Assembly (NCBI GenBank): GCA_044344975.1
Contig: JBIJBY010000001.1
Coordinates: 1-51,150 of the forward strand
Direction of reading: 5' to 3'
Length of the DNA stretch: 51,150 bases
Source of the DNA: Candidatus Nanopelagicaceae bacterium
Lineage (GTDB): Bacteria > Actinomycetota > Actinomycetes > Nanopelagicales > Nanopelagicaceae
This document shows, piece by piece, positions 1-51,150 of the stretch; position 1 is the first letter of the stretch; each line of letters begins with the position of its first letter. The notes beneath the pieces are model-generated. The model did not search any database, was not told the DNA's origin, and was given only the letters and a program-made list of their open reading frames with translations. Made by a program: the position numbers and the translations under genes.

Positions 1-2
1 CC

Positions 3-1055
3 GGGCGAATTCACGGCGCCGAATACTCGCTACTTGATTACAACCGCGCTGGCATCCCACTCGTCGAAATTGTTACCAAAATAGTTTCAGGAACAGGGAA
101 GTACGCCCCCGAAGTAGCAAAGGCATACGTGAAAGAGCTACGCGATATTTTGCGCTCGCTTGGCGTAAGCGATGTGAAGATGGAGCAAGGCTCACTTCGC
201 TGCGATGCTAACGTCTCGCTCGCACCAATTGGTTCAGGAAAACTAGGTACACGTAGCGAGACAAAGAATGTGAATTCACTTAGATCTGTCGAGCGCGCAG
301 TCCGTGGTGAAATGATTCGCCATGCCGGGCTTCTAGATAGAGGGGAGCGCGTCATTCAAGAGACGCGCCACTTCCAAGAAGATTCTGGAACCACTCGATC
401 GGGACGTTCCAAAGAGCAGGCCGAGGATTATCGCTACTTCCCAGAGCCAGACCTCACGCCAGTTGCACCGGCAGCAGAGTGGATTGAGAAGTTGCGGAGC
501 GAGTTACCAGAGAAGCCATCACTTCGACGCGCACGTCTGCAATCGCTCTGGCAGGTCCCGGATAAAGAGATGGCAGCGCTCGTTAATGCAGGGGCTGTCG
601 ATCTAGTAGAAGAAACTGTTGCGCTAGGCGCCGACCCAACGCGAGCGCGTGGTTGGTGGCTCGGTGAAATCTCTCGTCTAGCAAACGAAGCAGAGTTAGA
701 GCTCACCAGCATCGGCATTTCTCCAAAAGATGTTGCTCGTATCATCGAGTTAATTAACAGTGGCGAACTCACAGACAAATTAGCGCGCCAGGTTGTCGGA
801 GCAGTAATTGCCGGAGAAGGTGATCCAGATGCGGTAATTGCAACTAAGGGAATCAAAGTTGTCTCTGATGAGAGCGCATTGATTGCAGCTATTGAAAAGG
901 CAATCGCCGCGCAGCCAGAGACGGCAGAGAAAGTTCGCAATGGACATGTACCAGCAGCAGGGGCATTGATTGGCGCAGTAATGAAAGAGACTAAAGGCCA
1001 AGCAGATGCTGCGCGAGTTCGCGAGCTTCTCCTTGGCCTATTAGGTCAGGGTTAA
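3..1055 (+). CDS. gatB: Asp-tRNA(Asn)/Glu-tRNA(Gln) amidotransferase subunit B (5'-truncated by window)
   Basis: Frame is open from position 3 ([25 protein letters not shown]). Motifs [17 protein letters not shown] and [10 protein letters not shown], plus a C-terminal YqeY-like domain. Confidence 0.97.
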
Positions 1056-1066
1056 TCAACTTCCCT

Positions 1067-2515
1067 TTAGTGAACTACTGCGCCTTCTGTTTCAACGACT
1101 GCCTCTTTACCAATATTGATAAAGAGCCCTAACACAATTGCGCCAACAACAAGGAGCGCTGCGCTAACGGTGAAAGCAATAGTAAATCCGTGCGTTAGCC
1201 CAAATGTTGGTAACTTATCTGGATTGCTTGCCATATAAGAGGTGGCAGCAGTTGCTGCAACAGTGTTAAGTAACGCGGTACCAAGTGATCCACCCACTTG
1301 TTGGCTGGTATTGATGAGCGCGCTTGCGATACCAGCATCTCGATTGCCAACGCCATGGAGAGCTGTAGTAGAGATTGGAATGAAGACCAACGCCATGCCG
1401 CTACTCATAATCAAAAGCGATGGCAGCACGTGGGTTACATAAGATGTCTCGGGAGTTATCTGTGTCATAAGCAGTAAGCCCACCGCTGCGGCGAGTAGCC
1501 CTGGAACCATGAGGGGACGTGGCCCAACTTTTGGTAGTAACTGCGAAGCGATTCCTGCAAAGATGATGATTCCAGCGGTAAACGGCAAGAAGGCCAGACC
1601 AGATTTCAGCGGTGAATATCCCAAAACGGTTTGGAGGTAGATTCCAAGAAAGAGGAACATAGAGAAGAGACCAGCTCCCACCACAAGCGACCCAAGATAA
1701 GAGCCACCACGATTTCGCTCACTGATAACGCGAAGCGGCATCAGTGGGTTCTTCACTTTCTTTTCGATAACAAAGAATGCGACAAGAAGTACAAGTGATG
1801 AAATCAAGAAAACGATAGTGATTGTTGCAGACCAACCCTTTGTTGCTGCTTCATTAAATCCGTAGACAAGTGCAAAGAGGCCCGCACAAGCAGTTAACGT
1901 GCCGGGTATGTCGTAGCTATGGTCGCCGCCAGCTTTTGACTCGTGTACATACTTAAATGCAAGTAAGCCAGCAACGAGAGCGATTGGCGTATTTACCCCA
2001 AGACACCAGCGCCAAGAGAAATATTCAGTTAGCGCGCCACCAAGTATGAGGCCAATAGCCGCGCCACCACCGGAAATCGCACCATAAACTCCAAAGGCAC
2101 GTGCGCGCTCTTTTGGATCGGTAAAAGTAACGCTCACAATAGAGAGCGCAGCTGGTGCAAGAAGCGCACCGAAGACACCTTGTAATCCACGAGCTGCGAA
2201 GAGTAAGCCTTGGGTAGATGCGATGCCACCAAGGGCAGATGCCGCGGCAAACCCAAGCAGTCCAACAATGAAGATTTTCTTCCGTCCGACAAAGTCTGCG
2301 ATCCGCCCACCGAGTAAGAGCAGCGATCCGAATGCAAGGGTATAGGCAGTAACAACCCACTGTTGATTTGCATCTGTGATGCCAAGTTCAGCTTTAGCGC
2401 TAGGAATAGCGATATTGACGATAGAGGCATCGAGTACCACCATCAATTGAGCGATAGCGATAACAAAGAGGGTGCGCCATCTATCAGGGGCAGGGATAGC
2501 AAGATTCTGATTCAT
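1067..2515 (-). CDS. MFS transporter, DHA2 (14-TMS EmrB/QacA-like) family
   Basis: LMVVLDASIVNIAIP (DHA2 motif), GGRIADFVGRK (motif A), about 14 hydrophobic segments, GGAG SD upstream. Confidence 0.9.
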   Translation of the reverse strand: MNQNLAIPAPDRWRTLFVIAIAQLMVVLDASIVNIAIPSAKAELGITDANQQWVVTAYTLAFGSLLLLGGRIADFVGRKKIFIVGLLGFAAASALGGIASTQGLLFAARGLQGVFGALLAPAALSIVSVTFTDPKERARAFGVYGAISGGGAAIGLILGGALTEYFSWRWCLGVNTPIALVAGLLAFKYVHESKAGGDHSYDIPGTLTACAGLFALVYGFNEAATKGWSATITIVFLISSLVLLVAFFVIEKKVKNPLMPLRVISERNRGGSYLGSLVVGAGLFSMFLFLGIYLQTVLGYSPLKSGLAFLPFTAGIIIFAGIASQLLPKVGPRPLMVPGLLAAAVGLLLMTQITPETSYVTHVLPSLLIMSSGMALVFIPISTTALHGVGNRDAGIASALINTSQQVGGSLGTALLNTVAATAATSYMASNPDKLPTFGLTHGFTIAFTVSAALLVVGAIVLGLFINIGKEAVVETEGAVVH

Positions 2516-2624
2516 TTCACTCCATATTTTTTCTCAAGTAAATCCCAGGGGGATTCAGGAAGGCCGAGCGCCAAGACCTTTACGGTAACAGCGTCGAGGT
2601 TGGCATTCTTGGAGACATCCCACG

Positions 2625-2630
2625 TAATAT
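2625..2630 (+). promoter_or_regulatory. Putative -10 box for a leaderless ilvD transcript
   Basis: TAATAT followed by 6 nt and then ATG 2637, with no SD. Confidence 0.55.
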
Positions 2631-2636
2631 CGCCTT

Positions 2637-4349
2637 ATGGCGAAGAACACAGGGGAGAGCTCCTCACAAAATACTCGTAATCCAATGAAGCCGCGCTCTG
2701 GCACCGTTACAGATGGCATTGAGCGCGCACCAGCTCGCGGCATGCTCCGTGCTGTCGGAATGGGCGATGCGGATTGGGTCAAGCCGCAGATCGGCATTGC
2801 ATCTTCGTGGAATGAGATCACTCCTTGCAATCTTTCGCTCGATCGTCTTGCTAAGGCATCGAAAGAAGGCGTACATGAAGCTGGTGGTTTCCCTCTTCAA
2901 TTCGGGACTATCTCAGTCTCAGATGGCATCTCAATGGGCCATGAGGGTATGCACTTTTCATTGGTCTCACGTGAAGTAATTGCAGACTCAGTAGAAACTG
3001 TGATGCAGGCAGAGCGACTTGATGGCATGGTGATGTTTGCAGGTTGCGACAAGTCACTTCCAGGAATGATGATGTCTGCTGCGCGATTAGATATTGCTTC
3101 AGTATTTGTCTACGCAGGTTCAACTCTTCCAGGAAATGTCGATGGTAAAGATGTCACGATCATCGATGCATTTGAAGCGGTTGGCGCATGTGCGCGTGGA
3201 TTAATCTCGAAAGAACAGGTAGATCGAATTGAGCGCGCAATCTGTCCTGGTGAAGGCGCTTGTGGCGGAATGTATACCGCAAACACGATGGCATCAATTG
3301 GAGAAGCTATCGGTCTCTCACTCCCTGGCTCTGCAGCTCCGCCAGCGGTAGATCGTCGTCGCGATGACTACGCGAGAAAATCTGGAGTCGCAGTTGTTGA
3401 GCTGATCCGACAAGGAATTACCGCTCGCGATATTTTGACGAAGCAAGCATTTGAAAATGCCATCACAATCTTGATGGCGCTCGGTGGCTCTACTAATGCG
3501 GTTTTGCACTTATTGGCGCTTGCTCATGAAGCAGATGTTGCCTTGGAGTTAGAAGATTTCCATCGCATCGGTTCTAAAGTTCCGTTACTCGGCGATCTCA
3601 AACCATTCGGCCGTTACGTAATGAGCGATGTTGATAAAGTTGGTGGAGTTCCAGTAGTACTGCGCTCACTTCTTGATGCGAAGTTATTACATGGTGACAC
3701 CTTGACGGTCACGGGCAAGACAATGGCCGAAAACTTGGCGCATATCTCACCGCCAGATCCTGATGGTGAGATTCTTCGTGCGACTAAAAATCCGATGGAT
3801 GTAACAGGTGGCATCACTATTTTGCATGGTTCACTTGCACCAGAGGGCGCGGTAACAAAGACTGCCGGAATTGGCATAGAAACATTCGAGGGTCCAGCGC
3901 GAGTGTTTGAACGAGAGCGCGAAGCTATGGATGCCCTTGAGGATGGCACTATTCAAGCCGGCGACGTCGTTGTCATTCGCTACGAGGGACCAAAGGGTGG
4001 TCCTGGGATGCGTGAAATGTTGATGATCACCGGAGCCATTAAGGGCGCAGGCTTGGGTAAGACGACCATGCTCCTCACCGATGGACGTTTCTCAGGAGGC
4101 TCCACCGGACTCTGTGTGGGACACATTGCTCCAGAAGCGGTCGATGGTGGACCAATTGCCTTCATCCGAAATGGCGACACCATCCGGATTAACACGAAAA
4201 CCCGAGAGCTAGACCTGCTCGTCTCAGAGGCTGAGTTGGCTCAACGGAAGAAGGGGTGGCAGCCTCTCTCCCATCGCTATACCCGTGGCGTGCTTGCCAA
4301 GTACAGCAAACTGGTCGGGTCGGCCTCCAAGGGCGCAGTCTGCGACTAA
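2637..4349 (+). CDS. ilvD: Dihydroxy-acid dehydratase
   Basis: [51 protein letters not shown]. Confidence 0.97.
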
Positions 4350-4398
4350 TCTCACGCTCAATCAGGCGTGCAGGGCAGTTCTGGGGGTCAAGTAGGGG

Positions 4399-4428
4399 TT
4401 GACGCTTCCACCTGATGCCAGGGAGAAT
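4399..4428 (+). promoter_or_regulatory. Sigma70/HrdB-type promoter of the ilvB leader
   Basis: TTGACG (4399-4404), 18-bp spacer, GAGAAT (4423-4428), then 6 nt to ATG 4435. Confidence 0.7.
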
Positions 4429-4434
4429 AAGGGC

Positions 4435-4479
4435 ATGGCAACCGCCTCAATTATTGTGGTTATGGAGCGCGCGATCTAG
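4435..4479 (+). CDS. ilvB operon leader (attenuator) peptide MATASIIVVMERAI
   Basis: Leaderless 14-codon ORF with an Ile-Ile-Val-Val run, followed by alternative hairpins upstream of ilvB. This is the known actinobacterial ilvB attenuator layout. Confidence 0.82.
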   Translation: MATASIIVVMERAI

Positions 4480-4500
4480 CGTCAATACAGATCGTGCGCC

Positions 4501-4530
4501 ATCCCTCAGTGGAATCACTGAGGGATTTCG
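4501..4530 (+). terminator. Attenuator terminator hairpin
   Basis: Perfect 11-bp stem ATCCCTCAGTG-GAAT-CACTGAGGGAT with a short U tail. Confidence 0.78.
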
Positions 4531-4551
4531 CATTAGTAGGGAGTAAAAATT

Positions 4552-6291
4552 ATGGCCGAGGAGATGACTGGCGCGCAGAGCTTGATCCGTTCATTGGAGC
4601 TTGCCGGCGTGGATGTCATGTTCGGCATTCCTGGTGGAGCAATCCTTCCTGCCTACGACCCAATTTACGACAGCAAGATCAGGCACATTCTTGTTCGACA
4701 TGAACAGGGAGCGGGCCACGCAGCCACTGGCTACGCGCAAGCAACTGGTCGAGTAGGAACTTGTATCGCAACATCTGGTCCGGGTGCAACGAATCTTGTG
4801 ACACCAATTGCCGATGCGCAGATGGATTCAGTTCCTCTAGTTGCAATCACCGGTCAGGTTCCTTCGAGCGCAATCGGTACGGATGCCTTTCAAGAGGCAG
4901 ATATCCGTGGCATCACCATGCCAATTACTAAACATAATTATTTGGTTACTCGTGCTGCAGATATACCTCGTGCAGTTGCTGAGGCGTATCACATTGCAGC
5001 AAGTGGCAGACCTGGAGCAGTTCTAGTTGATGTGGCAAAGGATGCTCTCCAAGAAAAAGTAACCTTTGAATGGCCGAAGGATATTGACCTTCCCGGCTAT
5101 CGGGATCACTCTCAGCCAGTCTCACAAGCGATTCGTGATGCTGCTGCTCTCATTGCACAGTCGGTTCGACCGGTCTTATATGTTGGTGGCGGGGTCATTA
5201 AAGCAAATGCAAGTAGAGAACTACTTGCGCTCGCCGAAGTTATCGGCGCACCAGTTGTTACCACACTCATGGCGCGCGGCGCATTTCCAGATAGCCATCA
5301 GCTACATGTTGGCATGCCAGGAATGCACGGGAGCGTCGCTGCAGTTACCTCATTACAAAAAGCAGATTTGCTTATTACTCTCGGCGCACGTTTTGATGAT
5401 CGTGTCACTGGAAAACTCTCCACATTTGCACCTGGCGCGAAAGTTATCCATGCAGATATTGACCCTGCAGAAATCGGCAAGAATCGCCATGCTGATGTGC
5501 CTGTTATTGGCGATGTTCGCTTAACGATGGCGCAATTACTTCCCGCCGTTAAAGCTGAGTTTGCAAAGAGTCAGCCTGATCTCACTCCATGGTGGAAGCA
5601 GGTCGAGGGTTGGCGCACCACCTATCCAGTTGGATATGACGTGCCCAACGATGGTTCACTCTCACCGCAATATGTCATCGAACGACTCGGCAAAATTTCT
5701 GACCCCAATACGATTTACACTGCAGGTGTTGGGCAACATCAGATGTGGGCATCCCAATTCATCAGTTATGAAAAACCACGCACCTGGCTCAACTCTGGCG
5801 GACTTGGCACGATGGGTTATGCAGTACCAGCCGCAATGGGCGCGAAGGTTGGCGCACCGGATACCACTGTGTGGGCAATTGATGGTGATGGGTGCTTCCA
5901 AATGACCAATCAGGAACTAGTTACCTGCGCAATTAACAATATCCCTATCAAGGTTGCGTTGATTAACAACGAGAGTTTAGGAATGGTTCGCCAATGGCAG
6001 ACCCTGTTCTACAACCAACGCTACTCAAATACCGACCTGCACTCTAAGCGCGTGCCAGATTTCGCCAAGCTTGCCGATGCAATGGGTTGCATAGGTCTTC
6101 GCTGCGAACGACCTGAAGATGTTGATAAGACCATCGAAGCTGCGATGGCAATTAATGATCAACCGGTTGTTGTCGACTTCAATGTTTTCCGAGATGCGAT
6201 GGTATGGCCAATGGTTGCGGCAGGAACATCAAATGATGACATCATGATTGCGCGTGAATTGGCGCCTGACTGGGATTCACAGGAGCTCTAA
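4552..6291 (+). CDS. ilvB: Acetolactate synthase large subunit
   Basis: [36 protein letters not shown] and the TPP motif GDGCFQM..NN. Confidence 0.97.
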
Positions 6292-6782
6292 TGAAGACAC
6301 ATACCCTCTCCGTACTTGTAGAGAATCAAGCGGGCGTACTCGCTCGCGTCTCTTCACTCTTCTCGCGCCGCGGATACAACATCGAGGCTCTCTCAGTGGG
6401 GCCGACAGAGAATCCGGAAATTTCTCGGATCACTATCTCCGTCAATGTCGAAGGGCATGCGCTCGATCAGGTGATTCAACAGCTCGATAAGTTAGTCAAT
6501 GTCATTGACATCATCGAACTTCCAGCGAGCACATCTCACCAGGTGGAACTCATCTTGGTCCGGGTGGCTCTTACTAACGGTGCTGGTGACCAGAGAAAGA
6601 TTGAGGCTGTTCTGGAAAAGTATGGGGCGCTCGTGGTGGAAACCACAGCCCAATCTCTAACTATCCAGCAGACCGCTAAACCAGCCGATATTGAGGCTCT
6701 CATTGGCGAACTCACCCCGTTCGGAATTATGGAATTAACCCAGTCGGGAGTAGTCGCAATGGGGCGTACGATTAAGGCCTAA
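6291..6782 (+). CDS. ilvN: Acetolactate synthase small regulatory subunit
   Basis: ACT domain LSVLVENQAGVLARVSSLFSRRGYNIE; TAATG coupling with ilvB. Confidence 0.94.
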   Translation: MKTHTLSVLVENQAGVLARVSSLFSRRGYNIEALSVGPTENPEISRITISVNVEGHALDQVIQQLDKLVNVIDIIELPASTSHQVELILVRVALTNGAGDQRKIEAVLEKYGALVVETTAQSLTIQQTAKPADIEALIGELTPFGIMELTQSGVVAMGRTIKA

Positions 6783-6793
6783 TTTTCAACAAT

Positions 6794-7870
<1,077 letters not shown>

Positions 7871-7871
<1 letters not shown>

Positions 7872-9457
7872 TGAGCAAACCAGTCGTTCTCATCGCTGAA
7901 GAGTTAAGTCCGGCGACCCTCGAAGCGCTGGGACCTGACTTTGAAGTGCGCAATTGCAATGGCGCTGATCGCACCGAGCTTCTTGCTGAATTAGCAAAGG
8001 GCGTTTCGGCGGTTCTGATTCGCTCTGCCACCAAGATGGATAGCGAAGCAATTGGAGCAGCTAAAGGTTTAAAGGTCATCGCACGCGCAGGCGTGGGGCT
8101 CGATAACGTCGATGTTCCAGCAGCAACTGCTGCTGGTGTCATGGTTGTCAATGCTCCTACTTCAAATATCGTCAGCGCTGCAGAGTTAGCAATCGCGCTA
8201 ATTCTTGCGAGCGCTCGATTTATTTCGCCCGCGCATGCTGCTCTTCGTATTGGTAAGTGGGCTCGTTCGAAGTTCACCGGAGCTGAGTTGTTTGAGAAAA
8301 CTCTTGGCATTGTTGGATTTGGTCGAATTGGGCAACTTGTTGCTCATCGCATGCAAGCTTTTGGTATGAAAGTGATTGCCTACGATCCCTATTTACAGCC
8401 AGCGCGCGCCGCACAGCTTGATGTCCGACTTGTTGATCTCGACACTTTGCTCGCTGAGAGTGATTTCATCACCATCCACTTGCCAAAAACAAAAGAGACC
8501 GCAAACCTCATTGGCACTGAAGCGCTTAAGAAAGTGAAGCCTTCGGTTCGTATTATCAATGCAGCACGTGGTGGCGTTTTGGATGAGGAAGCGTTATACG
8601 AAGCGCTCAAGACTGGAAAGGTTGCCGGCGCTGGACTAGATGTTTTTTCCACTGAACCATGCACTGATTCACCTTTATTCACTCTCGATAATGTTGTTGC
8701 CACTCCACATTTAGGAGCATCAACAGATGAGGCGCAGGAGCGTGCGGGAATCGCTGTTGCGATCTCAGTTCGCAAAGCTCTGGCTGGGGAGCTTGTGCCG
8801 GATGCAGTCAACGTTAAAGGTGGCGCAATTGCAGAAGATGTTCGACCTGCGCTGCCACTTGTTGAGAAATTAGCACAGGTGCTCTTTGCCATTGCTGGCG
8901 AGTCACCAGTCTCTGTTGATGTTGAGGTGCGTGGTGAGATTGCCACCGAAGATTGTTCTGTCCTTGCAACAAGTGCGCTCCGTGGCATCTTGAGCGCATC
9001 GGGCGTCAACGATGTCACTTATGTCAATGCACCCTCGCTTTCACAAGAGCGTGGCATCACCGCTGCAGTAACTACTACTGGAGATAGCCCAGCCCACCGC
9101 AATATGGTCTATATATCTGGTGCGTTATCCAGTGGCGAACGAGTTTCAGTTGCCGGCACGCTCATGGGTATTAAGCGCGTTGAAAAAATCGTGGAGATTG
9201 ATGGCCTTGATGTCGATGTAGCTTTTTCAGATCACCTACTTTTCCTTCGCTATACCGATCGTCCTGGCGTTGTTGGGGCTGTTGGTAATGCGCTAGGAGC
9301 GCTCGGAATAAATATCGCAGGCATGCAAGTTGCCCGTAACCAACGTGGAGGAGAAGCACTAATGGTCCTAACAGTTGATTCGGCTATCCCAGCCGACGTC
9401 CTTGCCAAGGTAGCGAAGGAAACTTCTGCAACCGCTCGATTTGTGACGTTGGTGTAA
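7871..9457 (+). CDS. serA: D-3-phosphoglycerate dehydrogenase (long form with ACT domain)
   Basis: [31 protein letters not shown] and C-terminal [10 protein letters not shown] domain. Confidence 0.96.
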
Positions 9458-9459
9458 CT

Positions 9460-10494
9460 ATGGCTAACGCACAGAAGATTGCAGTTGTTGGTGGCGATGG
9501 AATTGGTCCTGATGTCATCAACGAGGGGCTAAAAGTTCTCGATGTTGTTTCAAAGAAACATGGCCTCAAATTTGAAACTACTAATTTCAATTTAGGTGCT
9601 GCTCATTTTCATAAGACTGGTGAGGTCCTCCACGACTCCACAATGGCCGAGATTGCGAAGCACGATGCAATTTTCCTTGGCGCTGTTGGCGACCCAACAG
9701 TACAAAGTGGCGTTCTCGAGCGCGGGTTATTGCTTAAGATGCGCTTTGCCTTTGATCAATATGTAAATCTTCGCCCTGCAAAGCTCTATCCAGGAGTCAA
9801 CTCACCACTTGCAACTAAAGACCCGATTGATTTTCTCGTTGTCCGTGAAGGTACTGAAGGTCCGTACTCCGGCGCCGGTGGATCGCTTGCTGTGAAGACA
9901 CCACGTGAGGTTGCTACCGAAGTGAGTATCAATACTCGCTCTGGCGTTGAGCGCGTAATTCGTTACGCATTCGAACTCTGCATTGCTCGTGGGCGCAAGA
10001 AAGTCACGATGGTTCACAAAGACAACATCATGTTGCACTCAGGTGCCCTCTGGAAGCGTACTTTCGATGAGGTAAAGAAGGATTATCCAAATATTCCAAC
10101 TGATTACTTCCACGTTGATGCGGCTGCGATGTTCTTTGTTACCGATCCAGCCCGTTTTGATGTCGTCGTGACCGATAACCTCTTCGGAGATATCCTCACT
10201 GACATCTCTGCAGCTATTACCGGTGGAATCGGCTTGGCATGCTCAGGAAATATCAGTCCAGATCCAAAATTCCCATCAATGTTTGAGCCAGTTCATGGTT
10301 CTGCTCCTGATATCGCGGGTAAGAACATCGCTGATCCAACAGCGACGATTCTCTCCCTTGCGATGATGCTTGAGCACCTGGGACATCCTCAAGCTGCAGC
10401 AGAGGTGAACGCTGCTGTTGCGAAGGACTTGGCATCACGTAAGCCAGGTCGCTCTACGACAGATATCGGCTCTGCAATCGCGGCGCTGATCTAA
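9460..10494 (+). CDS. leuB: 3-isopropylmalate dehydrogenase (actinobacterial type)
   Basis: [40 protein letters not shown]. Confidence 0.94.
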
Positions 10495-10507
10495 AGAAGG
10501 ATGCACC

Positions 10508-11593
10508 ATGAAGATTGAACTAAAGCCAAGCGCAACACCCGTTCCCGATGCTGTTCGCACGGAGCGAGTTGCTGCGCCTGGCTTTGGTAAGTACTACACC
10601 GACAACATGGTCGTTGCCCATTGGAGCGAGGCTGATGGATGGAGCAATGCGCAGTTAACTCCGTATGCGCCAATTACGCTCGATCCGGCAACTGCAGTTT
10701 TTCATTATGGACAAGAAATATTTGAAGGTCTTAAGGCATATCGCCAGGCAGATGGTGGCGTCTGCCTCTTTCGTCCAGAGGAGAATGGCGCGCGCTTTGC
10801 GCGGAGCGCGAAGCGGATGGCACTTCCAGAACTTTCTGTCGAAGATTTTGTTGCTACCGTCGAAGCCTTGGTCAAACAAGATGCAGGGTGGGTACCTAAT
10901 AAACCTGGTGAGTCGTTGTACTTACGTCCCTTCATGATCGCCTCCGAAGTGGGGTTGGGCGTTCGACCAAGTAATGCAGCGATGTATCTTTTGATTGCAA
11001 CGCCAGCCGCTGCATATTTCAATGCAGCAAAACCGGTTTCAGTCTGGATTTCAACCGAGTATGTGCGCGCAGCTCCTGGTGGAACTGGCGAAGCAAAATG
11101 CGGCGGTAACTACGCAGCTTCTCTTGTTGCGCAGAAAGCTGCAGCAAAAGAAGGTTGTGATCAAGTTGTTTGGCTTGATGCAGTGGAACGTAAGTGGATC
11201 GAAGAGATGGGCGGAATGAATCTCTTCTTTGTTAAGGGAACCGGTGATGATGCAACCATCTTCACTCCATCTCTAACTGGCACGCTTCTGCCAGGAATTA
11301 CTCGCTACTCACTTCTCACCGTTGCTAAAGATCTTGGATTTAAGGTCGAAGAGGGAATGCTCTCTGTCGATCAGTGGCGCGCAGGTGTCGCCAGCGGAGA
11401 GATTTCTGAAGTCTTCGCCTGTGGCACAGCAGCGGTGATCTCTGGAATCGGCGAGGCAAAGAGCGCACAAGGTAATTTCACAATCGGCGATGGCAAACCA
11501 GGTCCAATCACGATGAAGTTGCGCGAACATTTACTCGGTATTCAACACGGAACTGTTGCTGATAAGCACGGTTGGATGAAGCGCGTTCTCTAA
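10508..11593 (+). CDS. ilvE: Branched-chain amino acid aminotransferase
   Basis: HYGQEIFEGLKAY, LYLRPF, AKCGGNYA, EEMGGMN, LPGITR, CGTAA. Confidence 0.96.
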   Translation: MKIELKPSATPVPDAVRTERVAAPGFGKYYTDNMVVAHWSEADGWSNAQLTPYAPITLDPATAVFHYGQEIFEGLKAYRQADGGVCLFRPEENGARFARSAKRMALPELSVEDFVATVEALVKQDAGWVPNKPGESLYLRPFMIASEVGLGVRPSNAAMYLLIATPAAAYFNAAKPVSVWISTEYVRAAPGGTGEAKCGGNYAASLVAQKAAAKEGCDQVVWLDAVERKWIEEMGGMNLFFVKGTGDDATIFTPSLTGTLLPGITRYSLLTVAKDLGFKVEEGMLSVDQWRAGVASGEISEVFACGTAAVISGIGEAKSAQGNFTIGDGKPGPITMKLREHLLGIQHGTVADKHGWMKRVL

Positions 11594-13203
11594 TGGCTTC
11601 ACACCCCTCTACATCGCCACAAGGCGATTCTTTCCATATTTACGACACCACGTTGCGCGATGGTGCGCAGCAAGAGGGGTTAAATCTCTCGGTTCACGAC
11701 AAGATGGTGATTGCACGCCACCTTGATGATTTAGGTGTGGGTTTTATCGAAGGTGGTTGGCCAGGAGCCAATCCGCGCGATACCGAATTTTTTGCCCGTG
11801 TGGCAAAAGAAATTCAATTTAAGAATGCACAATTTGTCGCCTTTGGTGCTACCCGTCGGCCAAATGTAAAGGCTGCCGATGATGAGCAAGTTCGTGCGCT
11901 TATCGATTCAAAAGCGCCGATTATTACTGTTGTCGCGAAGTCGCATGATCTGCACGTCGATCTTGCGCTCAAAACGTCCCTCGATGAGAACTTGGCGATG
12001 GTGCGCGACACAATTTCCTTTATGGTCAAAGAGGGGCGCCGAGTATTTCTTGATGCGGAACATTTCTTTGATGGCTATCGCGCCAATAAGGCATATGCAT
12101 TGGAAGTAGTGCGCGTTGCGATGGAGGCTGGCGCCGATGTTGCAGCGCTCTGCGATACCAATGGCGGAATGCTGCCATCTGAGATTGCTGACGTAGTCGC
12201 CGATACATTTTCAGTGACAGGCGCGCGAGTAGGAATTCACTGCCATAACGACACTGGGTGCGCGATTGCTAACTCACTTGCGGCAATCGATGCTGGTGCA
12301 ACGCACGTTCAAGGAACGCTCAATGGCTATGGTGAGCGAACTGGCAATGCCGACTTGGTATCGATTATCGCTAACTTGGAATTGAAATATAAGAAACCTG
12401 TACTTCCTCAGGGGCATCTTCGCGAAGCGTTCCGCATCTCTCACGCCGTTGCTGAAGTGACCAACATCGCGCCAAGCCCACGCCAACCATATGTGGGTCT
12501 CTCGGCATTCGCGCATAAAGCCGGCCTTCATGCATCGGCAATCAAAGTTGATCCGGCTCTCTATCAACATACCGAGCCTGAGTTCGTTGGAAACGATCGT
12601 CGAATGCTTGTCTCTGACATGGCAGGTCGCGCGTCGGTGGAATTAAAGAGCCAAGAGATGGGTATTGATTTAGGCGCTAACCGCGATCTCGTGGGCAAAG
12701 TTGTTGATCGCGTCAAAGAACTTGAAATGCGCGGCTACACCTTTGAAGCAGCAGATGCCTCCTTTGAACTGTTACTGCGCGAAGCAATTGCGGGCGAAAA
12801 GGTTCGTTTCTTCACGGTGTTGGAATGGTCAACGAATGTGGAGCGACGCCCCGATGCCTCTGTCATTTCGCGGGCAACGGTAAAAATCAAAGCGCGCGAC
12901 AAAGAGCTCATTACTGCCGGTGAAGGCAACGGCCCAGTCAATGCAATTGATAACGCACTTCGTAAAGGTTTAGAGAGTATTTACCCAGAATTAGCGGCTC
13001 TTGAATTGACTGATTACAAGGTACGCATCCTTGAAGGACGACAAGGAACGAGCGCAGTCACACGCGTGCTCGTCGAAACAAGTGATGGCGAAGGGGAGTG
13101 GACCACTGTTGGCGTCCACGAGAACGTGATCGCTGCCTCGGAAATGGCCCTTGAAGAGGCCGTTACCTATGGCTTACTCCGTAAAGGAATAAAGCCCGAG
13201 TAA
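11593..13203 (+). CDS. cimA: Citramalate synthase
   Basis: DTTLRDGAQQEG, EGGWPGANP, DAEHFFDG, HCHNDTG, AHKAGLH, GNGPVNAID. Start placed at the TAATG overlap with ilvE. Confidence 0.9.
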   Translation: MASHPSTSPQGDSFHIYDTTLRDGAQQEGLNLSVHDKMVIARHLDDLGVGFIEGGWPGANPRDTEFFARVAKEIQFKNAQFVAFGATRRPNVKAADDEQVRALIDSKAPIITVVAKSHDLHVDLALKTSLDENLAMVRDTISFMVKEGRRVFLDAEHFFDGYRANKAYALEVVRVAMEAGADVAALCDTNGGMLPSEIADVVADTFSVTGARVGIHCHNDTGCAIANSLAAIDAGATHVQGTLNGYGERTGNADLVSIIANLELKYKKPVLPQGHLREAFRISHAVAEVTNIAPSPRQPYVGLSAFAHKAGLHASAIKVDPALYQHTEPEFVGNDRRMLVSDMAGRASVELKSQEMGIDLGANRDLVGKVVDRVKELEMRGYTFEAADASFELLLREAIAGEKVRFFTVLEWSTNVERRPDASVISRATVKIKARDKELITAGEGNGPVNAIDNALRKGLESIYPELAALELTDYKVRILEGRQGTSAVTRVLVETSDGEGEWTTVGVHENVIAASEMALEEAVTYGLLRKGIKPE

Positions 13204-13213
13204 CCTTATTTAC

Positions 13214-14119
13214 ATGCTTGCAGAGTGCTTACCTAAATATGAAGAGCATCTGCGCCTACAAAGAAACCTCTCTGAGCACACCATCCGTGCATATATCGGT
13301 GATCTCACTTCGCTCTTTGCCCATAGCGCAGAGCTTGGCGTTACTTCAATAGATCAGCTCTCTCTTGCAGCTATTCGCTCTTGGTTAGCAACACAGCAAA
13401 GCAAAGGTGGCGCTCGAACCACAATTGCCCGTCGCGCAGTGGCGGTGCGCACTTTCACCGCATGGGCTACTAAAAATAATTTGATGCGCGAAGATGTGGG
13501 CGAGCGATTAGCAACCCCTAAATCACAACGAACTTTGCCGGTAGTGCTCACGGTTGCTGAAACAGAAGAGGTCTTTCAATCGCTAGAGAGCGCAATTGGT
13601 GAAGAGGCTGAACCACATGCCATTCGCAATATTGCCATTATTGAATTGCTTTACAGCACCGGTATTCGCGTCTCTGAGTTGTGTGGTGTGGATTCAGGAG
13701 ATATCGATAGAGCGCGAAATACCATCCGAGTTTTTGGTAAAGGGCGAAAGGAGCGAACAGTGCCGCTAGGCGCTCCTGCGCTCAAAGCGATTGATCGGTG
13801 GATTAGTGAAGCGCGAGAGAGTTATCTGAGCGCTACCTCTGGTAACGCCCTCTTTTTAGGCGCGCGCGGAAAACGAATTGATCCTCGAACGGTTCGTGAA
13901 ATTGTTTACAACGCCCTGTTAGCGCTACCAAATGCGCCAAAGTTTGGTCCACACGGATTGCGCCATAGCGCAGCTACGCACTTACTTGAACGTGGCGCAG
14001 ATTTGCGAACTGTCCAAGAAATCTTGGGACATGCATCTCTGGCAACAACACAGATTTACACTCACGTCTCAGAGGAGCGACTCAAAGCTGCATATCTCCA
14101 GGCGCACCCACGCGCGTAA
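13214..14119 (+). CDS. xerC: Tyrosine recombinase XerC
   Basis: Catalytic residues in GIRVSEL (R), GKGRKER (K), HGLRHS (HxxR), LGH and TTQIYTH (Y). Position next to M23-rpsB is typical of actinobacterial xerC. Confidence 0.88.
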   Translation: MLAECLPKYEEHLRLQRNLSEHTIRAYIGDLTSLFAHSAELGVTSIDQLSLAAIRSWLATQQSKGGARTTIARRAVAVRTFTAWATKNNLMREDVGERLATPKSQRTLPVVLTVAETEEVFQSLESAIGEEAEPHAIRNIAIIELLYSTGIRVSELCGVDSGDIDRARNTIRVFGKGRKERTVPLGAPALKAIDRWISEARESYLSATSGNALFLGARGKRIDPRTVREIVYNALLALPNAPKFGPHGLRHSAATHLLERGADLRTVQEILGHASLATTQIYTHVSEERLKAAYLQAHPRA

Positions 14120-14128
14120 TTAGCGCGT
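14110..14128. terminator. Possible bidirectional hairpin between convergent xerC and M23 genes
   Basis: ACGCGC-GTAATTA-GCGCGT inverted repeat lying across the junction of the two stop codons. Confidence 0.4.
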
Positions 14129-14661
14129 TAAGAAAAACGGGGGAGTAAAACCGCGCGACCAAGATGCTTCATGGGATTTGCATATCGCTTACCAATCCGT
14201 TCACCCCAATGCAGACATGGGCGTGCACAATGAAAGATTGGCGCTACGCGCGCAAAGTTTGTTCCTTGCATAACGGGATAGCCGATTGGGAAATCTGTTG
14301 TAGCAGGTAGGTAAGTTGTTCTGCGCAGTACAAGTTGATCATGATGAGTGAGCACAACTATTGGTATCTCGTTAACCGTTCCAGCAAAGGTAATCAACCC
14401 ACCCATAGGTGCGCGGATCTCTTCTCCAAATGTTGCAAGGAAATCAACTCCCATGTGAGTTGATGGTGGTGCACCGCTGCCACGTTTTCCTTGCGGGTTA
14501 AATGCGGTGAGAATCGGACGCTCTCCAGGAAGTGGAGATATCCAAGCCGGGCTATTTCCACTGTTCTTTGAGTTATTGGCCGTGGTCGGCAGCGAGAGGC
14601 CGGAGAGGAAGGCTGTGGTGGAAACAGTTGCGATTACTGCCCATTTAGAAGGTGATCTCAT
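14128..14661 (-). CDS. M23 family peptidase / murein hydrolase activator, secreted
   Basis: HMGVD (HxxxD) and CLHWG motifs, hydrophobic N-terminus after MRSPSK. Conserved position divergent from rpsB. Start codon uncertain. Confidence 0.8.
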   Translation of the reverse strand: MRSPSKWAVIATVSTTAFLSGLSLPTTANNSKNSGNSPAWISPLPGERPILTAFNPQGKRGSGAPPSTHMGVDFLATFGEEIRAPMGGLITFAGTVNEIPIVVLTHHDQLVLRRTTYLPATTDFPIGYPVMQGTNFARVAPIFHCARPCLHWGERIGKRYANPMKHLGRAVLLPRFS

Positions 14662-14754
14662 AACCGGCGATAGTGGGGCCGCGTCCGCCTCTTGAGCCTG
14701 ATGCTGGCTAAAGCTGGGGAATTCCTCCCCCTGTGGGTCGGGTAGGCTTACCCC

Positions 14755-14941
14755 CAGCACCGCGTCAAACCGGTGACTTCACGCAATTCGAGCCCCTTCA
14801 CTTGCTCGGTCCATACGCTAAAAGCGCGTGGTCCATACGAAGGGCGCCGGCTCAAATTGCTAGGGGTACGAACCAAATTGGTACGTACCAACAACCGAGT
14901 GCGCAAGGTTTTACCTTGTGCAGAATTAGGAGCGCGCAACC
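14755..14941 (+). promoter_or_regulatory. Structured rpsB 5' leader (candidate S2 autoregulatory element)
   Basis: -10 TAGGCT at 14743-14748. Nested stems GCAATT/AATTGC, GAGCC/GGCTC, CCCTTC/GAAGGG; hairpins at 14865-14889 and 14900-14922; CTCGGT/ACCGAG long-range pairing. Confidence 0.65.
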
Positions 14942-15727
14942 ATGGCGGTTGTCACCATGCGAGAACTCCTCGACAGCGGAGTCCACTTCGGACATCAAAC
15001 GCGTCGATGGAATCCAAAGATGAAGCGTTACATCTTCACTGAACGTAACGGCATCTACATCATCGATATCCAACAATCACTTGGTCTTATCGATCAAGCG
15101 TATGCATTCGTGAAAGATACCGTCGCACGCGGCGGAAATATTCTTTTTGTAGGAACAAAGAAGCAAGCGCAAGAGCCAATCATCGAACAGGCGAAGCGCG
15201 TTGGCATGCCCTATGTAACTGAGCGTTGGCTCGGCGGCATGCTTACCAACTTCAACACTGTGGCAAAGCGAATCGATCGCCTTAAAGAGCTCGAAGCGCT
15301 CGAAGCGAACCAAGATCAAATTCGTACCAAGAAAGAACTTCTTGTTCTTCGCCGCGAGAAAGATAAGTTGAAGAAGAACCTCGATGGCATTCGTAATATG
15401 ACAAAGACTCCAGCAGCTATCTGGGTCGTGGATACCAAGAAGGAGCACCTTGCAGTTCAAGAGGCGCACAAACTTGGCATCCCAGTCATTGCAATTCTCG
15501 ATACCAACTGCGATCCAGATGAGGTCGAATACAAGATTCCAGGAAACGACGATGCTATTCGCTCCGTCGCGCTCCTTACTCGCGTCATCGCAGATGCGGT
15601 CGTTGCGGGCATGCAAGCACGCCAGGCACAGAACAAGCCTGAGCCTGCAGCAGCAGCGGTTGCCGATGTAGCAGCTGAACTTGAGGCTGCAGCTGCACCA
15701 GCAGCTCCAGAAGCTCCAGCTAACTAA
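14942..15727 (+). CDS. rpsB: 30S ribosomal protein S2
   Basis: [40 protein letters not shown]. Confidence 0.99.
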
Positions 15728-15756
15728 ACGTCACTACTTAAAGAAAGCGTAGATAC

Positions 15757-16584
15757 ATGTCCTATACAGCAGAAGATGTGAAGCGCCTGCGCGAACAGAC
15801 AGCCGCGGGTATGTTGGATTGCAAGAAAGCCCTCGATGAGGCTGGTGGAGATTTCAATAAAGCAGTAGAGATCATCCGCGTTAAAGGTCTCAAGGGCGTT
15901 ACTAAGCGCGAAGGTCGCGCAACCTCTAATGGTCTTGTTACTGCAAAGGTTGATGGTGATTCGGGAGTAATCCTCGAACTCAACTGCGAAACTGACTTCG
16001 TCGCGAAAGGTGAACGCTTCCAGGCGCTCGCCGAGGAATTGCTCAACAAACTGGGCGCATCCAGCGTTAGCGATACCGAAGGGTTCTTAGCCTCAGATTT
16101 CGGTGGCGGTAAAACTGTGCAAGCCCATATCGATGAGGCAAATGCAACGCTCGGTGAGCGAATCGCCCTTCGTCGCGTCGGGGTCCTTAAGGGTGCACCA
16201 GTTGTTGCCTACCTCCATAAGACAAGTCCAGACCTTCCTCCACAAGTTGGCGTACTCCTTCAACTCAGCAAGGCAGCGGGGGAGATTGGTAAGGATGTCG
16301 CGCAGCACATCGCAGCATTCGCTCCGCAATATGTCACTCGTGAACAGGTTCCCGCAGATGTGATCGAGAATGAACGTCGCATCGCAGAAGAGACTGCCCG
16401 CAACGAAGGCAAGCCAGAGGCGGCCCTCGCCAAGGTTGTCGAAGGGCGAGTAACAGGCTTCGTCAAAGAGGTAAGCCTGGTGGAGCAAGCCTTTGCTAAA
16501 GACCAGAAGAAATCTGTAGCGCAGGTGTTGACCGAGGCTGGGACATCAGCGACCGCCTTCTTCCGTTTCCGCGTCGGACAGTAA
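15757..16584 (+). CDS. tsf: Elongation factor Ts
   Basis: [26 protein letters not shown]. Confidence 0.98.
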
Positions 16585-16597
16585 GACAATAGTGACC

Positions 16598-17305
16598 ATG
16601 ACCTACTCGAGAGTCCTACTAAAGCTCTCGGGTGAGGTCTTTGGCGGAGGAACGGGAATCGGTGTTGATCCCGATGTCGTTCAAGGAATCGCAAAACAAA
16701 TCGCAGATGTCGCGCGTTCTGGCGTTGAGGTCGCAATTGTTGTCGGTGGTGGAAATTATTTCCGCGGTGCAGAGTTGCAACAGCGTGGCATGGATCGCGC
16801 ACGTGCTGATTACATGGGCATGCTCGGAACCGTTATGAACTGCCTTGCGCTCCAAGATTTCTTGGAGAAAGAGGGAGTGCCAACACGGGTACAGACTGCA
16901 ATTCATATGGGTCAAGTTGCCGAGCCCTACATTCCACTGCGCGCTATTCGCCACCTTAATAAAGGTCGTGTGGTGATCTTTGGTGCGGGCGCTGGGATGC
17001 CTTTCTTTACTACTGACACTGTTGCCGCACAACGTGCACTTGAGATTAAAGCCGAAGCGCTACTGCTAGCCAAGAGCGGTGTCGATGGCGTCTATTCCGC
17101 AGATCCTCGTAAAGATAAGAACGCAACCAAGTTTGAAAAGATCTCTTTTGATGAAGTCTTGAGCAAATCTTTAGCTGTTGCAGATGCAGCAGCCTTTAGC
17201 CTTTGTCGGGAAAACAATTTGCCCATCATTGTTTTCGACCTCATGAAAACTGGAAATATCGCCCGAGCAGTTCGTGGTGAATCTATCGGGACGCTTGTCT
17301 CTTAA
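16598..17305 (+). CDS. pyrH: UMP kinase
   Basis: [38 protein letters not shown]. Alternative GTG start at 16592. Confidence 0.97.
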
Positions 17306-17316
17306 GGAGAATCGCA

Positions 17317-17883
17317 ATGTCAGATTTGGTGAATGAGATCCTCAAGGATTCTGATTCGAAGATGGATAAGGCAATCGAGGTTGCCCGAGATGACTTTGGT
17401 GCGATTCGCACCGGTCGCGCACACCCTTCAATGTTCGCCAAAATTATGGTCGACTACTACGGCACCTTCACTCCCTTGGCACAGTTAGCTTCTGTGCAAG
17501 TTCCTGAAGCGCGCATCGCGGTTGTCTCTCCCTACGATAAAGGTGCGATGGCGCTGATTGAGAAGGCTATTCGCGAATCTGATTTAGGCGTCAACCCCGC
17601 ATCCGATGGCGGCGTGATTCGCGTGAATTTCCCGCAGCTCACGGAAGATCGCCGTAAAGAATTTATCAAAGTTGCTCGAAATAAGGCAGAGGAATCTCGA
17701 GTATCAGTGCGTAATATTCGCCGCCATGCAAAAGAGTCACTCGAGAAGCTCGAGAAAGATGGCAAGGTTGGCAAAGATGATGTAGCGCGTGGCGAAAAAG
17801 AGCTAGATAAGAACACCAGCGCACATGTAGCGAAGATTGATGACCTGCTTAAGCATAAGGAGACCGAACTTCTCGAAGTTTGA
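17317..17883 (+). CDS. frr: Ribosome recycling factor
   Basis: IRTGRAHP, VDYYG, LTEDRRKE, RNIRR; TAAGGAG SD. Confidence 0.98.
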   Translation: MSDLVNEILKDSDSKMDKAIEVARDDFGAIRTGRAHPSMFAKIMVDYYGTFTPLAQLASVQVPEARIAVVSPYDKGAMALIEKAIRESDLGVNPASDGGVIRVNFPQLTEDRRKEFIKVARNKAEESRVSVRNIRRHAKESLEKLEKDGKVGKDDVARGEKELDKNTSAHVAKIDDLLKHKETELLEV

Positions 17884-17900
17884 GAGTTCGCGCCGCCGGC

Positions 17901-18740
17901 ATGTCAGACCTCCACTCACTCAATGAGGCGATAAACAAGAGGGCAGGGCGAAAGCTCATTCCTTCAATTGGCGTGGGAATCGTCATTCTTGCATTGGTGA
18001 TCGCCTCATTGAGCTTCTTCGACCGAACTCTTTTCGTTGCACTCGCGCTCGCCTTTGTTTATCGAGGAATTTGGGAGATGGACCGCGCACTCTCGCGCGC
18101 AAATATCTCTATCTGTAGCTCCTTATATCTATCCGCGACCGCAATTTTCCTAGCAGCCTGGTTTGAAGGAATTGCAGGAGTGGCTGTCTCAACTGCAATA
18201 ACAATTCCTTTCACTCTTGTTGCGATTTTGACACGCGGACCGAAAGATTTCGTTCGTAATGCATTTGCCAGCATTTTTACCTTGGCGTACATCCCGTTCT
18301 TAGCCTCCTTTTTACTTGTGATGGCAAAGGAAGAAGATGGTCTTCGGCGCATTATGACGTTGGTGGCCCTTGTTGCTTGTAACGATACTTTCGGTTATAT
18401 CTTTGGCGTTTTATTAGGCAAACATAAGATTGCGCCAGCAATTAGCCCCAAGAAGAGCTGGGAAGGCCTCGCTGGTTCCGTTATCTTCACCGCGCTCGGT
18501 GGCTCACTAATGTTCAGCACCTATTTCGATCAACCATGGTGGGTTGGTGTACTTGTAGGACTTGGTGCTGTGGTGACAGCTACCTCAGGTGATCTGATTG
18601 AAAGCGCAATTAAGCGCGACCTTGATCTGAAAGATATGGGTGCGCTTCTTCCTGGACATGGCGGCGTACTTGATCGACTCGATTCTGTTCTGCTTACCTC
18701 CCCATTTGTGTGGGCGATCTTGAACCTTGTGAGCTTGTGA
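17901..18740 (+). CDS. cdsA: Phosphatidate cytidylyltransferase
   Basis: ISPKKSWEG, GDLIESAIKR, LPGHGGVLDRLDS; multi-TM protein. Confidence 0.94.
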   Translation: MSDLHSLNEAINKRAGRKLIPSIGVGIVILALVIASLSFFDRTLFVALALAFVYRGIWEMDRALSRANISICSSLYLSATAIFLAAWFEGIAGVAVSTAITIPFTLVAILTRGPKDFVRNAFASIFTLAYIPFLASFLLVMAKEEDGLRRIMTLVALVACNDTFGYIFGVLLGKHKIAPAISPKKSWEGLAGSVIFTALGGSLMFSTYFDQPWWVGVLVGLGAVVTATSGDLIESAIKRDLDLKDMGALLPGHGGVLDRLDSVLLTSPFVWAILNLVSL

Positions 18741-18751
18741 GTTGATTAGCC

Positions 18752-19855
18752 ATGGATAAACCACTCATCATTGATGTTGCTCCCGTAACTAAGCGCGCTC
18801 CGCGACATTTTGCAGATCTTGCTCCCGAAGAGCGAGCGCAAGCAGTTTCGGAATTGGGTGAGCAAGGCTTTCGCGCCAAGCAATTAGCTAATCATTACTT
18901 TGCCCGCCACTCAGATAGACCAGAGTCATGGAGTGATATTTCGCCAGCAGTAGCGAAGAAACTTGCAGATGCGCTCTTTCCTCAGTTGTTAACTCCAGTG
19001 CGGACTATTGAGTGTGATGGGGGAACGACTCGGAAAGATCTCTGGAAGTTACATGATGGGGTGCTCGTCGAAAGCGTTCTCATGCGATATCCAGATCGCG
19101 CGACGCTCTGCATCTCATCCCAAGCAGGGTGCGGCATGAACTGTCCCTTCTGCGCCACTGGCCAAGCAGGACTTACTCGAAATTTGAGCGCAGGAGAGAT
19201 TACCGCTCAAGTTTTTGAGGCATCGAAGATTCTCGAAGCGGGATTGATGGGTGAGCCAATTCGCCTCTCCAATATTGTTTTCATGGGTATGGGTGAGCCA
19301 ATGGCTAACTACAACGCAGTGATGCGTTCGATTCGAAATATCACCTCTCCTGCACCAGATGGATTTGGAATTGGAGCGCGCTCGGTCACGCTCTCAACGG
19401 TGGGTGTGGTGACGGGAATCGAAAAGTTAATTCAAGAGAAAATTCCGGTAACTCTCGCCGTTTCGCTCCACACTCCTGACGACGAGCTGCGTGACACTTT
19501 GGTCCCGATTAACACTCGATGGAAAGTGCGCGAAGTTCTTGCTGCTGCCGATGAATATGCACGAACGACCGGGCGCCGATACTCAATTGAATATGCCTTG
19601 ATTCGCGATGTAAACGATCAAGCATGGCGTGCAGACCTTCTTGGTCGGATGCTTAAGAATAAGAATGCCCATGTCAATCTCATCCCACTAAACCCCACTC
19701 CAGGTTCGAAATGGACCGCATCACGCCCTGAGGACGAGAAGGCTTTTGTTGCCAAGTTGGAAAGCTACGGAGTCCCCGTAACTGTTCGTGATACTCGTGG
19801 GCGCGAGATTGATGGCGCATGTGGTCAGCTCGCGGCGAGTGAGTCCAATAAATAA
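18752..19855 (+). CDS. rlmN: Dual-specificity RNA m2A methyltransferase RlmN (radical SAM)
   Basis: [32 protein letters not shown]. Confidence 0.96.
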
Positions 19856-19864
19856 GCGCTGGTA

Positions 19865-21154
19865 TTAAACGCGAATAAAAGAATTAAGCGTTTTTGCAAT
19901 TAGCGATGGGCGGTGAGTTAGCGCCTCTTCGCGATCTGCTAAATCTGTCGCAAAGACGCTGCCATTTACACCTAACCAACGTAGGGGCTCTGGCTCCCAC
20001 ATCGGACTCTGCCAATTCACATGAGGTAGCGAAGAGATGGGATGTGTGCGCTCTAGAATTAAATGCGCCAACGTTTTACCCGATAAATGGGAGAGCGTCA
20101 CTCCATCGCCTGAGTAGCCACCCGCTTTTCCGATACCGCTTCCTTTATCCCAATGAATGTACGGGTGCCAATCGCGGGGGATAGAAACTGCTCCACCCCA
20201 GCGGTGAGTGAAGCGCACCCTCTTTAAAATAGGGAACCAATCCCGAGCTAGCTCAATAATTTCCATGTGCGTGCGATGATCCATCTCGTGTTTTCTCTGC
20301 AAGCGGGAGCCAAAGAGATAACGTGCGCCGCGACCGCCAATTGCTAATCGATTATCCAGGGTACGTTGGCCATAGTTCACAAGATGGAGCGCTTCAGCAA
20401 AAGTTTCGCGATGGCGTAGCCCAATTTCCTCCCAAACTTCTTCAGCGAGCGGTTCAGTTGCCACCATTAACGAGTAAATCGGCGCGTGCTGGCGCGCTTT
20501 CTGTGAGAAAACTTCCGTTGCTTTGATGATGGAGGTGGCGCGGAGGCTTCCTTTTGCGGTTTTTATCAGAGTTGGTTCGATTGTAAGAGCGCGGCTATTT
20601 TCATAAATTCGTAGGCCATTTTTCTCGAGGTATTGCGCAAGCGCCCGGACTAAACGCCCTGGATGAATCACTGCGCAATCCGGGGTGAAGGTGCCGCCCA
20701 GGCTATTTCGCATTTTGATTCGCGAATTCATCTCTTCTTGACTTAATAATGTGGCATCGCGCGAGAGTGTTTCGCGAAGGCGAGAGAGTTGTGCTCGATT
20801 GCGCGCGATGGTGAGCGTGCCGCTCTTTACGAAGCCACTCTCAGGTGCATGGCTATGTGCAAAGGCGCCAATCTCATCTATCGATTGAAGAAGATGAGGT
20901 CGCACTTGCTCATAACCGGCAGAGGTTGGGTAGAGCGCAGAGCACCAACCACCATTTCGGCCGCTAGCGCCAAAACCAATTCGCTCTCCCTCAAGTATCA
21001 CGATGCGAAGTGAAGGGTCGAGCTCCTTCAAATAATAGGCAGACCAAAGTCCAGTGAATCCACCGCCAACAATTGCAACGTCTGCATCACTGTTGCCAAG
21101 AAGTGGTGGGCGCTGCTCATCGTTGTAGAGCAAAGTATCGCTCCAGAGGTTCAT
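19865..21154 (-). CDS. FAD-dependent oxidoreductase, PuuB/OrdL (DAO) family
   Basis: IVGGGFTGL, GASGRNGG, HPGRL, GYSGDGV, WEPEPLRW. Start at MNLWSD via an ATGA overlap with the upstream gene. Confidence 0.88.
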   Translation of the reverse strand: MNLWSDTLLYNDEQRPPLLGNSDADVAIVGGGFTGLWSAYYLKELDPSLRIVILEGERIGFGASGRNGGWCSALYPTSAGYEQVRPHLLQSIDEIGAFAHSHAPESGFVKSGTLTIARNRAQLSRLRETLSRDATLLSQEEMNSRIKMRNSLGGTFTPDCAVIHPGRLVRALAQYLEKNGLRIYENSRALTIEPTLIKTAKGSLRATSIIKATEVFSQKARQHAPIYSLMVATEPLAEEVWEEIGLRHRETFAEALHLVNYGQRTLDNRLAIGGRGARYLFGSRLQRKHEMDHRTHMEIIELARDWFPILKRVRFTHRWGGAVSIPRDWHPYIHWDKGSGIGKAGGYSGDGVTLSHLSGKTLAHLILERTHPISSLPHVNWQSPMWEPEPLRWLGVNGSVFATDLADREEALTHRPSLIAKTLNSFIRV

Positions 21155-21819
21155 GTCCGTCCTTCTGGCCATTCCTTGAGATATTCCGGGAGCGGGTGCG
21201 CAACAGTCATGCGCGGGTCGGGAACTGGAGCGCCGTAGCGATGCTCGATAGGAACATTTCCTGCCCACACCGGCCATGAGAGATCTTCTTCCTCATCTGC
21301 CGGAAATTTAGAAGAGATTTTGACGCTCGCTTCTTCTAAAGAGAGGGTGAGAATTGTGGTCTGCTTAATCTCTTTCTCGGTTGTCGGGCGCAGTGACTCG
21401 CGCCGGCCAGGAAGTAAGTGATCAGTTAGCCTCTCGAATGCACGCTCTTTTGCTACACCCTCAAGTTCCAAAGCTTTGCCGAGCACAAGAGCGCTTCGAT
21501 AGTTCATGGATGATTCGAAGGCAGAGCGTGCGAGCACTAACGCATCGAGAATCGTTACGGATACGGCGCATGAAGCTCCACTAGCGAGAATTTTGAAGAG
21601 GCGGGAAGCCTTCGAACCATGGAGCAATAGCGACTCCCCATCACGCGCGATTGCAACAGGGATAACGAAGGGTTGATCTTCATGGACAAATCCCACGTGA
21701 CCAACCAACGCAGCATCGAGTATTTGATAGAGAGCTTGCCTATCTTTAACCTCTTTATGCGGTATCCGATGGAGCGTTGTTCTCTTGGTTACACCTAGGG
21801 GCGCGTTCGAAGATTCCAT
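21151..21819 (-). CDS. Pyridoxamine 5'-phosphate oxidase-like (NimA-type) flavin-binding protein
   Basis: GHVGF, PFVIP, LHGSKASR, LVLARSAFESSMNYRS, WAG motifs. Confidence 0.85.
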   Translation of the reverse strand: MESSNAPLGVTKRTTLHRIPHKEVKDRQALYQILDAALVGHVGFVHEDQPFVIPVAIARDGESLLLHGSKASRLFKILASGASCAVSVTILDALVLARSAFESSMNYRSALVLGKALELEGVAKERAFERLTDHLLPGRRESLRPTTEKEIKQTTILTLSLEEASVKISSKFPADEEEDLSWPVWAGNVPIEHRYGAPVPDPRMTVAHPLPEYLKEWPEGRT

Positions 21820-23237
21820 TAGAAAATCAACTCACACGCTTCGGTGAGAACTGAACGGAGGATTCCCTCAATCTCGTCGAAATGTGTTTGGTTGGCAATA
21901 AGCGGTGGTGCAAGTTGGATGACTGGGTCTCCCCGATCATCTGTCCGACAGTAGAGGCCAGAATCGTAAAGTTTCTTGGAGAGGAATCCACGCAGCAGCT
22001 TCTCGCTCTCATCAGCATTGAACGTCTCGCGAGTTGCGCGATCCTTCACCATCTCAATTCCATAGAAGAAGCCTGCGCCACGAACATCACCCACGATTGG
22101 TAAGTCATAAAGCTTCTCTAACGTTGCATAGAAGTTTCCTTCATTTGCCAACACATGCTCGTTAATTTTTTCTTTCTCGAAAATATCCAAATTGGCAAGC
22201 GCGACAGCTGCACCTACTGGATGTCCACCAAAGGTGAAACCATGAAGAAATGCATTGTTATCTTTTCGGAAAGGTTCATACAACTTATCGTTAGCAATCA
22301 TTGCGGCCATAGGGAAATATCCTGAGGTCATGCCCTTGCCACAGGTAATGATGTCAGGGGTAATTCCATAGAGGCGAGAGGCGAAGTAATCGCCAATTCG
22401 ACCAAAGCCAGTAATGGTCTCGTCGCAGACCATCATTACATCGTACTTATCGCAAATCTCGCGAACTCGCTCGAGGTATCCAGGTGGTGGCGGAAAGCAA
22501 CCGCCGGAGTTCTGCACTGGTTCAACAAAAACAGCGGCGACTGTATCTGCTCCTTCAAAATTGATCATCTCTTCGATTCGATTTGCAGCCCACTGCCCAA
22601 ACTCCATGTAATCATCGCGATGATTGAGAGGCGCGCGGTAAAAGTTGGTATTTGGAACTTTGAAATGGCCAGCAATGAGTGGTTCAAAATATTGCTTCGC
22701 CGCTGGTATTCCTGTGATGGATAAGGCGCCTTGGGTAGTGCCGTGGTAGGCAATGGAGCGGGATATCACTTTATGTTTGAGTGGCTTGCCCGTCATTTTG
22801 TAGTACTGCTTGATGAGCTTGATGGCGCTCTCAACGGATTCACCACCGGTGGCAGAGAAAAAGACGTGGTTGAGCCCCTTAGGCGTGAACGAGGTTAATC
22901 GCTCAGCAAGTTCAATTGCTGGGGGATTGGCATAGCCCCAAAGTGGAAAGAAGGAGAGTTGTCGCATCTGTTTTGCTGCAGCTTCGACCAACTCTTCTCT
23001 GCCATGCCCAATCTGCACAGTAAATAGTCCGGCAAGGCCATCAAAAATTTTCTTATCACGATCATCCCAAACGTAGACTCCTTCACCGCGCGTGATGACT
23101 GGAATCGAACCGCCCTGTTCGTAATTTCCCATTCGTGAAAAGGCGAGCCATAAATTCTCTTTCGCGCGATCCGACCAATTCTCGTGATGCTCATTGTCGT
23201 GATAAAGAACTACATCTGCTTCGCTTGTTGTTGCCAT
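21819..23237 (-). CDS. Class III PLP aminotransferase (putrescine/omega-amine transaminase-like)
   Basis: DGLAGL, GGESVE, AYHGTT, EPVQNSGG, DETITGFGR, GKGMTSGY, HGFTFGGHP. Confidence 0.9.
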   Translation of the reverse strand: MATTSEADVVLYHDNEHHENWSDRAKENLWLAFSRMGNYEQGGSIPVITRGEGVYVWDDRDKKIFDGLAGLFTVQIGHGREELVEAAAKQMRQLSFFPLWGYANPPAIELAERLTSFTPKGLNHVFFSATGGESVESAIKLIKQYYKMTGKPLKHKVISRSIAYHGTTQGALSITGIPAAKQYFEPLIAGHFKVPNTNFYRAPLNHRDDYMEFGQWAANRIEEMINFEGADTVAAVFVEPVQNSGGCFPPPPGYLERVREICDKYDVMMVCDETITGFGRIGDYFASRLYGITPDIITCGKGMTSGYFPMAAMIANDKLYEPFRKDNNAFLHGFTFGGHPVGAAVALANLDIFEKEKINEHVLANEGNFYATLEKLYDLPIVGDVRGAGFFYGIEMVKDRATRETFNADESEKLLRGFLSKKLYDSGLYCRTDDRGDPVIQLAPPLIANQTHFDEIEGILRSVLTEACELIF

Positions 23238-23240
23238 GAT

Positions 23241-23702
23241 TTATGTTCCCCAGTTGTATAGCTGTTTTTGTAGTTTGAGATATACGAAACTCTCTGTGCT
23301 TCGTACCGAAGGTATTGCTCGAATACGTTGGAGCAGCTCGAGCAGATGCTCATCATCATCACAGATTGCTTCGACGAGAATGTCGAAGTTTCCTGCTGTG
23401 ACAACGACGTAATCAACTTCCCGATACTTTCCGAGTTGATCTGCGACAGATGTAATGTCGCCTTCCACTCGAACTCCAACCATTGCCATGCGAAAAGAGC
23501 CGACAGTTAATGGGTCAGTCACTGCAACGATTTGGATGACTCCGGATTCGACCAATTTCTGGACTCGCTGCCGAACTGCAGCTTCCGAGAGACCGACCGC
23601 GGAACCAATTGCGGCATATGGTTTTCGACCATCTCCTTGGAGCTGTTCGATGATGGCCTTGGATGCCTCATCAAGGTGAACCGCCCTACTCTTCTGACGC
23701 AT
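23241..23702 (-). CDS. Lrp/AsnC family transcriptional regulator
   Basis: LQGDGRKPYAAIGSAVGLSEAAVRQRVQKL HTH and C-terminal RAM domain (TAGNFD). Confidence 0.93.
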   Translation of the reverse strand: MRQKSRAVHLDEASKAIIEQLQGDGRKPYAAIGSAVGLSEAAVRQRVQKLVESGVIQIVAVTDPLTVGSFRMAMVGVRVEGDITSVADQLGKYREVDYVVVTAGNFDILVEAICDDDEHLLELLQRIRAIPSVRSTESFVYLKLQKQLYNWGT

Positions 23703-23736
23703 GAACCCCACCCTCTCATGGATAAAGGGGGAATAG

Positions 23737-23813
23737 CAACTGAATTCGCAGTTTTTAGAGAGTTTGGCGACGATATTCGTAGTTTTTCTCCCCGAATACG
23801 AGCTATATCGCAG
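23737..23813. promoter_or_regulatory. Three phased Lrp/AsnC-type operator boxes (31-bp period)
   Basis: CAACTGAATTCGCAG (23737), CGACGATATTCGTAG (23768) and CGAGCTATATCGCAG (23799) in the divergent lrp/dehydrogenase spacer. Confidence 0.65.
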
Positions 23814-23880
23814 CGAAAGCTCGGCACCAGCGTCCACTTTCCTCTAGCCCTTGGTGGAGGCTGGAGCGTACGCTCTGCCC

Positions 23881-25308
23881 ATGAAAACTCTCACCAACTT
23901 CATTAATGGCAAGAGCGTTCCCGCTACCTCTGGAAAGACTCAAGAGCTCATCAATCCAGCTACTGGTGAGATTTTTGCGCATGCACCGGTCTCCAATAGC
24001 GCCGATGTCGATGCAGCGATGAACTCTGCAGCAGCAGCTTTCGAAGTGTGGCGTGACTCAACTCCAGGTGAGCGACAGCGAGCAATCAATAAAATCGCTG
24101 ATGCGATCGAAGCTCGTTCTGAAGAATTAATCCGCATCGAATCCGAGAACACCGGAAAACCAATCGCTATCACGCGACAAGAGGAGATTGGTCCGATGCT
24201 GGACCAAATTCGCTTCTTCGCGGGCGCCGCACGGAACCTTGAAGGTCGTTCCGCAGCAGAGTATATAAAAGGCCATACCTCTTTTATTCGCCGCGAACCA
24301 ATCGGTGTTTGCGCACAAGTGACGCCGTGGAATTACCCAATGATGATGGCGGTGTGGAAGTGGGCACCAGCAATCGCAGCAGGAAACACTGTTGTACTAA
24401 AGCCTAGCGACACTACTCCAGTCTCAACGATTTGGATGGCAGAGTTGATGCAAGAGTTTTTGCCAGAGGGCGTGATCAATGTGATTACCGGTGATCGCGA
24501 TACGGGACGATTATTAGTTGATCATGAAATTCCACAATTCGTCTCGATTACTGGCTCGGTTCGTGCGGGCATGGAAGTTGCAAGAGAAGCTTCTAAGGAC
24601 CTTAAGCGAGTGCATTTGGAACTTGGTGGCAAGGCACCAGTTGTTATCTTTGATGATGCAAACCTTGAAGCGGCGTGTGAATGGATAGCCGTTGCAGGTT
24701 ATTTCAACGCCGGACAAGATTGCACTGCGGCAACGCGCGTTATTGTCGAAGCGAGCGCATACAACGATGTGGTTGCCCTACTTACAGAGCAAGCCAAGAA
24801 CAACATCAAGGTTGGAATGCCTGACGAGGATGTGCTTGTCGGACCAGTTAACAACGCCAATCAACTCGCTAGAGTCCAAGGATTTTTAGATCGAGTTCCT
24901 GCACATGCACGAGTCACTGCAGGGGGCAGCCAGCTCAAGCGTCCAGGATATTTCTGGAGCCCGACGGTCGTAGCTGACCTCAAGCAAGACGACGAGATGA
25001 TCCAGAGCGAAATGTTCGCTCCCGTCATCACGATTCAGAAATTTACTGACGAGGCTGAAGCGGTTCGGATGGCCAATGGGGTTAAGTACGGCTTGGCATC
25101 AAGCGTGTGGACGAAGGACCATGGACGGGCCATGCGAATGGCCAAAGCCTTCGATTTCGGCTGCGTCTGGATTAACACCCATATTCCAATGGTGGCCGAG
25201 ATGCCGCATGGTGGCTTCAAGCACTCCGGGTATGGCAAAGACTTGTCGAGTTACGGTTTCGAGGATTACACCCGAATTAAGCATGTGATGACTAATCTAG
25301 AGGCCTAG
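23881..25308 (+). CDS. patD: Gamma-aminobutyraldehyde dehydrogenase (PatD/YdcW-like)
   Basis: RFFAGAAR, PWNYP, LKPS, LELGGKAP, FNAGQDCTAATR, EMPHGGFKHSGYGKDLS. TACGCT-6nt-ATG leaderless start. Confidence 0.88.
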   Translation: MKTLTNFINGKSVPATSGKTQELINPATGEIFAHAPVSNSADVDAAMNSAAAAFEVWRDSTPGERQRAINKIADAIEARSEELIRIESENTGKPIAITRQEEIGPMLDQIRFFAGAARNLEGRSAAEYIKGHTSFIRREPIGVCAQVTPWNYPMMMAVWKWAPAIAAGNTVVLKPSDTTPVSTIWMAELMQEFLPEGVINVITGDRDTGRLLVDHEIPQFVSITGSVRAGMEVAREASKDLKRVHLELGGKAPVVIFDDANLEAACEWIAVAGYFNAGQDCTAATRVIVEASAYNDVVALLTEQAKNNIKVGMPDEDVLVGPVNNANQLARVQGFLDRVPAHARVTAGGSQLKRPGYFWSPTVVADLKQDDEMIQSEMFAPVITIQKFTDEAEAVRMANGVKYGLASSVWTKDHGRAMRMAKAFDFGCVWINTHIPMVAEMPHGGFKHSGYGKDLSSYGFEDYTRIKHVMTNLEA

Positions 25309-25361
25309 CACGAGCAATTATCACTCAACCCCAACCCTGACCCGAACAAAAGGAGAACGGA

Positions 25362-26555
25362 ATGAACGAGAAGCTTTCGCCAGAGACTAGAGCGTTAATT
25401 CGAGCTCAACTTACTCGTCGTCGTTTTCTAGCTGGCGCAGGTGCCGTTGGTGCGACTGCCGTGCTTGCAGCATGCAGCAGTTCGGATAAAGAGAGCGGAA
25501 GTGCAAGTGAGAGCGCTGCAACAGAATCATCAGGAACAGTTCGTTGGGCTAACTGGCCAGAGTATTTAGATTATGACGAGAATTCTCAGAAGTACCCATC
25601 CCTTGAGACCTTTATTGCGGCATCAGGAATTAACGTTGTTTATAAAGAGGAAGTGAATGACAACGATGAGTTCTACGGGAAGGTTCAAGTAAAACTCGAG
25701 CAAGGAAAAGATATTGGTTGGGACATTGTTACGTTGACTGACTGGATGGCTGGTCGCTGGATTCGACTTGGGTATGCGCAAACCTTTGATGATGGCGCAA
25801 TTCCCAACAAGGAGAACATCCTCGCTGGACTTGCAAATGTTGGCTTTGATCCCGGGCGGAAGAGTTCATTAACGTGGCAGTCAGGTTTCGCTGGTTTTGG
25901 TTGGAATAAAGAGGTGATTCCAGGAGGCATCAAGAGCCTCGATCAGCTCTTCGATAAGAAATATAAAGGACGTATCGAAGTGTTGAGCGAAATGCGTGAC
26001 ACGATGGGAATTATTTTGCAGTATCAAGGCGTAGATATTTCACAACCTTTTACTGAAGATCAATTTATGAACGCAGTGGATTTCCTTGAAAAGCAGGTTG
26101 CAGACGGAATCATTCGCCAGGTCAAGGGCAATGATTACCTCGATGATATGGAGAGCGGTGATGCGATCGCGGTCATTGGCTGGTCCGGTGATATTTTTGC
26201 GCTCGCAAATGATAATGATGGAAAATTTGAATTTGCGATACCTGAATCAGGTGGAACGCTCTGGTCAGATAATGTGCTGATTCCATCGACCTCAACGAAT
26301 AAGAAAAATTCACAGACGGTCATCAATAACTATTACGATCCAGCAGTGGCTGCTCAGGTGGCTGCTTGGGTTAACTACATCTGCCCAGTTCAAGGTGCGC
26401 GCGAAGAGATGGAAAAAATTGATCCAGAGTTGGTCAATAACCCATTTATCTTCCCTGATGATGCGACCTTGGCAAAGGTTAAAGTCTTCCGCTCGCTATC
26501 GCCCGAGGAAGAGACAACATTCAGCGAGGCATTTGCTGCAGCTTCAGGCAATTAA
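25362..26555 (+). CDS. Polyamine ABC transporter substrate-binding lipoprotein (PotD/PotF-like, Tat signal)
   Basis: TRRRFL Tat motif plus LAAC lipobox; NWPEYLD, WSGD, WSDN, AAWVNY. Confidence 0.9.
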   Translation: MNEKLSPETRALIRAQLTRRRFLAGAGAVGATAVLAACSSSDKESGSASESAATESSGTVRWANWPEYLDYDENSQKYPSLETFIAASGINVVYKEEVNDNDEFYGKVQVKLEQGKDIGWDIVTLTDWMAGRWIRLGYAQTFDDGAIPNKENILAGLANVGFDPGRKSSLTWQSGFAGFGWNKEVIPGGIKSLDQLFDKKYKGRIEVLSEMRDTMGIILQYQGVDISQPFTEDQFMNAVDFLEKQVADGIIRQVKGNDYLDDMESGDAIAVIGWSGDIFALANDNDGKFEFAIPESGGTLWSDNVLIPSTSTNKKNSQTVINNYYDPAVAAQVAAWVNYICPVQGAREEMEKIDPELVNNPFIFPDDATLAKVKVFRSLSPEEETTFSEAFAAASGN

Positions 26556-26557
26556 CG

Positions 26558-27658
26558 ATGGTGGATTTCGCCGCTTCTGCTTCTGGTGATTTGCAATTAC
26601 GCAATCTCAGGAAAGAATTTGGCGATTTTGTTGCAGTTGATGACTTGACCCTCACCATTCCTAAAGGCTCCTTCTTTGCATTGCTGGGGCCATCAGGATG
26701 TGGCAAAACCACTACTTTGCGGATGATAGCCGGCCTTGAGGAGCCAACTTCGGGCAGTATTTCAGTTGGTGATACCGAAATCACTCACACTAAATCCTAC
26801 AAAAGGCCAGTCAACACAGTTTTTCAAAACTATGCGCTCTTTCCACACTTAACTATTTTTGAAAATGTCGCATTCGGCTTGCGTCGTCGCGGTATTAAGG
26901 ATGTCAAGGAAGCCGTCGAAAAGGTCTTGGCTCTAGTGGAGCTGGGACATCTCAAAGAGCGCAAGCCAGGGCAACTCTCTGGTGGACAGCAACAGAGAAT
27001 TGCTGTTGCCCGCGCGATAGTCAATCGCCCGGCGCTCTTATTACTCGATGAACCGCTCGGCGCTCTTGATCTTAAATTGCGCCGCCAAATGCAGATTGAA
27101 CTTAAGTGGATTCAAACCGAAGTTGGTATCACTTTCGTACACGTGACTCATGACCAAGAAGAAGCGATGACGATGGCAGACACCATTGCTGTTATGAACA
27201 AGGGGAAGATTGAGCAGATGGGCTCTCCCGTTGATCTCTATGAAAATCCAGAGACAGTTTTCGTGGCAAACTTTCTCGGTCAATCAAATCTTATTGAGGC
27301 TGAAGTCCAATCCAATAGCGGAGCTGAGACATCGGTCTCAATCCACGGAACGTCGATAATTCTTCCCTCTTCTCGCAATAAATCAGCAAAGAACAAAGTA
27401 TTGGTTGGCATCCGCCCTGAAAAAATTAATATTCAACCTACAGGTGCGAGCGCAGGTAAGAATCTGTTGACTGATGGAATTGTCACTGATATTTCATTTG
27501 TAGGCGTGAGCACCCAATACCAAGTTGAAATGCCTTGGAAGCAAGAGCTAATGGTCTTCGAGCAGAACGACGGTGGCGCTCCAAATATTAGAAAGGGCGA
27601 TCGGGTTGCGCTCTCATGGGAGCCAAGTTTCACCTTTGCGCTTGATAGCGAGTCTTAG
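26558..27658 (+). CDS. potA: Polyamine ABC transporter ATP-binding protein (PotA-like)
   Basis: GPSGCGKTT, VFQNYALFPH, LSGGQQQR, LLDEPLGALDLKLR, TOBE domain. Confidence 0.9.
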   Translation: MVDFAASASGDLQLRNLRKEFGDFVAVDDLTLTIPKGSFFALLGPSGCGKTTTLRMIAGLEEPTSGSISVGDTEITHTKSYKRPVNTVFQNYALFPHLTIFENVAFGLRRRGIKDVKEAVEKVLALVELGHLKERKPGQLSGGQQQRIAVARAIVNRPALLLLDEPLGALDLKLRRQMQIELKWIQTEVGITFVHVTHDQEEAMTMADTIAVMNKGKIEQMGSPVDLYENPETVFVANFLGQSNLIEAEVQSNSGAETSVSIHGTSIILPSSRNKSAKNKVLVGIRPEKINIQPTGASAGKNLLTDGIVTDISFVGVSTQYQVEMPWKQELMVFEQNDGGAPNIRKGDRVALSWEPSFTFALDSES

Positions 27659-28558
27659 ATGGCGATAGCGCACGTTTCACCTGGCACCAGTACCCATGTG
27701 AACCCAACGCGCACCGGCAGAAAAATTCCTTACCTGCTCATGTTGCCGGGATTACTTTGGCTCGCAGTTTTTTTCATTTATCCGCTGATTAATTTGGCAG
27801 AAACTTCCACCAAAACACGTGCCGAGTCTCAAGAGACTGGTGCATTTGTTCAAACGTATCGATTTGCTAATTACTTAGATGCCTTTGTTGAATACCAAGA
27901 TCAATTTATTCGCTCCTTTACCTATGCATTGATGGCGACACTTCTGGCGCTAGCCATCTCCTACCCATTGGCATATGCGATTGCCTTCAAGGCTGGTCGC
28001 TATAAGAACATTCTTTTGATTCTCGTAATTGCGCCATTTTTCACCTCTTTTCTTCTTCGGACCATTGCCTGGAAACAAATTCTTGGCGCTGAAGGTCCTG
28101 TTATTTACCTCCTCCGCTCGCTGCACCTAATAGGTCCAGATACGACGATTACAGCATCATCTTTTGCCGTCGTAATGGGGTTGACCTACAACTTCTTGCC
28201 CTTTATGACGCTGCCAATTTATGCGAGTTTGGATCGGATCGATCCTCGATTGCTCGAGGCTTCCGGGGATTTGTATTCAAACGGGCTAACAACTTTTCGC
28301 AAGGTAACTGTGCCACTTTCTATGCCTGGTGTAGTGGCGGGAACGTTACTAACGTTTATTCCAGCAGCCGGGGATTACATCAATGCTGCAATTTTGGGAA
28401 ATCCAACGACAAAAATGATTGGGAATGTTATCGACTCTCGCTTCTTCAGAATCGTGGATTATCCAACTGCGGCCTCGCTCTCATTCACTTTGATGGCAGC
28501 AATTTTGCTCATGGTCGTCATTTACATTCGCCGCTCTGGAACAGATGAGTTGGTGTGA
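27659..28558 (+). CDS. Polyamine ABC transporter permease (PotB-like)
   Basis: ISYPLAY, PFFTSFLLR, EAA loop LLEASGDL. Confidence 0.9.
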   Translation: MAIAHVSPGTSTHVNPTRTGRKIPYLLMLPGLLWLAVFFIYPLINLAETSTKTRAESQETGAFVQTYRFANYLDAFVEYQDQFIRSFTYALMATLLALAISYPLAYAIAFKAGRYKNILLILVIAPFFTSFLLRTIAWKQILGAEGPVIYLLRSLHLIGPDTTITASSFAVVMGLTYNFLPFMTLPIYASLDRIDPRLLEASGDLYSNGLTTFRKVTVPLSMPGVVAGTLLTFIPAAGDYINAAILGNPTTKMIGNVIDSRFFRIVDYPTAASLSFTLMAAILLMVVIYIRRSGTDELV

Positions 28559-29355
28559 TCAAGATGAGTAGATGGTTTTCGCGTAACTTAATCCGAATTT
28601 ATGCAGGCTTGGCGCTAATTTATCTTTTTATTCCAGTTGGCTACACCATGGCCTTTTCCTTTAATGACGCGGGCAAGCGAAATATTAATTGGCAAGGATT
28701 TACTCTCGACAATTGGAAGAACCCCTGTGGCGCTCCAGATATCTGCGTTGCCCTTGGCAATTCTCTAAAAATTGGTTTCCTCTCAACATTAGTTGCCACA
28801 ATCTTGGGAACAATGATTGCGTTTGCCCTAGGTCGATATAAATTTCGAGGTAGAAGTGCGACCAATCTCTTAATTTTCTTACCGATGGCTACACCTGAAA
28901 TTGTCATGGGAGCCTCGCTCCTTGCAATGTTTGTCAATATGAATGTGAATACGGGTTTCTGGACCACTGTCATCGCACACATCATGTTCTGTATCTCCTT
29001 CGTTGTTGTCACAGTCAAGGCGCGCGTTGCAAGTCTTGACCCCAAACTTGAAGAGGCGGCGCGCGATCTTTACGCCAATGAATTTGAAACTTTTAGAAGA
29101 GTAACTTTTCCTCTGGTTCTTCCGGGAATTGCGGCAGCTGCACTTCTTGCCTTCTCGCTCTCTTTTGATGATTTCATCATTACCAATTTCAACTCTGGGA
29201 CGATTACCACCTTTCCTAAATTTGTCTGGATTTCCTCCATTAGGGGGGTTCCTGCTCAGGCGAATGTCATTGGTACGGCAATGTTCTTGATAGCGCTAGC
29301 AATAGTTGTCGTGGCTCAGGTGGTTGGAAATGCCAAAGCGAGAAAAAACCGATAA
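28555..29355 (+). CDS. Polyamine ABC transporter permease (PotC-like)
   Basis: FSFN, TPEIVMG, LEEAARDL, FSLSFDDF; GTGA overlap with the previous gene. Confidence 0.9.
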   Translation: MIKMSRWFSRNLIRIYAGLALIYLFIPVGYTMAFSFNDAGKRNINWQGFTLDNWKNPCGAPDICVALGNSLKIGFLSTLVATILGTMIAFALGRYKFRGRSATNLLIFLPMATPEIVMGASLLAMFVNMNVNTGFWTTVIAHIMFCISFVVVTVKARVASLDPKLEEAARDLYANEFETFRRVTFPLVLPGIAAAALLAFSLSFDDFIITNFNSGTITTFPKFVWISSIRGVPAQANVIGTAMFLIALAIVVVAQVVGNAKARKNR

Positions 29356-29368
29356 AGTCTGAGCTAAG

Positions 29369-29497
29369 CCATTACGAAGAACCAACTGAGACTGGTTGGG
29401 GTAATGGGGTAGGACTCCGGAGGACCCGGGCCCGCTGTAAGTAGAAGTTAAGGGGTGAATCCGGCTTGTAGCCGGATATTTCGATGGCCACCATCGA
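29369..29497 (+). promoter_or_regulatory. Highly structured intergenic leader, candidate cis-regulatory RNA
   Basis: Four hairpins: 29369-29407, 29417-29429, 29459-29477 and 29481-29497. The last one contains the ATG. Confidence 0.5.
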
Positions 29498-30896
29498 CCC
29501 ACGAATCGTTCGCCACCTCAAAGATGCTCAGCCAGATTTATATTGGCTCGATGCCGATCCACTAGAACCAAGCGCACACTCTGCGTTATTTGGCGAGGTC
29601 CACGCAGATTTAGCAATCGTCGGCGCGGGGTATACCGGACTATGGACAGCGCTCCTGGCAAAAGAGAAACATCCAGAGTGGCGTGTGATCATCATTGAAA
29701 TGCGCGAAACTGGCGCGGGCGCATCAGGTCGAAATGGTGGTTTCTGTAACTATTCACTTACTCATGGATGGACAAACGGCAAGCGACGTTTTCCTGATGA
29801 GATGGAAGTGATTTCACGTTTAGGTCGCGAGAATCTAGAAGCAATTGAAGAGACGATTAAGCGCTACAACATCCAATGTAATTGGGAGTGGACTGGCGAG
29901 TTGCGCGTTGCAATCGAACCTTGGCAGTTAGAGGGAATGCGCGAGGAAGCCGATGAGCGCAACCGCATTGGTGATGACGTTGAATTTCTCGATAAAGCGG
30001 CGGTTCAAGAGCGCGTGCATTCTCCAATCTATGAAGGTGGCTTATTTGATCACGATGGAACGGCGCTCGTTGATCCTGCCCGTTTGGTCTGGGGATTAGA
30101 GAAAGCCTGCCTTGCCCTCGGTGTGCAGATCTTTGAAAATTCACAGGTGCAATGGTTAGAGAACGTTGAAGATGGAGTTCTGTTACATACCGCGTATGGT
30201 TTTGCTAAAGCGCCTAGAGTTGCCTTAGCAACAAACGTTTTCCCATCGCTTCAAAAGAAGTTAAAGAATTATGTCGTTCCGGTATATGACTATCAAATTG
30301 TGACTGAACCACTTTCAAAAGAGCAATTGCAAAGTATTGGTTGGTCTGAGCGCGAAGGAATTTCAGATTCGGGCCATCAATTCCATTACTACCGATTGAC
30401 TGATGACAATTGTATTGTTTGGGGTGGCTGGGATGCGATTTACAATTTTCGTGGTCGAGTTGCACGCGAATATGAATTCCGACCAGAAACATACGTGAAG
30501 TTAGTCGATCATTTCTTAAAGACCTTCCCACAACTCGAAGGAATCAAATTTACTCATGCATGGGGTGGAGCGATCGATACCTGTACACGCTTCTCACCAT
30601 TTTGGAACTTATCGAAAGATGGTCGTGTAGTGAGTGTTCTTGGCTATACCGGCCTTGGCGTTGCTGCAACGAGATTCGGCGCGCAAGTGATGCTTGATTT
30701 ATTGGATGGTGAGGATAACGAGCGAACTCGACTTGAGATGGTTCGACGGAAGCCGCTGCCATTCCCGCCTGAGCCTTTCCGATTCTTCTTCATTCAGATA
30801 ACACGCTGGTCTATTAATCGCGCTGATGAAAATGGCGGTAAACGAAATATTTGGCTACGTACGCTTGATCGCCTTGGGCTCGGATTCGATTCGTAA
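29484..30896 (+). CDS. FAD-dependent oxidoreductase, PuuB/OrdL family (polyamine oxidase-like)
   Basis: IVGAGYTGLWTA, GASGRNGG, VDPARL, HAWGGAID, GYTGLGV, PFPPEP, LGLGFDS. Confidence 0.9.
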   Translation: MATIDPRIVRHLKDAQPDLYWLDADPLEPSAHSALFGEVHADLAIVGAGYTGLWTALLAKEKHPEWRVIIIEMRETGAGASGRNGGFCNYSLTHGWTNGKRRFPDEMEVISRLGRENLEAIEETIKRYNIQCNWEWTGELRVAIEPWQLEGMREEADERNRIGDDVEFLDKAAVQERVHSPIYEGGLFDHDGTALVDPARLVWGLEKACLALGVQIFENSQVQWLENVEDGVLLHTAYGFAKAPRVALATNVFPSLQKKLKNYVVPVYDYQIVTEPLSKEQLQSIGWSEREGISDSGHQFHYYRLTDDNCIVWGGWDAIYNFRGRVAREYEFRPETYVKLVDHFLKTFPQLEGIKFTHAWGGAIDTCTRFSPFWNLSKDGRVVSVLGYTGLGVAATRFGAQVMLDLLDGEDNERTRLEMVRRKPLPFPPEPFRFFFIQITRWSINRADENGGKRNIWLRTLDRLGLGFDS

Positions 30897-30910
30897 GTTA
30901 CCCTTCTCGT

Positions 30911-31909
30911 ATGGCAAACCATGGGAATCTCTACGGCCCAGATTTCACTTTTCTTGGAATACCACGTTGCGATCTTGATGATCCGCGTAGCTATCAAGGT
31001 TTAGATGTTGTGATTGTTGGCGCTCCAATAGATAGCGGTACTTCACATCGTTCAGGTGCGAAATTCGGACCGCAAGCAATTCGAATGGGCGATTACCTTC
31101 CCCACGATGGTGCGCGGCCACATCTCTCTCTTCGAGTAGATGCACTGCAGGATTTAAAGATTGCTGATGCAGGCGATCTCATGATGCCCCCTGGAAATCT
31201 AGAAGATTCACTCAAAGTTCTTAAAGAGGCGACAGAGAAGATCTCCCGTGCTGGCGCAATTGCTGTTGTACTTGGTGGTGATCATTCGATTGCCTCCGCC
31301 GATGTCGCAGGAATTGCAGCGCATCGAGGCAAGGGAAAAATCTCCATGATTCACTTCGATGCACATGCTGATACTGGTGATCTTCAAATGGGCGCGCTGG
31401 TGGGTCATGGCACCCCGATGCGTCGATTGATTGATGACGGATATGTGCGCGGTGATCGCTTCCTGCAATTAGGTTTACGTGGTTATTGGCCTGATGCTCG
31501 CACCCTTGACTGGATGCGTGATCAAGGTATGCGCTCTTACGAAATGACTGAGATACATCATCGCGGCTTGACGGCGGTGCTCGATGAATCGTTTGCCACT
31601 CTTACCAACGGGTGCGATGGCGTTTTTCTCTCGGTAGATATTGATGTAGTCGATCCCGGTATGGCACCTGGAACTGGCACGCCAGAACCGGGTGGCATGA
31701 CAAGTCGCGAACTCCTTGAAGCAGTTCGTCGTATCTGTCTTGAGCTACCGATTGTAGGGATTGATGTTGTAGAAGTTGCTCCACCATTTGATTCTGCTGA
31801 CATCACAGCAATACTTGCTAATCGAGTTGTTCTTGAAGCGCTAAGTGCCATCGCTAAACGAAAGATCGGCGCGACTTATTCACCGACGCAAAATCTATTA
31901 GATCGGTAG
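30911..31909 (+). CDS. speB: Agmatinase / ureohydrolase family protein
   Basis: GGDHS, DAHAD, GHGTP, SVDIDVVDP, APGTGTPEPGG. Substrate (agmatine versus guanidinobutyrate) not resolved. Confidence 0.82.
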   Translation: MANHGNLYGPDFTFLGIPRCDLDDPRSYQGLDVVIVGAPIDSGTSHRSGAKFGPQAIRMGDYLPHDGARPHLSLRVDALQDLKIADAGDLMMPPGNLEDSLKVLKEATEKISRAGAIAVVLGGDHSIASADVAGIAAHRGKGKISMIHFDAHADTGDLQMGALVGHGTPMRRLIDDGYVRGDRFLQLGLRGYWPDARTLDWMRDQGMRSYEMTEIHHRGLTAVLDESFATLTNGCDGVFLSVDIDVVDPGMAPGTGTPEPGGMTSRELLEAVRRICLELPIVGIDVVEVAPPFDSADITAILANRVVLEALSAIAKRKIGATYSPTQNLLDR

Positions 31910-31923
31910 CGCTCAATCATCAA

Positions 31924-33261
31924 TTAGAGTGCAGCAATTGCCTCTTCGAGAATAGCGAGCGCTTCACGAAGTAAATGCTCTGGCATCACTAGTGGTGGCA
32001 GTAAGCGAATCACATTGCTATATGTGCCAGCGGTTAGCAGTAGCACTCCCTTGCTCTGGCAGTACTTAACAATTGCCTGCACCGCTGCTGGGTTTGGCTC
32101 AATCGAGCCTGGGACGACCAGTTCAATCGCTTGCATTGCCCCTCGACCACGAACCTCACCAATAACTTCATACTTCGTAGCCATGGATCGAAGTTCGCGC
32201 TCCATAATTGCGCCGATTTCTCTGGCGCGCGCAGCGAGATTTTCGCCCTCAATCATTTCAATAGCGCCGAGAGCCGCAGCGCAGGAGATGGGCGAACCAC
32301 CAAAGGTGCCCCCTAATCCACTCAGATGAACGCTATCCATTACTTCGGCTCGACCAGTTAAACCTGCAAGTGGAAGACCGCCTGCAATTCCCTTTGCAGT
32401 GGTGATGAGATCTGGAATGACTCCTTCATCTTCGCAAGCAAACATATCTCCCGTTCGCGCAAAGCCAGTTTGCACTTCATCGACAACAAATAGCGCACCA
32501 TTCTCGCTAGCGAATTTTGCTAAGCCGGGCAAGAATCCTTTCGGTGGCACGATGAAGCCACCTTCACCTTGAATTGGCTCAATGACGATAGCGGCCACAT
32601 TTTTTGCGCCAATCTCTTTCTCAATTTTATGAGTGATGTAATCAAGTGCTTCTTCAGCGCACTTCTGTGAATCGCCCAGCCATCGGAATGGGTAAGCCAT
32701 CGGCATTCGATAAATTTCAGGAGCGAATGGTCCAAAACCTTCTTTGTAAGGCAAGTTCTTTGCTGTCATGCCCATCGTGAGATTAGTTCGCCCGTGATAA
32801 CCATGTTCAAACACGATTACTGCGGTTCGCTTGGTGAAAACTCGCGCTACTTTGATTGCATTTTCGACCGCCTCTGCACCAGAGTTAAAGAGCGCAGATT
32901 TCTTTTGATGGCTTCCCGGCGTTAGCCGGTTCAGCGCTTCACATACTTCGACATAACCTTGATAGGGCGCCACCATGAAACAAGTGTGGGTAAATGCATG
33001 CACCTGTTCGACAACGCGTTCGATGACAGAGTCAGCAGAGTTACCCACGTTGACCACTGCGATACCTGCACCCATATCGATGATTGAGTTACCGTCGACA
33101 TCGATGATGACTCCACCGCCTGCCTCTTTGACGAAGACGGGAATCGACATCCCAAGTGACGCGGAGACAGCGGCGCTTCGTCGCGCTAACAACTCTTGCG
33201 ATTTAGGTCCTGGAATAGCGGTCTTTAATATTCGCTCTTGTGGTACTTGCGCTCTAGCCAT
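31924..33261 (-). CDS. gabT: 4-aminobutyrate--2-oxoglutarate transaminase
   Basis: FTHTCF, NSGAEAVENA, YHGRT, EPIQGEGG, DEVQTGFAR, AKGIAGG, GGTFGG. TACCCT-6nt-ATG at 33261. Confidence 0.92.
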   Translation of the reverse strand: MARAQVPQERILKTAIPGPKSQELLARRSAAVSASLGMSIPVFVKEAGGGVIIDVDGNSIIDMGAGIAVVNVGNSADSVIERVVEQVHAFTHTCFMVAPYQGYVEVCEALNRLTPGSHQKKSALFNSGAEAVENAIKVARVFTKRTAVIVFEHGYHGRTNLTMGMTAKNLPYKEGFGPFAPEIYRMPMAYPFRWLGDSQKCAEEALDYITHKIEKEIGAKNVAAIVIEPIQGEGGFIVPPKGFLPGLAKFASENGALFVVDEVQTGFARTGDMFACEDEGVIPDLITTAKGIAGGLPLAGLTGRAEVMDSVHLSGLGGTFGGSPISCAAALGAIEMIEGENLAARAREIGAIMERELRSMATKYEVIGEVRGRGAMQAIELVVPGSIEPNPAAVQAIVKYCQSKGVLLLTAGTYSNVIRLLPPLVMPEHLLREALAILEEAIAAL

Positions 33262-33404
33262 GCGAAAAGGGTACTCAAGGAGCCGTAACGTTGCTAACTT
33301 TATAGAAATGCGCCTGAGTTTCTCCACGAAAACTCTCATAATTTCGCCCCAGGAGCGAGATTAGATTCGAGCCAAGCTTCAGCTCTTTCTGAGAGGATAG
33401 CGCC

Positions 33405-34607
33405 ATGGCCTCTAGTGCGCGTTCTATTGTGATCTTGGGCTCGACTGGCTCGATTGGTGTCCAAGCGCTCGCGCTTATCGACGCCGAGCGTGAAAAGTTT
33501 TCCGTTACAGCTCTTGCTGCTGGCGGTGGGAATATCCCACTATTCATCGAACAGGCAAAGCGTTTTGGTGTATCGATTGTTGGTTGCGCGCGCGACGACC
33601 AAGCCCTCTTGAGAGAAGCGCTACCAGGCGTTGAAGTAATTGTTGGTGAGCTTGCCGCCGAAGAGATTGCCGCCATCCCTGCTGATGTCACTCTCAATGC
33701 AATCACTGGATCCATAGGTTTGCGTCCAACTCTTGCAGCGCTTGCAGTAGGAAACTCGGTAGCGCTTGCAAATAAAGAGTCTCTCGTAGCTGGTGGTTCT
33801 CTTGTAGTAAATGCAGCTAAGCCTGGTCAATTAATACCTGTCGATTCTGAACATTCAGCGCTTGCACAAGCGCTCCGTAGTGGAGTTCACGATGAGGTTT
33901 CCCGGGTCATACTCACCGCTAGTGGAGGTCCATTTAGGGATCGGAGCGATCTTGGCGGAGTAAGTGTTGATGAGGCGCTCAATCACCCAACATGGAATAT
34001 GGGGCCAGTGGTTACTATCAACTCTGCAACCTTGGTTAATAAAGGTTTAGAAATTATTGAGGCGCATTATTTATTTAACTTGCCCTATAAAAAAATTGAT
34101 GCAGTTATCCACCCGCAATCGATAGTTCATTCTATGGTCGAATTCTTTGATGGTTCAGTAATCGCTCAAGCAAGCCCACCAAACATGACCCTTCCGATTT
34201 CACTCGCACTCGACTGGCCACACCGAATTGCCGGAGCAATTGCGCCAATAGATTGGAGCAGAAGCCAGCAGTGGGAATTTCGACCGATAGATAACCTGCG
34301 CTTTCCAGCTATTGATCTTGCGCGACGATGTGGCGAAGTGGGCGGGGGAGCTCCTGCTGCATTTAATGCTGCAAACGAGGAGGCGGTAGCTGCTTTCATT
34401 TCGCGCAGAATTTCCTTTACCGACATTGTCGAAATTATTGATGAAGTTCTCACGCGAATCGGTGGGGAAGTGAGCGATACGCTCCGCGATGTTGACGATG
34501 TCAGTGCGGTCGAAGAGAATGCGCGACATGCTGCGCGGGAAAGAATCGCGCAACTGAGTACAGCGAGTACATCGAGTACATCGAGTAGAGAGAATGGCAG
34601 GGCGTAA
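33405..34607 (+). CDS. dxr: 1-deoxy-D-xylulose-5-phosphate reductoisomerase
   Basis: LGSTGSIG, LANKESLV, PVDSEHSA, TASGGPF, HPTWNMG, NKGLE, NAANE. Confidence 0.97.
   Translation: MASSARSIVILGSTGSIGVQALALIDAEREKFSVTALAAGGGNIPLFIEQAKRFGVSIVGCARDDQALLREALPGVEVIVGELAAEEIAAIPADVTLNAITGSIGLRPTLAALAVGNSVALANKESLVAGGSLVVNAAKPGQLIPVDSEHSALAQALRSGVHDEVSRVILTASGGPFRDRSDLGGVSVDEALNHPTWNMGPVVTINSATLVNKGLEIIEAHYLFNLPYKKIDAVIHPQSIVHSMVEFFDGSVIAQASPPNMTLPISLALDWPHRIAGAIAPIDWSRSQQWEFRPIDNLRFPAIDLARRCGEVGGGAPAAFNAANEEAVAAFISRRISFTDIVEIIDEVLTRIGGEVSDTLRDVDDVSAVEENARHAARERIAQLSTASTSSTSSRENGRA
34556..34588 (+). repeat. In-frame 9-nt tandem repeat at the dxr 3' end
   Basis: GAGTACAGC GAGTACATC GAGTACATC GAGTAG, encoding STASTSSTSS. 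Confidence 0.75.
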
Positions 34608-34609
34608 CG

Positions 34610-35824
34610 GTGAGTAGTTCAGGGGTTGCCGGGATCACTGGAGTGATTGGCGTACTTGCCTTCGTTGTTGCGATGCTTCTCTCGGTCATGATCCACGAGT
34701 GGGGCCATTTCATAACTGCTCGTAAATACGGTATGAAAGTGACGGAGTTCTTCCTTGGTTTTGGGCCACGGCTCTGGTCGATGAGGCGAGGCGAGACCGA
34801 ATTCGGTATCAAAGCAATTCCTGCTGGCGGTTATTGCAGAATCACAGGCATGACTCCCGTTGAACCAATCGCAGAAGAGGATTCTGGCCGGGCCTTCTAT
34901 CGAGCGAGCGTGCCAAAGCGCCTGGTTGTCCTCGGCGCAGGATCATTTCTCCACTTCGTCCTCGCCTTGCTCATCCTCATCCTCTTCTTCGCAGCCGTCG
35001 GTGTACCTCGAGAGTCGACTCGACTTGGTGAAGTGCTCCCATGTATCAAAGAGAGTTCTGCGCCATGTGCAAATAGCGATCGCCCTGCGCCCGCCTTTAC
35101 AGCAGGGTTAAAGGCCGGCGACGAAATAGAAGCAATTGATGGCGCTCAAGTTTCTTCATGGAGTGATGTGGGCTCGGCAATCAGAGCAGGCGCAGAGAGA
35201 GAATTAATTTTTACCGTTACTCGCGAAGGCGAGAAGTTAGATATTCCAGTTACGCCAACCCGCTATCAAAGTGGAGGGCAGAGTTTTGGAATTATCGGAG
35301 TATTGAGTGAACGAGAGAATAAAAGGTATCCACTCCACTCCGCCGTCGCCGAATCGCTTCGCGAAGGAGCGAACATTGCAACAGGTAGCTTTCGAGCGTT
35401 GATTGCGCTGCCAAGCAAGATACCTGCGCTCTTTGGCGCAACCTTTGCTGGCGACGAACGCGACCCTGAGGGATTAGTGGGCGTGGTTGGAGTTGCCCGG
35501 GTAAGTGGCGAAGCAGCATCAAGCACGAGCGGCTCACTTAGCGAGAAGATCGGATTCTTCCTCTTAATCATTGCAAGCCTAAATATCTTCGTTGGAATAT
35601 TTAATCTCATCCCATTGCTTCCACTCGATGGTGGACATATGGCTGTAGCGCTCTTTGATGGATACCGCCGTTCGCGGGCCAGAAGACGTGGCGTTCCACC
35701 ACCACCGCCATTTGATGTGACGAAATTAATGCCAATTACTCTGGTAGTGATTGCGGTGCTGGCAACGCTCTCCATCCTCCTCCTCTTTGCCGACATCGTG
35801 AATCCAATACGACTCAATCAATAA
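34610..35824 (+). CDS. rseP: Site-2 intramembrane zinc metalloprotease RseP/Rip1 (M50, PDZ)
   Basis: IHEWGH, EFFLGFG, IPAGGY, PDZ domain (AGLKAGD), NLIPLLPLDGG. Confidence 0.93.
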   Translation: MSSSGVAGITGVIGVLAFVVAMLLSVMIHEWGHFITARKYGMKVTEFFLGFGPRLWSMRRGETEFGIKAIPAGGYCRITGMTPVEPIAEEDSGRAFYRASVPKRLVVLGAGSFLHFVLALLILILFFAAVGVPRESTRLGEVLPCIKESSAPCANSDRPAPAFTAGLKAGDEIEAIDGAQVSSWSDVGSAIRAGAERELIFTVTREGEKLDIPVTPTRYQSGGQSFGIIGVLSERENKRYPLHSAVAESLREGANIATGSFRALIALPSKIPALFGATFAGDERDPEGLVGVVGVARVSGEAASSTSGSLSEKIGFFLLIIASLNIFVGIFNLIPLLPLDGGHMAVALFDGYRRSRARRRGVPPPPPFDVTKLMPITLVVIAVLATLSILLLFADIVNPIRLNQ

Positions 35825-35871
35825 TCAAGAAACGGTAGGCAGAATTTCCCCTTCTACGGCAAGATAGAGCC

Positions 35872-37011
35872 ATGGTCGATCTTGGAATGCCAGCCCCGCT
35901 TCCCGCTCCACTTGCTTCGCGTCGCACCTCGCGACAGATCAAACTCGGCTCAGTTCTTGTGGGTGGTGGCGCACCGGTGAGTGTGCAATCTATGGCGACA
36001 ACCCTCACCGCCGACGTCAATTCAACGCTGCAGCAGATAGCAGAACTCACCGCTTCGGGATGTCAAATAGTTCGCGTTGCCGTCCCAAGTCAAGATGATG
36101 CGGATGCGCTCGCCGCGATTGCGAAGAAATCACAGATTCCGGTTGTCGCTGATATTCATTTCCAGCCAAAATATATTTTTGCCGCAATAGATGCGGGATG
36201 CGCAGGCGTTCGCGTTAACCCTGGAAATATCAAACAATTTGATGACAAAGTTAAAGAGGTTGCGAAAGCTGCTGGCGATGCAGGCATTCCCATTCGTATT
36301 GGAGTCAATGCAGGTTCGCTCGATCCACGTCTTTTGAAAAAGTACGGCAAGGCGACTCCAGAAGCGCTGGTTGAATCTGCGCTCTGGGAGTGTTCGCTAT
36401 TTGAAGAGCACGGTTTCACTGACATCAAGATTTCCGTAAAACATCACGATCCTGTGACGATGGTTCAGGCATATCGCCTCCTTGCGAGCAGGTGCGACTA
36501 TCCACTTCATTTAGGTGTTACTGAAGCTGGTCCGCTCTTTCAAGGAACAATTAAATCTGCGGTCGCATTTGGAATTCTTCTCGCCGAAGGAATTGGCGAC
36601 ACCATTCGCGTCTCGCTCTCCGCGCCCCCTGTCGAAGAGGTGAAGGTGGGAATCTCCATTTTGGAATCACTTAACTTGCGCCAACGTAAACTTGAGATTG
36701 TCTCTTGTCCTTCATGTGGCCGCGCCCAGGTCGATGTTTACACCTTGGCCGAAAAAGTCCAAGCAGGTTTAGAGGGCATGACTGTTCCACTTCGCGTTGC
36801 CGTTATGGGATGTGTGGTTAATGGACCAGGCGAAGCGCGTGAAGCAGATCTTGGCGTGGCCTCCGGAAATGGCAAAGGTCAGATATTTGTCAAAGGTGAG
36901 GTAATCAAAACTGTTCCTGAAGCGCAGATTGTTGAAGTTCTCATCGAAGAGGCAATGCGCCTTGCCGAAGAGATGGAGAGCTCGGGAGCTCCCGTCGTCG
37001 AAGTTCGATAA
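35872..37011 (+). CDS. ispG: HMBPP synthase (flavodoxin-dependent)
   Basis: [47 protein letters not shown]. Confidence 0.98.
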
Positions 37012-37017
37012 GCGATT

Positions 37018-37827
37018 TTGGTGTTAGAAACACTTAGAACTTCGCAGCTAAGCAGCGATGTAATTTCTTATCTTGATCAAAGACCAGAAGTGCATTCGTT
37101 CTTGACATCGAGGCTGTTGGCGCTTCATGAACGTTCCTTAAGTGAGGCTCTTGTCTATCGAAATAATGGCGCCGTCGAAGGTGTGACATATATTGGAACA
37201 AACTTGATTCCAAGCTTTTCAAGTCGACAAGCCCTATTTGCGACAGCCGACTACCTTAAATCTCGTCAAATGAAATTCTCTTCAGTTGTTGGCGAGAGCA
37301 CAGTGGTATTTCCGCTCTGGGAGTTGATTGAGCAGAACGCGCCCCCACTCCGGTTGGTGCGACCAAGACAACCTCTCCTTTCGCTTCGAGAAGAGCCATG
37401 GTTGCCCTCTGATCCGTCTGTGCGAGTTGCACAAGCCGATGAATTGGAGCTGGTCATCTCCGCAGGGGTATCGATGTTTATAGGTGAGGTGGGCGAGGCG
37501 CCACAGATCAACGATTTTCGAGCGCGCGCAATTGAATTGATATCAATGGGACGGACATATATTCGCCGTGAAGGAGATCAAATTCTCTTTAAAGCTGATA
37601 TCGGCGCTATCGGAGCTGGCGCACTTCAAATTCACGGCGTATGGGTTGCTCCTGAATATCGAGGTCAAGGCATTGGTTCACATGGGATGGCCGCCGTGGT
37701 TCGTCTCTCCAAGAAGTTCGCGCCGATAGCCTCTTTATATGTCAATGACTTCAATCACGCCGCTCGTGCGAGCTATAAAAAAGTGGGTTTCGTCGAGGTG
37801 GGAACGTTCACCTCAATATTTCTCTGA
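37018..37827 (+). CDS. GNAT family N-acetyltransferase (DUF4081-GNAT type)
   Basis: GVWVAPEYRGQGIG and LYVNDFNHAARASYKKVGF. Conserved ispG-GNAT-proS context. Confidence 0.87.
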   Translation: MVLETLRTSQLSSDVISYLDQRPEVHSFLTSRLLALHERSLSEALVYRNNGAVEGVTYIGTNLIPSFSSRQALFATADYLKSRQMKFSSVVGESTVVFPLWELIEQNAPPLRLVRPRQPLLSLREEPWLPSDPSVRVAQADELELVISAGVSMFIGEVGEAPQINDFRARAIELISMGRTYIRREGDQILFKADIGAIGAGALQIHGVWVAPEYRGQGIGSHGMAAVVRLSKKFAPIASLYVNDFNHAARASYKKVGFVEVGTFTSIFL

Positions 37828-37842
37828 AGTAGGCTCTCACCC

Positions 37843-39579
37843 ATGTCGATTTTGAGGATGTCCTCGCTCTTTCTCCGCACGCTGCGGGATGACCCTGCCG
37901 ATGCAGAGGTAGCAAGCCATAAATTGTTGGTGCGCGCTGGATATATCAGAAGGATCGCAGCGGGAATCTATTCCTGGCTTCCGCTTGGCTACATCACCTT
38001 GCGTAATATCGAACGAATTGTCCGTGAAGAGATGGATAGCGCTGGTTTCCAAGAGGTCCACTTCCCGGCGCTTCTTCCTAAAGAGCCATACGAGGCGACC
38101 AATCGATGGAATGAATATGGCCCAGATCTCTTTCGACTCAAAGATCGCCGCGGTGGCGATTATCTCTTGGGTCCAACACATGAAGAGATGTTCACTTTGA
38201 TGGTCAAAGGCGAGTACTCCTCATATAAGGACTTGCCATTAACTATTTATCAAATCCAAACAAAGTACCGCGATGAAACTAGGCCGCGCAGTGGAATTAT
38301 CCGCGGTCGCGAATTTGTCATGAAAGATTCCTACTCGTTTGATGTGGACGATGCTGGCCTGCAAAGTTCTTACGATGCTCATCGAGCTGCGTATATAAAA
38401 ACATTTGATCGCCTTGGTTTGAAGTATTCAATTGTCTCTGCCATGTCAGGCGCAATGGGGGGTTCAGCTTCTGAAGAGTTTCTTGCTCCCTGCGATACCG
38501 GTGAAGATACCTACGTGCTCTGCCCTTCCTGTGGGTTTGCAGCAAACGTGGAGGCCATGTCGACCAAAGTTCTGGGGCAAAAGTTTGAAACTCCGCCAGC
38601 GATAGAAATCCTCGATACCCCGAATACACCAACTATCGATTCTTTAGTTGATGTGATGAATTCAAAGTATCAAGCAGGCATAACGGCAGCCGATACTCTG
38701 AAGAATATCTTGTTAGTAGCAGATGGAAATGCAATCTGTGTACTTGTGCCAGGTGATCGAGAGGTTGACCTCAAGCGGCTACAAGCAAATCTCTCTGGCG
38801 TCACGGAAGTACGACTTTTTGAAGATGAAGATTTTGCAAAGCGGAGCGAGTTTGTCAAGGGATACGTTGGCCCACAAGATGCAAAGAAGTTCGGCATCAC
38901 ACTTTATGCCGATCCTCGTATTCAAAAAGGTTCACATTGGATTACTGGAGCAAACCAAGCGAATAAACACGCTCGTTTTGTAACTGAGGGGCGCGATTTC
39001 ATAATCGACCATTATGTCGAGGCAGCCGAAGTGCGCGCCGGCGATTTATGCCCAAGCTGCGATACGCCTGTTGTCATTGATAGAGCTATCGAAATCGGCC
39101 ATATCTTCCAGCTCGGTCGCAAATATGCAAAGAGCCTTGACCTCACAGTTTTAGATAAAGATGGCAAACCCTCAGTTGTCACCATGGGCTCTTACGGAAT
39201 TGGAATTTCACGTGCAGTTGCTGCAATCGCAGAGCAGACACATGATGAGATAGGGCTGAAATGGCCTCGGGAGGTATCACCTGCTGATGTTCATATTGTT
39301 GCGACCGGCAAGGAAGATGAGCCATTTACCCATGCCCTTGCACTTGCCGAAGAGCTAGAGCGTGCTGGTTTGCGGATTATGGTCGACGATCGACGAGAGC
39401 CAAGCGCTGGCGTGAAGTTCAAAGATGCAGAGCTAATTGGAATTCCAGTTATTGTCGTTGTCGGAAAAGGCTTGGCTAATGGAGTCATCGAAGTCCGTAA
39501 TCGGTGGAGCCAGTCCAAGAGCGAGGTTGCTGTGGCTGTAGCCAAAGAGGAGATTTTGAAGGTAGTCGAGTCGTTGTAG
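37843..39579 (+). CDS. proS: Proline--tRNA ligase (with editing insertion domain)
   Basis: [44 protein letters not shown]. Confidence 0.98.
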
Positions 39580-39611
39580 AATTCTCCTGATAACTTCATA
39601 GGGAGAGCAAA

Positions 39612-40064
39612 ATGACTTCTGTCGAAAGCGCAATTAGAGATGCAATTGAGCCAGCCATCTCTGCAAAAAACCTCTTCCTCGAAGCGCTACATGTATCTAC
39701 CGCTGGCAAACATCGCGTCATTCGTGTTCTTGTCGATGGCGATAAACCACTCTCGCTTGATGAAGTTACTGCTATTACCAAGCCTATTTCGGAAGCTCTT
39801 GATTCGGTAACGCAACTGGGAGAGCGCTCGTTCACGCTGGAAGTTTCATCGCCGGGTGTAGATTTTCCGCTGACTTTGCCGCGCCACTGGAGGAAAAATA
39901 AAGGACGACTCGTCACTTTCACTATCGAGGGCAGCGAGAAAATTTCCGGACGTATCACCGATTCAACTGAGGAAAAAGTGACCCTAGAAATGACAAAAGA
40001 GGGTGCGCGAGAGTTCTCCTTAAAAGATATCAAGAACGCAAATATCGAGATTGAATTCAAATGA
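39612..40064 (+). CDS. rimP: Ribosome maturation factor RimP
   Basis: TLEVSSPG, PLTLPRHW; directly upstream of nusA. Confidence 0.93.
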   Translation: MTSVESAIRDAIEPAISAKNLFLEALHVSTAGKHRVIRVLVDGDKPLSLDEVTAITKPISEALDSVTQLGERSFTLEVSSPGVDFPLTLPRHWRKNKGRLVTFTIEGSEKISGRITDSTEEKVTLEMTKEGAREFSLKDIKNANIEIEFK

Positions 40065-41014
40065 CAGTCGATATTCCATCACTTTCAATACTTGCAGAAG
40101 CCAATGGTCTCTCGCTAGAAGAGTTGATTAAGAACATTGAAGTTGCCATTGACGAGCGCTACGGCGAATTACAAGAGGCGGAGCCGGGAGTACATTCACG
40201 TCTTGATCGTGAGAGTGGTGCCGTCTCATTACATAAATATGTTGAAGGCGAAGAAATCATTGTCGAAGGCCCACCAGAATTTGCGCGGATTGCTACTGGC
40301 GTAATCCGCAAAACGTTAAAAGGTAAGTTGCGAGAGGTAAAAGATGCCGAAATCGTTCAAGAGTTTTCCACAACTATCGGCGATTTAGTTTCTGGAGTAG
40401 TACAACAAGGGCGAGATAGCAAAATGATCTTGGTGAACATCGGTCCAGTCGAGGGAAAAATTCCACTGCAAGAGCAGGTACCAACTGAGAAATTCGTACA
40501 CGGAGATCGCGTGAAGGCGCTGATTGTTGATGTTCGACAGGGTAATAAAGGTCCAGAGATAGTGTTATCTCGAACGCATCCGAATTTGATTAAGAAGTTA
40601 TTCGCGCTCGAAGTGCCGGAGCTTGTCACTGGAGTTGTCGAAATCATGGGAGTGGCGCGCGAGGCCGGCGCGCGAACAAAAATTGCTGTTCGAGCACATC
40701 GCGCGGGAGTTAATCCAAAGGGTTCTTGTATTGGACCTATGGGATCTAGAGTGCAAGCAGTTATGAATGAACTCAATGGCGAGAAGATCGATATCGTTGA
40801 TTGGTCCGAAGAGCCAACTGCATTCATCGCAGCTGCATTGGCGCCATCACGCGTCATTAGTTGCGAAGTGGTGGATCCAGAGCGGAAGCAGGCAAAGGTT
40901 GTCGTGCCCGACTTCCAGCTCTCCTTGGCTATTGGAAAAGATGGCCAAAATGCGCGTTTGGCCGCTCGATTAACGGGCTGGCGGATTGATATCCACCCTG
41001 ATGAGGTAGGCTAG
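40061..41014 (+). CDS. nusA: Transcription termination/antitermination factor NusA
   Basis: LSRTHP, LFALEVPE, REAGARTKIAV, GEKIDIV, SLAIGKDGQNARLAARLTGWRIDI. Confidence 0.97.
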   Translation: MTVDIPSLSILAEANGLSLEELIKNIEVAIDERYGELQEAEPGVHSRLDRESGAVSLHKYVEGEEIIVEGPPEFARIATGVIRKTLKGKLREVKDAEIVQEFSTTIGDLVSGVVQQGRDSKMILVNIGPVEGKIPLQEQVPTEKFVHGDRVKALIVDVRQGNKGPEIVLSRTHPNLIKKLFALEVPELVTGVVEIMGVAREAGARTKIAVRAHRAGVNPKGSCIGPMGSRVQAVMNELNGEKIDIVDWSEEPTAFIAAALAPSRVISCEVVDPERKQAKVVVPDFQLSLAIGKDGQNARLAARLTGWRIDIHPDEVG

Positions 41015-41063
41015 CCACTCGCATCACGTTACTTATCTACGAGCAATCAGAGGGAGGGCACTT

Positions 41064-41123
41064 ATGAAGAATTCCACTTCATCGATTGAGCTCTCGCGCT
41101 CTGCTGAAGTTCGACAGAAATGA
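41064..41123 (+). CDS. Putative 19-aa upstream ORF in the infB leader (MKNSTSSIELSRSAEVRQK)
   Basis: GGAGG SD 6 nt before the ATG. Its TGA overlaps the ATG of a second mini-ORF MRRQ (41120-41134). Confidence 0.4.
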   Translation: MKNSTSSIELSRSAEVRQK

Positions 41124-41205
41124 GAAGGCAATAGCGGCGACGCGCGTTTGATACGCGCCTAGCCACCAGCTAGCTCGTCTAGCAGGAATATCTAGAAGGA
41201 GAAGT

Positions 41206-44040
41206 GTGGCTAAGGTTCGCGTTCATGAGCTCGCTAAAGAGCTCGGCTTAGAGAGCAAAGCTCTCCTCACCAAATTGCAAGAGTTAGGCGAGTTCGTAAA
41301 GTCCGCCTCTTCAACTCTTGAGCCACCAGTTGTCCGCCGAGTGCGCGATCTCTATCCCAACGCAACCCCAAAAACTGATGGTGATGCGCCCACCACGGCA
41401 AAGAAAGCGCCTGCCAAGAAGGCAACAAAGAAATCCGCCGCAGCAGGAAAAGCAGGAAAGGGTGAGGGCACCCCAAGCGCCGATGAGATTTCTGCGCTCC
41501 TTGCCGAATTGGGACCACTAGTTCCACCACATCTGCAAAATCTCGCGCAGAGCGCAGTTCAAGAGAGCAAACCAAGTACAGCGCCAACTTCAACGCCCTC
41601 TGCAGGAGTTGATTCGAATAATTTAGAGAACAGCGCCACGACAAGTGCGCCAACACCAACTTCGCCAACGGCAAATATTCCGCGTCCGCCAGCCCCATCA
41701 CCAAGCTCGATGAATTTTCCTCGTCCACCGCAGGCGCGACCAGGAAACAATCCATTCTCTTCTGGTGGCCCACGTCCTGCAGCGCCGCGACCTGGTCGGG
41801 GCGGCAATAACCCGTTCATGCCAACAGATGGCGGCGCTCGTCCTGGCGGACCACGCCCCGCAGGCTCTGGTGCGCCAATTCGTCCAGGACAACCAGGTGC
41901 ACGTCCAGGTTTTGGACAGCGCCCAGGCTCCGTGCCAAGCGGTCGACCATTTCCTTCGCGCGATGCTGGCGCAGGGGGCGCTCGTCCAGGTGGGGGTCCT
42001 CGCCCAGGTGGCGGATATTCCAGCTCGGGAGCTCCAGCGCGAAGTGGAAGCGGCGGTCCTAGTTCAGGTGGTCCGGGTGGTCCCGGTCGTGGTGGGCCTG
42101 GCCAAACACGTGGCGCATTTGGTCGTGGCGGCGCTAAAGGTGGAAAGAGTAATCGTCAACAGAAATCTCGAAAGACTCGTCGCGAAGAGATAGATAACTT
42201 ACGCGCACCGACCCTTGGTGGCGCTGTCATTCCTCGAGGCGATGGAAAAACTCCAATACGCATGCGACGTGGTGCAACGTTGATGGACTTCGCCGAGAAG
42301 ATTAATGCTGATGCAGCAGCGCTCGTATCCGCACTCTTTCATTTAGGTGAGATGGTCACGGCAACGCAATCAGTTGATGATGACACCTTTGCCATTCTCG
42401 GTTCTGAACTTGGTTATGACATTCAAATTGTCAGTCCAGAAGATGAAGATCGTGAGCTACTTGAAGATTTCGATATTGATCTCGATGCCGAGCTCTCCGA
42501 TATTGACGAAGATGAACTTACCTCTCGTCCACCAGTTGTCACAGTCATGGGACACGTTGATCACGGTAAAACCTTACTTCTCGATGCGCTTCGAAAGAGC
42601 GATGTCGCAAAGGGCGAGGCCGGTGGCATCACCCAACATATCGGTGCATATCAAATCCGCCATGATCACGATGGAATCGAGCGAGCGATTACTTTCATCG
42701 ATACCCCAGGTCACGAAGCGTTTACCGCAATGCGTGCGCGCGGTGCAAAAGTTACCGACATCGCCGTACTAGTTGTTGCTGCCGATGATGGTGTCATGCC
42801 TCAAACAATCGAAGCGCTTAACCATGCGCAAGCTGCCAACGTTCCAATTGTTGTTGCAGTAAATAAGGTCGATAAAGAGGGGGCAAACCCACAGAAGATC
42901 CGACAACAACTTACTGAGTACAACTTGATCACTGAAGAATATGGTGGAACAACGCTATTCGTTGATGTTTCAGCAAAAACAGGTAAAGGGCTCTCAGAAT
43001 TAGTTGACGCAATTCTGCTTACCGCAGATGCCGCAATCGATCTTCGCGCTATCGCAGCAGGTGAAGCGCGCGGAGTTGCAATCGAAGCGCATCTGGATAA
43101 GGGGCGAGGTGCCGTCGCTACGGTTCTGGTGCAGCGCGGAACGCTCCATGTTGGCGATGCAATTGTTGCTGGTGGAGCATTTGGTCGCGTTCGAGCAATG
43201 CTTGATGAGCACGGCGCAACGGTTGATTCCGCAGGGCCATCACGCCCAGTTCAAGTTCTTGGTTTTACCTCGGTGCCTGATGCCGGAGATTCATTCCTAG
43301 TCGCGGATGAAGATCGGACTGCACGCCAGATCGCTGAAAAGCGCCAAGCTGTGGAACGACATGCTGCTCTTGCCAAGGCGCGCAAGAAAGTCTCACTTGA
43401 AGACTTCCTTGAGCAATCGAAGGTTACGACGCTTAATCTCATTCTTAAGGGAGATGTTGCTGGTTCGGTTGAAGCGCTTGAAGATGCTCTCGTTCAACTA
43501 GATGTGGGCGCTGAAGTAGACCTTCGAGTAATTCATCGAGGAGTTGGCGCAATCACTAAGAGCGATATCACGCTCGCCTCTGCATCTGCTGCGGTGGTAA
43601 TCGGCTTCAACGTTAAGCCAGAGCCACAAACTGCAATCTTCGCCGATCGTGAGGGAGTGGAAGTTCGCTTCTACTCAGTCATCTACGAAGCAATCGAAGA
43701 GGTTGAGAAGGCGCTTAAAGGATTGCTCAAGCCTGAATTCGAAGAGGTCGTACTTGGTTCCGCAGAAGTTCGCGAAGTCTTCAAATCGAGTAAGTTCGGC
43801 AATATCGCTGGCTCCATGGTTAAGGATGGTCTCATCCGACGTAATGCAAAAGCGCGAGTCCTGCGTGAAGGCACCGTCCATGGCAATAATCTCTCTATCG
43901 CATCGCTCAAGCGCTTTAAAGATGATGCAACAGAGGTCAAAGAAGGTTTCGAGTGCGGTATCGGACTGGGCTCCTTCAATGACATCAAGAGCGGTGACAT
44001 CATCGAGGTTTACGAGATGCGTGAGAAGAAGCGTGCCTAA
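41206..44040 (+). CDS. infB: Translation initiation factor IF-2
   Basis: [14 protein letters not shown], Pro/Gly/Arg-rich linker, [30 protein letters not shown]. Confidence 0.98.
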
Positions 44041-44516
44041 TGGTCCGAGCTACTCGTTCATTTCGCACACGTAAAGTTGCCGATCGCATCAAAGAGGTCG
44101 TTGCAGCAACGTGTGAAGGAAAAATCAAGGATCCACGTCTTGGTTTTGTCACAATTACTGATGTGCGAGTAACTGGTGATTTGCAAAACGCCTCCATTTT
44201 TTACACCGTACTTGGCGACGATAAAGAGCGAAAGAATTCTGCAATAGCGCTCGAAAGCGCTAAAGGTATTATTCGATCAACATTAGGTCGCGAGTTAGGT
44301 CTTCGCGTTGTGCCGACAATTGAATTTCATCTTGATGCTCTTCCAGAGAGCGCTGCAACGCTGGAAACTTTATTGGCCAAGAGCGCTCAACGAGATATAG
44401 AGCTCGATGCCAAGCGCGCAGGTGCTGGATATGCAGGCGAGAGTGATCCCTATCGAAAACCGCGCACGGTGAGCGATTCTGATAATTCTGAGGGCGAACA
44501 AAGTTCAAAGGCATGA
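44040..44516 (+). CDS. rbfA: Ribosome-binding factor A
   Basis: [29 protein letters not shown]. Confidence 0.95.
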
Positions 44517-45397
44517 AATCTGGATTTTTAGTTGTCGATAAAGCTGTTGATTTCACTAGCCATGATGTAGTTGCGATTGCACGAAAGGCTCTTCAAGAAC
44601 GGCGCGTCGGTCATGCGGGAACGCTTGATCCGTTTGCAACCGGAACGCTCGTCCTTGGCGTTGGAAACGGCACTCGCTTGTTGCAGTACATCACTGATGG
44701 AAAGAAAAGTTATCAGGGAACGATTCGATTGGGGTCACAAACCACCACTGATGACCTAACTGGTGAAGAAGTCTACGAGAATCGTGTCGGACTCAATTCA
44801 ATTACCGATTCAGCAATTAGTGAAAACTTGAAAAAACAAGTGGGAGAGATCTCTCAGCGCCCAAGTAGTTACTCTGCTATCAAGGTCGATGGAAAGCGCG
44901 CATACGAACTAGCGCGAGCGGGCGAAGCAGTACATTTGAAAGAACGTAAAGTGACTATTTACTCTCTAGAAGTTGAAAAAATTGAGCGCAGCGAATCGGC
45001 AATCGATATCACGATTCGAGTTGAGTGTTCCGCGGGTACTTACATTCGCTCGATTGCTCGGGATCTGGGCCAAGCGCTCAATGTTGGAGGGCACCTGACT
45101 GCCCTTCGCCGTTTACGCGTCGACCCATTTTCGCTCGATGATGCAATCACAATCGATCAATTACGCGAGGAACCCACACTGCTGGGTGTAGATGATGTAA
45201 TTGCTCGAATCTTCGCCCCGCGAAATCTCACTTCAGAAGAGGTCGCAAGCGTGTCTCACGGCAGATCTATTGAACTTCGCGATGAGAGAGAGAAACAGAG
45301 CGCAGCGTTTACCCCGGAAGGGAGATTCATTGCTCTTCTGGCAGAGAAGAGCGGGCGGGCACAACCGATTTTGGTATTTAACCGCGAGAATTCATGA
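44513..45397 (+). CDS. truB: tRNA pseudouridine(55) synthase
   Basis: [39 protein letters not shown]. Confidence 0.97.
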
Positions 45398-45432
45398 ATT
45401 CAGAGTTACTGGTGAGAAAGTAGAATGTGAGA

Positions 45433-46347
45433 ATGCAAAAGAGCGTCGTAGCCATCGGTATCTTTGATGGTGTTCATCGAGGACATCAAAAGATCTTGGC
45501 CCGCGCGCGAGAGATCGCTAACGCGCTTTCGCTTCCAGTTTTTGCTTTGACATTTCACCCACATCCAACGGCAGTGCTCGCACCCGATCGACAACCGCTC
45601 TTACTTTTAAATGTCCATAGTCGCGTCGAGTTGCTTGAGCACTTTGGCGCTGAAGAGGTCGAAGTCATCACCTTTAGTAAAGAGTTTGCGGCGCTTTCGC
45701 CCAGCGCATTTATCGAGGATATTTTGCTTGGACAACTTAACGCTGCGCATGTAGTTGTGGGGGAGAACTTCTCGTTTGGCGCAAAAGCGAGTGGGTCAAT
45801 AGTTGATATCAAGAGGTATGTACATGCCGATTCAGTGCCACTTTTGAGCGATGGCTTAGGTGTCATTTCATCCACTCGGATTCGCGCGGAGATTGCTCAA
45901 GGTCAGATCGAATCTGCGAATACTCTCCTGGGGCGGCCGCACTTTCTCCAAGGTGAAGTCGTCCATGGCGAGAAGAGAGGGCGAGAGATTGGATACCCGA
46001 CGGCGAACCTTGAACAGTTGGTCGGGATGGCGATTCCACCCGATGGAATTTATGCAGGTTACTTAAGTGTCGGAGATAAAGAAGGCGATTACCTTCGAGC
46101 GCCAGCAGCGATTTCCATTGGCACCAATCCCACTTTTCCACCTACCTATCCTGGTGAACGTCCGCGCCAAGTCGAGGCATATGCGCTCGATCGCGATGAC
46201 CTTGACCTTTATGGCCAGCGGGCCTCCATCGAATTTCTCTCTTTTTTACGCCCCACCATCACTTTTCCGGGACTTGAGCCGCTTTTAGTGCAGATGGCCG
46301 AAGATTGCGCTCAGGCTAAACGGGTCATTGAGCGGGTTGGCGCCTAA
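45433..46347 (+). CDS. ribF: Bifunctional riboflavin kinase / FAD synthetase
   Basis: GIFDGVHRGHQ, VVGENFSFG, ISSTRIR, GREIGYPTAN, IGTNPTF. TAGAAT-6nt-ATG supports the 45433 start. Confidence 0.96.
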   Translation: MQKSVVAIGIFDGVHRGHQKILARAREIANALSLPVFALTFHPHPTAVLAPDRQPLLLLNVHSRVELLEHFGAEEVEVITFSKEFAALSPSAFIEDILLGQLNAAHVVVGENFSFGAKASGSIVDIKRYVHADSVPLLSDGLGVISSTRIRAEIAQGQIESANTLLGRPHFLQGEVVHGEKRGREIGYPTANLEQLVGMAIPPDGIYAGYLSVGDKEGDYLRAPAAISIGTNPTFPPTYPGERPRQVEAYALDRDDLDLYGQRASIEFLSFLRPTITFPGLEPLLVQMAEDCAQAKRVIERVGA

Positions 46348-46380
46348 AACCTCGAATTGGGTCATAACCAGACCCGCTGG

Positions 46381-46500
46381 TAGCCTTGGCAGTCGGACAG
46401 GTAGGGAACGGGCCTTCATAGGCCAAAGACCAAATCTGGCGTAAGCACGGCGCACTCCGGGTAAACCCGGCCAAATAGAAATGAAAGTGAGAACGAAACC
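46381..46500 (+). promoter_or_regulatory. rpsO promoter and structured leader (candidate S15 autoregulatory RNA)
   Basis: -10 TAGCCT at 46381. Hairpins GGCCT-TCAT-AGGCC (46411-46424) and CCGGG-TAAA-CCCGG (46457-46470); CAGGT/ATCTG enclosing stem. Confidence 0.55.
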
Positions 46501-46770
46501 ATGGCTTTAGCTCCGGCGAAGAAGAAGGAGATCATCTCCACCTATGGCAAATCTGCTGTAGACACCGGCAGCCCAGAATCACAGATTGCAATGCTCTCGC
46601 AGCGCATCAGTGATCTCACTGAGCATTTAAAGAGTAATGCAAACGACCACCATGGTCGTCGAGGACTTTTGCTTTTAGTTGGACGCCGCCGCCGCTTACT
46701 TCAATATTTGGAAAAGGTCGATATCGAGCGTTACCGCTCAATCGTCGATCGTCTCAGCCTGCGCCGATAA
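46501..46770 (+). CDS. rpsO: 30S ribosomal protein S15
   Basis: [31 protein letters not shown]. Confidence 0.98.
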
Positions 46771-46816
46771 TAAATTAGAGAAATACAAAACTAGGCGCGA
46801 ACCTTCGCTCGATAGG

Positions 46817-46877
46817 TTGGGGTCCTCGGTAGTGGCTCTCGGATAATCATGCCGACAGCTTCGATCGATGATCTCCA
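46817..46877 (+). ncRNA. Actino-pnp cis-regulatory RNA motif
   Basis: GGTCCTCGGTAGTGGC...GCTTCGATCGATGATC long hairpin in the pnp 5' UTR. Matches the recalled consensus of the actinobacterial pnp leader motif. Confidence 0.75.
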
Positions 46878-46919
46878 TCGCAAGTAGCGGAAAATAATCG
46901 CGAGATATGGAGAGGACCC

Positions 46920-49112
46920 ATGTCGGGTCACGACGCAACAATTCATTCATCAGAGGCAGTAATCGATAACGGAAAATTTGGAAAGCGAATCATTCGCTTC
47001 GAAACCGGACGTATTGCTCGCCAAGCAGCAGGCTCTGCAGTAGTTACGCTCGACGAGGACACCATGCTCCTCTCGGCAACTACAGCTTCCAAAAATCCAA
47101 AGGATCAATTCGACTTCTTTCCATTAACCGTGGATGTTGAAGAGCGAATGTATGCAGTTGGCCGCATCCCAGGATCGTTCTTCCGCCGCGAGGGACGTCC
47201 AAGTGAGGATGCAATTCTTACTTGCCGCCTTATCGATCGACCGCTTCGTCCATCCTTTGTGAAGGGCTTACGAAACGAAGTACAGATTGTCGTTACCGTA
47301 CTTTCACTTAATCCAGCTCATCTATATGACGTTGTAGCGATCAACGCATCATCAATGTCGACCCAGCTTGCAGGATTGCCATTCTCTGGCCCGATTGGTG
47401 GCGTGCGTATTGCGCTCATCGATGGCCAATGGGTTGCATTCCCTACGCACTCTGAACTCGAGCGTGCAGTTTTCGACATGGTCGTTGCTGGACGTATCGC
47501 AGGCGATGATGTTGCGATCATGATGGTCGAAGCAGAGGCAACAACTCACACCATTGAACTAATCAAGGGTGGTGCACAAGCTCCAACTGAAGAGATTGTT
47601 GGCGCAGGACTTGATGCCGCAAAGCCATTTATCAAAGCGCTCTGCGAAGCACAGATTGAATTAGCAAAGGTTGCTGCAAAGCCAACTGCTGAGTTTCCAG
47701 TCTTCCTTGAGTACCAAAGCGATGCGGCTGAGGCTGTAGCGAAGAAGGTTAAGGAAGAGACTGCAAAGGCGCTCACCATAATTTCAAAAGCTGATCGTGA
47801 AGAGAAGCTCGATGCGATTCAGGCAAGTGTGCTTGAGGAGCTGGCTACAGAGTTCGAAGGTCGCGAAAAGGAAGTAAAAGCGGCTTTTAAATCTCTTCAG
47901 AAGAAATTGGTTCGCGATCGAGTACTCCGCGAAAAGGTTCGTATTGATGGTCGCGGTCCGCGCGATATCCGTCCGATCACCGCTGAAGTTGAGGTCGTAC
48001 CTCGCGTCCATGGTTCAGCGCTCTTTGAGCGTGGCGAAACTCAGATTATGGGAATCACCACTCTCAACATGTTGAAGATGGAACAACAGCTCGACACGCT
48101 CAATCCAGAGACCACTAAGCGATACATGCACAATTACAACTTCCCACCATATTCAACCGGTGAGACCGGACGAGTTGGTTCGCCGAAGCGTCGCGAAATT
48201 GGCCATGGCGCACTTGCCGAGCGTGCACTTGTTCCAGTACTTCCATCACGCGAAGAGTTCCCTTATGCAATCCGACAGGTATCCGAGGCCTTTGGTTCCA
48301 ATGGATCAACCTCCATGGGTTCGGTATGTGCATCAACGCTTGCGCTACTCAATGCTGGTGTGCCACTTAAGGCTGCTGTTGCGGGAATCGCAATGGGGTT
48401 GATCTCTGATGAGGTGGATGGCAAGACTGAATATGTTGCAATCACCGACATCCTTGGCGCCGAAGATGCCTTCGGAGATATGGATTTCAAGGTAGCTGGC
48501 ACAAAGGAGTTCGTCACCGCACTCCAGCTTGATACCAAACTCGATGGCATCCCAGCATCTGTGCTCGCTGGGGCGCTACTCCAGGCAAAGGAGGCGCGAC
48601 TTACGATTCTTGGAATCATGAATAGCGCAATCGATACGCCAGATGAGATGAGCTTGCTTGCACCACGAATTATTACTGTGAAGATCAATCCAGATCAGAT
48701 TGGTGCAGTGATTGGGCCAAAGGGCAAGGTCATCAATGAGATTCAAGATCAGACCGGTGCGGAAATCTCCATCGAAGATGATGGAACTATCTACATTGGC
48801 TCGACTGAAGGGGCGGCCGCAGAGGCAGCGAAGGCTCGCGTAATGGCGATTGCCAATCCGCATGTTCCTAAAGTTGGCGAGAAGTACAACGGCACTGTTG
48901 TGAAGATCGCGAACTTTGGCGCCTTCATCACGCTCTATCCGGGCAAAGATGGTCTCCTCCACGTCTCGCAGATTCGCAAGATGCATGGTGGAAAGCGGAT
49001 CGAAAACATTGAAGATGTCATGAAGGTTGGCGATCAAATCGAAGTTGTAATCGGTGAGATCGACGAGAAGGGCAAGCTCTCTCTCGAACCAGTCCTTGCT
49101 AATGCCGAATAA
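46920..49112 (+). CDS. pnp: Polyribonucleotide nucleotidyltransferase (PNPase/GPSI)
   Basis: [52 protein letters not shown] and S1 domains. Confidence 0.98.
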
Positions 49113-49133
49113 TTAATTACTAAAGCTAACGCT

Positions 49134-51150
<2,017 letters not shown>

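Follow-up and report, generated by a model that had tools for sequence, protein, structure and literature searches.

In the accessible text of PMC10853860, a single class of polyamine riboswitch is described: the spermidine riboswitch, a variant of SAM-I that turns biosynthesis genes off by transcription termination. The selective sensing of polyamines by RNA has long been disputed. In Escherichia coli, the leaders of the polyamine modulon (OppA, RMF, CpxR and RpoE in the accessible part of PMC4191411) present a distant Shine-Dalgarno (SD) sequence and stems around the initiation region. The ldcC motif (accessible text of PMC5737381) and the potE and odc1 motifs (accessible text of PMC8632094, which places them in Veillonella and in Alphaproteobacteria, respectively) are orphan RNAs found before polyamine-related genes. 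We analysed a structured leader located before an oxidase gene in a window of 51,150 nucleotides, i.e. the whole stretch of contig JBIJBY010000001.1 under study, from a Candidatus Nanopelagicaceae bacterium. It is a real and apparently undescribed cis-regulatory RNA motif, with a translational platform and probably its own promoter, narrow in its range and tied to one gene.

Profile searches of the neighbouring ORFs indicate that the locus is a cluster for polyamine uptake and catabolism. It encodes an aminotransferase, an Lrp/AsnC regulator, an aminobutyraldehyde dehydrogenase, a PotDABC-like transporter, an oxidase of the DAO family, a ureohydrolase and GabT (all features given below are on the + strand). 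The gene of a potC-like polyamine ABC permease (28555-29355; NCBIfam PotC PRK09500, E 2e-63, below the curated cut-off) precedes that of the FAD-dependent oxidoreductase of the DAO family (29484-30896; PF01266, E 3e-54), which is the presumed regulated gene. The start of the latter is fixed by an in-frame stop four codons upstream. From the end of the potC stop (29355) to the oxidase ATG (29484) there is a spacer of 128 nt, when the remaining intergenic gaps of the co-directional run are 53, 2, 0, -4 and 14 nt. This confirms the coordinates of the spacer that the preliminary description had singled out amid tightly packed genes. The oxidase gene is followed by a ureohydrolase of the agmatinase/guanidinobutyrase type (30911-31909; NCBIfam agmatinase, below the cut-off), with which it is probably co-transcribed in this genome. 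The motifs of the ureohydrolase, DAHAD and HGTP, are guanidinobutyrase-like. PDB entries 7esr and 9fek have DRHVD instead of DAHAD, and we rejected a guanidine hydrolase as the downstream gene on account of this difference. Searching the oxidase against PDB gave weak matches to L-amino acid deaminases and nothing else. Its Streptomyces homolog (56%) lies after potC, about 1.4 kb from the Rfam motif Scr5676, and the order SCO5670-SCO5671 is published (accessible text of PMC9397018). Judged by synteny, the oxidase is likely the ortholog of Streptomyces SCO5671 and PuuB/PauB-like. The accessible part of PMC8998196 reports that sco5671 is expressed with spermidine, and not with putrescine or cadaverine.

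The first structure of the element is P1 (29369-29407, H1 in the preliminary description), in which two helices stack around a 6x1 internal loop and the terminal loop is variable. Its outer helix pairs CCATTAC (29369-75) with GTAATGG (29401-07) and its inner helix pairs CCAAC (29382-86) with GTTGG (29395-99). It is followed by the P2-P3 hairpin (29408-29436), the predicted sensing domain. There, the previously described H2 (P3, 29417-29429; loop AGGAC, with GGAGG at 29419-23) is the tip of a longer hairpin and sits on the P2 helix (29408-13/29431-36), which had been overlooked. The 15 nt at positions 29416-29430, TCCGGAGGACCCGGG, form an invariant core that is identical in 87 of 87 rows of our alignment, and an ACCC lies within this region at 29424-27. 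Further downstream, the SD sequence AAGGGGTGA (29450-29458) is placed 24-28 nt before the start codon in 86 rows. H3 (29459-29477), a CCGG/CCGG hairpin with a varying loop, stands between the SD and the AUG in 86 of the 86 rows scored, with flanks of 4-5 nt on the 5' side of the CCGG arms and 6-9 nt on the 3' side. H4 (29481-29497) buries the AUG (29484-86), i.e. the oxidase coding sequence begins inside this second hairpin. A further ACCC, in the coding sequence (29497-29500) and new to this analysis, can pair with the SD and close a three-way junction. H1 to H4, the upstream ACCC and the SD-like sequence were all found where they had been reported. Folded alone, the leader surpasses its shuffled versions only moderately (z -2.1, equalled by 3 of 200 shuffles), and the main evidence for the structure comes from the comparison of relatives.

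The element occurs before the same FAD oxidase gene in 87 distinct sequences of one family, with one copy per genome. We take this family to be Nanopelagicaceae, because Candidatus Planktophila and Candidatus Nanopelagicus are among the named records that bear the element. Species genomes gave at least 119 matches to a pattern that covers most of the core. Among the 119 listed, 62 without hairpin or oxidase were dropped as chance, two with a hairpin and no oxidase (L074 and L084) were also dropped, and 3 further matches were ended by contig ends. A protein search in 61 related genomes retrieved 24 loci of the family, of which 21 have readable upstream DNA and 19 of these 21 have the element; it was absent from the 6 protein-found loci of other families. 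The loci from the genome pattern and from the protein search provided a 64-row alignment, and the enlarged alignment has 96 rows, 87 of them distinct. A covariance model matched 64 of 151 genomes of the family, once each (57 strong matches, 6 weak and 1 seen in part). In 151 genomes of the class, its matches outside the family were just 2 weak ones, both inside ORFs, and in 31 outgroup oxidase loci there was no convincing match. With a looser pattern searched in metagenomes, 27 of the 120 matches listed are the element and 93 are not. All of the 27 copies among these listed matches have the full core, which the pattern did not demand, and the oxidase start follows in all those whose contig extends that far. 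The same invariance of the core is therefore seen in the protein-found, model-found and loose-pattern sets (the latter among the matches listed). We rejected a repeat or mobile element, given the one copy per genome and that none was found in viral contigs. Rfam 15 has no family matching the element, at the gathering threshold or at E up to 10. A description of the motif was not found in full-text literature outside subscription journals, a scope that includes the accessible parts of PMC8632094, PMC10853860, PMC8998196, PMC4191411, PMC7266159, PMC9397018 and PMC6429828 and of the main texts of PMC5737381 and PMC11109978; motif-related terms were also absent from a supplementary file of PMC8632094.

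In the alignment of these sequences, 92% of the cells are paired and the covariation score is 0.306, against 0.159 for shuffled and at most 0.095 for slid alignments. Both sides change in 12 of the 13 pairs of P1, four of which (29372:29404, 29373:29403, 29384:29397 and 29386:29395) exceed every value of a tree-aware null that we built in the manner of R-scape (60 replicates), with 3-6 double-change branches each. None of P2, P3, H3 and H4 is individually significant by covariation. The central P2 pair, 29410:29434, persists in all 87 rows and occurs as three pair types (E 4.6) and the H4 pair 29487:29491 passes from G-C to U-A on 4 branches (E 101). The CCGG arms of P3 and H3 never vary and therefore hold no covariation information. 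The use of codons fits H4 and provides it with support separate from covariation. All 80 rows with CG ahead of the start have ATC as codon 4, compared with just one of the six rows of a clade with CC at this place, where H4 is broken and the core is kept; at other conserved Ile codons, which are mostly ATT, ATC is used in 19/61, 17/68 and 18/72 rows. Codon 5 is GAC in 75 of 79 rows, when other Asp sites have GAC in 18-27 rows of about 80, a bias that agrees with the pairing of ACCC (29497-29500) to the SD. There are 377 G-U cells for 84 A-C cells, which indicates that the RNA of the + strand is the folded one. Two features expected of a riboswitch are hence present: a conserved core (87/87) with covarying helices (the four P1 pairs), and an expression platform over the SD and the start codon (H3/H4, with the codon-4 bias), whose switching is predicted. 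The earlier proposal of a riboswitch candidate, a structured cis-element over the ribosome-binding site, is borne out to this extent.

An invariant stem and loop without compensation are typical of sequence-specific recognition. This, together with a single target gene per genome that suits autoregulation, is what one would see if translation were controlled by a protein that binds the leader, either a regulator or the oxidase, with the invariant AGGAC-loop hairpin as its target. We regard this explanation as unlikely, though not far-fetched: the neighbouring Lrp/AsnC regulator was found in one of the five element-bearing genomes searched, which have the element without an adjoining potC, and a PotD homolog in all five. 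The same count led us to reject an operator of the Lrp/AsnC protein. The invariance of the core and of H3 fits a binding pocket, and fits equally a protein site or strand exchange among the four self-complementary CCGG.

The pattern of variation also bears on the idea of a constitutive structure. SD-like sequences can stabilise mRNA, as in the idea of stabilising SDs. The leader would then set mRNA stability or a low translation rate, responding at most to a non-specific effect of polyamines as in the E. coli polyamine modulon, and the GGAGG of the core could be a start-less ribosome stand-by or stabilising site. The strong 5' hairpin, the GGAGG at 29419-23 and the resemblance of the distant SD and GC-rich stems to those of modulon mRNAs (accessible part of PMC4191411) are consistent with it. 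However, a constitutive structure does not need 15 invariant positions across oxidases that are just 64-70% identical, and P1 is free to vary with compensation when the core is not. We find it distinctly improbable.

The oxidase is the sole constant partner of the element, and neither potC nor the agmatinase is a constant neighbour: we examined 17 element-bearing loci in which the upstream gene is not potC, most of which also lack the downstream agmatinase. Since the agmatinase is not always there, a guanidino compound is a less likely ligand than a polyamine. Upstream of the leader, we identified a predicted -10 box, TAAAGT (29353-29358), that overlaps the potC stop and was missing from the preliminary description; it would place the transcription start at about 29365. 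TANNNT is the actinobacterial -10 consensus. All 85 distinct upstream sequences have such a hexamer starting 13-18 nt ahead of P1, whereas windows of the same size placed further upstream have it in 0-10 of the 85. The potC stop often supplies the TA of the box where potC adjoins, and the box is also present in 16 of 16 listed rows that we checked to have another gene upstream. A generic sigma-70 scan of the locus gave no promoter, and a terminator search gave no terminator on the + strand. The box in 85 of 85 sequences suggests that the oxidase probably has a transcript of its own in which the element is the 5' UTR, and not a processing spacer. In two RNA libraries of different studies, which come without a DNA control, one contig starts at 29386 (depth 13.9) and another at 29395 (depth 31.9); these make up nearly all the cover in the bin, with almost none just upstream. 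A contig from a third library spans potC to the oxidase (29270-29617), which means that read-through (or DNA) occurs. The contig starts are a weak hint in favour of an own transcript and the spanning contig counts against it.

The spanning contig also speaks for an element within the pot operon, be it a terminator between cistrons, a site of RNase processing or a DNA operator, and CCGG-N5-CCGG is an inverted repeat in DNA. Yet, such a role is very improbable: no terminator-like site was found on the + strand, the element remains with the oxidase where potC is gone, the core has a single copy in the genome at one mismatch or less, and G-U pairs dominate over A-C. The preliminary description had proposed an intercistronic element that uncouples catabolism from uptake. 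Its conserved structured cis-element stands; the uncoupling role is not supported, as the element accompanies the oxidase in loci where potC lies elsewhere and has a conserved -10-type box close upstream.

The losses of the element are informative as to its history. A quick tree of 99 oxidase rows, based on the first 190 residues, has 82 rows with the core and 17 without (4 of them outgroups), so that the core is absent in 13 of the 95 family rows. Its presence and absence on this tree amount to 9 changes, at least 6 of which are forced by strongly supported branches. The TANNNT box is kept before a shortened leader in 10 of the 13 core-less family rows. Six core-less rows show a clean deletion of P1-P3 that retained the SD, H3 and the start; in four, the box is 9-15 nt before the start codon. 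The SD is kept as GAGGTGAT in a lineage where the 5' domain is deleted. These comparisons indicate that the element is old in Nanopelagicaceae and that it was deleted several times independently, mostly leaving a -10-type box. With the box surviving in 10 of 13 core-less rows, expression can do without the element, in keeping with a regulatory module.

We propose that the element, as the likely whole leader of the oxidase's own transcript, is a riboswitch that turns translation on when it binds a polyamine, for instance spermidine, a reading for and against which we would weigh the chances evenly. Transcription would start near 29365. By default, H4 and the SD:ACCC helix, in a three-way junction with H3 and H4, would hide the SD and the AUG. 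The ligand would bind the P1-P2-P3 domain and the conserved AGGGGUG segment, which would loosen the junction, and H3 would then present the SD at 10-14 nt from the AUG. The oxidase would thus be made solely when its substrate is present. In the sequences, H3 absorbs the excess distance between SD and AUG, leaving these 10-14 nt, and the anti-SD tail of 16S, GATCACCTCC, is present in three of three complete relatives. The genome makes little use of SDs (86 of 610 ORFs): 65 of the 86 SD-like matches are within 14 nt, and 20 ORFs have one as distant as here. Over 86 rows, the AUG is unpaired with a mean probability of 0.03 and the SD with one of 0.16, from which translation is predicted to be off by default. 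In this sequence, the junction with SD:ACCC has -45.5 kcal/mol, versus -42.3 with the SD free, and across rows the helix between the SD and the coding ACCC has a mean probability of 0.29, exceeding 0.5 in 18 of 86. Folding without pseudoknots did not find the ON conformation, and the strand-swap folds were all 12-21 kcal/mol worse. Default repression ahead of a catabolic gene points to a switch that the substrate turns on; since a single gene family is controlled, the identity of the ligand rests on the inference of one ortholog. We rejected a leader peptide, as AUG-GGG-UAG (29404-12) is not conserved and the core has no third-position variation.

The opposite polarity is improbable in our view. 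In a translational OFF riboswitch, the ligand would stabilise a compact fold, perhaps with a pseudoknot. There, the SD would be paired to ACCC 29424-27, and CCGG 29461-64 to CCGG 29417-20, so that H3 is broken. RNAalifold picked exactly these two helices, which are kept in 64 of 64 rows, and they would account for the unvarying CCGG arms. However, the pairs are all invariant and give no covariation, the nested form is about 18 kcal/mol worse, and the logic is odd for a catabolic gene. The pairing of ACCC (29424) with GGGU, raised in the preliminary description as an alternative, can form but has a mean probability of 0.03 in single sequences, and one of its pairs is broken in the lineage L198/L354/L355, which has the full core with AGAGGTGA. 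This lineage also led us to reject that the second G of the SD is fixed by pairing to the core.

The resemblance of the leader to the c-di-AMP riboswitch (RF00379) raises the question of its origin. Both have CGG(A/G)GGA(C/A)CC ... GGGGUG, then two hairpins and an ACCC able to pair with GGG. The actinobacterial c-di-AMP aptamers read CCGGGGACCCA...GGGGUGAAUCCGG-hairpin-hairpin-ACCC, with the GGG paired to that CCC, and the order is the same in the element. The geometry, GGGGUGAAU followed by two hairpins and a CCC pairing back, matches as well, with GGGGTGAA in just 12 of 87 rows. Unlike RF00379, the element lacks the 5' GCCGAAU/P2 half-site and the 3' GUCAGCUAAC-CCUCG strand: where RF00379 closes P3 and P1 with GAACCC-GUCAGCUAAC-CCUCG, here the oxidase coding sequence follows the ACCC at 29497-29500. 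RF00379 gave no match to the element at the gathering threshold or at E up to 10, and nhmmer with the full profile of 31 actinobacterial aptamers gave E 67. Hence, the likeness noted in the preliminary description is visible in the order and letters of the middle part, and the absence of the 3' half is confirmed, but the likeness is not significant. The element is not a c-di-AMP riboswitch: its 3' half is missing, no cyclase was found in 151 genomes of the family, and the similarity fails to reach significance.

It could still descend from one, as a remnant repurposed after the family lost c-di-AMP signalling, which we consider doubtful. The loose pattern caught a true aptamer (L298, with CGGAGGACCC), and a two-block matrix, built from 28 of the 31 aptamers with blocks chosen after the likeness was seen, ranks the locus second of 2.7 million positions. 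The top match of this matrix, a second c-di-AMP-like site on contig C79, is inside a gene and was rejected as chance. The cyclase is gone, with PF02457 (DAC domain) in 0 of 151 genomes of the family when the control was found in 11 of 14. RF00379 is in 0 of 101 family genomes versus 54 of 61 in the class; this class tally includes five genomes flagged as unpublished (G208, G198, G202, G042 and G196), from a pool that other searches of the class also used. On the other hand, the matrix score of the locus (23.9) is lower than those of all 28 true aptamers (28.8-40.9) and the family median is 18. A GAA follows GGGGT in just 12 of 87 rows. In the outgroup oxidase locus L362, AAGGGGTGAG is a plain SD located 9 nt upstream of an in-frame GTG. 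No intermediate was seen in 31 outgroup oxidase loci, and no c-di-AMP aptamer was found in the 19 of these that were scanned against Rfam.

If polyamine binding lifts the block on translation, the element is a new riboswitch class. In its fullest form, the proposal is of a class with its own fold, selective for a polyamine or modified polyamine, that switches on catabolism in the most abundant freshwater bacteria and may have arisen from one half of a c-di-AMP riboswitch once c-di-AMP signalling was lost. We advance it tentatively, leaning somewhat against it as a whole. If true, nitrogen scavenging would be under RNA-level control in streamlined actinobacteria of fresh water, whose genomes often gave no match to the neighbouring transcription regulator; if the likeness to RF00379 reflects ancestry, an aptamer has outlived its second messenger. 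The element is a short, synthesisable test RNA with a clear shortlist of ligands, 87 natural variants and several natural deletion mutants.

Among the systems described so far, the guanidine-I to -IV riboswitches resemble the element by the ureohydrolase gene downstream in this genome. They have no Rfam match to it, and the ACGR loops of guanidine-II are absent, as already observed (the loops here are AGGAC and variable). The ureohydrolase also keeps DAHAD and is often missing from the locus. The ldcC, potE and odc1 motifs precede other genes (decarboxylases, PotA and PotE) in the accessible texts of PMC5737381 and PMC8632094, and the element has no Rfam match at E up to 10. The spermidine riboswitch is alike in the proposed class of ligand and in the link to polyamine genes. 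It has a four-stem SAM-I fold in the accessible text of PMC10853860, whereas the element has no match to SAM-family Rfam models (E up to 10) and no terminator on the + strand, overlaps the SD and the AUG, and precedes a catabolic gene. The leaders of the E. coli modulon, as given in the accessible part of PMC4191411, share with it the unusually distant SD (24-28 nt in 86 rows) and the stems around the initiation region. Here, in contrast, this distance is bridged by a conserved hairpin, and the leader has an additional upstream domain with a 15-nt core and a covarying P1.

Rfam matches at the gathering level were limited within the window to a single one, the Actino-pnp RNA (RF01688, positions 46818–46876 of the forward strand, 57.2 bits). 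A covariance model search of the genome found no second copy of the leader that precedes the FAD oxidase gene. The divergent part of the cluster encodes a second DAO-family FAD oxidoreductase (19865–21277, reverse strand), which has 31% identity to the regulated oxidase. Among the relatives, some loci carrying the element (L036, L050, L053, L060, L061, L080, L101 and L112) belong to public assemblies titled Bifidobacterium or Streptomycetaceae. Those of them included in the oxidase tree fall inside the Nanopelagicaceae, and these assembly labels are probably wrong.

The leader contains further features beside its hairpins. At four loci of one genus (L015, L016, L045 and L098), an ATG located 7 nt after the GGAGG of the core starts a short ORF, 5 codons long and terminating at the SD; this ORF was not seen after the core GGAGG in the other genera. 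Positions 29406–29475 of the window include a number of GG tracts, of which three are invariant. They could in principle form a putative two-tier G-quadruplex, of which the paired C runs are competitors.

Natural deletions affect the leader at some loci. In L384 (genome G191), the entire leader and the start codon of the oxidase gene have apparently been deleted, such that codon 3–4 is joined to the potC stop, and the gene may be a pseudogene. In L193 (genome G136), a deletion has fused potC, at its 3' end, with the SD, the potC stop falls within GGGGTGA, and the decay of H3 and H4 is under way. The oxidase looks translationally coupled in this arrangement. Outgroup oxidase genes (L362, L365, L374 and L376) present the sequence (C/G)ATACT approximately 8 nt 5' of an SD of the form GAGGTGAG or AAGGGGTGAG, hinting that an internal promoter may predate the RNA element.

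Signalling by c-di-AMP seems to have been lost from the Nanopelagicaceae, because the diadenylate cyclase domain was found in none of the 151 genomes of the family searched and the c-di-AMP riboswitch in none of 101, while the riboswitch is present in 54 of 61 genomes of the class. One genome encodes a c-di-AMP riboswitch (G041:C1:5093065-5093222) on the same strand as a 44% homolog of the oxidase. Since it lies around 300 bp downstream of this homolog, and not upstream, the two are probably unrelated.
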